A stretch of DNA of 64,000 nucleotides. Origin: a virus. Its lineage: Duplodnaviria > Caudoviricetes. The position numbers and the translations under genes were made by a program. This document shows, one piece after another, positions 1 to 64,000 of the stretch. The notes below the pieces were generated by a model. That model saw nothing but the letters and a program-made list of their open reading frames with translations. It did no database searches and was not told the DNA's origin. How positions within the stretch are numbered: the first letter of the stretch is position 1; each line of letters starts with the position of its first letter. The stretch covers positions 84 to 64,083 of the IMG/VR virus record IMGVR_UViG_3300035698_013326; one strand, 5' to 3'.

Positions 1-700
1 GACATTTAGATCTACTACTTTGAATGCGAATTCAAACTATGCAGCGATGTACTCTGCGTGGCTTCAGATTCATGATCCGTATAATGATCTATTGATCTAT
101 GTTCCACCGTCCGGACATGCTGCGGCTCAGATGGCGTACAATGATTATGTGGCGTATACATGGTATGCTCCTGCTGGATTTGATCGTGGGCAGTTGGATG
201 TGATAACACCATCTTATGTCTTCACTGAGGGTATGCGGGATGTACTGTATCAAGCTCAGATCAATCCGATTCAGATGTTCAGAGGTGAGGGAACTGTAAT
301 TTGGGGCCAGAAGACGCTTCAAAGTAAGACATCAGCATTGAGTAGTATCAATGTGCGTCGGATGTTGATTATCTTGGAGAAGGCTATGGCTGTGTCTCTG
401 AGAGGCTTTGTGTTTGCACCGAATACTGAGGTAACTCGATTCCGAGTTACAGCTTTGTTGACAGAGTATTTAGAGCAACTGTCTACTCAGGGCGCATTCC
501 AGACTGAGACTGGAGATGGTGGGTATCAGGTTCTTTGTGATAGTAGGAATAATACCACAGCAGTTATTGACAATAAGGAACTGCGAATTGATGTGTTTGT
601 GAAGCCGGTGAGAGCTGCGGAGTTCATCCGTCTTTCAACAATTATCACACCCACAGGTGCCACTTTCGAGGAGCAGATTGATCGTGGGGCGATGTATTGA
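1..700 (+). CDS. Tail sheath protein, C-terminal part (5' truncated by window)
   Basis: Sheath C-terminal motifs WYAPAGFDRG, INPI, VIWGQKTLQ, INVRR, VKPVRAAEFI. Confidence 0.92.
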   Translation, partial: TFRSTTLNANSNYAAMYSAWLQIHDPYNDLLIYVPPSGHAAAQMAYNDYVAYTWYAPAGFDRGQLDVITPSYVFTEGMRDVLYQAQINPIQMFRGEGTVIWGQKTLQSKTSALSSINVRRMLIILEKAMAVSLRGFVFAPNTEVTRFRVTALLTEYLEQLSTQGAFQTETGDGGYQVLCDSRNNTTAVIDNKELRIDVFVKPVRAAEFIRLSTIITPTGATFEEQIDRGAMY

Positions 701-761
701 TGGATGATTACGATCATTTGTGTGTATGTGGGTGTGCTGGGGTTCACTAAGGAGGTGTGTT

Positions 762-1277
762 ATGGCTGACATGTCAGCGGATGTATTAAGAAATAACCTG
801 ACAAATCCTGCGAAGACGTATTTGTGGGAAATGCTCTTCACCAATCCGATTGGTGGTGGGGATAGTAATGTCATGGATTTGCGGTGTCAGACTACGATCA
901 TTCCGGGTCGTAGTCATGGAGAGATTTTGATTCCGTATAAGGGTACTCCTGGAATCAAGTTTCCTGGTAAGCTTGTGATGTCTCATTCGTGGGCGATGAC
1001 GTTCATTGAGGGCACAGATCGAAAGGTGTTTGATGCTCTGCATGGATGGTCGGAAGCTATCACGAATGCGCAGACAGGTATTGGTGGTCCAGACGTGGCC
1101 ATTAAGTCTGACATTTATCTGCGGTGTTTGAATATGCAGGGAGTGGTTTGGATGACAATCAAGGTGGTTGGTGCGTATGTTCAGTCTGTGGATGATGTCC
1201 CTCTGAATTACGAAGACGACACATCGATTTACTATAACGTGACGTTCAGTTACGACCGTTGGGAATTGGTGAGCTAA
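762..1277 (+). CDS. Tail tube protein (T4 gp19-like)
   Basis: Directly after sheath; GGAGG RBS before ATG 762; IPGR, W..TF and C-terminal VTFSYDRW pattern. Confidence 0.85.
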   Translation: MADMSADVLRNNLTNPAKTYLWEMLFTNPIGGGDSNVMDLRCQTTIIPGRSHGEILIPYKGTPGIKFPGKLVMSHSWAMTFIEGTDRKVFDALHGWSEAITNAQTGIGGPDVAIKSDIYLRCLNMQGVVWMTIKVVGAYVQSVDDVPLNYEDDTSIYYNVTFSYDRWELVS

Positions 1278-1952
1278 ATGGCAACTTTGGGTTTCGATTT
1301 ATCTGGTGTGGGTTTTTCAGGGCTGTCCAAGACGTGGATGCTTCAGCGCAAATACAATTGGCAGCTCTTGCTTCCCCATAATATCAATGGCAATATTGGG
1401 TTTTTCGTGTCCCAGTATTGCCAGGATATCCAGTTCGGGAACTATGGCATGGGTGCGTTGTCACAGCTGAGGTATGGTGCGTTCCAGAGGTTCTATGCTG
1501 GGATGCAAAATATCAATAAGGTTACGGCTGTCTTTTTGGCCCCAGTGGATAACTCAGTGCTGAGCTACTTCCATGGATGGTACAATTTGATGGTTGATGG
1601 GAGGGGTTTTTATTATCCAAAGGCTCATTACAGGAAGAACATGTACGTTGCAATGTATGACAGATCCTATGTGGAGTCTGTGCGGTTTGAGTTGCGGGGA
1701 GCCTTCCCTACTCAGAAGCCGTTTGTGGATTTGTCGTATGGTAATGAGGATGTTCTGAGATACGTGGTGGAGTTGTCAGTGGATCGAATTGAGATGACGA
1801 GTTTGATCGGATCTATTCGAGAGGGTATTACAAGTGTGGCTGGGGATGTGGCCACAAAAACTGTGGAATTGTTAGGTGGTGCAGGTGGTACAATCAATGG
1901 CGCGTTGACCGCATCGGGGAACGTCATTACTAGAGGAGGTCTCAACCTGTAA
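1278..1952 (+). CDS. Tail tube-like / tube initiator protein
   Basis: gp19-like C-terminal pattern (LRGAFP...LSYG...VELSVDR); position in tail operon. Confidence 0.6.
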   Translation: MATLGFDLSGVGFSGLSKTWMLQRKYNWQLLLPHNINGNIGFFVSQYCQDIQFGNYGMGALSQLRYGAFQRFYAGMQNINKVTAVFLAPVDNSVLSYFHGWYNLMVDGRGFYYPKAHYRKNMYVAMYDRSYVESVRFELRGAFPTQKPFVDLSYGNEDVLRYVVELSVDRIEMTSLIGSIREGITSVAGDVATKTVELLGGAGGTINGALTASGNVITRGGLNL

Positions 1953-1977
1953 TCACTCAAATTGACCGGAGAGAAGA

Positions 1978-2682
1978 ATGAGTGAGTATTTGCCAATTCA
2001 ATTACCGTCTAAGTGTATTCCTTATGATGTGAGTCCAGAGGCTATCAGAGTACGTCCATACATGGGTAGGGATGAGATTGTACTGTCACAGATCAATCCA
2101 GTGAACGTGGAATCGAAGTTCATACAGATCCTCCGTGATGTTGTGCAGGGGATCGAGGTGGAGAAGTTGACACTGGGTGATCGTTTGTACATCATTCTCT
2201 GGGAGTACATCAATTCATACAGCGAATATATGAAGGTGCGAACAGTTTGCACACACTGCTTTGAGTCGATTGAGCCAATGATCGATTTGAGGAAGCTGGA
2301 GCGGATTGATCTTCCCAATGAATTTGTACAGCCATATACCCTTTCTCTGCCTTCGGGAGAGTCCGTAGATCTTCGGCTTCTCACTGTGGGTGATCAGATT
2401 GAAATTGAGAAGAGAAAGGTATCGGATGGATACCTGTTCAAGTGGGCATGCTCTATAGTGTCAGATGATGATGTGCTTGGTCGTATGAATAAGCTTCGTG
2501 GGATGGGTGTTCGTGACATAGCAACTATTCGGGCTTGGCATGAGAAGAGATTTCATGGTCCGGACATGGTGACTCAGGTCCAGTGTCCACACTGTGGGGA
2601 GGAGGAAGAAGTAGAAGTACCCTTTCGACTTGACTTCCTTTTTCCGGATGGTGAAGCCCTTACAGACACTTTTGGAACGTGA
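1978..2682 (+). CDS. Baseplate hub / tail assembly chaperone (T4 gp26-like), with CxxC pairs
   Basis: LPSK start, VRPY..RDE, CTHC and CPHC motifs, DFLFP near the end; upstream of tape measure. Confidence 0.7.
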   Translation: MSEYLPIQLPSKCIPYDVSPEAIRVRPYMGRDEIVLSQINPVNVESKFIQILRDVVQGIEVEKLTLGDRLYIILWEYINSYSEYMKVRTVCTHCFESIEPMIDLRKLERIDLPNEFVQPYTLSLPSGESVDLRLLTVGDQIEIEKRKVSDGYLFKWACSIVSDDDVLGRMNKLRGMGVRDIATIRAWHEKRFHGPDMVTQVQCPHCGEEEEVEVPFRLDFLFPDGEALTDTFGT

Positions 2683-2815
2683 GTTTCGGCTGTGCTACGA
2701 TGTCCCTGGTTTTACTCTTAGGGATCTTAGGAATACAAGTTCAAGGATGTTGGATTGGTTTTATGGCAGGCTCATGAAGCAGATTCAGGATGAGAACGAA
2801 CGGAATAAGGGATAA
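2648..2815 (+). CDS. Small tail/hub assembly protein (gp51-like or frameshift extension of the upstream gene)
   Basis: Overlaps the upstream gene in the +1 frame; no clear RBS; typical chaperone-extension position before tape measure. Confidence 0.5.
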   Translation: MVKPLQTLLEREFRLCYDVPGFTLRDLRNTSSRMLDWFYGRLMKQIQDENERNKG

Positions 2816-2818
2816 GGC

Positions 2819-4378
2819 ATGATTCGAAAGCAGCGATTCTATTACGAGAACATGTTTGGTGTGGATCAATATAGCATGAAGACGCTGAGGGCCATTCACG
2901 CTAAGTACACTAGGGATTACTTGATATTTTTCAAGTCCCTCTCTAAGATGTATGGGCCTAGTCCACAGAAACGCGAAATCGATGATGCTCTATCCTTGAT
3001 CCAGAAGGTTCGTGGGATCATTGAAAGTATTCTTCAGAGCAAGTCTATCGACAGGGCAGATGCTAAGAGCCTGTACGAGTTGACAGAGCAAATCGAGGAG
3101 AAGAAGCAGAATATGTTAGAACAGGCGTCTCAGGTTAAGGCGCTGAGGGATAGATTGGATAAGATTCAGAGTGAAGTTGGTCTTTCTGCCAATGATCTCA
3201 ATGTAACGCGCCAGATCGTCCGTAGGGGCGTTAAGCAGGCAGTGGGGCAGCAGAGGGAGGGGGCCATGGACTTTTTGTCCAGAGCGGCTCCTGGGACGCT
3301 AGAATTGGGTCGTAAGTTCGCACGTGGTTCGGCTGCGGTGTTGGCGGGTCCATTTGCCCCATTATTGGGTGCTGGGTATGGGGCTGCAAAGGGTGTGGCG
3401 GGCGTTGCCAAGGGGCTCCGTCAGAAGATGCGGGAACGTCAGGAGCGTAAGCTTGGTGGGCGTCTTCGCACGTATACGCCGTCTGAGGACGTGGAGGGTG
3501 TTTCGCGGGCTCGTGGAGCAGGCACTCCACTCGCCGGAATCTCTGGTATGGTGGAACAGCAGGTAAAGAGAAGTATGGGAATTGAACCAGGGACAGGAAA
3601 GGGCCGTGATGTTAATAAGTCCTTGATGGATTTCTGGAGTAAGGGCGCATATCGGGCGAAGTACACAAAAGAGTTGCTGAGTGTGCTGAAGAGTGGTTTG
3701 GGTAAGGGCAGTAAGGTTGGTGGCATCAAGAACAGTTTGTTGGATGCTGCGGATGACTTTATGATTCTTGGCGTTTCAATGCTTCCTTTGTTGGGCAAGA
3801 TAGGGAAGTTTGCCGCATTGGCGATAGCCATTGGGTGGTCAACAAAGCAGATGGTGGGTCTTGGTAAGGCATCAATTGATTACGCGAAGTCTAAGAAAAT
3901 TGAGAAAAATGCTACTGATGCATACGCAGCTTCTGTCACTCAGCATATGAAGTTGATGAAGGATGTGGGCATTAATGAGTATGCGAGGATGATGGGGCAG
4001 TCTGTTGATGAGGCTGCGAAGAGTTTGGTGGAGAAGGAGCGGAAGCTAAGTCGCAAGAGGCAGATGGCACAGCCTTTCCACAAAAAGGTTGCCACGAGAT
4101 TGAATGTGGAGCTATTGGGTGGGAGAGATCCATTCGAGGATGTTCCGGAAGATATCAGAACGAAGCAAATTATCCGTGAGGGTGGTGGGACAGCAGGTGG
4201 GGCTGCTAGGGCCATTGAGGAACAAACACAGAAGTGGGCAGAGTTGGTAGAGGCTATTAAGGCTGCGGCAAATCGTATGGATGGTGGTTCCACATCTGTT
4301 GTGGTGCCTCCGAATGTGCATGATGCTGGTGATGCTCTGACCACTGGGCATGGGAATGGTTTGGAGATGGGAGACTGA
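2819..4378 (+). CDS. Putative tape measure protein
   Basis: 519 aa, helical, Ala/Gly/Lys-rich with hydrophobic stretches; lies between chaperone and baseplate genes. Confidence 0.65.
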   Translation: MIRKQRFYYENMFGVDQYSMKTLRAIHAKYTRDYLIFFKSLSKMYGPSPQKREIDDALSLIQKVRGIIESILQSKSIDRADAKSLYELTEQIEEKKQNMLEQASQVKALRDRLDKIQSEVGLSANDLNVTRQIVRRGVKQAVGQQREGAMDFLSRAAPGTLELGRKFARGSAAVLAGPFAPLLGAGYGAAKGVAGVAKGLRQKMRERQERKLGGRLRTYTPSEDVEGVSRARGAGTPLAGISGMVEQQVKRSMGIEPGTGKGRDVNKSLMDFWSKGAYRAKYTKELLSVLKSGLGKGSKVGGIKNSLLDAADDFMILGVSMLPLLGKIGKFAALAIAIGWSTKQMVGLGKASIDYAKSKKIEKNATDAYAASVTQHMKLMKDVGINEYARMMGQSVDEAAKSLVEKERKLSRKRQMAQPFHKKVATRLNVELLGGRDPFEDVPEDIRTKQIIREGGGTAGGAARAIEEQTQKWAELVEAIKAAANRMDGGSTSVVVPPNVHDAGDALTTGHGNGLEMGD

Positions 4379-4380
4379 TC

Positions 4381-5241
4381 ATGGCTGATCCTAGAGATAT
4401 CAATCCAATCTCTCCTGGGGAGAGAACGGTTAAGAATGTGGACTTAAGACCAGAGTCTACAATTTTTTCAGAGGATGTGGGTAGCAGAGCAGGCCAGCCT
4501 ACAGGGCAAAAGGGGATGGCGATTTATGGTCATCAGGCAGATGGGGATGTGGTTCCCGATGCATATAAGGTGAAAATCACTTCGTATAGAAACAATGTGA
4601 GGATCATTGGATTGATGCAGGATGATATTCAGATGAAGGTGGCGTCCCGTTGGGAGTCTATTGTTCCTCAGAATGTATCCAGCATTGGCAATATAGCGAC
4701 ACAGGCTATTACGAAGGGAGAGAAGTCGTTTATTTCCAAGGCGACAAGTCGAAGGATTTGGGCTGGAGTGTCACCTATCATAATGTCATTGAATCTTAGG
4801 TTTGAGGCAGTGGATAATGCGAAAAAGCAGGTGGTCGATCCTTGTAGAATCCTTCAGTCTTTGGCGCTGCCTTCAGAGCCTTCTTCTGATCCAAACAGGG
4901 CAATAAGTAAGGTTCCGCTTCTAGGTCCTCCAGGCCCTACTCCGTTTGTGTTGGAGACATTGGGGACGTATAGGAGATCGAATCAGGCTATCCAGCAACC
5001 TCCGGATTCTTTCAATGACCTTCGGGGCGGTGAGTTGATTGTTGTGGAGCTGGGAAGTTTCATTACCTTCTGGAATGTGATCGTGTCGGAGGTGGCTGTA
5101 TCGGTGCCTCCGAAGTTCACTGAGAATGGCAATCCTATTAGTGCTACTGTCACTATTGTATTTGAAACGTATGAGATGCCGACAGTGGAAAGTTTGCAGT
5201 CGGCCTATCATAGGGCGTCTCTGGTGGAGAGGACTGAGTAA
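4381..5241 (+). CDS. Putative baseplate/tube initiator protein
   Basis: C-terminal NVIVSEV...GNPISATVTIVFET pattern; synteny. Confidence 0.55.
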   Translation: MADPRDINPISPGERTVKNVDLRPESTIFSEDVGSRAGQPTGQKGMAIYGHQADGDVVPDAYKVKITSYRNNVRIIGLMQDDIQMKVASRWESIVPQNVSSIGNIATQAITKGEKSFISKATSRRIWAGVSPIIMSLNLRFEAVDNAKKQVVDPCRILQSLALPSEPSSDPNRAISKVPLLGPPGPTPFVLETLGTYRRSNQAIQQPPDSFNDLRGGELIVVELGSFITFWNVIVSEVAVSVPPKFTENGNPISATVTIVFETYEMPTVESLQSAYHRASLVERTE

Positions 5242-5552
5242 TGGATCGATCAAAATTCTATCAGAAGTTTACAGTGGATGGGACTTTGCAGTTGGATTTT
5301 CTATACAATCCTCTATCCAAGTTTAAGATGATCTACGATCCGGATTACTATCGGGTGATGGGTGAGGATGATATGCGTTCGGACAAAATTTCCAAGAAGA
5401 TGTATGGGACTGTGGAGTTCTGGTGGGTATTAATGTTGGTGAATGATATCTCCAATCCACTGGTGGACATCGATTTGGGAACTGTGTTGATTATACCGAA
5501 TCGTATTGATATCTATAATTTTCAGAAGAAGTACAGACTTCGGAGATCATAG
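5241..5552 (+). CDS. Baseplate wedge protein (T4 gp53/LysM-like)
   Basis: R.D.IS...YG....WWVLMLVN.I.NP...G..L.IP signature. Confidence 0.85.
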   Translation: MDRSKFYQKFTVDGTLQLDFLYNPLSKFKMIYDPDYYRVMGEDDMRSDKISKKMYGTVEFWWVLMLVNDISNPLVDIDLGTVLIIPNRIDIYNFQKKYRLRRS

Positions 5553-5554
5553 CA

Positions 5555-6727
5555 GTGAACTTTTCAGGTAATTACACTTTGAATCTGACTATAGGGGGTA
5601 AGACAGTTCCGGTCTTTCCTCAGATGATACAGGAGATGACGATTGCATTAGATATTGATCGTCTTCTTCCATCATTCAAGATGGTTCTCAGCGATGCGAC
5701 TCATATTCTTAGTGAGGTGGCTCCATATGATAAGACAGCGAATGTTATTGGGCTGGAATTCACTAGGAGTGAGGACCTGTCTTATTTGAATCGTTTTGAG
5801 TTCGAGGTGAAGCGCAGAAGAATTTTGAATGGTGATACATATGAGGTGGAGGGGCTCTTGAGGGTTCCGACACTGTTGACGAAGCAGAGGAGTCGGGTTT
5901 TTACTGGCAATCTGAAGAGCCAGTTGGAGTCTATGGCGAATTTGGACTTGGGGATTAAAAAGACAGAGATTGGATCTTCACTTTCCATTGATAAAACGTT
6001 TGTGCAGCCGAGTTGGACGGATGCGAAGATGCTCCAGTATTTGAAGGATAACTTGCTGGGTAGTGATGGTGAGGCTGGGTATTATTGCTTTATCAAGAAT
6101 GTGCTTGGTGAGCAGGTGTTGACGTTCAAGAGTATTAATGAGTTGTTTATGGCTCCTGTGGCAGCTAACTTGATTGTTGGGCATAAATCCTTTGAGGATT
6201 TCATTCCAGTCACGGACCATCGAATCTATGACAATTCTCAGCTTCTGGCTGACTTTGGTGCTTCACAGCAGTCGTACAGTTATTGGGATTATGAGAATGG
6301 GACATGTGTGACAGGATCTGTGAGCTTGGATGATTGTCCTGCTTTGAGTGATTTCTTTTTGGTTGACAGTGATCGTGAGGCGGACAGTTTGACGCTTTTG
6401 GGGTCGGGGAGATCGAATGATTTTTCACCGAATTTTCAGGGACGTATTCGGAACATGTTCTATCGAAAGAATACGGAAGCAATCCACATGTGGGCGTCTA
6501 CGTGGGGTGTTGAGAATTTGTCTCCAGGTAACTTGGTGAAGGTCATCTTTAGTGATGCGATGGGTCATGGTGAGTTGTTCGTGTATCAGAATTCTGGGTA
6601 TTGGATGGTGAAGCGCGTTGTCCATCTTCTGGGATCTACGTTCATGTCTAATCTTTTGCTGACTAGATGTGGAATTGATACGGACAACGACACAACTCTA
6701 CAAGAGTCTGTTCTAAGGAAGAGATGA
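5555..6727 (+). CDS. Baseplate hub protein (gp27/gpD-like)
   Basis: C-terminal L.PG..V, SGYWMVKRVVH; precedes the spike gene. Confidence 0.7.
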   Translation: MNFSGNYTLNLTIGGKTVPVFPQMIQEMTIALDIDRLLPSFKMVLSDATHILSEVAPYDKTANVIGLEFTRSEDLSYLNRFEFEVKRRRILNGDTYEVEGLLRVPTLLTKQRSRVFTGNLKSQLESMANLDLGIKKTEIGSSLSIDKTFVQPSWTDAKMLQYLKDNLLGSDGEAGYYCFIKNVLGEQVLTFKSINELFMAPVAANLIVGHKSFEDFIPVTDHRIYDNSQLLADFGASQQSYSYWDYENGTCVTGSVSLDDCPALSDFFLVDSDREADSLTLLGSGRSNDFSPNFQGRIRNMFYRKNTEAIHMWASTWGVENLSPGNLVKVIFSDAMGHGELFVYQNSGYWMVKRVVHLLGSTFMSNLLLTRCGIDTDNDTTLQESVLRKR

Positions 6728-7284
6728 TGAATATTAAGAAGAGCACGTGGAAGGTTGGTGGGTTTCTTAGGGGCATTGTGAAAGACAATGCTGATCCTAA
6801 GCAGCAGGGGCGGGTTCGTGTTTGTGTTCCGGTATTGTTTGAGGGAATAGACACTCAGTATCTGCCGTGGGCTGTGCCTGCAATGCCTTTCTCATTTGGT
6901 GGTGGTGCAGGGTTGGGGCATGGCGCGTTCTGTGTGCCTGAGGTGGATTCTACAGTCTGGTGCTTCTTTGAGGGTGGAGACTACAATCAGCCGGTGTATT
7001 TTGCAGCTGCGCCTGATGGTGTGCATGGGCTTCCGACAGAAAGGACTACAAATTATCCGGATCGTCGGGTTACAAAGACTCCTAATGGTATTGTGATCTA
7101 TGTGGATGATACATCGGGCGTTGTGCGATTGACTCATTCTACTGGAAATTATGTTCAGATGGATGGAAGTGGGAGTGTGACAATAGATGCTTCTAACGTG
7201 ACTATAAATGCTAGTGGGAAGATAGATGTGACTGCTGTTGGTGATGTCACAGTAACTGGGGCTAAGGTAGATTTGAATCCGTAG
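6724..7284 (+). CDS. Baseplate spike (gp5/gpV OB-fold plus short beta-helix)
   Basis: GIV.DN.DP...GRVRV.VP, LPWA.P, VPE..S.VW.FFEGGD...PVY. Confidence 0.9.
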   Translation: MMNIKKSTWKVGGFLRGIVKDNADPKQQGRVRVCVPVLFEGIDTQYLPWAVPAMPFSFGGGAGLGHGAFCVPEVDSTVWCFFEGGDYNQPVYFAAAPDGVHGLPTERTTNYPDRRVTKTPNGIVIYVDDTSGVVRLTHSTGNYVQMDGSGSVTIDASNVTINASGKIDVTAVGDVTVTGAKVDLNP

Positions 7285-7292
7285 GTATAATC

Positions 7293-9656
7293 ATGGCTTA
7301 TACATTTGCAAATTTTTCATATGGAGAATTGGCATCTGATATTTCAGATGCTGCGCTTCAAATTACTCTGGTTTCAGGGAATAGTGTTCCTATATCAGGT
7401 AGTGTGATACTGGTGGTGTGGGATATGGATACCTTTCCTAATCCAGCAGATGATGCTAATACAGAAATCATGGTGGCTGTTTACTCTGGGTCTGGGGAGG
7501 TTTTCAACGTTCAAAGAGGTCAGGAGTCTACTGTTGCAGTTTCTCATAGCTCTGGGAATCAGGTTGCTTTGCATATGACCGCAGGGGCATTGAATAGTGA
7601 GCGGCTTGTGATAGGTTCACAGACAGTTGATGAGGCATTAAAGGGTGATGGAAAAGTGTTAGTTGCCTCTGGTGCAAATTTGGTGTATGGTGGACATGAT
7701 GATTTGAGTGGGTATGTGGTTGATGAGCATGTGGCACATTCTGGTGTGTCTGTCATAGCAGGTGCGGATCTTACAGGTGGTGGAACAATAGATTCCGATG
7801 TTACATTGAATGTCGATCCTGCATCGGGTGCGAATTGGGATACGGCATATGGTCATTCTTTATTGGCGGCTGGAAATCCTCATATAGTGACACCGACAGA
7901 GCTATCTCTAGTCATAGGCACAGATGTTCAAGCATGGGATACTCAGTTAGATGATATAGCAGCACTAGCTTTTACTGACGGCAATTTCATCGTCGGGGAT
8001 GGAAACAACTGGGTTGCTGAATCCGGGAATACGGCTAGAACTTCCCTCGGTCTGGGGACGACGGACAGCCCGACATTTGCTGGACTTACAATAACAAATG
8101 AAACCTTGTCTTTTACTGAAAGTTATAGTTGCCTAGATATTAATGTCACGAAGACAGATGGGGCATCCGACGCCAATGATAAGTACAATGGCACGGATAT
8201 TCTGGTAGAGCTAAATCAAGCCGGTGGAATGGTAGGCTATTTCAAGGGTTTGAATGTCACCACTAAACTAAGTGTCGGTGAGGTGGGTGATACAGATAAC
8301 TTCCGATCCATTTATGGTCAATACGTGAAGACTGATCTCAATGGCGGAAAAATCTGGGGCGATGCTTATGGTCTTCAATTTGTCGTAGACCAAGAAGCTG
8401 CTAACGAAGTTACTGGTGACGTGTTTGCGATGCGGCTTCTGACAGACTGTGACGGAACAGTAGGCGGGACTGTATACAACCTATACATGTCAGAGGGCAA
8501 CAACGTAGACTATGGTATTTATAATGGTGGGGCCGCTGATAATTACCTTGCTGGCAAGCTAGGGATAGGGATTAACGCCCCGCTAGCTAAGCTAGATGTA
8601 GTCGGGGACGCAAGATTCGGGGACAGTGCGACTAATTACGTCAGTATCTCTGGTTCAGGCGTTATGGCATTTACTGGGGCAGCATATATAGGCGGGGATG
8701 TGGGAATTGGACAAATTGGGCCTTTGAGCAGGTTGCACGTATCTAAGAGTGATAATACTGCTGCTATAAATTGGATGGGTCAGCTTCACAACACATGGGC
8801 AGCATCAGATATGGGCGGCACTGGAGTAGGTCTAAAGCTCAAGACGTATTCCTACGGGACTTCTGGGCTAAAGTTGAATAAGTGGACTGGCATAGCATCC
8901 GAAAGTCAATCATTGCCTACGTATGGCAAAAGAGTAGATCAAGTTTTCTATACTGTGGCGAATGCGGATGTGGATGTTCCTACTGAAAAAATGCGACTCA
9001 CTGGGCCGGGCTTGTTGGGTATCGGAGTTACTGCACCATTGGCTACTCTCGATGTGGTGGGGGATACAAGATTAGGCGACAGTGTTACTAACTATCTTGC
9101 TGTTTCTGCTATTGGCGTAGTCACATTTCATGGCACTAGTAGGGCTACTGTAGATCAATGGATTGATGCGGGAGGTATTAAGGCACCGGGGGCTAAGCCT
9201 CCTGTTGAAATAGCTTTCGGCATACTAGAAACTCCAGCATGGCAGTTTGGTAATGAAGCTATTGCTGGCAACCAAGAGTATGTCACCTTCAGTATAAAAT
9301 TTCCAGAAGACATGGATAAATCTGTTGCTCCGGCTATGTGTGCTGGGTGGAGTGCTGATGGGATAAGTCCCGGTAATTGTGAATGGGAACTAACGTATCT
9401 TTATACTGCATTGGGAGAAGATACTGGAGCGGCTGCTCAAGATACTGACACTGTAACTGTTGCGGCGTCTGCCATTGCTGATGGGTTGATTATTTCTTCA
9501 TTCAATGGTATGGACGTTGCTGGTGCTGCCGATGTCTGTCTTCATGGGAAATTAAGACGACTTTCTGCTGGTGCTAACGATACGATTGCAGATACCGTAG
9601 AGTTACATGGTATCTCTATGACTTATACTCTGAATAAACTTGGAGCTGCTATTTAG
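7293..9656 (+). CDS. Tail fibre / virion structural protein with internal repeats
   Basis: 787 aa Gly/Thr/Asp-rich; N-terminal RGQE.T....H..G motif; repeated GIG..APLA.LDVVGD. Confidence 0.7.
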   Translation: MAYTFANFSYGELASDISDAALQITLVSGNSVPISGSVILVVWDMDTFPNPADDANTEIMVAVYSGSGEVFNVQRGQESTVAVSHSSGNQVALHMTAGALNSERLVIGSQTVDEALKGDGKVLVASGANLVYGGHDDLSGYVVDEHVAHSGVSVIAGADLTGGGTIDSDVTLNVDPASGANWDTAYGHSLLAAGNPHIVTPTELSLVIGTDVQAWDTQLDDIAALAFTDGNFIVGDGNNWVAESGNTARTSLGLGTTDSPTFAGLTITNETLSFTESYSCLDINVTKTDGASDANDKYNGTDILVELNQAGGMVGYFKGLNVTTKLSVGEVGDTDNFRSIYGQYVKTDLNGGKIWGDAYGLQFVVDQEAANEVTGDVFAMRLLTDCDGTVGGTVYNLYMSEGNNVDYGIYNGGAADNYLAGKLGIGINAPLAKLDVVGDARFGDSATNYVSISGSGVMAFTGAAYIGGDVGIGQIGPLSRLHVSKSDNTAAINWMGQLHNTWAASDMGGTGVGLKLKTYSYGTSGLKLNKWTGIASESQSLPTYGKRVDQVFYTVANADVDVPTEKMRLTGPGLLGIGVTAPLATLDVVGDTRLGDSVTNYLAVSAIGVVTFHGTSRATVDQWIDAGGIKAPGAKPPVEIAFGILETPAWQFGNEAIAGNQEYVTFSIKFPEDMDKSVAPAMCAGWSADGISPGNCEWELTYLYTALGEDTGAAAQDTDTVTVAASAIADGLIISSFNGMDVAGAADVCLHGKLRRLSAGANDTIADTVELHGISMTYTLNKLGAAI

Positions 9657-9710
9657 TTGATCTGTCAGAATTCGATGTTAGATGACAACATACTTATGTA
9701 AGGGGTCAGG

Positions 9711-9902
9711 ATGAAAATTATCGTAGATGAAGAAGCGAAAAAATTGGTTCATCAGCTTTGTGATGTGACCTTGAAGGCAGTCGGGCTCCAGAGTATAAAT
9801 TCTGTGACTACTGTGTTGCAATGCATGGAAAATTATGTTTCCCCGGTTTCTGTTGAACCAGAGGCAGTTCCTGCTGAGCCTGAGGTAGTTTCCAATGAGT
9901 AG
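9711..9902 (+). CDS. Small hypothetical protein (possible fibre chaperone)
   Basis: 63 aa ORF with AAGGGG RBS, in operon. Confidence 0.55.
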   Translation: MKIIVDEEAKKLVHQLCDVTLKAVGLQSINSVTTVLQCMENYVSPVSVEPEAVPAEPEVVSNE

Positions 9903-10227
9903 GTTTGGTACATTTCTGTTTGGGGCGACAGAGTTCCTCCGAAGATTAGTTGGGGGAAGTCGGAATGTTGCCTGTGTTGGTGATGCCAGTTCGCATGGGG
10001 GCACAATTATAATATCTGGACAGGATGGTACGGTTTTTGCAGCAGGCGCTGTAATAGCAGTTCAGGGCGCATTGCATTCCTGTCCTCGTAAGGACCATGG
10101 GGTGACTCCTATTACCCCTGTGATCACTAAGACGTTCATCAATGGTAAGCTATTGATTACAGCTGGGGCAGTTGCAGGTTGTGGTGCAAAAATGAATCCG
10201 CCGGATCGGAAAGTATATGCGGGGTGA
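9895..10227 (+). CDS. PAAR-family spike tip protein
   Basis: VACVGD..SHGG, HSCP...HG, INGK, GCGA metal-binding pattern. Confidence 0.85.
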   Translation: MSRFGTFLFGATEFLRRLVGGSRNVACVGDASSHGGTIIISGQDGTVFAAGAVIAVQGALHSCPRKDHGVTPITPVITKTFINGKLLITAGAVAGCGAKMNPPDRKVYAG

Positions 10228-10231
10228 TGAT

Positions 10232-10630
10232 ATGTCAGTTAGTGATAAGATGGGTGTGATCTGGTCTGATCTTGATCCTAGGATTGTTCCGGATGGTCAA
10301 GGTGACATCAAGATCGTGGAGAATGTGGCATCTGTGATGGGATCTATTGATAATATTCTTCGGACACGTAAGGGGGAGCGAGTTATGCTTCCGGAGTTTG
10401 GGTCCAGCTTAAGTAGTATGGTCTTTGAGAATATTGATCAAACGTTGATGAAGTTTATTGCCCATGAAGTGAAGGAATCTATTGAGCGATGGGATGGTAG
10501 GGTGCTTATAGAGCAGGTGCAGGCTGTTACGGAGCCTGACAAGGGTGCTGTGTCTATTGTGGTGAAGTTCAAAATCAAGGGGTACGGTAGTTCCATTTTC
10601 AAACATGAGATTTTGATGCGAGGAGAATAG
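10232..10630 (+). CDS. Baseplate wedge gp25-like protein
   Basis: SIDNILRTRKGERVMLPEFGS...FE...IERWDGRV. Confidence 0.92.
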   Translation: MSVSDKMGVIWSDLDPRIVPDGQGDIKIVENVASVMGSIDNILRTRKGERVMLPEFGSSLSSMVFENIDQTLMKFIAHEVKESIERWDGRVLIEQVQAVTEPDKGAVSIVVKFKIKGYGSSIFKHEILMRGE

Positions 10631-10631
10631 G

Positions 10632-12338
10632 ATGGCAATAAATACACTTTCCTATGTGGATTTTGATTTTAATACGATTGTGACTCAGTTGCAGGATCGT
10701 ATGGCGAACAGGAATGCCTGGATGGATTTGTATAGATCTGGGACGGGTGAGGTCATTTTGGAGGTTATGGCCTATGTTTTGAATATGGGATTGTTCTACA
10801 CAGAGAGGCGAGCAGAGGAGTCCTATTGGCCTACAGCGAAATTGAGATCTAGCTTAGTGAGTATGGCACCTTTAATTGGGTATTCTCCGAAGCGGAAGTC
10901 TTCGTCTACTGGAAATCTTCAGTTCTCTATTTCAGTGGCATTGGATAAGATTGTATACATTCCGAAGTATACAGAGTGTCAGACTTCAAATGGGGTGAAG
11001 TATCTTACCAATGCGAGCGCTGCGATTGAGAAGGGTTCTTTGTCTGTGACAGTGGAGGGCATTCAGGGGGAGCTGGTTCAGACAGATATTACATCGGATG
11101 GGTCTTTGAATCAGGAGTATTCGATCAATGATACAGGTGTGGAGAATTCTGGTGTTTCTACTAACCCCACACTTAGGGTGATTGTGGATGGTGAGGAGTG
11201 GGTGGAGGTCACCTCATTTTATGCAAGTGAAGTGACGGATGAGCATTTTCGGGTCATCGATGAGATGGACGGAACTGTGACAATTCAGTTTGGGGATGAT
11301 ATCAATGGTGAGTCTCCAAATTCTGGATCAGTGGTTCGGATTCAATATGTGAAATCAGTGGGCTTGAGTAGCAATGTGACTAATGTTGGTTACATTACTA
11401 CATTGAATGATGCCATTTATGACGAGGATGCAGCGGTGGTGTCGAGTGTTTCGGTCACCAATTCTAGCTCATTCTTGGGCGGGGATGATGAAGAGAGTAT
11501 CGAGGAGATTCGTTATGAAGCTCCACAAGTATTTAAGACGGGTGATAGAGCTGTCAATCGGTCTGATTTCGTCTCTATCATTAACAATTACTCAGGTGTG
11601 GCTGACGTGAATGTGTGGGGTGAGAATGAGGAGGCTGAGTTGGCTGGGACAGATGCCGATTATGAGATGCTGAATAAAGTGAAGATCTCCATCATACTAC
11701 AGGAGTGGCAGCTTGCTGATGCTGTATTCAAGGCAACCTTGACCACCCACATCTATGCAAAGTCCATGTTGACGGTAAAATATGAGTATGTGACTCCTAC
11801 CATTCTCTATATAATTCCCAGGCTTTGGGTCAAGGCGGCAACTGGGGAATCATTGTCTCAGACGCAAGCTGACATTGAGACAGCCTTGGCTGCTCAGTTT
11901 TCTCTGGGGGACACAACGAAGCTGGGAACTACAGTGAAGTACAGTAATGTGCTGGCAGCTGTGGATGACTTGGATCGTGTTGCTTATGTGAACATGCAGT
12001 TGGAGGTTTACAAGGTCTTGTCCAGCACCTACAATTCCATTTATGATTGGGGGGCTTTGTTGGGGGTGACGGAAATTGATCCGGGAACGGTTCGGTTGTT
12101 TTTGGATAGTGTATACTCAACAACGGATGTGGACAATCAAGATGGGACTGGGACCTTCACAGCATCTGGAGTGACTGGAACAATTGATTACAGTACTGGA
12201 GAGCTTCTGTTGGATGCTCCAGGCGCATCAGCAGCATATGTGAGGTATCAGCAGGATGAGACTGGGAACATTGTCCCCACGTTCAGACAGATCTGTAAGT
12301 TGCATGACGTGGATATCGTAAGCATTTCGAATGTATGA
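10632..12338 (+). CDS. Baseplate wedge gp6 / baseplate J-like protein
   Basis: DFD.I, A.LIGY.P, IQFGD...G..P, GG.D.ESIEEIR..AP, RAV...D. Confidence 0.9.
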   Translation: MAINTLSYVDFDFNTIVTQLQDRMANRNAWMDLYRSGTGEVILEVMAYVLNMGLFYTERRAEESYWPTAKLRSSLVSMAPLIGYSPKRKSSSTGNLQFSISVALDKIVYIPKYTECQTSNGVKYLTNASAAIEKGSLSVTVEGIQGELVQTDITSDGSLNQEYSINDTGVENSGVSTNPTLRVIVDGEEWVEVTSFYASEVTDEHFRVIDEMDGTVTIQFGDDINGESPNSGSVVRIQYVKSVGLSSNVTNVGYITTLNDAIYDEDAAVVSSVSVTNSSSFLGGDDEESIEEIRYEAPQVFKTGDRAVNRSDFVSIINNYSGVADVNVWGENEEAELAGTDADYEMLNKVKISIILQEWQLADAVFKATLTTHIYAKSMLTVKYEYVTPTILYIIPRLWVKAATGESLSQTQADIETALAAQFSLGDTTKLGTTVKYSNVLAAVDDLDRVAYVNMQLEVYKVLSSTYNSIYDWGALLGVTEIDPGTVRLFLDSVYSTTDVDNQDGTGTFTASGVTGTIDYSTGELLLDAPGASAAYVRYQQDETGNIVPTFRQICKLHDVDIVSISNV

Positions 12339-12349
12339 TGAGGTGAGAC

Positions 12350-12847
12350 ATGTTGGAACAAAGATGGTCAGTTAGACAAGTACGTTTGGGGAATGTGATC
12401 TGGGAGATTGAGGACAAGAAGAATCGTCTCGTGGATGAGGGTGAGCGAGCAATTGTTGACTCTTTTTATAGAGATAAGGCAGCTAACTACTTTGGCATGA
12501 CCAATTTCTACGTTGGGATGTACAATGGGTCTATCCAAGAGTCTACGATCTTGGCTACTCTGCCGAATGAGCCCACGTCTGGGGTCAATAACTATGCTCG
12601 TGAGATGGTGGAGAGGTCCGATATTGGTTTTCCAACTTTGGAGAAGCATGAGGATGATTGGCGGGTTGTGTCGAAAAATCTTACCATTACAGCTTCTGGG
12701 GGGGACATTGGTCCTGTGAATGGTGCTTTTATTGGCACTTCTTCAGATAATACGGGAACATTGATCGGTGTTGTGTCGTATGGTGTTGAGAGGACTATCA
12801 TTGATGGTGATGCTATCATTCTAACTGTCAAGTGCAAGATGAAATGA
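12350..12847 (+). CDS. Virion structural protein (tail-fibre associated)
   Basis: N.LVDEGE, EPTSG..YAR motifs; tail operon. Confidence 0.55.
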   Translation: MLEQRWSVRQVRLGNVIWEIEDKKNRLVDEGERAIVDSFYRDKAANYFGMTNFYVGMYNGSIQESTILATLPNEPTSGVNNYAREMVERSDIGFPTLEKHEDDWRVVSKNLTITASGGDIGPVNGAFIGTSSDNTGTLIGVVSYGVERTIIDGDAIILTVKCKMK

Positions 12848-12863
12848 TCTAAGGAGATTGAGA

Positions 12864-13259
12864 ATGCCTTTTTCAAATTACTGGAGAAATCACTTGTTGG
12901 GTCATGCCTTCAATAAGGAGGTGTTTGCACCTCTAGATGTGTATTGTGTGGGCCTGTCTTCTGCTGAGCCGTTGAGAGATGCTTCTGGGTTGGCAGAGCC
13001 ATCTGGTGGTGGGTATGTAAGAATAGCTACATCTGCCAGCGATTGGACAGATGTTTCTGGTGGAGATATTCACAATCTTGATACCATATACTTGGCAGAG
13101 GCAACAGTGAATTGGGGTTGGGTGTATTATTTTGTGCTTTTCGATGCACTAACCGGAGGGAATATGTTAGTGTACGGAGCATTGACTGCGGGAGTGGATA
13201 TTTCTGCTGGAGATATTAAAAAGTTCAATGCCAATGACTTGGCTGTTTCATTGGCCTAA
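12864..13259 (+). CDS. Virion structural protein (tail-fibre associated)
   Basis: EPSGGGYVR, A...WG....F.LFDA.TGGN.L.YG.L motif common in tail modules. Confidence 0.65.
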   Translation: MPFSNYWRNHLLGHAFNKEVFAPLDVYCVGLSSAEPLRDASGLAEPSGGGYVRIATSASDWTDVSGGDIHNLDTIYLAEATVNWGWVYYFVLFDALTGGNMLVYGALTAGVDISAGDIKKFNANDLAVSLA

Positions 13260-13274
13260 GGCAGGAGGGTAGCA

Positions 13275-15218
13275 ATGTCTATTGTTCTTACTACAGCCTC
13301 TCAGTGTGGGATGTATCCGGGTCCTATTGTGTCCGCGCTTCCATTTACTATTTTCACATGGTTCAAGTCTACAGATGATTCTGCATTGCAGGCCATATGG
13401 GCTCAATCAGATTATAACGATACAAAATATTACTGGAGATTGGCAGCATCTGGACATGTGGCTGGAGACCCTGTGGGCGTTACTATGCGTAATGGGGGGA
13501 CTCCCGATGTATTTGAGACGACTTCTGGGTTCACTGCAAATGTTTGGCATAGTGCATTTTTCATTAATATCAACGCCACTGATCATAGGGTGTATATAGA
13601 TGGGGGTTCTGTAGGTGCTTCTATAATTAATATGGGTTCCATTGCGGCTGCTAGGATGACAATTGGGGCAATGGCCTATGATTTCAGTGGTAACTATGTC
13701 AATCAGTTTTTTGGGAAAATAGCACATACAGCTGCATGGGACATCGCACTATCTTCAGAGGAGTATGGGCTTCTTGCTGCTGGAAGGACACCTTTGGAAA
13801 TTCAGCCAGCGCATTTGTTAGGGTACTGGCCTTTGGTTGAGGATGTTAAGGACTACAGTGGTAGTGGCAAAAACCTCATTATCATAGGTGCTCCAACATT
13901 TGATGCTGTTGATGATCCAATTGTTCGTATGGAGCTAATTGGTGGTGTGTCTGTTCCAGAGCGACTTGATGATATGCCTGACTCATTGGATCAGTTTGGA
14001 TTTGAGGAGTTGGGTGGTCTTCTGTATGTTGTAGGTGGAGTTAATAACGATACATCTGAGGGTGCTCAGGGCACTCATCAAAAGACGGTGTATGCATACG
14101 ATCCAGCCACTGATACGTGGTCACAAAAAGAAAGTATTCCGGTTGCTATGCAGAGTGTGGTTCTTCGGGCAGCTGGGGGCAAGCTGTATTGCATTGGTGG
14201 CTACAATAGCTATCTTGCTCTTAAGTACGATACCGTTTACGAATATGATCCGGATACTGATAACTGGGCAACAAAGACTCCCATGGCCACTGCTCGTGAG
14301 GATATGGCATCGGCAGTTGTTGATGGAAAAATTTACATATTTGGTGGATTGGAGAATGCTGGTCATGTTATTCCAACTTCCGTAGAAATCTATGATCCAG
14401 CTGCTGATACATGGGATAGCACTAAAACATGGCCAACTCCAAGAGCATTAGGGGATTTTGGGGTAGCACATAGTGGTAAAATCTATTTGATCAGTGGTAC
14501 AGATGATATGTCCACATACCCCACAGATTTGAGAAGTGTCACAACTGTGGAGGTATATGATCCGGTTCTTGATACGTATACTTCTAAGACCGCAATACCG
14601 ATAGCTGTGAGCTATAAGAATGTTGAAGAATTGGAGGGGATGCTGTATGTCATTGGTGGAGTAGGAGATACTCTTACTGATTACATTGAATCTAATCAAG
14701 TATACGATGTTAGTTTGGATAATTGGCAGACGTATCGTAATTTGGCATATTCAGCACGGAGCATTGGTTCTACTAAATACAATGGTAGTTTATACTTTGC
14801 AGGCGGGGACATTGGATCTAGAGTTGCATATCTGTACAAACTAACACCTACAGGTGTGGGAATTTCTAGTGCTTCTGGAACACTGTCTGCGAGTACGGCA
14901 TCACCGGTAATTACTTCACAATCTGGTTCTGAGACGGTATATGTTGATTCTGTTCCCACACCTTTGTCGGTGGTAGCAACTGGTCAACCTTCTCCTACAT
15001 ATCAGTGGTATGCAGGAGGCGCACTCATTGATGGGGCCGTTCTTGCAACCTATTCGCCATCTGCTCAGACATCGCCTGTGGCGATTTCATATGTTTGTCG
15101 AGTCACAAATGTAGAAGGATCTGTGGATTCCACCCCAATGGTGGTGACATGGCAAGTGGCCTCAGTTCCTACTACATATAATATTTTGAATATGCCGTTA
15201 GATCTCAATAGAACATAA
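13275..15218 (+). CDS. LamG/ConA-like + Kelch-repeat propeller + Ig-like adhesin
   Basis: WH...YIDG...FFGKI...W LamG pattern; about 6 LYVxGG...YDP..D.W Kelch repeats; C-terminal YQWY...YVC.VTN..G Ig motif. Confidence 0.85.
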   Translation: MSIVLTTASQCGMYPGPIVSALPFTIFTWFKSTDDSALQAIWAQSDYNDTKYYWRLAASGHVAGDPVGVTMRNGGTPDVFETTSGFTANVWHSAFFININATDHRVYIDGGSVGASIINMGSIAAARMTIGAMAYDFSGNYVNQFFGKIAHTAAWDIALSSEEYGLLAAGRTPLEIQPAHLLGYWPLVEDVKDYSGSGKNLIIIGAPTFDAVDDPIVRMELIGGVSVPERLDDMPDSLDQFGFEELGGLLYVVGGVNNDTSEGAQGTHQKTVYAYDPATDTWSQKESIPVAMQSVVLRAAGGKLYCIGGYNSYLALKYDTVYEYDPDTDNWATKTPMATAREDMASAVVDGKIYIFGGLENAGHVIPTSVEIYDPAADTWDSTKTWPTPRALGDFGVAHSGKIYLISGTDDMSTYPTDLRSVTTVEVYDPVLDTYTSKTAIPIAVSYKNVEELEGMLYVIGGVGDTLTDYIESNQVYDVSLDNWQTYRNLAYSARSIGSTKYNGSLYFAGGDIGSRVAYLYKLTPTGVGISSASGTLSASTASPVITSQSGSETVYVDSVPTPLSVVATGQPSPTYQWYAGGALIDGAVLATYSPSAQTSPVAISYVCRVTNVEGSVDSTPMVVTWQVASVPTTYNILNMPLDLNRT

Positions 15219-15224
15219 GGGAGA

Positions 15225-16466
15225 GTGATTGTGACTACTTGGTATTTAGATCAGACATTCTATTTGGATCAAGAGGATTCCAGAGAGGTCTATGGTGAGG
15301 GAACCATAGATGGTGACAATCAGTATGTCCATAATCCATTTGCGGATCGTGAGTTGGAGATGGAGCATGAGTTGACAGTGGATATCATTCATGATATTCC
15401 ACTTGATCTTATGCCGTTGTTTCCGATGAAGTTTCATAGTTCTGCTATTTTGCAGGATTTAGTGGCTGAATTTGGGATTCAGGTTGGGAATTGGCTCACT
15501 AAGACTGAGGACATTGTTAAGTTGTTGGGTCCGAACACTGTGTCTTCTACCACGTATATTCGGTATTTGGGTGCGCTGATTGGTGTTACGTTCCCATCGG
15601 AGGATGATTCGACAGAAGCTGAGTTGCGTAAGACGTTGACGGATGCGATTGATTGGTATAAGGTCAAGGGTACATATGATTCCATCAATGTGATTGCAGC
15701 CATTAATCAGTTGTCTATTAACATTTGGGACATGTATACAAATGATTATTCCACGTTCTACCTAGTGGAGTGGTTTGTGGGTGATGAGGATGAGAATCCT
15801 CCGGGGTTCGATTCGACTTATTACAAGAGTCCACATTTTGGGGCTGAGGTGGTCTTGGATCGTGTTCGTGTATATGGGTCTCAGAATTATTTGTGGTATG
15901 AGGGTTTGAGTGACAATTTCATCTTGTTGGTGGAAGAGACTCGTCCGGTGCATACGGTTCCGCATTACATGATCTTATTGAATCCGAAGACGGATGAGTT
16001 TGGGAATGTGATTGAGGTGAGTGGTGGGATTACGGCTAAGATCACTGGTAATTGGGAAGTGAGTCAGGATTATTTTGATGTAGCTACCAGTGGGGTGACT
16101 TGGGAGTTTGACAATGGTTCTATGGTGTTTGACAATTCATTAGAGGGTTTTGTGAAATCCATTACGAAATGGGTTCTGGGCACTGGGAATTATGGTGGAG
16201 ATTTGTCAGATACTGGATTTGATATTCAGAGTCCTGCATTGACTGGAACTATTTTGGCTGGGGATATTACTATTACTGCTGATAAGATCATTTATGAGTT
16301 CATCGTTTCAAAGGCGACAGTTCAGGCAGGATTAACAGAGCTTGGATTATATGTGGGTGGTTCAGATACATTGGTGTTAGCGAGTCTGTTTCCGAAGATC
16401 GATAAGACTTCAGACGTGGAATTGCGTGTAGTGGTTGAATTGTGGAAAAAGGATTTATCTAGTTAG
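15225..16466 (+). CDS. Baseplate/tail protein (P2 gpI / T4 gp7-like)
   Basis: YL..LIG, LR..L..AI.WYK.KGT..SI, RPVH motifs. Confidence 0.75.
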   Translation: MIVTTWYLDQTFYLDQEDSREVYGEGTIDGDNQYVHNPFADRELEMEHELTVDIIHDIPLDLMPLFPMKFHSSAILQDLVAEFGIQVGNWLTKTEDIVKLLGPNTVSSTTYIRYLGALIGVTFPSEDDSTEAELRKTLTDAIDWYKVKGTYDSINVIAAINQLSINIWDMYTNDYSTFYLVEWFVGDEDENPPGFDSTYYKSPHFGAEVVLDRVRVYGSQNYLWYEGLSDNFILLVEETRPVHTVPHYMILLNPKTDEFGNVIEVSGGITAKITGNWEVSQDYFDVATSGVTWEFDNGSMVFDNSLEGFVKSITKWVLGTGNYGGDLSDTGFDIQSPALTGTILAGDITITADKIIYEFIVSKATVQAGLTELGLYVGGSDTLVLASLFPKIDKTSDVELRVVVELWKKDLSS

Positions 16467-16478
16467 GGGGAGGTTGAT

Positions 16479-17741
16479 ATGCCAGCTGATGTTGGATCAC
16501 AAACATTAAGTTTGAAGTACGGGGCTCCTGGAAATTCGGCGGAGATAAATCGAAGATTTGTTGACGTGCGCCCAGTTGGGATTTATGAGGATGGTGTGTT
16601 GTCAGTGGTTGACAATACTCATGCCAGTCTTTCTGCATTGGTGTGTGAGATAGCAGATGGCACACATCAGGTGCGAATTGCTACGACAGCGGCTGTCAGC
16701 ATTCTAGTGGGATTGACTACACCATACATTATCCTTCGATGGTCATATACAGGGACTACTTCTGATTATATGGAGATCCTTGCAGTGAACAGTACCAGCA
16801 TTTTGGTTACAGATTTGGTTGTGGCAAAGTGTGCATTCTCTGGTGGTGGGGCGCTGAATGGTTTTGATTATGGAGATAGTGATTATCCAAGAACACATCC
16901 CAACATGCAGGACTTTGCCTTGAGGGTGGTTCCAGCGACGGGGTTGCGGATGTATGTGCAGCCGGGGTATTTCCAGGACAGTTTGCAGGCTACTCTGATT
17001 CCTTTTCAGTTGACAGATGCATTGTCTGCGCCTGCCACGAACAGTAAGATTTTTTTGGTGTATATCGATACATCAACTGGGGTGGTGAGTGTGGATTCGT
17101 CTGGGACGGCAGCGGCGTCTCCTGTGGCTCCTGAATACAATGGGAAGCTTGTGTTGGCTGAGGTGACTCTTGCCAGCACCACTACTACAATTATAGCATC
17201 CATGATCAGAGACGTGCGTCCTCATGTGACATATGGGAAGGAATCGGTGGATGGGACATCCATCACCCATAATGCAGCTGGAGCCCTGAAGCACGTTGAT
17301 CCATATTACATGTTGACGAGAACGATTGGGCATCAGCTTGATGGAAATACAACATGGACTCCGTTGACGAATTATGGTACGGTGATTGGGTCGAATGGAA
17401 TTACAGTGGCTGTGGGCGGCATCTTCACACTTCCTGCTGGAAGATTGTATGAGCTTGCTTATACTATGATGTTTCAGAGGCAGACTGGGTCTCCAGAGGT
17501 GCGGGTTAGGTATCATGTGCTTTCTGGTGATCTGAGTTGGTGGCTTGCGGATGATGAATACAATCAGTCTATAGCAAGGTGTGAGATCGAGAATGATGCG
17601 GATTCACACAATACGTTGTCATATAAGGGCATGATTCTGCCAGCTACGAATACAACATTGAGGCTTGAGGTGATTACGAAGGACGCATCTACGGCAGACG
17701 CATTCGTATGGGCATGTACATTGGCTATGATTGGTAGATAG
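16479..17741 (+). CDS. Tail fibre-like protein A
   Basis: Beta-rich; G.AA.SP.AP.Y..KLVLAEVT module; paralogous to the next gene. Confidence 0.65.
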   Translation: MPADVGSQTLSLKYGAPGNSAEINRRFVDVRPVGIYEDGVLSVVDNTHASLSALVCEIADGTHQVRIATTAAVSILVGLTTPYIILRWSYTGTTSDYMEILAVNSTSILVTDLVVAKCAFSGGGALNGFDYGDSDYPRTHPNMQDFALRVVPATGLRMYVQPGYFQDSLQATLIPFQLTDALSAPATNSKIFLVYIDTSTGVVSVDSSGTAAASPVAPEYNGKLVLAEVTLASTTTTIIASMIRDVRPHVTYGKESVDGTSITHNAAGALKHVDPYYMLTRTIGHQLDGNTTWTPLTNYGTVIGSNGITVAVGGIFTLPAGRLYELAYTMMFQRQTGSPEVRVRYHVLSGDLSWWLADDEYNQSIARCEIENDADSHNTLSYKGMILPATNTTLRLEVITKDASTADAFVWACTLAMIGR

Positions 17742-17751
17742 GAGAGAAGAA

Positions 17752-18912
17752 ATGGGATCAATAAACCATGGAACACAGACAATGACCTTCGCATATTATC
17801 TGGAGGCCACTGCTTTGAATTTTGGTAAGCGACTTTTGGATGTGATGCCAGTGGGTATCTACAGTGGTGGATATTGTACTAGAGTAACGGACAGTCAGGT
17901 GTCCTTGAGTACACTTGTGGCTGAGATCAAGGCTGCTTCAGCTCAGATCAATGTTAGGACGGCAGTGGTGGCCACATTGGATTCAACTACGCTGGATAGT
18001 GGATCTATCTCTTCTGCTACGCCGTATCTGGTGTTGCGATGGGCCTTCTCTGCTACAGTGGCGAATTATGTGGAGGTTCATGCTATTGCTTCCTTGGCTG
18101 CGAAGCTGGAGAATGATGTGGTTATTGGGAAATGTGTGTTTTCTGGGGCCACATTAGTTAGCTTTGATTATGCGGATAGGACGTTCCCGATGATTCAGAG
18201 TAGATGTCTTCATGTGGAAGCTACGCCTGATACGGAGATGTATGTGTGGTTACGTGGTGGTGTGGTGAATATAGGGACAGCAAAGGTCGTGATTGGTGAT
18301 CAGAAGGTGGGCTTGTTTGTGGCTCCGTCTTCCCCCAATTCTCGCATAGATCTGGTCTATTTAGATTCAGATGGTGGTCCACAAATTCTTCAGGGTACGG
18401 CGGCTGTTTCCCCCTCTGCTCCGGCATATGGGAATAAGTTGGTTTTGGCTGAAGTGACAGTGGTGAATGGGGACACGAATTTGACATGGGATAGGATTGT
18501 CGATGCCAGAGCATTCTTGTCATACCCGCAATCAAGTGCATCACAGATGGTAGAGTCATTTGGAACGGATGACATTTCTTACAATATAGCAGCATGGGCT
18601 ACCATTCCAAATATGACACTGACCATCACAACTACTGGGGGTAGGCTGCATATCGTTGGAAAAGTTCCAATTACATATTCGACGGATGAGCTTTACAACA
18701 AATTTCGATTGCGCGTTGATGGTGTAGAGAAGTCTGTTGAGCGGATCGAGTGTGGTTATCATCAGTCACATGTTACATGGAATATTGATTATTATGTACA
18801 ATTGAGTGCTGGAGCCCATACTATTGATCTTCAATGGTATAGAGAGCAATTGACGTCATACCAGTATGGTTCACAATGGAAACGATATCTCCAGGTAGTG
18901 GAAGGGAATTGA
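17752..18912 (+). CDS. Tail fibre-like protein B (paralogue of A)
   Basis: Shares PVGIY, PY..LRW, KC.FSG, RIDLVY/KIFLVY, KLVLAEVT with gene A; C-terminus differs. Confidence 0.65.
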   Translation: MGSINHGTQTMTFAYYLEATALNFGKRLLDVMPVGIYSGGYCTRVTDSQVSLSTLVAEIKAASAQINVRTAVVATLDSTTLDSGSISSATPYLVLRWAFSATVANYVEVHAIASLAAKLENDVVIGKCVFSGATLVSFDYADRTFPMIQSRCLHVEATPDTEMYVWLRGGVVNIGTAKVVIGDQKVGLFVAPSSPNSRIDLVYLDSDGGPQILQGTAAVSPSAPAYGNKLVLAEVTVVNGDTNLTWDRIVDARAFLSYPQSSASQMVESFGTDDISYNIAAWATIPNMTLTITTTGGRLHIVGKVPITYSTDELYNKFRLRVDGVEKSVERIECGYHQSHVTWNIDYYVQLSAGAHTIDLQWYREQLTSYQYGSQWKRYLQVVEGN

Positions 18913-19655
18913 TGGGCATTTTGATTAACACACATCGTGGGACATCTGTAAAGAAGGTGCAGTTGACTAAGAAGTTCAAGGGGAAGTTGATTACGGATGT
19001 TCTTCAGAATGGTGATTGGAGTGATGAGCGGTGTCTGATCATTGGTGGTGGTCCCAGCTTAGTGGGGTTTGATTTTAATCAGTTGGATGGTGAAAAGACG
19101 ATTGGAATCAACAAGGCGTTCGTGCAGTATCATGCCACGGTGAATTATTCGATGGATCACACATTTTTTGAGATGGTGGAACTGAATAGGTCACCGAAGC
19201 AGAATCATTATGAACTGCATCAGCAGTGGTGTCAGTATGAGGGCATCAAGGTGTTTCTGAAGACCATGCATCAGCAGTACAATGAGAATGTGTACTGTGT
19301 GTCAGAGTTGGGGAAGAAGGGCATCAGTTTTGATCTGGCGCAGGGCATTTTTCAGGGGAACAATGCAGGGTGCGGTGCTATCATGTTGGCAGTGGCTTTG
19401 GGATGCAAGAGGATCGGGCTATTGGGCTACGACTTTAAGATCCAGCAGATCGGTGCTAAGATAAAGACACATTGGCATGATGGGTATGGGAAAGGGACAA
19501 CCAGGAGCTTGATGAGGAATCTGGAGAGTTTTAGGACATGCATTGAGGAGATTGGTCCTGGTTTATTGGAAATGGGATTGTCAGTGTACAACTTGAATCT
19601 AGACAGTGGATTGCAGTGTTTTCCTAAGATTTCTGTAAAAGAGTTTTTTTCCTAG
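18912..19655 (+). CDS. Maf/DUF115-like putative glycosyltransferase
   Basis: IIGGGPSL, IGINKA, AI.LA..LG...I.LLGYD, THWH. Confidence 0.7.
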   Translation: MGILINTHRGTSVKKVQLTKKFKGKLITDVLQNGDWSDERCLIIGGGPSLVGFDFNQLDGEKTIGINKAFVQYHATVNYSMDHTFFEMVELNRSPKQNHYELHQQWCQYEGIKVFLKTMHQQYNENVYCVSELGKKGISFDLAQGIFQGNNAGCGAIMLAVALGCKRIGLLGYDFKIQQIGAKIKTHWHDGYGKGTTRSLMRNLESFRTCIEEIGPGLLEMGLSVYNLNLDSGLQCFPKISVKEFFS

Positions 19656-19718
19656 GTCAAATGTTGTATAGTGATAGTGAAGGAGTTATTGCTGGAATTC
19701 AATGGGTTGGAGTGCTTT

Positions 19719-20396
19719 ATGAGTGACATCTCTAGATCGTGTTACATCGTGGGTAGTGGGCCTTCTATGTGTGGGTTTGATTATGAGGCACTGCGCTCAT
19801 GTGATACAATCACAATCAATCAATCTTTGTTTGTGGTTCCTAATCCGACATACTTTGTCACAAAGGATTATACGTGGGTAAATAAGGCTCAGAAGGTTCA
19901 GAATAAGCCCCTTTCCCATATGGATGTGTGGGGAGCTGTGGACTCTTACTTCATTGTAGGAATGAGAGAGCCACGAATGGTGAGAGTTGGCAGAGATTGT
20001 ATAGATACAAAGTTTGATTTGCGATATAATTTGTCTGCATTTAAGAACGTCATCTATACAAGTTCAGAGGGTGGAATTGGGATGAGCTTTGATGATTTTC
20101 GTAATGGGGGCGATTCTGGATATGCGGCGTTGCAGTTGGCAGTGATTTTGGGATACTCTCGAATCTTTCTGTTGGGGATAGACATGTTTGTGGCTGGAGA
20201 TAGGACACATTGTCACAGGGATTATGGTAATAGATCTCCTATTGCATACATGAATAAGTTGACCAGTTTTTATAAAAAGTGGGTGAAGGCATTGGGGGTG
20301 ATTCATGAGACTGTGAATTGTCAGGTAGTGTCGTGCTCTCCTATTAGTCGATTGAATTCAATTATACCCTATCAGCGAATTGAGGATGTCTTATGA
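19719..20396 (+). CDS. Second Maf/DUF115-like putative glycosyltransferase
   Basis: IVGSGPSM, ITIN, SGYAALQLA..LGY..IFLLGIDM. Confidence 0.7.
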   Translation: MSDISRSCYIVGSGPSMCGFDYEALRSCDTITINQSLFVVPNPTYFVTKDYTWVNKAQKVQNKPLSHMDVWGAVDSYFIVGMREPRMVRVGRDCIDTKFDLRYNLSAFKNVIYTSSEGGIGMSFDDFRNGGDSGYAALQLAVILGYSRIFLLGIDMFVAGDRTHCHRDYGNRSPIAYMNKLTSFYKKWVKALGVIHETVNCQVVSCSPISRLNSIIPYQRIEDVL

Positions 20397-21052
20397 ATAA
20401 GATGACGATAATAATTGCCACTAGAAATAGGTGGGATAAGCTTTGTGGTGTTCTGGATTCCATTGATATGGATGTGAACGTTGTGGTGATGTGTGATGGG
20501 GATCAGGATACGTATGATAGGTTGGATGGTATTGATGTGGAGAGGCGATTGTCTCATGAGCATATTGGGTCTGTTGCATGTCGAAATTTGATACTGAGGC
20601 AGCATGAGATGGATGGTTGTCTTTATGCTACAGATGATATTGAGTTTTATCCTGGCGCATTGCGGCGTGTTTTTGATTTGTTTAATGTGACATTTGAATC
20701 AGATGATGGTGTGGTGGGCTTGGTGCAGGATCAATCTCACCATTCTACTGGTGTTGCATTGGTTGGGGGCGCGTTTTTGGGTAGGTATCCGGATCGACAG
20801 TTGTTTTATCCTGGGTATTTTCACTTTGCTGCACAGGAGATTTTGCGGTATTGTAAGTTTTTGGAGGAGATGACTGATGAGACGTATTTTGTGAAAGACA
20901 CTGCCATTTCGCTTTCACATAAGCATCCATCCATATATAGGAAATTCCTTGATCAGACACATGTGGATGCTCGTGAGCATAAGAGTAGAGATATGAAACT
21001 GATGAATTTTCGTGCGTTTCACAGAAAGGTATGGCCAATAGATGCGGATTAA
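20393..21052 (+). CDS. GT-A (GT2-like) glycosyltransferase
   Basis: IIIATRNR...L...L.SI, V..DG, RN, ATDD. Confidence 0.75.
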   Translation: MNKMTIIIATRNRWDKLCGVLDSIDMDVNVVVMCDGDQDTYDRLDGIDVERRLSHEHIGSVACRNLILRQHEMDGCLYATDDIEFYPGALRRVFDLFNVTFESDDGVVGLVQDQSHHSTGVALVGGAFLGRYPDRQLFYPGYFHFAAQEILRYCKFLEEMTDETYFVKDTAISLSHKHPSIYRKFLDQTHVDAREHKSRDMKLMNFRAFHRKVWPIDAD

Positions 21053-21854
21053 TCAGATTTGGACGGCGACGTCATTGAGACATTTTGATTGGAGAATGAA
21101 GAAGAAGTATGGATTGGTTCAGTATAATACTGACACAGATCCTGCCATTTTCTATGGGTTGTTTTCTTCGACGATTCCAGTTCTTCAGGCACATAAGTCA
21201 AGTGTGGTTATTATTTGGGCTGGAACAGATGCTCAGATGTTGAGGGGTTGGAGATTACATGGGAAGCCTTTTGCAAAGTGTCAGCAGGTGGATCGTATTT
21301 TGCAGCGCTCTAATGTTTATCACATATGCAGGTCGAGACAGTTAGCGAAGGATTTAGATCTGTGTGGTTTGCCATATCGCTTTGAGCGTGTTAGTCCTGT
21401 ATTGGTGGGTCAGTTTGAGGTGGGGCCTCTGGGTCCATGTGTTTACAGTTATGGCAGTGACAGGTGTCGTGAGAAGTATGGTGGTCACATTGTGGATGAA
21501 CTGAAAGTTCGGTTTCCAAATGTGAAATTTTTATCATATGATCCAGTAAATATTGTGGTTCCGTATGACTGCATTGCAAATGTGTACTCTAGGTGTTTCT
21601 TGAATTTGAGGCTAACGAAGCATGATGGGTTCCCCAACTCTGTTCTGGAGATGGGATTGATGGGTCGTCCGTCTGTGTTTAATGGGGACATTCCTGGGGC
21701 TATCCCGTGGCGTTCGACGGAAGATGTGGCGTCAGCTATTGATGCACATGTGTCAAATGTGGGATGCTGTGGGGATACTCAACTATCTGATAGTATTCGG
21801 AATGAGTTGAGTATTTCAGATGATTGGTTGGATACCGATATGTATGGGGGTTGA
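21042..21854 (+). CDS. GT-B-like glycosyltransferase
   Basis: WAGTD; C-terminal HDGFPNSVLEMGLMGRP donor-binding motif. Confidence 0.7.
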   Translation: MRINQIWTATSLRHFDWRMKKKYGLVQYNTDTDPAIFYGLFSSTIPVLQAHKSSVVIIWAGTDAQMLRGWRLHGKPFAKCQQVDRILQRSNVYHICRSRQLAKDLDLCGLPYRFERVSPVLVGQFEVGPLGPCVYSYGSDRCREKYGGHIVDELKVRFPNVKFLSYDPVNIVVPYDCIANVYSRCFLNLRLTKHDGFPNSVLEMGLMGRPSVFNGDIPGAIPWRSTEDVASAIDAHVSNVGCCGDTQLSDSIRNELSISDDWLDTDMYGG

Positions 21855-22441
21855 TGATGACATTTTTGTATGGCGCAGAATTTCACTCTAAGCGGCATAA
21901 GCATAGGGACTGGCAGATTGGTGTGGGAAGGGCATTGTGTGAGCTGTTCCACATCACAAGTGTTGTTGATTTCGGGTGTGCTATTGGGTCATTTTTGGAG
22001 GGGTTTCAACAAGTTGGGGCCATGGTGCATGGTTATGAGTTGGGATTTGAGTACTCTTCAGAGCATACACCAGAAACAGTGTTGCCATTTATTGAATTTG
22101 GAGATGTGACAAAGCCAATAAATGCGCCTGTTTCTGATTGTAGCTGGTCTATTGAAGTAGCAGAGCACATTCCTGAGGAGGGTTCGGATCTATACGTGGA
22201 GAACCTGTGTCGTGCATCTATTCGGCTGGTGGTGGTGAGTGCTGCTCCTCCTGGGCAGGGTGGTGTTGGGCATATCAATTGTCAGCCTAGGGGGTTTTGG
22301 TTGGATAAGTTCAAATCACATGGGTTTGTCTTTGATGAAGAAAAGACAAAGAGTGGATGTGAGTGTGTTTCGAATGTAAAAGGCTGTGCTAAATGGGTGC
22401 AGCAGAATCTGATGGTGCTGTCCTATGAAGCTGTACATTGA
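21854..22441 (+). CDS. Class I SAM-dependent methyltransferase (glycan-associated type)
   Basis: SVVDFGCAIG, EVAEHI, SAAPPGQGG.GHINCQ...W. Confidence 0.85.
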   Translation: MMTFLYGAEFHSKRHKHRDWQIGVGRALCELFHITSVVDFGCAIGSFLEGFQQVGAMVHGYELGFEYSSEHTPETVLPFIEFGDVTKPINAPVSDCSWSIEVAEHIPEEGSDLYVENLCRASIRLVVVSAAPPGQGGVGHINCQPRGFWLDKFKSHGFVFDEEKTKSGCECVSNVKGCAKWVQQNLMVLSYEAVH

Positions 22442-23363
22442 TCGTTATGATGAAACCACGTCGAGGTTGGATGGTAAGACGTTGTTTTGTAATCGTTTGG
22501 GCACATCCTTAAAGGAGGGTGGGCTGTTTGTTACTGGCGATCCTAATGAACAAGTGGACATTTCTTTGAATGTGGTGTGTGTTAAGCATCAAAAATCTGA
22601 TACACGAATTCTGAGATTGAATGGTGTTTGTTTTGATTTGGATAGGAACTACAAGGCTAAGAATGGGAAGCTGATTGCTGCACTGCGGAAAGCGGATGGA
22701 GTAGTGTATCAGTCTCAGTTTTCACGTCAAATGTGTGATAGATTTTTGGGAACATTTGATGGTCCAAGTCGTGTGATTTTGAATGGGACTAGGTGCAGTA
22801 GTGAGAGATGTCAAGCACCAAACAAGTATAGCTTTTTGACGTTTGCGCGTTGGCGTGTGTTTAAGAGATTGCATGATACAATTGAATCATTTTTGTTGTC
22901 GGACATAGATGATAGTAAATTGTATGTGGTTGGGGATGTGTCAGAGTCTGGTGTGGATCTACAGCAGTACAAGACAAATCCAAAGGTTGAGTTTTTGGGG
23001 CAGGTGGGACAAGGTACTCTATCGCATATTTTGTCGTTTGTTGTGGGGAGTATTCATTTGTCGTGGTTTGATTCTTGTCCTAATAGTGTGGTGGAGGCAG
23101 TGGCAGCTGGGGTTCCTGTGGTGTGTGGGAATGTTGGTGGCACAAAGGAGATTGTGGGGCCTTCTGGGGGGTTTGTGTGTGAGATAGATGATGTGTATGA
23201 TTTTGAGCCCGTTCGGGTATATGATCCTCCTCCAATTGATCGACGTGTTGTGGCTGACGCCATTCGAAAGTGTGCAATGGGTTGTTTAGTGACGAATGAC
23301 CATGTGAGTATTGATAATGTGGCAAGTCAATACCGGGAATTTATGCTTGAGGTGTGGAAATGA
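22425..23363 (+). CDS. GT4-family (GT-B) glycosyltransferase
   Basis: ADGVVYQS.FS, VI.NG, CPNSVVEAVAAGVPVV....GGTKE. Confidence 0.88.
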   Translation: MKLYIDRYDETTSRLDGKTLFCNRLGTSLKEGGLFVTGDPNEQVDISLNVVCVKHQKSDTRILRLNGVCFDLDRNYKAKNGKLIAALRKADGVVYQSQFSRQMCDRFLGTFDGPSRVILNGTRCSSERCQAPNKYSFLTFARWRVFKRLHDTIESFLLSDIDDSKLYVVGDVSESGVDLQQYKTNPKVEFLGQVGQGTLSHILSFVVGSIHLSWFDSCPNSVVEAVAAGVPVVCGNVGGTKEIVGPSGGFVCEIDDVYDFEPVRVYDPPPIDRRVVADAIRKCAMGCLVTNDHVSIDNVASQYREFMLEVWK

Positions 23364-24130
23364 GTGAGCCCCGCGTTTCAGTTGTGTCTACATTGTACAA
23401 TTATCGTCACTATGTGAAAGATATGATTGTGTCTGTGCAGTCACAGGATTTTCAGGATTGGGAGTTGGTGATTGTGGATGATGGGTCTACAGATTCTCCT
23501 TATGATGTAATTTGTCCATATGTGAAATCGGATAGTCGAATTCGATATGTGCCATTAGGGGAAAACCAAGGATATAGTACCGCAAAGAATGAGGGCATCA
23601 TTCAGGCTAAGGGTGAATATCTGGTGATGTTGGATGCAGATGATATGTTAGTTCCTGGATCAATCCGTGTACGATATGATGCATTGGAATCTGATCCTGA
23701 TTCTTGGTGGTGTCATGGTAATGCGAAGGTGTTGCGGGCTGGTAAGAAGAGGGATGATTCATTTACAACTAGAGCGAAGAGACGTGCGCAATTCATTTCA
23801 GAGGGGAAGGATCTGACTAAGTGGTATGATTCTGGGTTGATTCATGCTCAGTCTGTTATGTTGAGGCGGGATATACATAAGAAGGTTGGTCTGTATGATG
23901 AGCACTTGCCATTTTCATCAGATACAGAAATGTGGAAAAGAATAATCGGTTTGGGTCTCATGCCCATTCATGTCAACAGTTGGGTGTGTTTGTATCGAGT
24001 TCATAATGCTCAAATGCACAAGTCTGAGACGAAGAAACGTTTGATTAAGAAGTACAGAGCATATCGACGTGTGGCCACAGCTAGGCGCATTAAAGAAGGC
24101 ATTAACTTGAATAATACGAGGTTGCTATGA
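23360..24130 (+). CDS. GT2-family glycosyltransferase
   Basis: VSVV...YN, ELVIVDDGSTD, ENQG.S.A.N.G, LDADD. Confidence 0.92.
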   Translation: MSEPRVSVVSTLYNYRHYVKDMIVSVQSQDFQDWELVIVDDGSTDSPYDVICPYVKSDSRIRYVPLGENQGYSTAKNEGIIQAKGEYLVMLDADDMLVPGSIRVRYDALESDPDSWWCHGNAKVLRAGKKRDDSFTTRAKRRAQFISEGKDLTKWYDSGLIHAQSVMLRRDIHKKVGLYDEHLPFSSDTEMWKRIIGLGLMPIHVNSWVCLYRVHNAQMHKSETKKRLIKKYRAYRRVATARRIKEGINLNNTRLL

Positions 24131-24738
24131 TAATTGATGAAATGAAAGATGCTCAATTTGGATTCAAGCTTGGGTTTAGTAGGCACTATTTTTTACTGTA
24201 TTCTGTCGTGTTGGGTTTGGAGGCCTCTCAGGTATTTGAATTTGGTATTGGCATGTCTACACGTGTTCTATTGGATGCTCTGAGATATACGGGTGGTAAT
24301 TTGGTGTCCTGCGCAAATATGAATCCTTTGGTTGCTAGAATGACTGAAGATGATGTGCGTGCTGATCATTGGACATTTTTATATGGAAAGTCACAAGATG
24401 TATTATCGAATGATGTGTTAGACAAGGCGGGCATGGATGCATTAGATTTGGTTCTGCATGATGGGTCACATACTCCAAATGTGGTTCGATCAGATTTGAA
24501 GTTGATTGTGCCGAGAATGAAAAAGAATGGGATAATTTTGGTACATGATACTGAGCACAAATATACTGGCTTATTGAACAGTGTTCATTTGGCATTGAAG
24601 GACATAGGTGTGAAATGTCAATGCATGACACTACCATATGGTTGTGGCCTTACTATTGTTCGAATTGTTGGGGATCAGGGAAATGGGAAGGTGAAGTTGA
24701 CATGGGAAAAACAGAAAAAGCAAAAACAAGTGAACTAA
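24127..24738 (+). CDS. SAM-dependent methyltransferase (Methyltransf_24-like)
   Basis: VFEFGIG.ST, DLVLHDGSH, GIILVHD. Confidence 0.85.
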   Translation: MIIDEMKDAQFGFKLGFSRHYFLLYSVVLGLEASQVFEFGIGMSTRVLLDALRYTGGNLVSCANMNPLVARMTEDDVRADHWTFLYGKSQDVLSNDVLDKAGMDALDLVLHDGSHTPNVVRSDLKLIVPRMKKNGIILVHDTEHKYTGLLNSVHLALKDIGVKCQCMTLPYGCGLTIVRIVGDQGNGKVKLTWEKQKKQKQVN

Positions 24739-25421
24739 GGCACGCACTGAATCACTATATTGGAATATTGGTTGGTTTGTTGATGTCTAATATTCCACAT
24801 GAGAATTTATGCATGATTGATATTGGTGCTTTTGATGGAAGGGAAACAAGTCAATTTATTGATTTGCATCCGGGAAGTACAGCTCATGCTATTGAGCCGT
24901 GTCCAGTCAATGCAGATTACATACGACAGAAGAATACAGATGGAGTGCAGGTTCATGAGATGGCCATTGCAGGAAAAAATGGAGAGGTCTGTTTGTATGT
25001 GGGTCAGATTAAGAAATATGGGGAGTTGGGTTTGTCTTCTCAAAGCAACAGTTTGTGTAAGGGACTTGGTGGTATGATAAATAATCATACAGTGCCTGCA
25101 TTGACGTTGGATTGTTTTTGTGATGTGAACAACATAGAGAGAATTGATTTGCTTGATATCAATTGTGAGGGATCGGAGTTTTATATTCTTGGTGGTGAAC
25201 AACCGGTACATGCTTTGGATAGGGTGAATGTGATTGATTTATCCTTGCATGGAAAGTACAAGCAATTCCTTACTTCAAAGATGACTAGAAGGAAATTGGA
25301 TATCAATCGCAAATTGAAAAGTCGTGGCTTTAAGTTGATGTATGGGCATGATTTACTCAATATGAAGAAAATTCCAACGGGTCACATGCAGCAAATTTGG
25401 GCTAGGAGTAGGATGTTGTGA
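24702..25421 (+). CDS. FkbM-family methyltransferase
   Basis: IDIGAFDG, AIEP.P.N, V...TLD, IDLLDINCEGSE..IL.G; start uncertain. Confidence 0.85.
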   Translation: MGKTEKAKTSELRHALNHYIGILVGLLMSNIPHENLCMIDIGAFDGRETSQFIDLHPGSTAHAIEPCPVNADYIRQKNTDGVQVHEMAIAGKNGEVCLYVGQIKKYGELGLSSQSNSLCKGLGGMINNHTVPALTLDCFCDVNNIERIDLLDINCEGSEFYILGGEQPVHALDRVNVIDLSLHGKYKQFLTSKMTRRKLDINRKLKSRGFKLMYGHDLLNMKKIPTGHMQQIWARSRML

Positions 25422-25434
25422 CATGGAGGAGTAG

Positions 25435-25734
25435 ATGGATAATTTGATAGACATCTCTACAGATGCAAAGGGAAAGAGTGTTTGTGGCAAGCTTACCATT
25501 TGTGAGGCCCATAGGCAGTTGTATGATCTAATAGAGATTGAGGTGGATGATTCGTGTGAGCAAAAGGATAGGATGCTTTTGTTAGTCAACAAGGCTTTCA
25601 ATATGGGCATAGCACTGGTGGGGAAATTGGCGGATCGAAAGATCGAACTACTGGGGTGGGAGAAACATGAGGATGTAGAGGAGATTAAGCGCTTAAGAGA
25701 TCTTCGGATCACTCTACAAAAAAGGAAGGAGTGA
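25435..25734 (+). CDS. Hypothetical protein
   Basis: 99 aa ORF with GGAGG RBS. Confidence 0.6.
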   Translation: MDNLIDISTDAKGKSVCGKLTICEAHRQLYDLIEIEVDDSCEQKDRMLLLVNKAFNMGIALVGKLADRKIELLGWEKHEDVEEIKRLRDLRITLQKRKE

Positions 25735-25922
25735 TAATGGAAAAGCATGGGATTATGGATCATAGTAGGATCGGAGGTGGGTTTCCCTCTTCCAGAGATT
25801 GGAATATGCCTACCGTGAGATGTGCTGTGGTAGATTGTGTGGCGAATCGGAATGGGGAGTGTGTATGCCCCAGTCTTGTTGAGATTGGGAATGATGGCAA
25901 ATGTGTGGGAGCTAAGAAATGA
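25731..25922 (+). CDS. Small Cys-rich protein (DUF1540-like)
   Basis: V.C.V.DC..N..G.C pattern. Confidence 0.5.
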   Translation: MIMEKHGIMDHSRIGGGFPSSRDWNMPTVRCAVVDCVANRNGECVCPSLVEIGNDGKCVGAKK

Positions 25923-26665
25923 ATAGTATGATCGTGGCTTACTTTACTACAGGGACCATATACGAGGAGCATGCGAAGAATTTCATTCGATCTGTGAGGA
26001 GTTTTGACCTGCCGTATGAGGTGGTGCCCATTGTGGATAAGGGGGATTGGTATGCAAATATGCAATGGAAACCTGACTTCATCAATGATATGATGATGAA
26101 ATATTATCCACGATCTATTGTGTATGTGGATATTGATGCTGTCTTTTTCAGATGTCCGGTATTATTTAACGAACTTGATGAAGATCCCAGCGTACATATA
26201 GCAGTGCATCTTCTCGATCATTCAAAGAGAAGAAGATCAAATCATCCACCAGAGTTATTGAGTGGCACTATTTATCTGAAGAACACAGTGACATCTCAAG
26301 AAATTGTGCGAAAGTGGATCAAGCAGTGTAAGAAGAGTCCAACAATGTGGGATCAGGTTGCGCTGAATCATGTGTTGAAGGAGGGCAACTATCCATATTA
26401 TGCCTTACCTGAAACATACTGTACGATCTTTGATTACATGTCTGATGTGAAAGAACCTGTGATCAAACATTATCAGGCATCTAGAACAGTTCGGAATGCA
26501 GTTCCACGTAAGCATACTAAGTTGAAATCAAAAGTTGTGGTGTCGAAGCCAAAGGTTGTGGTGTCGAAACCAAGGATTGTGGATATGAGTGTGGTGAAGT
26601 GTCATCCAGCGACATCTGTTCGTAGGGGTGGCGTGACTCGTATTGGCAGGAAACGTAGACCTTAA
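25919..26665 (+). CDS. Nucleotide-diphospho-sugar transferase (GT-A) with basic C-terminal tail
   Basis: KP.FI, YVDIDA (DxD), SGTIY, WDQ..L, HYQASR; Lys/Arg-rich tail. Confidence 0.8.
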   Translation: MNSMIVAYFTTGTIYEEHAKNFIRSVRSFDLPYEVVPIVDKGDWYANMQWKPDFINDMMMKYYPRSIVYVDIDAVFFRCPVLFNELDEDPSVHIAVHLLDHSKRRRSNHPPELLSGTIYLKNTVTSQEIVRKWIKQCKKSPTMWDQVALNHVLKEGNYPYYALPETYCTIFDYMSDVKEPVIKHYQASRTVRNAVPRKHTKLKSKVVVSKPKVVVSKPRIVDMSVVKCHPATSVRRGGVTRIGRKRRP

Positions 26666-26679
26666 GTAGGAGAGAAGAG

Positions 26680-27111
26680 ATGGAAAGACCGAAGGTGTAT
26701 TATGCAATTCCTATCAGAGGAAAGAAGGGCACTGATGCTACCATGGAGGACATGGCAGAGAATTGTGCCAGGGCTAAGAAGAACATCGATGCACTTCAAG
26801 TGATCATTCCGGATATTGAGTGGATATCCGTGGCCCCATATGATCGTATTGTGCAGTACTTGCTGGGTCATGGGCATGTGACTATTGATCATGTCTTGGA
26901 GGCTGATTTCACGTTGGGTGATTTGAGTCAAGGATTGTTTGCCCATATGTGGGAGCCCTCTGGTGGGGCTGAGGCTGAGCTTGCTCGTCAGCTGGAGAGG
27001 AATAAGCCTTGTCTTCGATTGGAAGCTTGTCCTTCCGCAATTTGGAAGTGCGACTGGGCATTGATAGAGGATTTCAGAGACAGAGTTGTGAGCTATTACA
27101 TCCGTTTGTGA
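26680..27111 (+). CDS. Hypothetical protein, possible nucleoside deoxyribosyltransferase-like fold
   Basis: KVYYA.P..G start and S.GA..E motif. Confidence 0.4.
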   Translation: MERPKVYYAIPIRGKKGTDATMEDMAENCARAKKNIDALQVIIPDIEWISVAPYDRIVQYLLGHGHVTIDHVLEADFTLGDLSQGLFAHMWEPSGGAEAELARQLERNKPCLRLEACPSAIWKCDWALIEDFRDRVVSYYIRL

Positions 27112-27125
27112 GCTATCACATCCGT
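27086..27125. repeat. 20-bp tandem direct repeat TTGTGAGCTAT(T/C)ACATCCGT x2
   Basis: Seen directly; second copy contains dyad TGTGA-GCTA-TCACA. Confidence 0.85.
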
Positions 27126-27159
27126 CGTTGCAATCCGTAACTGAGTAAGGAGGAGAGGT

Positions 27160-28509
27160 ATGACTATGGATTTGTCTGCATTTCGTGAGAGAGTATGGAA
27201 ACTCAAAGAGGAACATCCTGATTGGGGCCGTTTGACTATGGCCAGGGAGCTGGATGTCCCTGAAGGCAGGGTGCGTCGGGCCATGGCGTGGCTGGAGAAG
27301 AATGGTTCGGGGGCATACTCGTTACTAGAGAGTGGAGATTTGGATCAAGCATGGTTGAATGCCCCATTGGGTGCGCCTGTGGAAGAGATCAAGAAGGACA
27401 TCGGCCAAGAGAAGGCCACTATCACAACGAAGTCATTGCACATCAAGACACTGGAGGACCTACTGAAGGTGTCGGAAGTCGATATGGAAGTTTGGGATGT
27501 TGAGCGCCATGTTGTCAACTCGTGGGAAGTTACTATGGGTAAGGACAAGACAGGGACTGATCTTCCACAGACCTTCACGAATTATCAGGTCAAGGCATGG
27601 TTGAAGAAGCGGAATGTCAAGACTCCGGAAGTGGTGATGGATAATCTGGTCAACAGTCTTCGCAGTTTTGCTCCGATTTACACACCAATGAAGTATAAGA
27701 CAGTGGAAGACCCTCATCTATTGGAGATCTGTCTGTATGATCACCACTTTGGCATGTTGGCGTGGCGTCATGAAACTCGTCAGGACTATGATATCAAGAT
27801 TGCAGAGAGGTTTTATCTGAGAGCTGTGCAGGATCTGCTTCAGAAGGTCAAGTATTTCAATGTTGAGGAGATCTTGATTCCATTCGGGCAAGATTTCTTC
27901 CATCTGAACGATCCGACAGCGACAACTCCGAAGAGCAAGAACCGGCTGGACTGTGATTGCCGATTCGCCAAGGTGTTTGAGGCTGGGAAGATGGCATTCA
28001 TTCGTGCCGTCGAGTTGTGCCGACAGGTGGCTCCGGTGAGTATCCTTTGGGTGCCGGGCAATCATGATCCTGAGTCATCGTACTATCTGGCGCAGGTTAT
28101 GGACGCATTGCATACGCATGATCCTAATGTGAGTGTCAATTGTGCTCCGAACACGAGGAAGCATTACAAGTATGGTGTCAACTTCATTGGGTACACACAC
28201 GGTGATTCAGAGCCTGTTCGGGATTTGCCTAGAATTTTCATGGATGAATATACAAAGGATTGGGCCGAGACTCAGTATCGTGAGATTCACATCGGTCATG
28301 TTCACAAGAAGAAGAGAATGGACTTCATCTCTACGGAGTCATTTGGGAGTACATCAGTAAGGGTGATTCCTTCGCTATGCAGCACTGATGCATGGCACTA
28401 TCAGCAGGGTTATGTGGGTAAGGACAGGGCGGCTCAAAGCTTCCTGTGGCATAAGGAGGAGGGCCTGATTGGTTCGTATCTGACACATGTGCTGGGAGAT
28501 GATGTGTAG
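27160..28509 (+). CDS. HTH + calcineurin-like metallophosphoesterase
   Basis: N-terminal HTH-like (MARELDVPEGRVRR); D.H.G, G.D.FH, GNHD, HGD, GH.H motifs. Confidence 0.85.
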   Translation: MTMDLSAFRERVWKLKEEHPDWGRLTMARELDVPEGRVRRAMAWLEKNGSGAYSLLESGDLDQAWLNAPLGAPVEEIKKDIGQEKATITTKSLHIKTLEDLLKVSEVDMEVWDVERHVVNSWEVTMGKDKTGTDLPQTFTNYQVKAWLKKRNVKTPEVVMDNLVNSLRSFAPIYTPMKYKTVEDPHLLEICLYDHHFGMLAWRHETRQDYDIKIAERFYLRAVQDLLQKVKYFNVEEILIPFGQDFFHLNDPTATTPKSKNRLDCDCRFAKVFEAGKMAFIRAVELCRQVAPVSILWVPGNHDPESSYYLAQVMDALHTHDPNVSVNCAPNTRKHYKYGVNFIGYTHGDSEPVRDLPRIFMDEYTKDWAETQYREIHIGHVHKKKRMDFISTESFGSTSVRVIPSLCSTDAWHYQQGYVGKDRAAQSFLWHKEEGLIGSYLTHVLGDDV

Positions 28510-28582
28510 AAGGGTCATAGGAGCTGTTCTGACAGCCTGTGGTTGACGAAGTGTCGGTGTGGGCAGTCTGGGTGTGGGTATG

Positions 28583-28614
28583 AAGAAAAAGCCCTCTAAT
28601 CGTCTCAGAGGGCT
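28583..28614 (-). terminator. Intrinsic terminator for the minus-strand island
   Basis: AGCCCTCT/AGAGGGCT stem next to an A-tract on the + strand. Confidence 0.6.
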
Positions 28615-28640
28615 CTCAAGTATCTCATTTCTTTCCGGGG

Positions 28641-28680
28641 AGGTGGGTCGGCAACACCAGCTGACTCACCTTTTCTTTTT
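28641..28680 (+). terminator. Intrinsic terminator ending the plus-strand late operon
   Basis: GGTGGGTCGGC/GCTGACTCACC stem followed by TTTTCTTTTT. Confidence 0.8.
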
Positions 28681-28682
28681 GA

Positions 28683-29039
28683 TCAGGAAGCACCTTTGAT
28701 CATTTGAAAGTCCTTTCCTTGTGGGGAGGCCTGGAATATCACCTGTTTTGAGCTTCTATGAATGGCAATCCCTTCGATCTCGTGGATCATGTATCCCTGT
28801 TCGGCCATTAGGGCAAGCTCCTCATCGGTGAACCACTCCATGAGCTGATTCAGGGATTCAAAGCCAAAGATGTGCTTTTCATGCATAAGATACAGCATGG
28901 TCATCTGCTCATCTTGTGGTGTGGGATGGAGTTCTTTGGTTAGAGAGCCATGATCCTTGATCATTTTGTCGAGTGAATGTCCACCAGTCCGGTAGGGTCC
29001 ATTGCCATCTTTGTTTTGTATTCTGTAGAAAATAGGCAT
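28683..29039 (-). CDS. Hypothetical phage protein
   Basis: 118 aa; YRIQ...G.GPY and FGF.S..QL..WF pattern; GGAG RBS. Confidence 0.65.
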   Translation of the reverse strand: MPIFYRIQNKDGNGPYRTGGHSLDKMIKDHGSLTKELHPTPQDEQMTMLYLMHEKHIFGFESLNQLMEWFTDEELALMAEQGYMIHEIEGIAIHRSSKQVIFQASPQGKDFQMIKGAS

Positions 29040-29065
29040 TGGTATTCTCCAACCTTATACCGTGA

Positions 29066-29467
29066 TTATTTGGAAAAGGTTACTAGGAAAAAGATTCCAG
29101 CAGTCAAAATAAAAACCATAGCGGGTTCAGGTACACCATGTCTGCATCTGGGTGGGTCAGGGAAGCATCGTCGGGGATCGCCCTTCCAGGGTGACGATCC
29201 GCTAATTCCTCCAGAATGGCCTCCGCCTGGGAGACGACATGAAAGAGGGTCGGATAGTCCTCCCCTTCTAAGACTTGGATCAATCTTCTGTAGCTCTTCC
29301 CACCAATTTGGCCCTGAGGGGTTGGTGGACCATTGGGCAACTACACTCTGCCCAAGGTACTCTATTAACGGGATTCTATCCCAATTTACCAGCTCCTCAC
29401 CAACACAGCGTGTAGATGGGAGAAGGCACGCAAGAATCAGTATCAACTGTGCGAGACACATTCTCAT
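29066..29467 (-). CDS. Secreted protein with PEP-CTERM-like sorting signal
   Basis: N-terminal hydrophobic signal; C-terminal VPEP + hydrophobic helix + K; AGGAG RBS. Confidence 0.7.
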   Translation of the reverse strand: MRMCLAQLILILACLLPSTRCVGEELVNWDRIPLIEYLGQSVVAQWSTNPSGPNWWEELQKIDPSLRRGGLSDPLSCRLPGGGHSGGISGSSPWKGDPRRCFPDPPRCRHGVPEPAMVFILTAGIFFLVTFSK

Positions 29468-29469
29468 GG

Positions 29470-29637
29470 TCAATTCTCCTCTTTCTGCATCACTTTCAAT
29501 GCCTGAACCAGAAGACCATAGCTATATGTTTCCAGCGCCTTGTGAAATTGCCCACCATGTTCAGGTTTGCTAGATGTCTTTTCCACATGATTAACGATCT
29601 CGTTTATGGCGTCCGTTTTATCTTGTGTTGCATTCAT
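29470..29637 (-). CDS. Small hypothetical protein
   Basis: 55 aa with GAGGAG RBS, downstream of a promoter. Confidence 0.6.
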   Translation of the reverse strand: MNATQDKTDAINEIVNHVEKTSSKPEHGGQFHKALETYSYGLLVQALKVMQKEEN

Positions 29638-29671
29638 GTTTGATCTCCTCAAAGGTTCCTTGTATACCTTA

Positions 29672-29703
29672 AGTATAACACACATGGGAGAGAATGCAAA
29701 TGA
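29672..29703 (-). promoter_or_regulatory. Early-type promoter TTGCAT-N16-TATACT
   Basis: Matches the recurring motif. Confidence 0.7.
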
Positions 29704-29707
29704 CATG

Positions 29708-29759
29708 AAAGAAAATAGGGCTCCAAAGCCCGGAACACTAGCCCGTTACTTTGGAGCCC
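29708..29759 (-). terminator. Intrinsic terminator after the DUF932 gene
   Basis: GGGCTCCAAAG/CTTTGGAGCCC stem with U-tract on the minus strand. Confidence 0.7.
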
Positions 29760-29805
29760 ATGGAGGGGAGGGAGGTGACCAAACCTCCCTGTGATGAAAT
29801 TCTTG

Positions 29806-30795
29806 TTAGGTGGTCACCAGGATCTTGGCTTCGGGCTTCAGGATGTTGAAGGCCCTCTGCTTCAGCTTGGAGCCAGATCCGAAGATGGCCGAGTTCATGC
29901 GAGCTTCACCTTCACTGGTATTGCCACACTTGCGAATGGTGGCCTCATGGTCCACGTACTCGGTGACGGCGTTGAAAGCGGCCCAGCGGGTGTTGGCAAC
30001 AGCGGCCTGCCCTCGTCCGGTGTGGAAGAGTTCCAGGATTCGGTTTCGGTTGTTTTTGGTCTTCGTGGCGGCTTCGCCTTCCGAAGGTATCAGTTGCTCA
30101 GTGAAGGTCCGCATCTGATCATTGGAGAACTGCTCGTCCAGGAGGCGGTTGAATTCCTCTTCCATGACGCTGTAGTAGTGCTCAGTCACGTTCAAGACGT
30201 TGCGGGCCTGCTCTACCTTGGAGCGGTAGTTTTTGGTGTGCTTGATGTTCATTGAGGCATCAGCGCCACCTCGAAGAGCCATGCCGAGGGTGTTCATGCA
30301 GACAACACGGACGGGAGTCCAACGAACCTGGAGGCTCATGGAGCCATCATGCGAGCTGGAGAGGAGGATGTACTTCTCAATGACGTCGTCACCGATCTTG
30401 GCGCTGTCCGGGAACTTAACGGTCATGAAGATGACCTTGCCATTCCGAAGGGAGCCAGCAGTCTGGTAGACGGCCTGTCCATCACCAATCACGTCATCCA
30501 GGAAGTTGAAGCAATCACTGTTCTGGATGATGTGGTAATTGGTGCCGACGATTCCAAGGATGGACTTGTCGGATGTGCGGACGACTGCCTTGTGGGACGG
30601 AGCGCGTGTTCCGACAACCTTGATGTCGTCCACAGTCTGCTCACTGGCGAGGTACAGAGGCTGCTCTTCACAGGTCCAGTTCATTCCACCAGCGATGATG
30701 GCTTCTTTGGCTGTGAGTTCATTCTGAACAATGGTGCCCTGTCTGTGCCAAGGAACTTCTCTGACTGATACCATCGTTTCCACTTCACTTGCCAT
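29806..30795 (-). CDS. DUF932/DUF945 (TIGR03299-like) phage/plasmid protein
   Basis: VETM...REVPWH..G, Y.I.QN...F.F, TAGSL..GK, SHDG, TPVRVVC.NTL, T.WAA.NAVTEY.DH. Confidence 0.9.
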   Translation of the reverse strand: MASEVETMVSVREVPWHRQGTIVQNELTAKEAIIAGGMNWTCEEQPLYLASEQTVDDIKVVGTRAPSHKAVVRTSDKSILGIVGTNYHIIQNSDCFNFLDDVIGDGQAVYQTAGSLRNGKVIFMTVKFPDSAKIGDDVIEKYILLSSSHDGSMSLQVRWTPVRVVCMNTLGMALRGGADASMNIKHTKNYRSKVEQARNVLNVTEHYYSVMEEEFNRLLDEQFSNDQMRTFTEQLIPSEGEAATKTKNNRNRILELFHTGRGQAAVANTRWAAFNAVTEYVDHEATIRKCGNTSEGEARMNSAIFGSGSKLKQRAFNILKPEAKILVTT

Positions 30796-30842
30796 GATCT
30801 TGTCTCCTCAAACGATTTAGGTTGGTGTCTTTCACTACCTAA

Positions 30843-30872
30843 AGTATAATACATATAGGGGAGAATGAAAAT
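30843..30872 (-). promoter_or_regulatory. Early-type promoter TTTCAT-N16-TATACT
   Basis: Matches the recurring motif. Confidence 0.65.
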
Positions 30873-30882
30873 AGAATCTTTG

Positions 30883-31143
30883 TTATGTTGCAGAAAAAAT
30901 GTGAAACACGAGATATCCGTTCGCCATAAAGAAGGTGCCCAAGAATTTCCCCGGATCATCGGGCATTTGGCCTCCGGTGGGGTAGATGGGAATGAAACGA
31001 TTCACTAATGATCTACTTGGATCAACAAGAGCCCATAGTTGTGCTACTCCATGCTGTTCATGGACACTCAGGAGTTCAGCTCCATCAGGCATGGGGTAGA
31101 TACTTCTTAAAGGGTCTAAGTTGTATTTCCAAATCGTTTTCAT
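30883..31143 (-). CDS. Conserved-type phage hypothetical protein
   Basis: MKTIWKY.L...MP.GA..LSV..Q....LWA.VDP...YPTG...FLGT...VFHIF pattern. Confidence 0.75.
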   Translation of the reverse strand: MKTIWKYNLDPLRSIYPMPDGAELLSVHEQHGVAQLWALVDPSRSLVNRFIPIYPTGGQMPDDPGKFLGTFFMANGYLVFHIFSAT

Positions 31144-31260
31144 GGCATCTCCTAACAAAGTGCAATGCAGGTTCCAATGAAGCAGAATACGAATTTCGCA
31201 TTCCAGAAATCATTCAGACTGTAGATCAGGTCTTTCATTATGCGCCACCTTTCTATATAA

Positions 31261-31292
31261 GGTATAGCCTGTATCCAAGAGAATGCAAATGA
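31261..31292 (-). promoter_or_regulatory. Early-type promoter TTGCAT-N16-TATACC
   Basis: Matches the recurring motif. Confidence 0.6.
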
Positions 31293-31294
31293 AA

Positions 31295-31804
31295 TCAGAG
31301 AATTAAGGCAGCTTTCTTATGGATTCTGTCCAGATACTTTTTTTGTTGATGCCAAGTGATTCCCAGTTCTCGTTGTACAGCGACCTGCACTACTCTACCG
31401 GATGTGACTATAGATGCGGCGACTCTCACATATTCCAATTCTTCATCTGTTAAGGCGTTCAGGAATTCTTGAACTATTGCAAATTTCAGAGGAGAGTTCT
31501 TGATTTGGAGTTTGCAATTTTCATCGTAGTAGTATGCTGTATTGTCGTTTCTTACCTGCCACGATCTCTTAACAATACGCGCCATAGTATGTAGTATATG
31601 TCTGAAGATGTAGGTTTTGACGGATGCTTGTGGGCTCTTTTCATGGTCCCGAATAGCTCTCATACTGGCTATTCGGGCCTCTTGAATCAAGTCATCTAGA
31701 CCTATGTAGTTAGGGCGTCTCAGTTTCCGCATTGCTACATTCGCCATCCGAAGAATCATGCTGGAGTTTGCATCAATGGTGTCTTGGATTTCAGCGTTGG
31801 TCAT
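31295..31804 (-). CDS. Sigma-70-like factor (regions 2 and 4)
   Basis: DDLIQEA.IA..RAI..., KTY; C-terminal LTDEE...V.RELGI HTH. Confidence 0.7.
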   Translation of the reverse strand: MTNAEIQDTIDANSSMILRMANVAMRKLRRPNYIGLDDLIQEARIASMRAIRDHEKSPQASVKTYIFRHILHTMARIVKRSWQVRNDNTAYYYDENCKLQIKNSPLKFAIVQEFLNALTDEELEYVRVAASIVTSGRVVQVAVQRELGITWHQQKKYLDRIHKKAALIL

Positions 31805-32709
31805 CAGTCTTCCTTGTTCAGAAATTCTACTACCTCATCCCATCGACTGGCAACTTTTCGCAGCGTGGTCACATGTTCACGTTGTCGGCACTTGGCGTCA
31901 TATAGTCGAACTGGATTTGTTAGCTGCTCCACATGAGTCTCTATGAGATCATCCAGGACGGAGGGCTCCAGAGCATCCAGCTCCCAAGATTGATCTCCGT
32001 ACATCTGGATGTAGCTTCCAGATCGGCTGTCAGTCAGCTTGGCAGGATTGGGTGGTGGATTATACATTTCCACCTGATCCATGTTGAGTGCGATTCGATG
32101 GACGTTGATAGGAACGTGGAACATCTGTAGTCGTTCCCGAATATCACGTGTCATGTCGATTCCACTGGGATCGTGGTCTCCAAGGTGGATAAGGTACGGT
32201 TCTTGTCCCTGTTGCATGGCGTTGAGGAATCGCATGGAGGCCTTCCACATGGCACTGAGGCTCACGTAGCCACGGCAGGAGAAGTGGGGGACATCTAGGC
32301 GCTTGCCAGCACCACCCACGATTCCGGCAAGGGCTTCCTTTTCCACCCCAACTTCGATATAGTTGGGCTGATCGGCACGAGTGTCAATTCGGAAGCATTC
32401 AGCGTCACATTTGATGATCTCTTTCGGATTTTCCCAGTGGGAGTTTTGTTTGATCTGACGTGTCCGGTCCACAATAGCATCCCAAGGAAGTCTTCCGGCA
32501 AGGCGGGCATCACTGATAATGGTCCCAAGGCGCTTGTACTCAGACTGTTGGTTTGCAATGATGTCACGAGCCACGAATTGGTAGTACAACTGACGAAGGG
32601 TCAGGTCGTATCCCTGATCGTGGTATTCCTCAATGATCTCATTGGCCGTCTGGATCAGAGCCAGAGAGGCGATAGAGAATCTATGGGATTTGTACTCATA
32701 GTAGTGCAT
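31804..32709 (-). CDS. Spo11/Top6A-like wHTH + TOPRIM protein (DUF2399-like)
   Basis: LTLRQLYYQ, AR..G.LPW..I.D, VEKEAL, RGY.S, GDHDPSG..M, WELDAL. Confidence 0.8.
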   Translation of the reverse strand: MHYYEYKSHRFSIASLALIQTANEIIEEYHDQGYDLTLRQLYYQFVARDIIANQQSEYKRLGTIISDARLAGRLPWDAIVDRTRQIKQNSHWENPKEIIKCDAECFRIDTRADQPNYIEVGVEKEALAGIVGGAGKRLDVPHFSCRGYVSLSAMWKASMRFLNAMQQGQEPYLIHLGDHDPSGIDMTRDIRERLQMFHVPINVHRIALNMDQVEMYNPPPNPAKLTDSRSGSYIQMYGDQSWELDALEPSVLDDLIETHVEQLTNPVRLYDAKCRQREHVTTLRKVASRWDEVVEFLNKED

Positions 32710-33202
32710 CAGTTTCCTCCGGAGGGTCTACCCATCGGAAAAATCCAATGCTGTAGCAGACCGTTTCTGTTGTATTGGTTAGCTTGCCATGATCTGTGTA
32801 TTGATAATGGTGATGATTGAATGCATTACTGATTTGAGCTTTCCATCCATCCACCTCAAAGGGTCGCACGGCCTTCTTCACAATGTCAAGACTCTCATTT
32901 TCATCTTTGTTGAGATATAATTTGAGAGGTTTTTTGATTGGGACGGTGAGATTTTTGTACTCATATAGCATGCCCACCAGATCTATGTTTCTACCCAATC
33001 GTCCCTCAGCAGGGGTGTGGGAATGGGAGAAGACGGCACGTGTAAAATCATGGTGAGTGAGTTTTAGCTTAGCTATCAAGCACCCAGAGTCTTTGTCACC
33101 GATTTCAATTTGTACGTAGTCTTCTTCCATATTGGATTGGACTTCTGAGATGGATAGTTGTGCTTTGAATCGCATCTCAGTGTTTTTCTTAGTCTTCCTC
33201 AT
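32696..33202 (-). CDS. Hypothetical protein
   Basis: 168 aa ORF with AAAGG RBS, overlapping the next gene. Confidence 0.65.
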   Translation of the reverse strand: MRKTKKNTEMRFKAQLSISEVQSNMEEDYVQIEIGDKDSGCLIAKLKLTHHDFTRAVFSHSHTPAEGRLGRNIDLVGMLYEYKNLTVPIKKPLKLYLNKDENESLDIVKKAVRPFEVDGWKAQISNAFNHHHYQYTDHGKLTNTTETVCYSIGFFRWVDPPEETDALL

Positions 33203-33365
33203 AGTGACGCCTTTCTCGTTTCACACGAGGCTTTTCGGGTGTGAAGGCAGCAGGACACTGTGATTCGTTCCTACGTTTCCGGTTTAGATTCATCTCACGA
33301 CATTCCCCATCGCAGGGCTTGTTATTGCATGCACACATTAGCTTATCCATGATACACTCCTACAT

Positions 33366-33411
33366 AAAAATGAAAAGAAGGGAGCCAGAGCGGAAATCTC
33401 CGGTAGCTCCC
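33366..33411 (-). terminator. Intrinsic terminator
   Basis: GGGAGC...GCTCCC hairpin followed by TTCTTTTCATTTTT on the minus strand. Confidence 0.7.
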
Positions 33412-33506
33412 ACTTACGCCGGTTTCGTCTCAGCGTTGATGCATAAGCGGCTCCTTTCAATAGATTCGGTTTGGCACTAACACCAATACCAACTTCGTAC
33501 ATCCAA

Positions 33507-33584
33507 AGTATACAGCGGATTTGGAGAAAACAAAATGAGAATTTTTCCATTTTCATTTTTATCTGAACAAATGTGGTGTATACT
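33507..33584. promoter_or_regulatory. Divergent promoter pair (TATACT at 33507-33512 minus; 33579-33584 plus)
   Basis: AT-rich strand-switch region; both -10 boxes have an upstream TG and a CATTT element. Confidence 0.6.
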
Positions 33585-33612
33585 CTGTAATAGAAGGACA
33601 ATGGAACTTTAA

Positions 33613-33813
33613 TTGGTTGGTTTGGAGGAGTGGATGCAAGGATTAGAGATCATCAATGATTTTACAACTTTGTTGCATCAATATGGTCCGGAATCCGAAA
33701 AGGTGGAGTCGTTTTTGAAGCAATACGACCATATTCCGTCATTTGTTGCACGAGCACGAACGTTGCGAAGTGTTTTTCTAGAAAAAGAGCGTGTGACAAG
33801 GGCACACAGTTGA
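33613..33813 (+). CDS. Small hypothetical protein (start uncertain)
   Basis: ORF between promoter and tRNA array; GGAGG before ATG 33634. Confidence 0.5.
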   Translation: MVGLEEWMQGLEIINDFTTLLHQYGPESEKVESFLKQYDHIPSFVARARTLRSVFLEKERVTRAHS

Positions 33814-33818
33814 TAATG

Positions 33819-33892
33819 GGGGGTGTAGCTCAGCTGGCTAGAGCACCGGATTCTTAATCCGTAGGTCGAAGGTTCGAATCCTTCTACCCCTA
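33819..33892 (+). tRNA. tRNA-Lys(CTT)
   Basis: Cloverleaf; loop TTCTTAA; GTTCGAATC T-arm. Confidence 0.9.
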
Positions 33893-34034
33893 CTAGAGTT
33901 AGCCTTCTCTAACGCGGAAAAAGGCAGGCACAGGATGATTCCCGTCTTGGTTTGATTGCCGCCCAATGGTGTGGAGCGCCGTTTCTTGTCAAACAGAAAT
34001 GGAATAGGTTTCTACTTTGGGAAGGGAATAATAT

Positions 34035-34107
34035 GGCCCTGTCGTCTAGTGGTTTAGGATGCTGGATTCTCGATCCAGTTACGCCAGTTCGAATCTGGCC
34101 AGGGCTA
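34035..34107 (+). tRNA. tRNA-Glu(CTC)
   Basis: CTGGA-TTCTCGA-TCCAG anticodon arm. Confidence 0.9.
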
Positions 34108-34215
34108 TTTGGTAGCAGGTGAGATCCCGCCTGTGTCTGATTACGGCTTTGGAGTTGTCCGCAACCCCCTGTCAGACGGGGACGATTCGTTGACACTCTG
34201 AGGAAGGGATCTTGG

Positions 34216-34296
34216 GGCCTTGTGGTGGAATGGCAGACACGCGAGTTTCAAACACTCGTGCCTTCGGGCGTGAAGGTTCAAGTCCTTCCGAGGCTA
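34216..34296 (+). tRNA. tRNA-Leu(CAA)
   Basis: CGAGT-TTCAAAC-ACTCG; long variable arm. Confidence 0.88.
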
Positions 34297-34445
34297 TTAA
34301 GGCCGGTTCGATTCCGGCTCGTTGGTAGAGGTCAGGAGAGACGGGAGTTGGGTTCGATTCCCAATGATTGTCTTGTCGGAAGATAACGCCGACAAGTAAC
34401 TCTGGCGAGACAAAGACCCGCAGGCGTCAGCGTTAGGCGTGCGGA

Positions 34446-34517
34446 GCCCCGGTGGTCTAGTGGATATGATCTTGGACTTTCGATCCGAGGACATCAGTTC
34501 GATTCTGATTCGGGGTA
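34446..34517 (+). tRNA. tRNA-Glu(TTC)
   Basis: TTGGA-CTTTCGA-TCCGA. Confidence 0.88.
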
Positions 34518-34524
34518 TTGAAGA

Positions 34525-34598
34525 CGCACTGTGGCTCAAAGGGTTAGAGCATCGGATTGTCGATCCGAAGGTTGGGAGTTCGAGCCTCCCCAGTGTGA
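34525..34598 (+). tRNA. tRNA-Asp(GTC)
   Basis: TCGGA-TTGTCGA-TCCGA. Confidence 0.9.
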
Positions 34599-34601
34599 TT
34601 A

Positions 34602-34674
34602 CACCGACTAACTCAATTGGTAGAGTACCTGTCCTACACACAGGTTGTTCTTGGTTCAAGTCCAAGGTTGGTGA
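34602..34674 (+). tRNA. tRNA-Val(TAC), C33 variant
   Basis: CCTGT-CCTACAC-ACAGG. Confidence 0.85.
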
Positions 34675-34695
34675 TTTGGTCAAATGACCATTATT

Positions 34696-34767
34696 AGGAC
34701 TATGGTGAAATGGATATCATACCTGCCTACGGAGTGGGAGTTGAGGGTTCGAGTCCTTCTGGTTCTA
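34696..34767 (+). tRNA. tRNA-Arg(ACG)
   Basis: CCTGC-CTACGGA-GTGGG. Confidence 0.85.
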
Positions 34768-34769
34768 TT

Positions 34770-34830
34770 GGCTTACGTGAACTTGGTAGCGGGCAGACAT
34801 TCCTCGCTGGTTCGATTCCAGCCGTAAGCC
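34770..34830 (+). ncRNA. Miniature tRNA-like RNA lacking a normal anticodon arm
   Basis: GGCTTACG/CGTAAGCC stem enclosing a D-like loop and a perfect T-arm GCTGG-TTCGATT-CCAGC. Confidence 0.6.
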
Positions 34831-34834
34831 TTAC

Positions 34835-34907
34835 GGGCGTGTAGCTCAATTGGGAGAGCGCCTGCCTTGCACGCAGGAGGTTGTGGGTTCAATTCCCATC
34901 GTGTCCA
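34835..34907 (+). tRNA. tRNA-Ala(TGC)
   Basis: CCTGC-CTTGCAC-GCAGG; G3:U70. Confidence 0.92.
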
Positions 34908-34908
34908 T

Positions 34909-34936
34909 TTGCATCTTTGGAAATTTGGTGTATACT
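34909..34936 (+). promoter_or_regulatory. Promoter TTGCAT-N16-TATACT inside the tRNA array
   Basis: Matches the recurring motif; extended -10 TG. Confidence 0.7.
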
Positions 34937-34944
34937 ATGAGTAA

Positions 34945-35016
34945 GGACGGATAGCTCAGTAGGCAGAGCGCTGGTGTGAAGTACCAGTAGCCTTGGTTCG
35001 ATCCCAAGTTCGTCCA
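34945..35016 (+). tRNA. tRNA-Phe(GAA)
   Basis: CTGGT-GTGAAGT-ACCAG. Confidence 0.85.
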
Positions 35017-35024
35017 TTTGCCCG

Positions 35025-35100
35025 GCTCCAGATAGCATCGTGGTGATGCACTTCGGATGGCGTCCGAAGAGAGACCGTTCAATTCGGACTGGGGGTGCCA
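35025..35100 (+). tRNA. Atypical tRNA, Ala(GGC)-like anticodon, encoded CCA
   Basis: TTCGG-ATGGCGT-CCGAA arm; irregular acceptor and T stems. Confidence 0.55.
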
Positions 35101-35112
35101 CCGGGCATACTT

Positions 35113-35185
35113 GGCCCTGTAGCCCAACGGCAGAGGCAACTGGTTTAGAACCAGTACAGTGAAGGTTCAAATCCTTCTGGGGTCA
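35113..35185 (+). tRNA. tRNA-Leu(TAG), short variable loop
   Basis: ACTGG-TTTAGAA-CCAGT; variable region ACAGT. Confidence 0.85.
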
Positions 35186-35319
35186 TTGTTTCTGGGGACC
35201 GTTACAAATGGTGAAGTTGTAAATCCATGAAGACTGACGAGTCTACGGTTGCTGAAAGGTATCAATCGCTATAGAGTGGGCTGCATGATAGATGCGGCAA
35301 AGCTATCTCAGAAACTTAG

Positions 35320-35405
35320 GTCAGCGTAGATCGTTAAGGAGGCGGCACGGGCTGTAAACCCGTTCCCCGAAAGGGGCCGAGTGGGATCGTTACCCTCAGC
35401 TGGCA
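35320..35405 (+). tRNA. tRNA-Tyr(GTA), non-canonical T-loop
   Basis: ACGGG-CTGTAAA-CCCGT; long variable arm; T-loop ATCGTTA. Confidence 0.8.
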
Positions 35406-35796
35406 TTGGAGGCATACTATGAGGAAATTATGGATGGTTGGGCGACGTGGTTTTGGATTGAAACACGTCAGAAAACGAAAGAAGAAGCTATTCGGGAGTT
35501 TTGGATTGAGGCAAGGTATTGGGCCTTTTCATGTGAACCTGAGGTATGTGAGCATGTGGTGATGTTTAGAGGATGCCGTATGGCCCTTGAGCAGGCTGTG
35601 AAGGGTCAGGAGGTGTATCCTGATGAGAGGATTGCAGAATTATGAAGATTATGAAGCTTGGAAGATTAAAGATCAGCTTTGAGAGATTCTACTCAAGATT
35701 TCAGTATGTGGCATTGAGTATTGGGTACGACACTCGCACCAGATCGCTGCAATTTCAGCTCATCAATTGGGCTTTGGTAATTAAATATGAGGAAAA

Positions 35797-35869
35797 GCAC
35801 CGGTAGCCCAAAGGCAGAGGCATCCGGTTTAAGCCCGGTACAGTGGTGGTTCGAATCCACTTCGGTGTA
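35797..35869 (+). tRNA. tRNA-Leu(TAA), short variable loop
   Basis: CCGG-TTTAAGC-CCGG; variable region ACAGT. Confidence 0.8.
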
Positions 35870-35983
35870 TTGTGTATTGTGGATCGGCGTGAAAATCGCC
35901 AGCATCCCCCAGTGGCCCATTAGAATTGCGGGGACGACCAAAATTAACGGTTGTGTAGAATAAGGTCACGTGATCCACATCGT

Positions 35984-36055
35984 GATGAAGTGGCCGAGAG
36001 GCTAGGCGGCAGATTGCAACTCTGTCCTACGTGGGTTCGAATCCCTCCTTCATCT
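35984..36055 (+). tRNA. tRNA-Cys(GCA)
   Basis: GCAGA-TTGCAAC-TCTGT; U73. Confidence 0.9.
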
Positions 36056-36062
36056 TTGTTAT

Positions 36063-36135
36063 TCCATGGTAGCTCAGTTGGTAGAGCGCCTGACTGTTAA
36101 TCAGGATGTCGGAGGTTCGAGCCCTCCCTGTGGAG
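36063..36135 (+). tRNA. tRNA-Asn(GTT)
   Basis: CCTGA-CTGTTAA-TCAGG. Confidence 0.93.
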
Positions 36136-36137
36136 CT

Positions 36138-36211
36138 GTGGCTGTGGCTCAAATGGATAGAGCAGCTGGCTGTGATCCAGCGGACTACGGGTTCAAGTCC
36201 CGTCAGTCACC
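36138..36211 (+). tRNA. tRNA-His(GTG)
   Basis: GCTGG-CTGTGAT-CCAGC; C73; -1 base is T, not G. Confidence 0.9.
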
Positions 36212-36213
36212 TT

Positions 36214-36301
36214 GGTTCTACTGTCTGGTGAATGCAATGTGTCACATTGTAGGAGGTTCGATTCCTCATGGAGAAATCAGGTTCGAGTCCTGAGTAGAGC
36301 C
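36214..36301 (+). ncRNA. tRNA-like RNA with two T-arms and no anticodon loop
   Basis: GGTTCTAC/GTAGAGCC closing stem; GAGG-TTCGATT-CCTC and TCAGG-TTCGAGT-CCTGA. Confidence 0.55.
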
Positions 36302-36370
36302 TTATGAGATGCCTTTAGATTGCTGGCAATGTGCTGGCATCAAATACATCATTTGGTAGGGAGAATTGGT

Positions 36371-36604
36371 ATGAGAAATAGATTGGTGGCATTTGTGGTG
36401 ATGTTGATGCTTTGTGGATCGGCCTTGGCAGGTGTCAAGATCGATGATGCGAAGTATGGAACATGGTTTGATGTGGGGACGGTTGATGGAACGATCATGG
36501 TCTTCGATGAGGACAAGATCCTCAATGAGAGAACTTTTCATCTCGTTACAGATGGTATTGTGACTCGTCAGGAATCTGTGAAGATAGCTGGTTCGTATCT
36601 ATAA
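36371..36604 (+). CDS. Small secreted protein
   Basis: MRNRLVAFVVMLMLCGSALA signal peptide; GGGAG RBS. Confidence 0.7.
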   Translation: MRNRLVAFVVMLMLCGSALAGVKIDDAKYGTWFDVGTVDGTIMVFDEDKILNERTFHLVTDGIVTRQESVKIAGSYL

Positions 36605-36701
36605 CTTTCGGGGATTGTTATGAGCATCCAACGTATGGATGTATCGCTGATTGGTCAACATCTGGATCGTACTGGACACAGGCTTGTAAGTGAAGTTACT
36701 A

Positions 36702-36736
36702 AGAGAAGGGGCGGCATTGTCGCCCTCTCTGTTTTT
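36702..36736 (+). terminator. Intrinsic terminator
   Basis: AGAGA.GGGCGGCA/TGTCGCCCTCTCT hairpin plus GTTTTT. Confidence 0.75.
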
Positions 36737-36873
36737 GTTGATGGATATGAGAAAACCAAAGAAGAAACCTAGATTGCCGAGATTCAAGGTGCCTCCACCT
36801 ACTTCAGTCCATGAGGACAGGAAGAAGGAAAGGAACAAGAGGCGTTGTCGGCTTCCCATTGAGGATGAATGAC

Positions 36874-37158
36874 ATGACAGTTGAAGAGATGTGTGATATA
36901 TTTGAAGATGAGAGAGAATGTGACAAGGAGGATGAGGAAGTGGGACGATCTGATTTGCGTGCTTTGCTCATGTTGGATCAGTTAGTGAGTGACGAAAAAA
37001 GGATGATAAGTCACGTTATGTGTGGGAGAATCTTTTTAGATGTAGATGTAGAGAAACTTGCATCTGTGATTTCTTATGCGCAGATTGTTACACTGGTTCG
37101 AAGTGGTGTGGATGTGAATGTTGAAGATCCAGGATTGAGTATTTCAGTTGAGTTCTGA
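36874..37158 (+). CDS. Hypothetical protein, paralogue 1
   Basis: MTVEE..D.FE...RSD..A...L..LV...IFLDV...LASVI...Q..TLVR.G, shared with the 37261 gene. Confidence 0.7.
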   Translation: MTVEEMCDIFEDERECDKEDEEVGRSDLRALLMLDQLVSDEKRMISHVMCGRIFLDVDVEKLASVISYAQIVTLVRSGVDVNVEDPGLSISVEF

Positions 37159-37260
37159 AGAGGAGAAATAGATGTTCACTAAGATGGAATGGCTTGTCAT
37201 TGGTTTGGCAACTGGCGTGTTTGTGACATCAGCGATTTGTTCTATTATAGGAGTGTTGTG

Positions 37261-37563
37261 ATGACGGTTGAAGAGTTGATTGATTTGTTTGAGAAGATCA
37301 TAGAGGAGCCGTTTGGGGACAACATGTTCAAAAACATTGAGAATCCTCTGCATCCAAGATCGGACATCTGTGCGTTTATGTTACTCCATGATTTGGTGGG
37401 TGGCACTGGTGACATGGTGGTCGCTGCGGAGCATGATGAGATCTTCCTGGATGTGGAGCTAGGGGATTTGGCTTCGGTCATTACTCCGGATCAGGTTCGT
37501 ACTCTGGTTCGATGTGGACTTCATGTGGATGAGGACCACGAAGGACTGTCAATGTTTGTATAG
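37261..37563 (+). CDS. Hypothetical protein, paralogue 2
   Basis: Same family as the 36874 gene; AGGAG RBS. Confidence 0.75.
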   Translation: MTVEELIDLFEKIIEEPFGDNMFKNIENPLHPRSDICAFMLLHDLVGGTGDMVVAAEHDEIFLDVELGDLASVITPDQVRTLVRCGLHVDEDHEGLSMFV

Positions 37564-37571
37564 GGGGTGAC

Positions 37572-37760
37572 ATGATTACAGATAAAGAACGACTTGATTG
37601 GTTGCAGAAGCAGTTGGACAAGGCATCATATACAGGAAGATGTGTTTTTCGTTGGTCTACAACGGATAGGGGATTTCGTCTCCATGAAACGAGTTTTCCA
37701 GGAGCCGTATCGAGTGTGAGACAAGCGATTGATGATGGAATGAAACAAATGGGGGCATAG
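37572..37760 (+). CDS. Small hypothetical protein
   Basis: TDKERLDWL...R.AID motif; its stop lies inside tRNA-Lys(TTT). Confidence 0.7.
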   Translation: MITDKERLDWLQKQLDKASYTGRCVFRWSTTDRGFRLHETSFPGAVSSVRQAIDDGMKQMGA

Positions 37761-37824
37761 CTCAGATGCGCAGAGCAACCGGCTTTTACCCGGTATGTCG
37801 CAGGTTCGAGTCCTGCTGCCCCCA
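37751..37824 (+). tRNA. tRNA-Lys(TTT)
   Basis: ACCGG-CTTTTAC-CCGGT; D-loop lacks GG. Confidence 0.87.
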
Positions 37825-37827
37825 CAT

Positions 37828-37900
37828 GCTGGTGTAGCTCAATTGGAAGAGCGCTCGCCTTGTAAGCGAGGGGTTGTGGGTTCGACTCCCTCTACCAGCT
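37828..37900 (+). tRNA. tRNA-Thr(TGT)
   Basis: CTCGC-CTTGTAA-GCGAG. Confidence 0.92.
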
Positions 37901-37904
37901 TTGC

Positions 37905-37976
37905 AGACCTGTGGTGTAATTGGTAGCACCTGGGACTCTGAATCCCACAGTCTACGTTCAAGTCGTAGCAGGTCTA
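37905..37976 (+). tRNA. tRNA-Gln(CTG)
   Basis: TGGGA-CTCTGAA-TCCCA. Confidence 0.88.
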
Positions 37977-37981
37977 TTGCT

Positions 37982-38053
37982 GGACCCGTAGTGTAACGGT
38001 CAGCACCGGAGGTTTTGATCCTCCTAGTTTTGGTTCGACTCCAGACGGGTTCA
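37982..38053 (+). tRNA. tRNA-Gln(TTG)
   Basis: GGAGG-TTTTGAT-CCTCC. Confidence 0.88.
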
Positions 38054-38064
38054 TTGGAGATGAG

Positions 38065-38376
38065 ATGACGACAGATAAAAACAGAGTTGATTTCTTGCAG
38101 TCACGTGCGGCTGAGGGTGATTCACCAGAGATCATACCGTGGGGAGACGTGCGAGAACAGATTGATAGAGAGATGGCAGAGGTTGGTTACATGGACTTCC
38201 CGGAGTACTATTGTGATTGTGGCTTTGGGTTTGATTGTCTTGATTGTGAGGGCGCACTTGAGTGCATCCGTTCAACTCCACAGCAGTGGAATCCTGGTGG
38301 TCAGAGTTACTCGTGGACATCGTATTACAGGTGTCCTGAGTGTGGATGTGAAATCGAAATTGAAGAGGGTGACTGA
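38065..38376 (+). CDS. Acidic Zn-ribbon hypothetical protein
   Basis: CLDC and CPEC pairs. Confidence 0.65.
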   Translation: MTTDKNRVDFLQSRAAEGDSPEIIPWGDVREQIDREMAEVGYMDFPEYYCDCGFGFDCLDCEGALECIRSTPQQWNPGGQSYSWTSYYRCPECGCEIEIEEGD

Positions 38377-39299
38377 TGCAGAAGCCAATGTTAGCGAATA
38401 AGTACGAGGACAAGAAGGCTGAGTTTCCTTGCTTTGTCCAACCGAAGTTTGATGGTGTCCGTTGTATGTTTGATGGTGAAGATGCATGGACACGAAACCA
38501 GAAGCCACACAAGCCACATATCGTGGACATGTTGAAGGCACTTCATCCGATTCTCCCTGAGGGGATGGTGTTGGATGGTGAGCTGATTCTTCCCAAGCCG
38601 TGGACATTCCAGAAAACTGTATCGGTGGTCAAGAAGTACTACCCAGCTAAGGTTGATCTTACACCATTGTCACAGGAGATATCTGATAAATGGAAGCGAG
38701 AGATAGCTGACAGGTGGAAAGATGAGGATGATGATGCATTCTACACACATAAACCAGAGGATGATCTATATGTCTCCAGCGACCTGCTGCGATACCATGT
38801 GTACGACTGCTACTTCCCAGATCAGCCTGAGTTGACATTCGCAGGACGTATGGAGCGGGTTCGACGTGCAGTGTGTGAGGATGCAGTAGGGGCTGTGATG
38901 ATCTATGCGCCTAAGGATTTGTGGGAGTGGTTGGATACGTATATTGATCAGGGCTATGAGGGTCTGATTTATCGCAATCCGAAGGGTGTGTACAAGCATG
39001 GTCGGAGTGGGAGAGATCTTCTGAAGCTGAAGAAGTTTTTGGATGATGAGTATCAGATCGTGGGAGCCATTGAGGGTAAGGGTAAGGACAAGGGCACTCC
39101 AATTTGGGTGTGTCGAGTGTCTGCAACAGATGCGAGAACATTCAAGGCTCGTCCTATGGGAACCTACAAGTGGCGCAGAGAAGCGTGGGTAGATCGTCTG
39201 AGTTACTATGGTAGGATGCTCACAGTCAAGTACCAGGAGTTGACCGATGATGGCATTCCGAGATTCCCGATTGGTGTTTCGGTGAGAGACTACGAATAG
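38376..39299 (+). CDS. ATP-dependent DNA ligase
   Basis: KPMLA, QPKFDGVRC, LDGEL, GYEGL..R, LLKLK, TVKYQELT..GIPRFP. Confidence 0.95.
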   Translation: MQKPMLANKYEDKKAEFPCFVQPKFDGVRCMFDGEDAWTRNQKPHKPHIVDMLKALHPILPEGMVLDGELILPKPWTFQKTVSVVKKYYPAKVDLTPLSQEISDKWKREIADRWKDEDDDAFYTHKPEDDLYVSSDLLRYHVYDCYFPDQPELTFAGRMERVRRAVCEDAVGAVMIYAPKDLWEWLDTYIDQGYEGLIYRNPKGVYKHGRSGRDLLKLKKFLDDEYQIVGAIEGKGKDKGTPIWVCRVSATDARTFKARPMGTYKWRREAWVDRLSYYGRMLTVKYQELTDDGIPRFPIGVSVRDYE

Positions 39300-39305
39300 A
39301 GTACT

Positions 39306-39379
39306 GGGATCATAGCTCAAATGGATAGAGCGGCAGCCTCCTAAGCTGCATGTTGAGGGTTCGAGTCCTTCTGGTCCCA
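39306..39379 (+). tRNA. tRNA-Arg(CCT)
   Basis: GCAGC-CTCCTAA-GCTGC. Confidence 0.92.
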
Positions 39380-39398
39380 ATTTTTTGTCATTTCTTTT

Positions 39399-39426
39399 TT
39401 GTACATTCCCAAATATGTTGTATACT
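39399..39426 (+). promoter_or_regulatory. Promoter TTGTAC-N16-TATACT
   Basis: Matches the recurring motif. Confidence 0.65.
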
Positions 39427-39466
39427 ATAAGTGTAGCTATAGTGATCCTTTTTGGAGATGTAGACA

Positions 39467-39868
39467 ATGACCACCAAACAGAAGCGCGTCAGAGTGGAGC
39501 AGATTGAAAAGCAGCTGAATGTGTTGGCTGAGCGACAGGAAGATCTTACAAGAAATCAAAAGAAAATGGTAAAGCTCATCGACAAGCTGTTTAAGAGGCA
39601 TCCCACGGCGGCGAAGCAGCGTGCTATCATTCAGCAGACCATTGACGTTTATGTGGAGCAGGTTGCTACTCAGGTTCAGACTGTCAAGGATGCAGCCTTG
39701 GTGCTCAAAGAGACCGTCAATGGTGAGGATCTTCAGGCTGTCTATTCGCAGGGCAAGACGTCCTGGATTACGGATCAGCTTCTGGGCTATGCCAAAACGC
39801 ACAAGGTTATCTTGGAGATGAAGAAGCAGGGTGATCCTTCCATCTCGATTCGAAAGGTCAAGAAGTGA
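39467..39868 (+). CDS. Coiled-coil hypothetical protein
   Basis: 133 aa with GGAG RBS, first gene after the promoter. Confidence 0.7.
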   Translation: MTTKQKRVRVEQIEKQLNVLAERQEDLTRNQKKMVKLIDKLFKRHPTAAKQRAIIQQTIDVYVEQVATQVQTVKDAALVLKETVNGEDLQAVYSQGKTSWITDQLLGYAKTHKVILEMKKQGDPSISIRKVKK

Positions 39869-40012
39869 AACGAATGGCTCCAGAACATAGGGTATCAGTG
39901 GTAGATGCCATGTTGGCAAAGCTGGAGCGTGATTGGCTTTGTCATCATGGTGTGTGGAATCGAGATAAGCTTTTTGTGGAGTTGGAGCGGAAATTGAAAG
40001 AAAGGCGACGGA

Positions 40013-40294
40013 ATGGGAAAGCGTAAGAAGAAGGCAACAAAGAAAGTGACCAGGAAGGCTCCGGCTCCAGTTTTGACTTCGGCCCCAGCTTCGGCATCCA
40101 AGTTGAAGGAGAAGACAAGTATAGATCCGCGATGTAAGCAGATCCGTCATATTCTAAGTGTAATTGGCAAGCAGGTAACTGAAGCTGAGGATGCGACCAA
40201 ATACAAGAAACAAGAGCATCTGAATGCTGCTCTTGTGGCCAGTGAAACACTATGGCAGGAATTGAGAGCATTATTAGGAGAAATCGGATGTTGA
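40013..40294 (+). CDS. Basic hypothetical protein
   Basis: Lys-rich N-terminus; in operon. Confidence 0.6.
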   Translation: MGKRKKKATKKVTRKAPAPVLTSAPASASKLKEKTSIDPRCKQIRHILSVIGKQVTEAEDATKYKKQEHLNAALVASETLWQELRALLGEIGC

Positions 40295-40623
40295 ACGAGC
40301 TACAAAAGAGCATTGAAGTTGAACGGAAACACATCACTTTCCTTGAGGATACTCCAGTCGCTGCTACGCGCGGCCAGCGTGAGGCGACATTGGCAGTGGC
40401 ACGGTCCAACCTGCTGGTGGCTCAGGCCATTGCAGGACAGACAGATCTCATGGAGCAGATTGCTTATTGCTGTAATAACGATCATTGGGATCAACGCGAG
40501 GAGAATTGACATGTTGCGATTCCTGGAAGGTGTGTTGGTTGGAGCACTTTTATACCATATTGGATGGGATGTGGTTAGTAGTGTAATCGAAACGGGTGTG
40601 ACATTTGCAAAGGGGTTGTTTTG

Positions 40624-41538
40624 ATGCATAAAGCACTGAATGTGATGTGGGATGTGACGCATAAAGTGTGCGACAATGACGAGCACGTGTGGCTTGAGAT
40701 GCGGGGCAGGCATTGGGATTTGGCTGTTGATCAGCTATGCCAATTCAACTTGGAGAGTCCAAGTGGGAATCAGCCATATCCGGAGGGCGTGACAAATCTC
40801 ACGGAGTTCCTGGTGTTTTGTCTGGTGACAAATTCCATCAACTATTGCTATTGGTATGGCTGGGATGAAATTCGCCCCAATGGATCTGGCTACAAAGTTG
40901 TGGCTGATGTGGTTGCGAAGGCGATAAAGGCATGTCCAGGCTATAATGGGGTGGAGGATCTGTTCCCTGCGGTAGTATCGAAGGTGAAGTGGGGTATTCG
41001 ATTCAAGCGACTTCCAATGTTGGAGGAGCGTTTGCGACATTTGGAGGAGCTGATTGGACCGCGCACCAATTTGCGACAAGTACACAATGAGATGCAGACA
41101 GGTGATCCATTGGAAATGACCGTGGCACTGAGCATGCTGGAGGCATACTTTCCAGGCTATGTGTCGGACATTTTTCTGAAGCGAGCGAGTCTGTTCCTCT
41201 TGGAACTGTATCGAAGTCGGAATCTATTTGGCCGTCCGGACCTTTTCATGGGTGAAATAGGTCATTTGCCGGTTCCAATAGACTATCATATTCCGAATGT
41301 ACTTCAGGCGATGGAGTTACTATGTTACGTGCCGACTTTGAAGAGCAAAATACAAGCACATGAACTAATTCCGAAGGGATCGCGGTGGGAAGTGGAGATT
41401 CGGGCTCAATCGGCCCTTGTTTGTCGGAAATTGGCGGCAAAAGTACGATGTTCTGCGGCTGAAGTGGACACATGGCTCTATTTGCAGAGAAAAAAGGTCA
41501 ATACGCCGTTCCACTTGACAATTACAACTGATTATTGA
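40624..41538 (+). CDS. Queuosine salvage protein (DUF2419/Qng1-like)
   Basis: SINYCYW, EER...L, FLKRA.L, L....DYHIP.VL....LL.Y, EVEIRA, D.WL. Confidence 0.8.
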   Translation: MHKALNVMWDVTHKVCDNDEHVWLEMRGRHWDLAVDQLCQFNLESPSGNQPYPEGVTNLTEFLVFCLVTNSINYCYWYGWDEIRPNGSGYKVVADVVAKAIKACPGYNGVEDLFPAVVSKVKWGIRFKRLPMLEERLRHLEELIGPRTNLRQVHNEMQTGDPLEMTVALSMLEAYFPGYVSDIFLKRASLFLLELYRSRNLFGRPDLFMGEIGHLPVPIDYHIPNVLQAMELLCYVPTLKSKIQAHELIPKGSRWEVEIRAQSALVCRKLAAKVRCSAAEVDTWLYLQRKKVNTPFHLTITTDY

Positions 41539-41545
41539 GGGAATC

Positions 41546-41824
41546 ATGGATAAACAGCAAATAATCGACTTAATGGCGAATCGTGATTACGCCTTATACA
41601 CTGATACCGGAGGTCCAATCATATTTTTTCGACATATGAAGTGGACAAAGCTTTCAGCGCAGGTGAACTTGGATAGGGAGGTGATTCAGTTCAGATTCCT
41701 AACTCAAGTGGGCGTATTGTTGACTGTGGAGTCACAGGGTATGCTCATTGAGGAAGCAAGGACAGTTCGGCGAAATGAGGCGGCTATGATCAGAGCCATG
41801 ATCAATTTGAGGGTGGGAAAATGA
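41546..41824 (+). CDS. Hypothetical protein
   Basis: 92 aa with GAGG RBS. Confidence 0.6.
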   Translation: MDKQQIIDLMANRDYALYTDTGGPIIFFRHMKWTKLSAQVNLDREVIQFRFLTQVGVLLTVESQGMLIEEARTVRRNEAAMIRAMINLRVGK

Positions 41825-42138
41825 GAACATTACTGATTGACGACGTGCGCACAATGGAGGCAGATGCTATCGTTCGGAGTGCAGAGTTGGCGAAGGCCAT
41901 ACTGGGTGGTCCTCTGCATTTCGATGTGGTCTACCTGGATCATGATTTGGGGCCGGGAGAGGTTGGTTTGGATGTGCTGCGGTGGATCTTCAGGGCGAAC
42001 ATTCGGCCTACGTCTATCATACTCATAACAAGGAATCCGGTAGGACTCGCTAATATGAAGGCCGAGTTGATGGCTAATGATTATACTCTTGCTCATGATG
42101 GTACGGGTGCTTGGGTTGATAGATTCAAAGGGGAATGA
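41821..42138 (+). CDS. Cyclic-phosphate-processing receiver-domain protein (cREC-like)
   Basis: LLIDD.R, LDHDLG, G..VL.W, T.NPVG...M. Confidence 0.8.
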   Translation: MRTLLIDDVRTMEADAIVRSAELAKAILGGPLHFDVVYLDHDLGPGEVGLDVLRWIFRANIRPTSIILITRNPVGLANMKAELMANDYTLAHDGTGAWVDRFKGE

Positions 42139-42452
42139 ACATGAATATTGCACAGCACAATGTGACGAAGACTCTTAATGGTTTTCTTCGTGGGACAGGT
42201 CTTCACGAAATGACTGAATATGAAGCTGGGGTGATGATCCTCTATTTCTTAGAGCGCCATAGGGAGTTGGAGCACGAGTACTTGCTTTCGACGGCTGAGA
42301 AATTTCGGCTCATGCCAGCAACCTATCTTCGGAATCTGTTGATGGTGACAAACATTCTTATGTCGGAGATTCTGGATCTGTTGTTCATGATGCGGGGTGT
42401 GGAAAGTATCTACTGCTTGAAGAGGAGAAATTATCATGAGGACAGAAAATGA
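42135..42452 (+). CDS. Hypothetical protein
   Basis: 105 aa, in operon. Confidence 0.55.
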   Translation: MNMNIAQHNVTKTLNGFLRGTGLHEMTEYEAGVMILYFLERHRELEHEYLLSTAEKFRLMPATYLRNLLMVTNILMSEILDLLFMMRGVESIYCLKRRNYHEDRK

Positions 42453-42612
42453 GATCAGAGAGAAGGTGGTACAATTCGATCAGGGGATTGTCCTAATGAA
42501 GAATTGGATTATCAACAATAAGGGCAATCCCCTTGTGTGGGATTGTCGCTGTCGAATTGTTCAGTTGGAGAAATCACGAAACCAGCTGCTGTGGGTTTTG
42601 AGAGAAAATTGA
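42436..42612 (+). CDS. Small hypothetical protein (58 aa, not in ORF track)
   Basis: AGGAG RBS; MRTENEIREKV...LLWVLREN. Confidence 0.55.
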   Translation: MRTENEIREKVVQFDQGIVLMKNWIINNKGNPLVWDCRCRIVQLEKSRNQLLWVLREN

Positions 42613-42613
42613 T

Positions 42614-42641
42614 TTGCACTTGCTCCAAAGTGTGATATACT
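42614..42641 (+). promoter_or_regulatory. Promoter TTGCAC-N16-TATACT upstream of rtcB
   Basis: Matches the recurring motif. Confidence 0.7.
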
Positions 42642-42728
42642 TTGGGTAGAAGATATTGGGTCCGTCGAGCGGTGGGTGAGCCTTTTTCCTTTTTCCTTTC
42701 AGGGCTCACCCACCAGTAGGAGAATGAG

Positions 42729-43943
42729 ATGAGAGTTGAGAACCACAAAGATATGTTGCCGATCAAGATGTGGCTGGATGATATTGAGCCTTCAGCCATG
42801 CAACAATTGTACAACTTGGCGCAGCTTCCGTTTGCGTATAAGTGGATTGCGGTCATGCCTGACTGCCACATGGGCTATGGCATGCCAATTGGTGGCGTCA
42901 TGGCTACGAAGGGCGTGGTCATCCCGAATGCCGTGGGCGTGGATATTGGGTGCGGGATGTGTGCGGTCAAGACTTCTTTGATGGCACTGGATGGGGATGA
43001 GGGATATGGGAATGAATATGATTCTCATATCTGGAAGAGGATCATGGGTAAGATTCGATCACGTATCCCAATGGGGCGCAACCATCATCAGCAGATGGTC
43101 CCGACGTTTGATATGCCGGATTGGGATGAGGTTTGTAATACAATCGCCGGCGCTAAAAAATCGATAATACATCAGGAATTCAACAATGCTCGTCACCAGC
43201 TGGGAACGTTGGGTGGTGGAAACCATTTCATCGAAATCCAGAAGGGTTCAGATGGGCATATCTGGATCATGTTGCACTCAGGGTCCAGGAACGTGGGCTA
43301 CAAGGTGGCACAGCACTACAACAAGCTGGCTATAGGTTTGAATGAGAAGTGGCAATCTCAGGTTCCGAAGCACGCGCAGTTGGCTTTCCTGCCTCTGGAT
43401 ACTCAGGAAGGACAGGAGTATCTGGTTGAGATGCAGTGGTGTGTTGATTTTGCATTGGCTAATCGTCACCACATGATGGATGAGATTCAGCGCATCTTTC
43501 GTGAGGAGTTTGGTATCGTCACATTCCCTCAGAGGATCAACATAGCCCATAACTATGCAGCGATGGAGCATCACTATGGGCAGAACGTTATGGTCCATCG
43601 GAAAGGCGCAACGAGAGCGTATAAGGGCGAATTGGGTATCATTCCTGGATCTATGGGGACGAAGTCTTACATTGTGGAGGGCCTGGGAAATCCGGAATCC
43701 TTTATGTCGTGTTCGCATGGGGCCGGAAGGCTCATGTCTAGAACGCGAGCGAAAGAGGAGTTGAACCTGGAAGCCGAGCAGGCTGCAATGGATGCGAAGG
43801 GGATCATTCATGGTCTGCGTGGGAGAGCAAATCTGGATGAGGCTCCAGGTGCTTACAAGAACATTGATACTGTGATGAAGAATCAGACAGATCTTGTGAC
43901 TTCCATAGTGGAGTTGGAACCAATAGCAGCAGCAAAAGGTTGA
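42729..43943 (+). CDS. rtcB: RNA-splicing/repair ligase RtcB
   Basis: MPDCH.G.G.PIGG, VGVDIGCG, LGTLGGGNHF.E, HSGSR, HNY, HRKGAT, PGSMG, SHGAGR, DEAP.AYK. Confidence 0.96.
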   Translation: MRVENHKDMLPIKMWLDDIEPSAMQQLYNLAQLPFAYKWIAVMPDCHMGYGMPIGGVMATKGVVIPNAVGVDIGCGMCAVKTSLMALDGDEGYGNEYDSHIWKRIMGKIRSRIPMGRNHHQQMVPTFDMPDWDEVCNTIAGAKKSIIHQEFNNARHQLGTLGGGNHFIEIQKGSDGHIWIMLHSGSRNVGYKVAQHYNKLAIGLNEKWQSQVPKHAQLAFLPLDTQEGQEYLVEMQWCVDFALANRHHMMDEIQRIFREEFGIVTFPQRINIAHNYAAMEHHYGQNVMVHRKGATRAYKGELGIIPGSMGTKSYIVEGLGNPESFMSCSHGAGRLMSRTRAKEELNLEAEQAAMDAKGIIHGLRGRANLDEAPGAYKNIDTVMKNQTDLVTSIVELEPIAAAKG

Positions 43944-43953
43944 GAGGAGACAG

Positions 43954-44181
43954 ATGAAAACGGCATTGGTGGCATTGTGGTTGGTCGTGGCGGTTGCGAT
44001 ATTCGCCATGTACAGTTCTGCTGGAGAGCAGATGGAGCGTACCGTAGCTGTCCAGCAGGTGGAAGACTCAGAGGCTCCGTATCACGTGGTTCGGAACTTC
44101 CGTAAGGTGAGAGGTGCAGTTGCAGTCACACTGTGTGGCTTGGCTGGCTTCGCAACAATTCGTTTTGGAAAGGGTAAGTAA
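43954..44181 (+). CDS. Small two-TM membrane protein
   Basis: Two hydrophobic segments; coupled to the next gene. Confidence 0.65.
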   Translation: MKTALVALWLVVAVAIFAMYSSAGEQMERTVAVQQVEDSEAPYHVVRNFRKVRGAVAVTLCGLAGFATIRFGKGK

Positions 44182-45230
44182 TGAAGAGGTTCAAAAGTTT
44201 CATCGTGGCAGCATTGATGCTGATCATCGCATTTGGTGTGGGTGGTTGTTGGAAGCCCCCGCGCGTCGATCCCATCGAAGAGATCGGAAACAATGAAACG
44301 GGGTTTGTGGTTTCTTTGGAAGGTGCCAACAAGACGAACCAAGCCAAATTTGGTTCAGTTGCGTATCTGGAAGATTCCAAGGTTGCAACCAAGCGGATCG
44401 TCATTCCGCAGCGGTGGCGCAAGACGGGCCGTTTTGGTTTTCAGGGTGAGTGGATTCCCTCAGTGAAAATCATCACAGTGGATCGTACTCCCGTTACTCG
44501 CCAGTGGACTCCGGACGTAACTACAGGAACATCCAATTCCAATCAATCTATTCAGGTAGAATCGGCTGATTCTGTAGGCTTCAGCGTTGGATTCGGTTGT
44601 ACAGCAATGGTGGAAGAGGCCAATACAGCAACGTTCCTTTATTACTACCCATCTGGTTCATTGGCACGTGTTATGGATTCCGAGATTCGTGAGCGCATTC
44701 AGAGGGTGGCAGCAATCGAATGTGCGAAGGATGATTTGGATCAGCTCCGAGCCAAGAAGAATGAAGTGCAAAAGGCCGTAGAAGATGATGTGGTTGCCTT
44801 CTATGAGAAAGTCGGCGTCTCGATTCGTACTGTCAGCATGTTCGGTGGTTTCCTGTATGAGAATCCGGATATCCAGTCAGCGATTGACAAGGTGTTCGTG
44901 TCTCAGCAGGAGAAGACTGTAGCGAGCGCACTATTGGATGCTCAGGGCGACAAGAACCTGCGATTGGAGCAGGAGGGCGAGGGTGAGGCCAAGAAGGCCA
45001 TTAAGATTGCTGAAGGTGCGGCTCAGGCCCTGCGTTTGGTCAATACGGCTGCGGAAGAAGCTCGTCAGAATCCCCTGTTTTTGGAGTTGAGAAAGCTGGA
45101 AGTCGAGCTGAAGCGGTTGGAAGCATGGGACGGCAAGTATCCTCAGTGGTACATGGGTGGCAGTGGACAGGACTTGGGACTCATTGTGAGCCCACCAAGC
45201 GCGCCATCGGCCTCAGGGGCGTCACGGTAG
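44181..45230 (+). CDS. SPFH/band-7-like lipoprotein
   Basis: Lipobox-like VGGC; C-terminal AEG.A.A coiled coil and WDGKYP. Confidence 0.75.
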   Translation: MKRFKSFIVAALMLIIAFGVGGCWKPPRVDPIEEIGNNETGFVVSLEGANKTNQAKFGSVAYLEDSKVATKRIVIPQRWRKTGRFGFQGEWIPSVKIITVDRTPVTRQWTPDVTTGTSNSNQSIQVESADSVGFSVGFGCTAMVEEANTATFLYYYPSGSLARVMDSEIRERIQRVAAIECAKDDLDQLRAKKNEVQKAVEDDVVAFYEKVGVSIRTVSMFGGFLYENPDIQSAIDKVFVSQQEKTVASALLDAQGDKNLRLEQEGEGEAKKAIKIAEGAAQALRLVNTAAEEARQNPLFLELRKLEVELKRLEAWDGKYPQWYMGGSGQDLGLIVSPPSAPSASGASR

Positions 45231-45382
45231 TCATTTAGTGAGATCGTGGATTACAGAGGCAGCTGGGGGGCCTTAATCGGGCTCCTAGCTCCTCTTATTG
45301 GAGATAAGGGGCAGGTGATGATGATTTACGAGCTGGCAGTGGAAGATGAGGCAAAGAAGCTAGAGCTTCTCGGTGTAATCAT

Positions 45383-47481
45383 ATGGAGGGCTTTGACTTC
45401 TGTCTTACTTCACCTAAGCGAATGCTCTGCACTCAGGAGCACATAAGGAGAGTGCTCCGGGCCATATTTGACAATCGTGTGAAGCACAATCCGTTCTTGG
45501 TTGTCCACATAAAGGAGCCCAACCACATCTATGAGGGCGTTAAGATCCAAGGCTGGTCAACAGAGTTCCATGATGAAGAGAAGAAAGAGGTGGTATTGTG
45601 TCAGCATTATCATTTAGACGTGAACAACATCAAGAAGGTAATCGTACTATGAGCGGTCTTTGTAAGGTTGTAGGACATGATTGGTTGAGTCTTGGGCCGA
45701 TTGATTTTCGAGCGCCGAAGGACATGTTTGCTATTGATAAACGTGTAGTTCAGAAGTTGCGGTATTGTGAGCGATGTCATATTTACGAAACCAAATGGAG
45801 TGATGAAAAGAAATGGGTGTCAGTATGACATATGAGGAAGCAGTTCGTGCTTTAATCGATGGAAAGACTTTGGTTTTTCGAGGTCATGGATGTCATGATT
45901 ACTTCAAAAAGGAAGGCCTCAAGATTCAGTGTTCTGGATTCCATGGTGGACGTGAGATGTTAGATCATCCGAAGTACGATTTATATACTGAGTGGTGGAA
46001 GAAAGAAGTAGAACCGTATCCTACCATGAATTTGTTCATTTTGGGAGAAGAATAATGCCGATAGTCAGAGAGAAGAAGAGATCAGTTCAGATACAATGCC
46101 AGAGCTGCAAGGAACGAACGTGGATCAAGAAGGGCTCATTGTGTCATCGAACGGACTTGTGTGGAAAATGTGTTAAGAACATTGACACAACTGCGTGGGC
46201 GAAAATGATAGAAGCGTCCGAACAAGACTGAGTGTAAAACGTATAGGAGAGAAGAAATGATTGTCAGATTAAATAACCAGACATACCGAATTCAATTCAT
46301 CAAGCAAGTGGAAAATCGAAAGCACGGAAAGACCACCATCATGACCATCTGCCGAGTGCTCAAGCACGTGGGTGAGGAAAACTTTGGCGATGGCAGTGGT
46401 GTCAGGCAGCTGTGGGAAGAGGTCAGCAGGGGCGCATCTCGTCAGAATCCTGTGGACAAGTACAGTCATCTGATTGGCAAGCGAGTCGCTCTGAGTGATG
46501 CTATGATCAAGAAGCTTACTCCACAAATCGTAGATGAACTTTGCATGAACGAGCTGCTTGATGTCGCACACTTGCCTGATGCATTGTATTATTTCGACCG
46601 TGTTGAGCGAAGCATATTCGCCCAAGCGCTGGAGGCTGAGTTTGTCCAGAGCACATAAACTATACTGCATCTGTTGTGGGGCAAGTTGTGAAGTTTGTGG
46701 AGCCAAGATGGACAAATACAACTGCCCTAAATGCCATGTCTATGGTGATGTAAGTTCTGGTAGATACGTCACTTGGGAGCAATATGAGGAGAACCAGAAT
46801 GAACGAACGGCTTGTAGTTGAATACGATGACATTATCCATTTGTTCGCTTCATTAGGTTTTTCTGGAAAAGCTCCCCCAAAGCCGACAGTGTTCCAAAAA
46901 GCGATCCAAGGTGAGGGCGGACGAGGAGTCCAAGCTATGTCGGCAGCAGCTGCGGATTATTACTTTCAAAATCTTAAGGATTGGTGCAAGACCACCATAA
47001 CCAGAGACGGAGAGAGTAAAGTGCGAGCGCGATTCTATCAATTGTTTGAGCAGGGAATCCTGGAGTTCTTCCAAGAGAATCGTCCTCCGGATGATGGGCT
47101 GACAACCAAGACAGCAATGATCCTCATGGTCTGGGACGGACTAGAATATCAGGACCACCGAGAGATCGGGAACATCATAGATGATCCATTCATTATTGAC
47201 GGAAAGTGACAATGGTTGACATGAGTGCATTCAATTGCCTAGATTGTGGTGTGAATACAAGTGAAATCGAGGAGTACTACATGCTCCATGATCGTGTGTG
47301 GAGAAGTGTCACGAACCAAAATGAACGATACGGCATGCTTTGTCTTGGATGTATAGAGAGGCGGTTAGGTAGATTGCTCGAACCTACAGATTTCGCTGAT
47401 GTGGCACTCAACAACAGAAAATCACTCTCCAAACATGGCAGTGAACGAATGCTAGATAGACTCAAAGAGGGATCGAAATGA
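45383..47481 (+). other. Run of about 8 small overlapping hypothetical CDSs (e.g. 45383-45652, 45649-45828, 45825-46055, 46055-46231, 46257-46658, 46799-47209, 47206-47481), several with CxxC pairs
   Basis: Coupled start/stop codons; no recognisable function. Confidence 0.6.
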
Positions 47482-48497
47482 AAGAAGACAGCTCATTCTA
47501 CTACGTGATTCCAGCCAAGGTCATGCATGCTGAGGCGCTGGATTGGTCACACAAGTGCCTATATGCTCAGATAGCTGGACTGGCGAAGAAGGAGGGCTAT
47601 TGCTGGGCCTCCAACAGCTACCTAGCAAATCTGAACAAGGTGAGTGAGCGACAGATTCAGAGAATCCTCCAAAAGCTGATTGAAGAGGGCTTCATCAAGA
47701 CAGATCTGGACGAGAAACAGCAACGTAGACTCTACATCGGGGCGACATGTGATATGACAGATCCGTCATATGTACATGACATATCTGTCGTGCCCCATAT
47801 AAAGGATGAATTAGTGAAGCTAACAGATGAAAGAAGTAAGGGGAAGATCACTGCTTCTGAGGACAAGAAAGACCCGATAGTACCAGCAACAGATGGATAC
47901 ATTTTGGCAGCGGCTTTACTCAAGATGATCAGACGGAACAAGAAGCATTACAGCAAGATAGCTAGGTTCTTTTCTATAGAAAAAGAGGAAGAGTCATTGC
48001 GTCGGTGGGCAAAGGACATCGATCTGCTACTTACGAGTGATGCCAAAGCCTTTGATGATGTCGTGAAGGTTCTACAGTGGTGTCAGAAGGATGAGTTCTG
48101 GCAGGGACAGATCCTATCCGGGAATAAGCTACGGAAGCAATATGAGACATTGAGGTTGGGCTCCTGTGGCGCTGTGTATGGAGTACCGCCTGCGAATCAG
48201 AACATAACAGATATGCTGGTCAAGGCCTATGGGTATCTGTGTAACAATTCGAAGTGGCAACCGAGCAGAGGACAGGTTCCGAAGTTTCTTAAGGCAACTG
48301 ATCGTGTTATAGCGTTCATCGACCTACATAGTGACAGGGGCCTGACTCCGGAAGAATTGATCAAGCATTTGAGAAACTGTCTCCAGGAAACGTTCCGGGA
48401 GAAGGGCGAGATTGTACATCCAGGTCATCTAAATAGTGAATACACGTGGGATGTGCTCTTGCCACAATATTTAGAAAATGTGATAGGAGCCTTATGA
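47478..48497 (+). CDS. Putative replication initiator (N-terminal wHTH)
   Basis: YYVIPA.V...L....K.LY..I..L....GYCWASN.YLA...VSERQIQR...L...GFI; D.FW...I.S..KLR..Y..L. Confidence 0.8.
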   Translation: MKEDSSFYYVIPAKVMHAEALDWSHKCLYAQIAGLAKKEGYCWASNSYLANLNKVSERQIQRILQKLIEEGFIKTDLDEKQQRRLYIGATCDMTDPSYVHDISVVPHIKDELVKLTDERSKGKITASEDKKDPIVPATDGYILAAALLKMIRRNKKHYSKIARFFSIEKEEESLRRWAKDIDLLLTSDAKAFDDVVKVLQWCQKDEFWQGQILSGNKLRKQYETLRLGSCGAVYGVPPANQNITDMLVKAYGYLCNNSKWQPSRGQVPKFLKATDRVIAFIDLHSDRGLTPEELIKHLRNCLQETFREKGEIVHPGHLNSEYTWDVLLPQYLENVIGAL

Positions 48498-50731
48498 TGA
48501 GTAATTTGGGAACACCAGCAATATTGGCATCAGTACCATCACCTGATTCTGAAGATTTGGGTGATGTGAGACGTGAGCTGAGAAGTCTGGAGCGGCGGTT
48601 GATTGGGGCGCAGAGGAACTTGGAATCACTGTATGATGAGCTTGCGAGGGCGCTAGTTCAGAGTATACCCGAAAAGCCACTCCCTGAGGCCCCAAATGAT
48701 CCTATGACCGAGTTGGGTCATGTAGTTCGAGTACAGGTGATTCGAATTGAGGTTCTCGATGATTTGATTCAGAACATGCGAGAGCGTCTGTCTATTTGAT
48801 GGGCTTTGTGGGAGATAAATGATGGACTTAGCAATGATAGGTCTACTGATTTGGTTTGTAGCAAGTTTGGTGATCTTCGCGGGAATCTTCGTCGGGAGGA
48901 AGTGGCCGAAGATTCAGGATAAGATGATAACTGGATCTATCATTGCTATTTGCTTTGCTGGCTTACTGATGGTGTGTCATGCTGTGAGGGCATTCATGAT
49001 TGTGTGGAAGGAAGTGCAATGAAGTACTTTGTATACAGTTCGTGGGATGGATTTGAGTTGTTCGAGACTGAGCAGGAAGCTAAGGAACATGCTGAAGGTA
49101 TTCTGCAAGTGGAGCAGGATAACTCCGGCGATGGGTGGCATCCGGATGTTTTGAAGCTCTGCTGGGGATTGCTGAAGGAGCGCACTGTTCAGACGAACGT
49201 TCGACAGAAGGCGGATGAATGCATGTGTGGCGAATCAGAGTATGGCTATGATGATTGTGATTGGCCGGATCATGATTGGGATTTCATATGTGATTTTGAG
49301 TTGGAGGAGGCAGAATGATTGATACGCCTGAGAGAATTACATTGAGGAAATTCCTGGAGGAGATGAGTACATTCCGGGAAGTGATGGGCTCCACGAAGTA
49401 TACATTGGAGCAGAAGCGGGATGCGTTCAATAACATCTTAATTTTGGCTCTGCGGGTGGAAACCAAGACTCTAGAGGAGGAGAACACAGTTCAGACGGCC
49501 ATCGATATGATGGCGATTGAGGTGCCACCGGAGATTATTCCGGAGCGACTGTTCTATGAGGAAATGGGCATGTTAGGCACACAAACTGGTCGATCATCGT
49601 GTAAAGCACCGAACAAATCAAATGGACCTAAGTGTGTGGGGAATGATGAGTGAGACGACAGAAAATCTTGCACGATTGTTGGGCATACCTATGTCTCAGC
49701 CGGAGATTATTCCGGATTGTGAAATCTGTCACCATCCTATGGGCATAGCTTCAGGTGGAGATTTGTGGATATGTAAAAATCTCAACTGTCCAGGATGGCG
49801 CGCCACGAGCATGTGCTTTACTTTGCCTCGTGTTTATCCGGGAAGCACTGAACAAAGCTAACGTATCAGACGTATAGGAGGCATCATGGGAAAGATACCA
49901 GCAGCTTGGATAGTGCCATATTATGTACAGGTCAAGGGTCAGGATCGTCAGGAGTGGGTTGGATCTTGTGTGGCCTGTCGATGTAAGTTTTTTGGTGAGT
50001 ATGCCAGAGAGCGACATATGCAAATGCCAAGACATCAGGCTATGCTAAGGAAGTGGTTGAATGCTTGTCGCATGGCTGGCATGGATGCTCCACCCGTGAT
50101 TAATTTTGTTGTATAGGAGGAGAAGATGGGAAATGAATTGAATGAGCGCCTCATTAATGAATTGAATGAGCGCTTCATTGATTTGATCAAGTGGGGAATG
50201 TCAGAGGGTCAGGGCTCTAGCGCTTTGTCCATGGTTCGAGATAGGCCGTATGATGGTCAGCCACATACGGACAATGAGATTCGTGGAAAGCAGATGGTTG
50301 AGGGTCTTACAATGCGAGATATAACGGATTGTATTGTGATGGGGTTTTTAGATGCTGGAGGAATTAAACGAGAGTGCCCTATTCATGATGATATCTACAC
50401 CATTGAGAAGGAGCTTGATTTTGGAGCTGTGATTCAAAATGTCTCATGTCACATTGAAAAGATGATGGGAATTTTTCCTAACCTTCCTAACCTTCCTAAC
50501 CTTCCTAAGTAGGAGAAAAGGATGAGACATTTAAGTTTGATACGTGTGTGTCTTGATCTGCCTGATGATGTGAAAGAGGCAATGCCTTTTGATGAGGATG
50601 AGACTCTGTGTTTTCTAGGGGAGATTCCCAATATGGAAGGTCATTGTGTGGTTATAAGCTGCACTACTAAGAAAGTCCATATTGGGTATCATGTGAATGA
50701 TTTTGTGGAGCTGACAGAAGAGGAGTTGTAA
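48494..50731 (+). other. Run of small hypothetical CDSs (48494-48799, 48819-49022 membrane, 49019-49318, 49315-49653, 49646-49861, 49886-50116, 50126-50512, 50522-50731)
   Basis: RBS-bearing, tightly packed ORFs. Confidence 0.6.
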
Positions 50732-50732
50732 T

Positions 50733-52100
50733 ATGAAGAAGAATGATGTTCTGAGTCAACGGATACAAGATGACTTTTTGTATCTGTGTATCACGAGTAC
50801 TGATTTTCTGAAGATGGCACACACAGCAATCAAGCCTGAGCATTTTTCATCATCAGTCACAAAGGAATTAGTACAATTGTGCTATGGATACTTCATGCAA
50901 TTCAATGAGGCTCCGAGCCAGCACTTTCATGATGAGCTGACGTCTCTTTTGGAAACGAAGGATGAGGATAAGAGGCATCATTTCTTGACCTATGTGAACA
51001 GGGTCAACGAGATGGAAGAACCAAACCATGCCTATGTAGTGTCTCGGATTAACTCGTTTGTTCAGGCACGTGAGTTCGAGTTGGCGGTGGTCAAGAGTAT
51101 GAAGTTGGCGCAGATGGGTAAGTTGGATTTGGCACGTGAGACGATGCAGTCTTCTTTGCGGGTAGGGGTGCAGAAAGAGGAGTCTGGGGTCAGGTTTTTT
51201 GAGACTGATTTGCCATCATATCTAAGGCCAGATAGGGCGAATGAGCCCATTCTTTCATTAGGCCTGGAGCATCTGGATGAGATTCTAAGACGTCCTATGT
51301 CACGGACAGATTTGGTTTGTGTCTTCGGTGGCTTCAAGGGTAAGAAGTCGTTCTCACTGGTTTACTTTGGAATTCGGGCGATGATGCGTGGGTTGAAGGT
51401 ACTCCATGTGACACATGAGTTGTCGTTGGAAGATACAGAGGAGCGGTATGATCAAGGTCTTGGTTGTTTGACCAAAGATCCGGCTTTGGCACGTGATGGT
51501 GTGGAATTTGAGGACATTGATGATGAGGGGACTGTGTTGCAAATTAAGACCCTTCATCCAGGATGTACAAAGGATCTGGAGACAGTGCGACAGGTGCGAA
51601 AGACTACATCGAGGTTTGGTGGTGATTTGATCATCAAGAAGTATCCGATGGGAACTTGTACCATGGGGGAGTTGAGGCGTTACATTGAGTATTTGGAGAT
51701 GTATGAGAACTTCATTCCAGATGTGGTGATCAATGATTATCCAGAAAAGATGAAGCTTCCTCCGTCTGAGAAGAGAAATGATATAATCAATGATATGTAT
51801 CTGGATTGCAAGGGTCTCGCGGATGAGAAGAAGTTTCTCATGATCATTGCAAGTCAGGTGACAAGGGATGCGTTGAAAAGGCCTAAGTTGCGACAGGGTG
51901 ATTCGGCTGAGGACATTCGGAAGATTGGGAATGTTGATCTGGCTATCGGTATCTCTCAGATGGGTGATAGTGGAAACAGGATGTGTGCTTATGTGATGGC
52001 GAACCGGCATGGTCCTCAAAATGTGGGTTGTCTTTTTGCTCAGAACTTGGACCTTGGTCAGTTCTGCTACCAGACCTACCCGATGAAAAGGAAAGATTAG
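50733..52100 (+). CDS. Replicative DnaB/gp41-like helicase
   Basis: Walker A-like GGFKGKKS, THELS, DVVINDY, ASQV.R, AED..K, NRHG. Confidence 0.85.
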   Translation: MKKNDVLSQRIQDDFLYLCITSTDFLKMAHTAIKPEHFSSSVTKELVQLCYGYFMQFNEAPSQHFHDELTSLLETKDEDKRHHFLTYVNRVNEMEEPNHAYVVSRINSFVQAREFELAVVKSMKLAQMGKLDLARETMQSSLRVGVQKEESGVRFFETDLPSYLRPDRANEPILSLGLEHLDEILRRPMSRTDLVCVFGGFKGKKSFSLVYFGIRAMMRGLKVLHVTHELSLEDTEERYDQGLGCLTKDPALARDGVEFEDIDDEGTVLQIKTLHPGCTKDLETVRQVRKTTSRFGGDLIIKKYPMGTCTMGELRRYIEYLEMYENFIPDVVINDYPEKMKLPPSEKRNDIINDMYLDCKGLADEKKFLMIIASQVTRDALKRPKLRQGDSAEDIRKIGNVDLAIGISQMGDSGNRMCAYVMANRHGPQNVGCLFAQNLDLGQFCYQTYPMKRKD

Positions 52101-52108
52101 GGGTTGAC

Positions 52109-52609
52109 ATGAGTGATTTTATTGAAAGTCCATTACTTGCAGATTCACCGGACTACCTTGTGGAGGCCTATGCTGATTATGTGAAAGCATACAATGGGCT
52201 TAAGGAAGCAAAGAAGGTTTATGATGAATCTTGTGAGCATCCTTTTTTGACTGAGTGGGATAAGGCTGTAAAATATTCTAGTGTTATGGAGCCAGCGAGA
52301 CAATTATTGGGAGCGGCAACTGTAGCATTGTTGACTTGTATGGCCGATGCCCGTGGTAGTGATTTGTATGCGGGATGTTTTTAAGGGGGACATGATATGC
52401 ATTCACATGGGCATGAGATTGTGGCCATACAGCCAAGACTTGATCCTAAGTTGCGAATCAAGTATGATAGCAAGGTGGAAGTCTTTTATCTAGAAAAGAA
52501 GGGCATCTGTGGGTGGCATGCAATAGAAAGCACGATAGAGTTGAAGACTGCGCGTGTGTGGAGCATGGCTCATTTGATGGGTTGGATTTCGGAGCGATGG
52601 GGAGATTGA
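52109..52609 (+). other. Two small hypothetical CDSs (52109-52384, 52397-52609)
   Basis: ORFs with RBS between helicases. Confidence 0.55.
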
Positions 52610-54051
52610 ATTGGAAGGCGATAACAGATGAGAAGTTAGACTGGGCACTGGAGGGCTGCAATTTTAAGCGGGCTCCTCGGTGGCATCAGAAGGTGTCTAT
52701 GGTCTTTTCCTCTCAGAGGGACCGTGTGGCCTTCTGGCACCCTATTGGTAGTGGGAAGACTGCCACAGGGTATTATGTCATGGAACACATCTGGCGGTGT
52801 CCTAGGCTGCTTGTCGTGGGTCCTACGTCGTCATTTGGAGCGTGGGAGAGTAACTTGGAATGGACGGATTATGATGGTGTGATTCTATCTGGGACTATAG
52901 ATGAGAGGATCGAGAAGCTTCAAGAGAATCATAATGTGTTTGTGAGTAATTACGAGGGTTTGAAGTACATCTATGGGCGCAAGGCTGGGAATAAATGGTA
53001 CATTGATTATGATGCGTTCGTGGATGAATTTGATGGTGTCATTTTTGATGAGGCGCATAGGTGTAAGGCGTTTGATTCATTGCAGTCCAAGATTTGTTGT
53101 GAGTTGAGCAGGCAGGCGAAGCATGTGATAGGGTTGTCTGGTACGCCGTTTGATAAGAATCTCTTGGAGCTGTTTAATGTGTATAAGGCCATTGATCAGG
53201 GGCAGTGTCTTGGGTCCAATTTTTTTCGGTATCGGTTGGACAATTTCAAGAAGGGCTTCTATCAGTGGGAGGAGCGTGAGGGCTCTGAGATGAAGATCTT
53301 TGACATGGTGGCTCCGGTAACATTGGCGTTTGAAAGATCTGAGTGTGCGGATCTTCCACCGTGTAATGAGGTGGTGTGGCATGTTACTCCGAGTCAGGAG
53401 TTTCGCAAATGGGAATTGAAGATCCTCACTAAGAAGTACCTCACGATCAATGGTAATAAGGTGGACGTGCGGGAGGATTCTCAGAGGTCACACAAGTACA
53501 AGCAGATTTTGGGTGGGTACATCTATTACAAAGTTGAGGGTTGTGACGATAGGTGTATCAAGTATTTGAAGAAAAGTCCAAAAGTTGATACATTTATGGA
53601 GATTGTTTCGGATCATCCGGTCAAGATTATTGTATTTTACATGTACGATGGCGCTGATGTCATTATTCAGAAGGCTTTGGAGAAGGCCAAGATATCGTAT
53701 GTGACGATTAAGGGGGGTCAGAGTGCTAAGAAACGCAGAGCGGCAGAGATGGCTTTTCTTAATGATCCGGATGTGTCGGTGTGTGTTTGCAATACGAAGT
53801 GTGGTGGTGAGTCATGGGAAGGGTACTCAGCGGAGATTGTTGTGTTCTATGATATCCTCACCTCTCCGACCATTCGGAAGCAGTGTATCGGTCGGATGCA
53901 TAGGGATGGGCAGGAGAAGGAAACAACTGTGATTGAGTTGGTTATGCAGGGGACATTTGATGAGAGATCGAAAGAGAATCAGGGTCCTCGCGCTGATCTT
54001 CAGAAAGAGTTCAACGAATACTTGTCGGACTATGGAGGCACAGGTGGATAG
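52597..54051 (+). CDS. SNF2-family helicase
   Basis: GSGKT, NYE, DEAH, LSGTP, Q..GR.HR.GQ. Confidence 0.9.
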   Translation: MGRLNWKAITDEKLDWALEGCNFKRAPRWHQKVSMVFSSQRDRVAFWHPIGSGKTATGYYVMEHIWRCPRLLVVGPTSSFGAWESNLEWTDYDGVILSGTIDERIEKLQENHNVFVSNYEGLKYIYGRKAGNKWYIDYDAFVDEFDGVIFDEAHRCKAFDSLQSKICCELSRQAKHVIGLSGTPFDKNLLELFNVYKAIDQGQCLGSNFFRYRLDNFKKGFYQWEEREGSEMKIFDMVAPVTLAFERSECADLPPCNEVVWHVTPSQEFRKWELKILTKKYLTINGNKVDVREDSQRSHKYKQILGGYIYYKVEGCDDRCIKYLKKSPKVDTFMEIVSDHPVKIIVFYMYDGADVIIQKALEKAKISYVTIKGGQSAKKRRAAEMAFLNDPDVSVCVCNTKCGGESWEGYSAEIVVFYDILTSPTIRKQCIGRMHRDGQEKETTVIELVMQGTFDERSKENQGPRADLQKEFNEYLSDYGGTGG

Positions 54052-54530
54052 CAGAGAGATTCCAGATTTTCCTGGGTATTTGGGTCTATGAGGATGGGCA
54101 AGTTTGGTCTGATCCAAAGGGCACTAATATTTCTGGTAAATTTCTTAGTGTTAATTGTGATGAAAATGGATATGGGTTAAATTGCAGTGGTAAGAGGTAT
54201 ACACGGAAGGCTCATCGTCTTGTTCTTGAAGCTTTTGTATATTCACGTCCAGAAGGAATGGAATGTCGTCATTTGGATGGTAATAAGCGGAATAATCATG
54301 TATCTAATTTGTGTTGGGGAACTAGGGCAGAGAATGTTGCTGATAAGCAGAGACACGGAACTATGGTGAGGGGAAGTAAGCATAAGTTAGCAAAGTTGAC
54401 AGAACAAGATGTGATGGAAATTCGTGATTTAATGAGGGGACCATATTCTCAACGAAAAGTTGGTGAGATGTATGGTATTTGTCGTCAACAGGTGACTAAA
54501 ATTAAGAGTAGGAGGCAATGGAATGGCTAA
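54044..54530 (+). pseudogene. NUMOD4-HNH endonuclease with a +1 frameshift near 54080
   Basis: EIPDFPGY ends at TGA 54089; continues in +1 frame VYEDGQVWS...HRLVLEAF...CRHLDGNKRNN..SNL.WGT. Confidence 0.7.
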
Positions 54531-55362
54531 GAAGAAACGTGGACAGAAGTTCAAGACGAGACGTCCGTTCAATCGGGAAGAAGCATTTCCTAAGAAGGCG
54601 GCTCAGAAGAATATGGCAGAGGAAATGGTCTTGTTTCAGACCATGGTGATGAGTATTAGTCGTGCGTTTCCGGATCGTGATGAGCGGATGGAATACATTC
54701 GGGTGTTGATTGATGGTTTGACACGTGATTTGACAATGGAGGATGAGGAAGATGGCACATGCAGTGATACAGATGTTGAAGGGAGCGAAGAAGAAGCTGG
54801 AGAAGGCGAAAGCGAGTGCGCAGAGTTTGACGGGCCTGAAATTGGTTGAGGTGGCTGATGCTCTGGTGCAGATTTGTGAACATCAGGAACAGATGATTGA
54901 GGTTCTGAAGAAGCGCATCAATGATCTTCAGGAATAGGAGAGAAAATGTTCGTGCTACAAGAGTGGTTGGGTGATGTTGGATGCAAGCAGCAGTCGATCT
55001 TGATGAGTGGCTTTCGTAGTCCGGATCACAATACTGTGGCAATCAAGAAGTGTGTGAGGTGGTTGCGGGGCAGGTGTCAAGTCAATGCTGATCCGTCGAA
55101 GCAGAGCTATATGAAGGACATCCCTATGAATTATGGCCTGCTTGATGAGGCTATTGGGGAGTTGGAGTACTGTGCGGTCCATTATGTTCATCACTTTGCT
55201 GACAGTTTTGCTGTGGTTGCGTTCAATCATCCGGACCACATAACAAGGTGTTTCGCTAAGTATCTCTATGATCAAGTGGCTGAGGAGAAGTTTCATTTTC
55301 ATCCGATGACGAAAGATGAGTTCCTTCATCGTCATCGTGATAAGTTCAAGAAGCGTGGATAA
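54523..55362 (+). other. Hypothetical CDSs 54523-54849, 54743-54937 and 54946-55362
   Basis: ORFs with RBS; no function recognised. Confidence 0.55.
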
Positions 55363-55383
55363 TTTTCAGAATAGGAGAAAGAT

Positions 55384-56640
55384 ATGCTGACAAGTGCAGA
55401 GTCAAACAATGCGATTGTGGTGGAGTTGCAGAACGTGCGGCCACATCCGAATGCTGACAGACTCCAGTTGGCCACTGTGGTTGGTGATCAGGTGGTGGTT
55501 GGTTTGGATGCAAGGGATGGTGACATTGGGGTGTATTTCGACAGCAACCTGCGCCTGTCTCCGGACTTTCTACGGCTCAATAATCTGTACTCAAATTCAG
55601 AGATGAATGTGGATGACAGTGTCAAGGGCTACTTCGGGAAGAATGGAAGAGTTCGGGCGCAGAAGTTCCGTGGTGCGATGTCGAATGGATATATTGCCAC
55701 CATCCAGTCTATTCAGAAATTGGTTGGGGCAGTGAGTGGTATGGGCCTTATGTCGTACCTTAGCGTGGGTGACGAATTTACCCACGTGAATGGTGTGAAT
55801 GTCTGTGAGAAGTATGTGGTTCCTTGCAAGTCTCCTGGTGCCATTGGGTCTCGTACAAAGAGAGTGCGAGTGCCTGTGTCAGAGATGTTCTGGAAGCATT
55901 GGGACACGAAGCAATTGCTTCGAGAGTATCACCGTATTCCGACTGGTGTGGTGTACATTGAGGAGAAGATCCATGGGACATCAGCGCGTACCGGGAATGT
56001 GCTCTTCAAGACACAACGTCCGTGGTGGAAGTTTTGGGCTCCGAAGGAGACTGAGGAGTGGGGAGTGGTTAGTGGGACTCGTCGGGTGGACAGCATTCGA
56101 GCGCACCTTCATGGGGCACGGCAGGAGGTTGAGGATAAGGTTCGTCCTCACCTGAAGAAGGGTGAGCAGATCTATTACGAGATCTTCGGCCACAGTTTGA
56201 GTGGGGCTGAGATCCAGGGTGGTTACTCTTATGGGTGTGCGGGTGGTCAGTATCGTGTGATCTTGTACAGAGTGACAGTGACGACTCCGGATGGTTTCTG
56301 TGTGGATCTATCGAGACCAGCAGTTTACCAGCGTGCGGTGGAATTGGGGTTGGAGATGCCTCCGTTGTTGGGTGTGGGACTCTATCATGCTGAGGAGCAG
56401 GTGGTGTCTGGTTTGGATGTGTGGACGTTCCAGTACAAGAATATGAACTTGGAAGGGTTGAAGGGGCAGGTTAAGGGCAAGTCTACTCTGGATGCAAGTA
56501 CACTCCTGGAGGGTGTGGTGGTCTGGTTCTTGGATGATTATGGCAAATGGAGATGCCTTAAGCTCAAGAGTGATGAGTTTTTGCTCAAGGAAGACAAGCA
56601 ACGTGAGAAGGGCATCGGTGACGTAGAAGATAATCAATAG
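55384..56640 (+). CDS. RNA ligase, DRB0094/Rnl2-like, with N-terminal OB domain
   Basis: PHPNADRL..A.V...VVV, KFRG.MS.G, EEKIHGTS, YYEIFG, EGVV, LKLKS..FL. Confidence 0.88.
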   Translation: MLTSAESNNAIVVELQNVRPHPNADRLQLATVVGDQVVVGLDARDGDIGVYFDSNLRLSPDFLRLNNLYSNSEMNVDDSVKGYFGKNGRVRAQKFRGAMSNGYIATIQSIQKLVGAVSGMGLMSYLSVGDEFTHVNGVNVCEKYVVPCKSPGAIGSRTKRVRVPVSEMFWKHWDTKQLLREYHRIPTGVVYIEEKIHGTSARTGNVLFKTQRPWWKFWAPKETEEWGVVSGTRRVDSIRAHLHGARQEVEDKVRPHLKKGEQIYYEIFGHSLSGAEIQGGYSYGCAGGQYRVILYRVTVTTPDGFCVDLSRPAVYQRAVELGLEMPPLLGVGLYHAEEQVVSGLDVWTFQYKNMNLEGLKGQVKGKSTLDASTLLEGVVVWFLDDYGKWRCLKLKSDEFLLKEDKQREKGIGDVEDNQ

Positions 56641-56650
56641 GAGGATATTT

Positions 56651-56890
56651 ATGAGCTTTTCTGATCCTGCTCAGGTGGATTTGTTAAATGAACGAGCGAT
56701 AGTGCAACATATCAGAGACATGTTGAATTTGCATGATTTGATAGATGGTGGGATCGAGGAGAAATTGGAGGAATTTCGAAAGCGGTTGTTGAGTGTGGGG
56801 TGGAGTAGGGATCGTGTGCATGTTCTTGAAATGAGGGCGTCTCATAATACAAGGTATGAGCGCCTTATACCACCACCAATTGTGAGGTAG
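56651..56890 (+). CDS. Hypothetical protein
   Basis: GGAGG RBS; 79 aa. Confidence 0.6.
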   Translation: MSFSDPAQVDLLNERAIVQHIRDMLNLHDLIDGGIEEKLEEFRKRLLSVGWSRDRVHVLEMRASHNTRYERLIPPPIVR

Positions 56891-57055
56891 GTTATGTATA
56901 GATGTAAGCATACTGGAAGTTGGTTGGCTGCGGTATTTTTCGATAGGGGCGGAAATCTCATGAAGTTTTTGTGTGCCTATGTGAATGGTGAGGTTTATTT
57001 CTGTATGGGTGTTGGTTGAAGAATACAGGGAATGGATGGCGCAGGGTGGGACGAA

Positions 57056-58003
57056 ATGAATTATGAAAGAGTGATCATTGATGTTTTGTCTGAGGCTGAG
57101 ATAGAGTTTTGGACACGAGGCAAGAACGTTAGTGCAGAGACCGTTAATATCAATTGTCCACTCTGTGCTATTGATGGTCCATTGGGACCGGACCCTAGTA
57201 ATCATTGTGGTATCTTCAAGGAGACTTTGAAATTTAGTTGCTGGAGATGTGGTAGGAAGGGAACTTTGGCGTTCCTGTTGGCAATCATAACGCATACCAA
57301 GATTGCATACTGTGAGCAGCTTATTATGGACATGGGTGTAACACTGGAGGATGATCCAGTGGCTCAGGTTCAGCGGATGATTCGTGGTGATGTGGAAGCT
57401 ACGGTGGAGGAGCGGAATGAATTTCAGGGACTGCCTCGTCAGTTCGAGTTGGTGGAGTTTGATACAGATTTTCCTTTGATTGATGATTACCTGGAGTGGA
57501 GAGATCTGTACATTGAGGATTTGGTGGAGCGCGGGTGTGGTATTTGTAGGACTGGGAATTGCATGAATCGTCTGGTCATTCCTGTTGTTCAAGACGGTGA
57601 GGTGGTGGCGTATCAGGCGGCTGATATGACGGGGAATGCACAAATCAAGTACAAGACATCTGACACGGATATGGACTACCTGTATGGGTTGGACGACATC
57701 CAGAAGGGTGGCATGATGATCTTGACGGAGGGCATCTTGGACGCATGGCGTGTGAAGGAAAGCGCTGTGTGTGTCTTCGGTGCCTCACTGACGGACGGCC
57801 AGCAGACGCGGATCATAGATAGTGAGGTGTTGGTATTGGTCTTTGCCTGGGACGGTGATGCTTACTGGAAGGCCAAGGAGGAGGCGAACTACTTTGGGCC
57901 GTTCATTCCAGAGGTGTATGTAATCCAGTTTCCGGACGGAGAAGATCCGGATAGTTTGGGGCATGATGAGGTTTGGAGATTGATCCGAGAGGAGATAGGA
58001 TGA
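57056..58003 (+). CDS. DNA primase (Zn finger + TOPRIM)
   Basis: CPLC...H...CWRCG, RLVIP, KY, TEG.LDA, D.DA, DPD. Confidence 0.92.
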   Translation: MNYERVIIDVLSEAEIEFWTRGKNVSAETVNINCPLCAIDGPLGPDPSNHCGIFKETLKFSCWRCGRKGTLAFLLAIITHTKIAYCEQLIMDMGVTLEDDPVAQVQRMIRGDVEATVEERNEFQGLPRQFELVEFDTDFPLIDDYLEWRDLYIEDLVERGCGICRTGNCMNRLVIPVVQDGEVVAYQAADMTGNAQIKYKTSDTDMDYLYGLDDIQKGGMMILTEGILDAWRVKESAVCVFGASLTDGQQTRIIDSEVLVLVFAWDGDAYWKAKEEANYFGPFIPEVYVIQFPDGEDPDSLGHDEVWRLIREEIG

Positions 58004-58746
58004 GTGTAGAGCAGAATCGAATCATATGTGGAGACTGTTTGGATATTCTTCCAGAGTTGTCGGTGGCAAGGATGGTCTTTGCTGATCCTCCGGACAATCT
58101 TGGGATGATCTATGCAGAGTTCCAAGATAAGTGGCCCACACCTCAGGAATATTACGATTGGTTGTGGAATCGGCTACAGTATTGTTTTGGTTCCTCTGTG
58201 ATTTGGTGGAGTGTGTACCACAAGCATCGTGCAGAGTTGGAGTACATGGTGCGGTCAGCTGATTTCTTTGAAGAAGTAGGGAATCCTACCTATGACTATC
58301 GTTTGCTGTTCTGGAGATTCAAGTTTGGGCAGCATAGGACCACGGACTGTGCAAATGGGTATCGACCATTGATGCGGTACAGTCTTCCAGGAGTGGAATG
58401 GAATACAGACGAGATCCGAATCAAGTCTGATAGGCAACTGAAGTACAAGGACAAGCGGGCGAATCCTTTGGGGAAGGTTCCGGATGATGTGTGGGAAATT
58501 CCCAGAGTTTGTGGAACATTCAAGGAGCGACGTAATTGGATTCCGAATCAGCATCCTGAGGCGTTGATTGAGCGGATGGTACTGATGAGCACCAATCCTG
58601 GAGATTTGGTCGTGGACCTATTTGCGGGCAGTGGCACGGTGCATCGTGTATGCAAGCGGCTGGGCAGGCAGAGCATCAGTATTGAAGTGTCACAGAAGTA
58701 TGTGGACAACATTAGAAGAGAGGATGACGATGAGCGTAGATCGTAA
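58000..58746 (+). CDS. DNA N6-A/N4-C methyltransferase (beta class), DPPD variant
   Basis: GDCL..L, ADPPDN, DVW, QHP..L..R, GD.V.D.FAGSGT. Confidence 0.85.
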   Translation: MSVEQNRIICGDCLDILPELSVARMVFADPPDNLGMIYAEFQDKWPTPQEYYDWLWNRLQYCFGSSVIWWSVYHKHRAELEYMVRSADFFEEVGNPTYDYRLLFWRFKFGQHRTTDCANGYRPLMRYSLPGVEWNTDEIRIKSDRQLKYKDKRANPLGKVPDDVWEIPRVCGTFKERRNWIPNQHPEALIERMVLMSTNPGDLVVDLFAGSGTVHRVCKRLGRQSISIEVSQKYVDNIRREDDDERRS

Positions 58747-59740
58747 GGAGCTGATTCAGTGTCTGACTGCCATGCTTCCGGCGTTGAAGTCTGGTGGCAG
58801 CTTTCACTTTGTGGGTGACAAGGTTCAGGTGTCGTCTGGGGAGATTCAGATTGAGGCCCCTCTTCCTGGCCTACATGATGCACTGCATTGTAGTGTTCCA
58901 GGGAAGCCCCTGATGGATCTGCTGAAGTGCTCCGATGCGGAGCATGTGGAATTGGAGGCTCGCCGGAGTACACTGAAGGTGGTGGCAGGTGGGCTAAAGG
59001 CCAAGCTCAAGATCAGCACAGATTCTATAGCAAGTATTCCTTCAGCTTCTGGAGATCCCATTGAGGTGGGTGATTTGGAAGATCTGATTGCTGGGCTGAA
59101 GGTGTGCAGCATTGGTGTGTCGAAAGATGATATGGACGGCGTTCTATGTGGGGTGTGTGTGGCTGGGAAGTACCTCTATGCATCCGACAAGTTTAGAATC
59201 GTGAGATACGAATTACAGAATGAGGTGGACATGCAGTGCTCCATCCCTGTGTCATTCATCAAGGCTATAGGGAAGCTGGGCAAGCATGGTGGTAAGATCT
59301 ACCACTCCTCTCGTTTGACTTTCGTCGGTGAGGATGGTGCAGTGATCACGTCCAGCTTAGTGAAGGGTGCATATCCAGATCTATCTCATATGTTTCCGAA
59401 GTCCGATCCTGTGAAGATCTCCTTTGGTGAGAAGCCTATCGTTACTTCTCTAGAAAAGCACCGGGTGTATCAGAGTGGGGTGAGTCTTGGGGATCAGGAG
59501 CTGGAGATCTTCATTACTGGCACCACGTGCTCTATCATATCGGAGGGTGGTATTGGTACACTGAAGGAAGAGGTGGAAATTGATTCTGATTTTGGTGACA
59601 AGGAATTGGGATTTTTTGTGAACCCTGCGCTGTTTGAGGGCGTAGAAAAGACATGTACCTCTTTCGATTTCCATAAGGAAGAGGGCACTGTGATGTTCAA
59701 TTCTGGTTCGGCCACATATCTGATTCGCACGAGGGAGTAG
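58730..59740 (+). CDS. DNA polymerase III beta clamp-like protein
   Basis: VPGK.L..L, L.GV......YASD.FR, S.LV.G.YPD; next to polymerase. Confidence 0.8.
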   Translation: MSVDRKELIQCLTAMLPALKSGGSFHFVGDKVQVSSGEIQIEAPLPGLHDALHCSVPGKPLMDLLKCSDAEHVELEARRSTLKVVAGGLKAKLKISTDSIASIPSASGDPIEVGDLEDLIAGLKVCSIGVSKDDMDGVLCGVCVAGKYLYASDKFRIVRYELQNEVDMQCSIPVSFIKAIGKLGKHGGKIYHSSRLTFVGEDGAVITSSLVKGAYPDLSHMFPKSDPVKISFGEKPIVTSLEKHRVYQSGVSLGDQELEIFITGTTCSIISEGGIGTLKEEVEIDSDFGDKELGFFVNPALFEGVEKTCTSFDFHKEEGTVMFNSGSATYLIRTRE

Positions 59741-59743
59741 TCA

Positions 59744-62452
59744 ATGGCACGAAAGCAAAAGGCATTCTTTTTCCCTGAGGATTTCTCAGAAGATTTGAAG
59801 AAGGACCCAGGAAAAGCATTGACTAGAGCGAGACGTGGGGCGGGGAATTCCTTGTCAGGCTCAGCCAAGGTCTATGATTGTTCTACATGTAAACTTCATC
59901 AGTCCTGTAGTTCTCCCAAGATGAAGCGGTTCGGTCATGGGGAGAAGGGTATCCTGATTGTGAGTACAGCTCCAGGCAGGATCGATGACAGGGATGGTAT
60001 CACTTTCGCGGGGAATGATGGGGATCTCCTGCGTTCAGCCCTTAGCCAGCTGGGCATTAGTCTGGACAGGGACTGCGTTCGTACTACAGTGGTAGATTGC
60101 TTTGCTGGGATGAATGGTCCATACAAGGAGAAGGAGCCCACAGAGACTCAGATGAAGGCTTGTCGGGCTAGGCTACTGGAGGACATCCGGGTAGTTAACC
60201 CTCAGCTGATCATCTGTTTGGGGACACCAGCGGTGAAGTCTGTTCTGAGGCCGAAGTACCTGAAGAAGGTGAAATTCAATACACAGCTGATGCATGGGCA
60301 GGTGCTTCCATATCATGAGTATGGATGTTGGGTGGGGGCGGCACACAAGACCGGTTTTTACAAGGCACGAGAGAAGGATAAGTTCAGTCCTGATGATAAG
60401 AATTTGTTCCTGTATGACTTAGCAAGATGTGTGTCGAAGCTGGGGAAGAAATTGCCTCAGCCTTTAGATAGAGAAGGCTGTGAGCTGATTACAGATCCGG
60501 ATGAGGCTATCGCATACATGGAGACGCTGGGGAACAATGGGAATCCCTTCGCCTATGATTTTGAGACGAATGGTTTTCATGCCCATATGCCTGGCGCAGA
60601 CATTTATTGTGCGTCCTTTGCTGATAGCTCAAAGCATGGGGTGATGATACCATTGTCTATGAGGGATGACGATAAGAATCCATATTTCAATACGGTGGAG
60701 CTGTCCTATGTGTGTGACACTTTTAGTAAGCTAATGAAGAGTGATGTTCCGAAGGTGGTTCAGAATTTGAACATGGAAGATTCGTGGACACGTCAGTTCT
60801 TTGGTACTCCGACGGTGCATTGTATTCATGACACGATGATTGGTGCTCATGTCATGTATTGCAATAGCAAATCCAGCAGCTTGGGCTTTCAAGCATTCCA
60901 GATGCGTGGTGATGACTACAAAGAGGTCATTGATGTTGCGAATTTCGAGGATGCGCCGGTAGAGCAGCAGGTGATCTATAGTGTGCTGGATTCTCGATAC
61001 ACTTACATGGCATACAAGAGGCAGATGAGATTCTTTGAACGATATCCATCTGTGGGCCAATTCTTCTACAATCTGATGATGCCTGGGGCCAGGGCGTTGG
61101 CAACCTATAAGCGTCGTGGGGTGAAGATTAATGTGGAAGAGCTGACATTATTTGAGGAGAAGTATAAGGTAGAGCAGGACAAGTGTCTGTCTGCGGTGTA
61201 TGCTGATCCCAAGGTCAAGGCATACGAGATGGCTGAGGAGAAGACATTCAATGTGGACTCTCCAGCTCAGGTTGGGAAGGTGATCTATGAGGGGTATGAG
61301 ATCCGGCCTCCTAAGTTGACCAAAGGAAAGAAGCCTAGCACAGATGAGGCCACTTTGGTGGCGATTCATGCGGGCACTAAGAATGCTTCTGTGCGAAGAC
61401 TGTTGTCGAATGTGCTCCGGTTCCGTAAGACGTGTTCAGCATTGGAGAGGGTGGAGGGCTATCGTAGGGTTATGGGCGCAGATGGGTATGTGCATCCGAA
61501 TTACAATCTGAACAGGGCAGCAACCTACAGATCCTCTGCATCTGATACAAACGTTCAGAATGTGTTCAAGCATGATGAAGAGTTGAAGAAGTTCCGGAAG
61601 TGTATTGAACCGTCTGAGGGTCGTGTGTTCTTAGAGGGTGACCAAGGGTCTCTTGAAGTTCGGATTATTGCCATGGCTTCCAATGATGCAGAGTTGATTC
61701 GTCAGCTCAAGGAAGATGTGGATATGCACAGTAAATGGGCCTCCCGTCTATTCGAGAGGACTATTGGTAAGAGAGACCCAGAGAGATTTACAGCAAAGAA
61801 TCTGTTTGTGTTTGCATCATTCTTTGGGGCAACTGCGGAATCCATTGCCAAGAATATGACGATGATTTGCAAGGAACATGTATTCAAGGTGTATGCTGAA
61901 TTCTGGGAAGAGTTTGCAGGTGTGCGGGCATGGCAGTTGGCGAACCGAGAGCATTATCTATTGAATGGGTATCTTGAGGGTGCTTCGGGATTCCGTAGTC
62001 ATGGCCCTTTGAGTTACAATCAGCTCGTGAATTATCCGATCCAGGGTCCTGCGTTTCATCTGGTGTTGAATGGTATCATTCATATTGAGGAGGATCTAGT
62101 TGCGAAGCGATTCGTGGAAGAGCAGATTAGATCCCTGCCCATCATTGAGGTACATGACAGTGTGACATTTGATGCGGTGCCCACTGAAATCATTCGGATA
62201 GTTCCGATGGTTGATGATATCATGACGGGCCATTATTTTGAGTGGCAGAGGGACGTTCCGTTGACATTTGAGTGGGAGGTGGGTCGGAACTGGTATGACA
62301 TGTATACTCTGGCTATCCGAGGTTGTGGTCAGTGTGATCATAGTACAGCGCAGTCTGATCAAAAGGTGGAAGAGGGTGACAAGGAGTTTCATGTGTATGA
62401 TTGTATGGAGTGTGGTTCAATAGAAAAGGTGGAAATTCTTAGCACACATTGA
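59744..62452 (+). CDS. Family A DNA polymerase with N-terminal uracil-DNA-glycosylase (family 4)-like domain
   Basis: C..C.L...C, APG..DD..G..F.G..G.LL; exonuclease DFET, DTM; STDE..L, T.R.S.S..N.QN, LE.RI.A, NYPIQG, VHDS. Confidence 0.92.
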   Translation: MARKQKAFFFPEDFSEDLKKDPGKALTRARRGAGNSLSGSAKVYDCSTCKLHQSCSSPKMKRFGHGEKGILIVSTAPGRIDDRDGITFAGNDGDLLRSALSQLGISLDRDCVRTTVVDCFAGMNGPYKEKEPTETQMKACRARLLEDIRVVNPQLIICLGTPAVKSVLRPKYLKKVKFNTQLMHGQVLPYHEYGCWVGAAHKTGFYKAREKDKFSPDDKNLFLYDLARCVSKLGKKLPQPLDREGCELITDPDEAIAYMETLGNNGNPFAYDFETNGFHAHMPGADIYCASFADSSKHGVMIPLSMRDDDKNPYFNTVELSYVCDTFSKLMKSDVPKVVQNLNMEDSWTRQFFGTPTVHCIHDTMIGAHVMYCNSKSSSLGFQAFQMRGDDYKEVIDVANFEDAPVEQQVIYSVLDSRYTYMAYKRQMRFFERYPSVGQFFYNLMMPGARALATYKRRGVKINVEELTLFEEKYKVEQDKCLSAVYADPKVKAYEMAEEKTFNVDSPAQVGKVIYEGYEIRPPKLTKGKKPSTDEATLVAIHAGTKNASVRRLLSNVLRFRKTCSALERVEGYRRVMGADGYVHPNYNLNRAATYRSSASDTNVQNVFKHDEELKKFRKCIEPSEGRVFLEGDQGSLEVRIIAMASNDAELIRQLKEDVDMHSKWASRLFERTIGKRDPERFTAKNLFVFASFFGATAESIAKNMTMICKEHVFKVYAEFWEEFAGVRAWQLANREHYLLNGYLEGASGFRSHGPLSYNQLVNYPIQGPAFHLVLNGIIHIEEDLVAKRFVEEQIRSLPIIEVHDSVTFDAVPTEIIRIVPMVDDIMTGHYFEWQRDVPLTFEWEVGRNWYDMYTLAIRGCGQCDHSTAQSDQKVEEGDKEFHVYDCMECGSIEKVEILSTH

Positions 62453-62505
62453 GGCCGAATGTAGTATAGTGAGTGTGGGAGAATTGATAATTTTGGAGGA
62501 TTGGA

Positions 62506-63516
62506 ATGTCAGAGTTGAACTTGCTTACGAGAGAACAGTTGGTAGCAACATTGGAGCCAACGGAGGGATTGACACACAGAGATGTGGAGCTTGGTCCGAC
62601 AGGTCCTGTGAAGTTTGAGGAGATCTTGGAGGGACAACCGGCGCGTGTTCAGATCAACGGTGAGGTGTACCAGCTGACAGATGATGGACTGCATCAGGCA
62701 GCTACGTGTGTTGGTATTCCCGCTTCTTACACCCGCAAGTGTCCGTACTACATGATTCGGGAGCACTTGAATTTTTGGTGTGAGGTTCCGGGCCAGAAGA
62801 TGCGATTCTTTCTTCGGGATGGCAAGGTAGTGGGAGCCTACAAGAACCATCCGGATTATCATTCCAATCTCATGCTGCATGACAATATTATTGCAGGGAT
62901 TAGTGAGACCCAGGTGTTGGGCTATCATCAGGTGAGTACGGACTTGGATTACTCAAGGTTCTGTGTGGTACTTGACAAGACATTTGAACCAAGGACGGGG
63001 GATACATTGTACGGTGGAATTTCAGTGCAGAACAGTATCTTTGGATCAAAGGCATTGGAGGTTACGCCATACATTTTTCGTCAGTGGTGTTCAAATGGGG
63101 CTATCACATCGGAGAGTTTGAGTAAGTGGTCTCGCAGAAGTAACAACAATGATGACATTGCTCTGTGGGCGCAGTCGGCAGCAGATCGAAGTGTCAGGGA
63201 GTTGGATTGTGAGTTCAATCGGATTAAAGAGATTGTGGATGTCGGTGTGGTGGGGCAGATTGATTGCACACTGAAGAGCATTTTTCGGAAGTTTGGGATT
63301 CCGACTCGGACTCAGGGCATCATCCGAGATGAGGTGGCAAAGCAGAATGATGGCATGGGAGCCCAGAACATGTATGATATCTATAATGCTATCACAGTGG
63401 TGGGTACTCACCATCAGGCATTGTCCAATGCCTCTGCTCGTGATCTTCAGATGGTTGCTGGGGATATCACTAAGGACTATGCACTGTGTGATAAGTGTCA
63501 TCAGGTGATTTTGTAG
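62506..63516 (+). CDS. DUF932-like protein (second, divergent)
   Basis: GISVQNS..G...L...YIFR..CSNGA, YD.YNA.T. Confidence 0.7.
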   Translation: MSELNLLTREQLVATLEPTEGLTHRDVELGPTGPVKFEEILEGQPARVQINGEVYQLTDDGLHQAATCVGIPASYTRKCPYYMIREHLNFWCEVPGQKMRFFLRDGKVVGAYKNHPDYHSNLMLHDNIIAGISETQVLGYHQVSTDLDYSRFCVVLDKTFEPRTGDTLYGGISVQNSIFGSKALEVTPYIFRQWCSNGAITSESLSKWSRRSNNNDDIALWAQSAADRSVRELDCEFNRIKEIVDVGVVGQIDCTLKSIFRKFGIPTRTQGIIRDEVAKQNDGMGAQNMYDIYNAITVVGTHHQALSNASARDLQMVAGDITKDYALCDKCHQVIL

Positions 63517-63528
63517 TGGAGAGTGACA

Positions 63529-64000
63529 ATGTTGTATCAAAAAGTTAGACCATCCTCCCTGGAAGACGTAGTGGGCAATGAGGTGACAATCGGTGCCCTG
63601 AGTCGGACGCTTAAGGGCACGGTGCGTCCCCATGTGTATCTGCTTCATGGGCCATTCGGATGTGGGAAGACGACGTTGGCTATGATCATGGCAGCTACGT
63701 TTGGTTCTACGGAGAGCAGCACGTTTTTGTATAATGCAGCGAATACACGTGGCATTGATACTGTGAGGGAGGTTATGCACAACTCTAAGATGACTGCTGT
63801 GGATGGTGCTCCTAAGACGTTCATCTTTGATGAGAGCCATCAGTTGACTCCAGCTGCACAGGAGGCATTGTTAGATCCAACGGATCGGCCACCGGATGAT
63901 GTGTACTACATCTTTTGTACGACATCACCGAAGAATCTGATCAAGGGTATTCGGAATAGATGCACGGATTATCTAGTGCAGAGGTTGACGTTCGAGGAGA
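63529..64000 (+). CDS. Clamp loader AAA+ (DnaX gamma/tau-like), 3' truncated
   Basis: MLYQKVRP.SLEDVVGN, GPFGCGKTT, NAANTRGID, DESH.LT..AQ.ALL, RC. Confidence 0.92.
   Translation, partial: MLYQKVRPSSLEDVVGNEVTIGALSRTLKGTVRPHVYLLHGPFGCGKTTLAMIMAATFGSTESSTFLYNAANTRGIDTVREVMHNSKMTAVDGAPKTFIFDESHQLTPAAQEALLDPTDRPPDDVYYIFCTTSPKNLIKGIRNRCTDYLVQRLTFEE

Follow-up and report, generated by a model that had tools for sequence, protein, structure and literature searches.

Background

RNAs that mimic the top half of a tRNA are a known kind of molecule, and several systems of this type have been described. In the tRNA-like domain (TLD) of tmRNA, a 7-bp acceptor helix carrying the alanine mark G3:U70 is combined with a T-arm, a loop replaces the D-arm, helix P2 is present and there is no anticodon. 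According to a passage of PMC4131195, mycobacteriophage DS6A harbors a message-less 'TLD only' form of tmRNA, and tmRNA is strongly inhibited by a TLD-like molecule, whether or not this can be charged, possibly through titration of SmpB. The Y RNA YrlA, too, contains a tRNA-like module with a T-arm; its ends are located within a Ro-binding helix on the side of the anticodon, and its 'acceptor' is a closed hairpin. Salmonella YrlA is encoded in an operon with RtcB. In M. smegmatis, as one section of PMC4201824 reports, YrlA is cut by RNase P and receives a CCA.

The t-elements of plant mitochondria and haloarchaea are tRNA top halves devoid of an anticodon arm, expected to be recognized by RNase P and RNase Z, that flank mRNAs or rRNAs. 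An acceptor/T minihelix is all that bacterial RNase P and CCA-adding enzymes need as a substrate; when a precursor has no encoded CCA, RNase Z or exonucleases trim it back to the discriminator. Histidine minihelix substrates, which are laboratory constructs or full tRNAs, have a 13-bp acceptor/T helix closed by G-1:C73; minihelix and microhelix substrates of this kind are attributed to Francklyn and Schimmel (1990), and the G-1 of E. coli tRNA-His is said to be left by an unusual RNase P cut. Efficient, anticodon-independent charging by HisRS of 13-bp minihelices and 8-bp microhelices bearing G-1:C73 is described in a passage of PMC9976931, and the structural basis of G-1:C73 recognition in part of PMC4357726.

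We describe here a variant of these top-half mimics: a 61-nt element (hereafter called mini) located within a phage tRNA array, at positions 34770-34830 on the + strand. Positions are those of the window, that is, the whole stretch of 64,000 nt that was analyzed.

The phage and its tRNA array

The window represents nearly all of an IMG/VR virus record of 64,083 bases that is about 41% complete. Its source is an uncultured large tailed phage (myophage), whose genes were identified by PHROGs and Pfam scans of the record (Table 1); the host is probably a bacterium. Near-identical DNA is present in six runs labelled salt lake metagenome, each containing part of the stretch, and no RNA run is found among the listed runs that hold part of it.

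ARAGORN detects an array of 21 tRNA genes at 33819-39380, every one of them on the + strand; 19 are confirmed by Rfam with scores of 46-68 bits, and none of the 21 encodes a CCA. The strand that carries the array is strongly G+T-skewed. Frequent G.U pairs in acceptor stems are expected from this skew, and they are indeed observed in 16 of the 19 canonical array tRNAs, where they amount to 26 of 133 pairs overall (approximately 20%). In the interval 33000-39600, predicted promoters are not above chance (7 versus 8.0 +/- 2.6 in shuffles). The same interval holds nine terminator-like sites, versus 4.5 +/- 2.0 in shuffles; these are mostly tRNA arms.

Table 1. Features of mini, of the surrounding tRNA array and of the phage record (positions in the window)
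Feature	Position	Strand	Evidence or remark
Mini, terminal (acceptor) helix, 5' strand, GGCTTACG	34770..34777	+	Pair probabilities 0.91-1.0
Mini, D-loop-like single strand TGAACTTGGTAGC, 13 nt	34778..34790	+	Compared with D-arms of array tRNAs
Mini, stub hairpin GGG-CAGACATT-CCT plus C34805	34791..34805	+	Constrained fold picks 3-bp stub
Mini, T-arm GCTGG TTCGATT CCAGC	34806..34822	+	5/5 Watson-Crick, consensus T-loop
Mini, terminal helix, 3' strand, CGTAAGCC	34823..34830	+	Pairs with GGCTTACG, 8/8 Watson-Crick
tRNA-Arg(ACG), upstream neighbor of mini	34695..34768	+	ARAGORN (end 34767/34768), Rfam 47.2 bits
tRNA-Ala(UGC), downstream neighbor of mini	34835..34907	+	ARAGORN, Rfam 68 bits
Lone T-arm without acceptor partner	34302-34318		About 450 nt upstream of mini
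Lone T-arm without acceptor partner	34348-34364		About 450 nt upstream of mini
Odd CCA-ending tRNA-like element	35025-35100
tRNA-His(GUG)	36138-36211		T at -1
Second odd element, 8/5 D-stem-less plan	36214..36302	+	Sequence differs from mini
ATP-dependent DNA ligase	38376-39299		PHROGs/Pfam
Queuosine-salvage-like protein	40621-41538		PHROGs/Pfam
RtcB	42729-43943		PHROGs/Pfam
Second RNA ligase	55384-56640		PHROGs/Pfam
T4-type baseplate wedge protein			PHROGs/Pfam
DnaB-like helicase			PHROGs/Pfam
Family-A-like DNA polymerase			PHROGs/Pfam
DNA methylase			PHROGs/Pfam

Structure of the mini element

The anatomy proposed in the first-pass annotation is borne out: the D-loop-like segment, the 3-bp stub, the canonical T-arm and the lack of an anticodon arm can all be read from the sequence, and the 8-bp terminal stem (34770-34777 with 34823-34830) is perfect, with 8/8 Watson-Crick pairs. 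The T-arm abuts the 3' acceptor strand with zero gap, which results in a coaxial acceptor/T helix of 13 bp (8 + 5 bp) whose pairs are all Watson-Crick. With canonical tRNAs (RF00005), mini thus shares the stacking of the acceptor helix onto a T stem of 5 bp and a loop of the GTTCRANYC type; it differs from them in lacking both the D stem (3-4 bp) and the anticodon arm. No CCA is encoded, the trailer being TTAC (34831-34834). As initially described, mini is packed between two tRNAs; the spacers had been given as 2-4 nt and in fact measure 1-2 nt from the end of tRNA-Arg(ACG) and 3-4 nt to the start of tRNA-Ala(UGC).

The helix is capped by G34770:C34830, at the position of G-1:C73, and T34769/T34831 cannot extend it further. 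G34770 can be viewed either as the G-1 of a histidine-type end, a register in which C34830 is the equivalent of C73, or as position 1 of a helix that contains an additional inner pair. Among the 19 canonical array tRNAs, pairing at -1:73 is possible in six, always as U:A; within the array, a G:C pair at this position is observed only in mini and in element 36214-36302.

No D stem can be formed, neither side of TTGGTAG having a complement in either register. When G34770 is numbered -1, the D-loop-like strand starts with U8 G9 and continues as A A C U U G G U A G C; it offers candidates for U8, A14/R15, G18 G19 and A21. It fits the consensus A14 R15 Y Y G18 G19 Y A21, followed by the start of the 3' D-stem strand, provided that the 5' D-stem strand is absent; this consensus is also seen in the array's own tRNAs. 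The fit indicates that the nucleotides that build the elbow together with the T-loop are present in mini, and a D-loop remnant able to form a tRNA elbow is predicted.

The stub occupies the place of the anticodon arm and variable region. In its 3-bp form, G34791-34793 pair with C34802, C34803 and T34804 around an 8-nt loop; alternatively, a stem of five 'pairs', one of them a C.C mismatch, can enclose a 5-nt loop. The sequence does not allow an anticodon stem of 5 bp whose 7-nt loop would carry U33 and a purine at position 37. Altogether, mini is very probably a genuine tRNA-derived 'top-half' gene that has neither D stem nor anticodon arm and is unable to decode.

A second element of the array, at 36214-36302, follows the same plan. 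Its 8-bp helix, GGTTCTAC/GTAGAGCC, is closed by G:C; after 'TG', a 12-nt strand containing UGGU replaces the D-arm, with no D stem, and the element is flanked by TT before and TTA after. Unlike mini, it contains two more hairpins, one anticodon-like (GUC) and one resembling an additional T-arm, and ARAGORN labels it a tRNA-Asp with the anticodon at position 28. The G:C pair at -1:73 and this second element with its 8/5 D-stem-less plan are what is new beyond the first-pass annotation, which had presented mini as one of a set. Such a set exists in a loose sense, the array containing 36214-36302, the CCA-ending element at 35025-35100 and two lone T-arms.

Detection and folding of mini

We searched for elements of 40-68 nt in which a T-arm directly adjoins an acceptor of 7 Watson-Crick pairs. 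This strict scan returns a single match in the window, mini itself, and two matches in total over 200 dinucleotide shuffles of the 64-kb window, so that approximately 0.01 mini-type structures are expected by chance per window. A chance structure is thereby ruled out. Mini is also carried unchanged by contigs from two studies (a 412-nt contig from X1 with 1 difference elsewhere, and a 310-nt contig from X3 with 0 differences) and is therefore not an assembly artifact. A joined form, in which 34760 and 34842 are linked by 25 other letters (X1-X4), was set aside: the contigs are less than 90% alike, contain a different tRNA body and probably belong to another genome.

ARAGORN does not call mini at its default setting, at an 80% threshold or in mitochondrial mode, and the Rfam tRNA model (RF00005, gathering threshold 29 bits) gives no match to it at E<=10. 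In RNAfold, the tRNA-like fold of mini reaches -18.1 kcal/mol versus -20.6 kcal/mol for the minimum free energy structure (z = -1.47), with a T-stem probability of 0.04. Using the same method, T-stem probabilities below 0.5 are obtained for 7 of the 19 canonical array tRNAs as well, hence this result does not argue against a tRNA-like fold.

These observations bear on the idea that mini might be an unusual decoding tRNA, armless in the mitochondrial style, or else a fortuitous structure. A length of 61 nt would be sufficient for a D-armless tRNA, and ARAGORN does assign a tRNA-Asp to the related element 36214-36302. However, mini cannot form the required 7-nt loop (U33, purine at 37), the mitochondrial and low-threshold modes of ARAGORN do not call it and the shuffle scan excludes chance, which together make this explanation hardly credible.

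Similar short elements in other viral contigs

The pattern TTGGTAGC-N12-22-GGTTCGATTCC places the D-loop motif too near the T-loop to accommodate a normal anticodon arm. It matches 21 loci in IMG/VR, of which 20 are distinct; the likeness of these loci to mini is partly built in by the pattern, and homology to mini is not implied. A full 5-bp T stem is found in 15 of the 20 loci, the pattern fixing only 2 of the 5 pairs, and 6-7-bp acceptor-like pairing occurs at the correct place in 10 of the 20, versus 1-4 of 20 for seven shifted decoys. One locus (L036) is an ordinary tRNA with the motif in its anticodon loop.

The layout of mini is reproduced in L031 (844-905), L035 (2668-2726) and L038 (10722-10790), and the L038 element further shares with mini GTGAA...C before the motif and a G after it. 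In L035, three anticodon-less tRNA-like elements are interleaved with tRNA-Arg and tRNA-Lys. ARAGORN finds no tRNA in the L031 and L038 loci. A 210-kb phage (L051) contains a 61-nt mini of the alanine type (G3:U70) whose D-arm is intact; it immediately follows a basic, Cys-rich ORF of 59 aa. The recurrence of anticodon-less tRNA top halves in viral genomes, both in arrays and between protein genes, is evident from these sequences. In GTDB genomes, the motif pattern has four matches: one, from a Natronorubrum provirus, is an element identical to L023, and the remaining three sit in seemingly ordinary sequence. Our literature searches brought up no paper on mini-tRNA genes that lack an anticodon and belong to a phage tRNA array; such annotations may be contained in supplementary files.

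Comparison with known tRNA-like RNAs

The first-pass annotation had likened mini to both the tmRNA tRNA-like domain and the bacterial Y RNAs. The former comparison stands in that the tmRNA domain offers the closest plan, with the same acceptor and T-arm, a loop instead of the D-arm and no anticodon, although mini lacks G3:U70. Its pair 3:70 is C:G in the 7-bp register and U:A in the G-1 register, its helix has 8 bp instead of 7 and the only stand-in for P2 is the 3-bp capped stub. The latter comparison fails as far as class membership is concerned. The YrlA model (RF02553) scores 13.2-27.9 bits on mini versus a threshold of 69; what is shared is the tRNA-like module with its T-arm, but mini ends in the acceptor helix and has no Ro-binding helix. 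Genes for Ro (TROVE), SmpB, CCA enzyme and HisRS were not found in the 64-kb record, which covers about 41% of the genome; SmpB would be supplied by the host.

Could mini be a message-less TLD of the tmRNA type, which would bind SmpB and damp trans-translation in the host, as has been proposed for TLD-only molecules? The general plan would match, with an acceptor, a loop for the D-arm, a helix at the place of the anticodon stem and a T-arm, and one of the IMG/VR pattern matches (L024) sits inside a permuted tmRNA. On the other hand, G3:U70 is missing in either register, the Rfam tmRNA model matches the T-arm of mini only, with 10 bits for a threshold of 47, ARAGORN calls no tmRNA and SmpB is not encoded in the 64-kb record. 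We consider this identity very improbable. Mini and the DS6A molecule are both phage-borne, and a non-decoding role is plausible for either, whether or not the RNA is charged.

The best-scoring Rfam model of the tRNA clan is tRNA-Sec (RF01852), with 21.6 bits for mini and 20.8 bits for 36214-36301. This preference stems from the 13-bp acceptor/T helix that the model expects. Both scores are below the threshold of 47 bits, and a tRNA-Sec identity was rejected for both elements. The UCA anticodon, 6-bp D stem and long variable arm of tRNA-Sec have no counterpart in mini, and the alignment skips the D and anticodon arms of the model.

Mini has in common with the histidine minihelix substrates a 13-bp helix closed by the G-1:C73 pair, and differs from them in being a natural gene. 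It also differs from the array's own tRNA-His(GUG), having a G at -1 where the latter has a T. Because of this terminal G:C at the place of G-1:C73, histidine would be the most likely amino acid if the mini RNA is charged at all.

With t-elements, mini shares the anticodon-less top half and the expected recognition by RNase P and RNase Z. It differs in the missing D stem, in the 13-bp helix with its G:C cap and in its location: a tight tRNA array, with tRNAs at 1-4 nt on both sides. A t-element-like processing signal would be a tRNA-shaped punctuation mark with the sole function of guiding RNase P and RNase Z to their cleavage sites in the precursor. Such a role would suit elements that lie between protein genes and not in tRNA arrays, as L038 10722-10790 and L031 844-905 do. 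For mini it is very unlikely, since the canonical tRNAs 1-4 nt away already provide those cuts and an extra signal would add nothing.

Search for relatives and origin of mini

Neither the 5' 21-mer nor the 3' 22-mer of mini has an exact match in IMG/VR (0 matches each). Blastn of mini against 50,697 phage records retrieves T-arm-sized pieces only, and megablast and blastn against cultured phages retrieve single tRNAs or T-arm pieces only. When Val-Arg-mini-Ala is used as the blastn query against the 50,697 records, no record covers more than 34% of it, the best cases corresponding to the T-arm of whichever tRNA precedes tRNA-Ala or tRNA-Gly. A single-sequence covariance model finds two weak generic matches (E 0.24 and 0.36) in 16 whole RtcB-related phage records and nothing alike over 13 further loci; its scores on pattern-selected loci are no evidence of homology, two motifs being shared by construction.

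Neighboring genes were also used to look for related loci. One close relative exists in IMG/VR, with a ligase 86% and an RtcB 76% identical, as a 16-kb contig that starts inside the ligase. Homologues with covariation, on which the first-pass annotation had made its reading depend, were not found, though this is the only close relative contig and it stops short of the mini locus. Further in IMG/VR, RtcB is present at 15 loci and the 124-aa ORF at 6, the 301-aa ORF has one relative at 49%, without a tRNA array, and the 79-aa ORF has no relative. Apart from the close relative, the neighboring proteins lead only to distant phages (49-60%) that do not possess this array. In JGI metagenome contigs, the ligase search yields 7 loci, all at <=33%, and nothing related to mini. 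Across the collections searched, mini is at present an orphan.

Array content differs even between close relatives. A relative at approximately 90%, seen in runs X1 and X2 on tRNA-Asp, tRNA-Phe and tRNA-Leu, joins tRNA-Phe directly to tRNA-Leu(UAG) in both runs, skipping 35021-35112 and with it the odd tRNA-like element 35025-35100. None of the listed contigs of this relative spans mini. The 86% relative has, after the ligase, an additional tRNA-like gene of 82 nt, whose C-rich anticodon loop comprises 8 nt, and the tRNA-Arg of this relative differs by an anticodon change together with compensated stem changes. These comparisons and the lone T-arms show a quick turnover of the array, with units gained, lost and eroded, which is the main argument for regarding mini as a relic.

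Compared to a tRNA, mini is 13-14 nt short. Besides the 5' D-stem strand, 9-10 nt are absent beyond the D-loop segment, which accounts for the bulk of the anticodon arm and variable region. Canonical tRNA geometry is best fitted by two separate losses; a single 13-nt deletion would fit worse, requiring a D-loop without A14. A simple recent deletion of a normal tRNA, which the first-pass annotation had named as the finding that would undo its reading, is thus not favored.

Mini may still be a decaying tRNA, that is, an array member that lost its 5' D-stem strand and the bulk of its anticodon arm and variable region. RNase P may continue to excise such a relic, its minihelix being preserved, but it would have no function and would eventually disappear. 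Its orphan status in every collection searched, the variable content of the array, the debris represented by the lone T-arms and a length deficit that fits two ordinary deletions are all consistent with decay, and a passage of PMC9897764 notes that prokaryote genomes commonly contain tRNA fragments, which are often misread. Yet none of the 13 helix pairs is G.U after at least two independent losses, an outcome whose probability is about 0.06 at the acceptor G.U rate of the array. Furthermore, the T-loop and GG are intact, the spacing to both neighbors is exactly tRNA-like and 36214-36302 has a matching odd plan with a different sequence. No parent tRNA is recognizable in the array by global alignment either: the best alignment (45/62 identical, gap-rich) is to the array's other odd element, and canonical tRNAs reach 36-44. 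We regard decay as the main alternative, possible rather than probable.

A proposed non-decoding role

With a probability of roughly 0.5, we propose that mini is a selected tRNA-derived top half, excised and CCA-tailed like its neighbors and acting as a non-decoding mimic. The support that we count for this proposal consists of its anatomy, its packing, its rarity by chance, its all-Watson-Crick helix, the fit of its D-loop-like strand, the G:C pair at -1:73 together with the charging of such minihelices by HisRS, the occurrence of a second element with a shared plan, the tRNA upkeep genes of the phage and the recurrence of short tRNA-like elements in viral contigs. Against it count the orphan status of mini, the changing content of the array and the absence of SmpB, Ro, CCA enzyme and HisRS genes from the 64-kb record. 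Mini presents a minihelix substrate for RNase P and the CCA enzyme at tRNA spacing, between tRNAs that need those same enzymes.

In the mechanism that we envisage, mini would be co-transcribed with the sub-array Glu-Asp-Val-Arg-mini-Ala. RNase P would cut its 5' end and the 3' trimming enzymes of the CCA-less neighbors its 3' end, and the released RNA of about 61 nt would receive a CCA, yielding a stable RNA of about 64 nt. To tRNA-binding proteins, this mature RNA would show all that they recognize at the acceptor end and elbow, as well as a helix of 13 bp, and it would contain nothing usable by the ribosome. As a non-decoding tRNA mimic, it may then compete for acceptor-end or elbow binders and serve as a decoy; the first-pass annotation had suggested, besides a decoy, a carrier of amino acids off the ribosome. 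The decoy idea is compatible with the heavy investment of the phage in tRNA supply and repair, including tRNA upkeep genes such as RtcB, RNA ligase and the queuosine-salvage-like protein. As to an antisense action of the unpaired middle of mini, the window contains one 9-mer target only, which is at chance level.

We may also hypothesize a more specific scenario, in which mini is a deliberate histidine-accepting mimic that does not decode. It would be a naturally occurring minihelix of 13 bp with G-1:C73 and an elbow, have 36214-36302 as its sister, soak up readers of the acceptor end or elbow (such as defense toxins that modify acceptor ends, HisRS or the CCA enzyme) and belong to an unrecognized, structurally diverse class of anticodon-less mimics in large phages. 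Taken as a whole, this scenario is unlikely.

Implications

Mini matters for annotation, since genes of its kind escape the standard tRNA finders. It is a singleton in the databases, and its G:C cap makes the histidine-type reading concretely testable. Should mini be a decaying gene, it would illustrate the extent of erosion that a tRNA can undergo without ceasing to be a perfect substrate for processing. Should our proposal be true, mini would be a natural counterpart of the minihelix substrates from which the 'operational RNA code' has been defined over decades. Current opinion sees phage tRNA arrays as a means of countering host defenses that cut tRNAs; an array gene reduced to the acceptor, T and elbow half would extend this counter-defense picture from spare tRNAs to RNA decoys.

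Lone T-arms and a shared T-loop

Besides the 61-nt anticodon-less element (34770-34830), the array region contains isolated T-arms. The spacer that follows tRNA-Leu(CAA) folds into two T-arm hairpins (34302-34318 and 34348-34364), both without acceptor partners; TTGGTAGA lies immediately upstream of the second, and an 8-bp hairpin is found downstream of it. The first hairpin differs from the T-arm of the 61-nt element by a single compensated pair, C:G to U:A. Four of the six T-arm hairpins located outside Rfam-confirmed tRNAs (starting at 34302, 34348, 34806 and 36252, within window 34302-36268) share the T-loop TTCGATT, which is present in only one of the 19 Rfam-confirmed tRNAs of the array, Glu-UUC. 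At L035, a locus retrieved from IMG/VR by its D-loop/T-loop spacing, the same loop occurs in all three anticodon-less elements and in neither of the two tRNAs, a count in which one of the three elements came from a pattern that includes the TTCGATT loop.

Coordinates of tRNA-like and associated features in the window and in other contigs
Feature	Location	Strand	Remarks
149-nt spacer	window 34297-34445		fold z = -2.58
Repeated motif TTTG..N..TGTATACTATRAGT	window 34908-34942, 35405-35426, 39398-39432		
Odd tRNA-like element	window 35019-35107, core 35025-35100		called by ARAGORN only, as 'tRNA-Ala ggc'
tRNA-His(GUG)	window 36137-36211		array member; position -1 is T, not G; C73 kept
89-nt tRNA-like gene	window 36214-36302	+	starts 2 nt downstream of tRNA-His
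Paralogous small ORFs, one pair	window 36811-37158 and 37189-37563		within the array
Paralogous small ORFs, other pair	window 37572-37760 and 38065-38376		within the array
Extra 82-nt tRNA-like gene of the 86% relative	L004 (= L006) 1065-1140		directly downstream of the ligase; compared with window 39295-39480
59-aa Cys-rich basic ORF, then 61-nt mini-tRNA within 8 nt	L051 16692-16939		
Three anticodon-less elements, interspersed with tRNA-Arg(UCU) and tRNA-Lys(UUU)	L035 2668-3363	-	
Short T-arm elements	L023 2994-3050 and 4907-4948; L058 (Natronorubrum sulfidifaciens contig)		haloarchaeal provirus
tmRNA 3' end-like sequence	L014 about 6212-6245		T-arm-like hairpin, then ...AGCTCCACCA

Similar elements in other contigs

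One of the three L035 elements carries a short GAAA-capped hairpin in place of the anticodon arm. The mini-tRNA of L051, a 210-kb phage that also has a tmRNA, is of the alanine type (G3:U70) and lacks an anticodon arm, with the D-arm intact. In the haloarchaeal provirus, TTGGTAGC is found just 5' of the short T-arm elements (L023 and L058), and the sequence resembling a tmRNA 3' end belongs to a 193-kb phage contig that encodes RtcB.

Organization of the array and its unusual tRNA genes

The three copies of the repeated motif lie after tRNA-Ala, before a 79-aa ORF and after tRNA-Arg(CCU); this motif may be a phage promoter that splits the array into sub-operons. As for the small paralogous ORFs, relatives of the 124-aa protein are present at 47-52% identity in six IMG/VR contigs.

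In the relative whose ligase is 86% identical, the extra gene has a C-rich anticodon loop of 8 nt, read by ARAGORN as anticodon 'cccc'. The next tRNA-Arg has TCT where the window has CCT, and the anticodon stems of the two differ by compensated changes.

In the core of the ARAGORN-only element, G1.G72 and one pair of the T stem are mismatched, the D stem is 5 bp long and the 3' end, ...TGCCA, is encoded; an outer helix, GCCCGG/CCGGGC, encloses the whole core, and the fold has a z of -2.45. Positions 35021-35112 are absent from the ~90% relative found in salt lake metagenome runs X1 and X2, where the flanks are joined with AA between them.

As encoded, tRNA-His(GUG) is missing the usual bacterial G-1 identity nucleotide. 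The 89-nt gene that follows has an 8-bp acceptor helix with a G:C closing pair, lacks a D stem and contains a hairpin resembling an anticodon arm that reads GUC (Asp). Its variable-arm position is occupied by an extra T-arm-like hairpin, GGAGG TTCGATT CCTCA, in addition to a normal T-arm. ARAGORN reads the gene as tRNA-Asp and puts its anticodon at position 28; the gene has no match to the Rfam tRNA model, the top match being tRNA-Sec at 20.8 bits. If the gene is functional, the combination of an Asp anticodon with a histidine-type end would amount to a mis-charging design.
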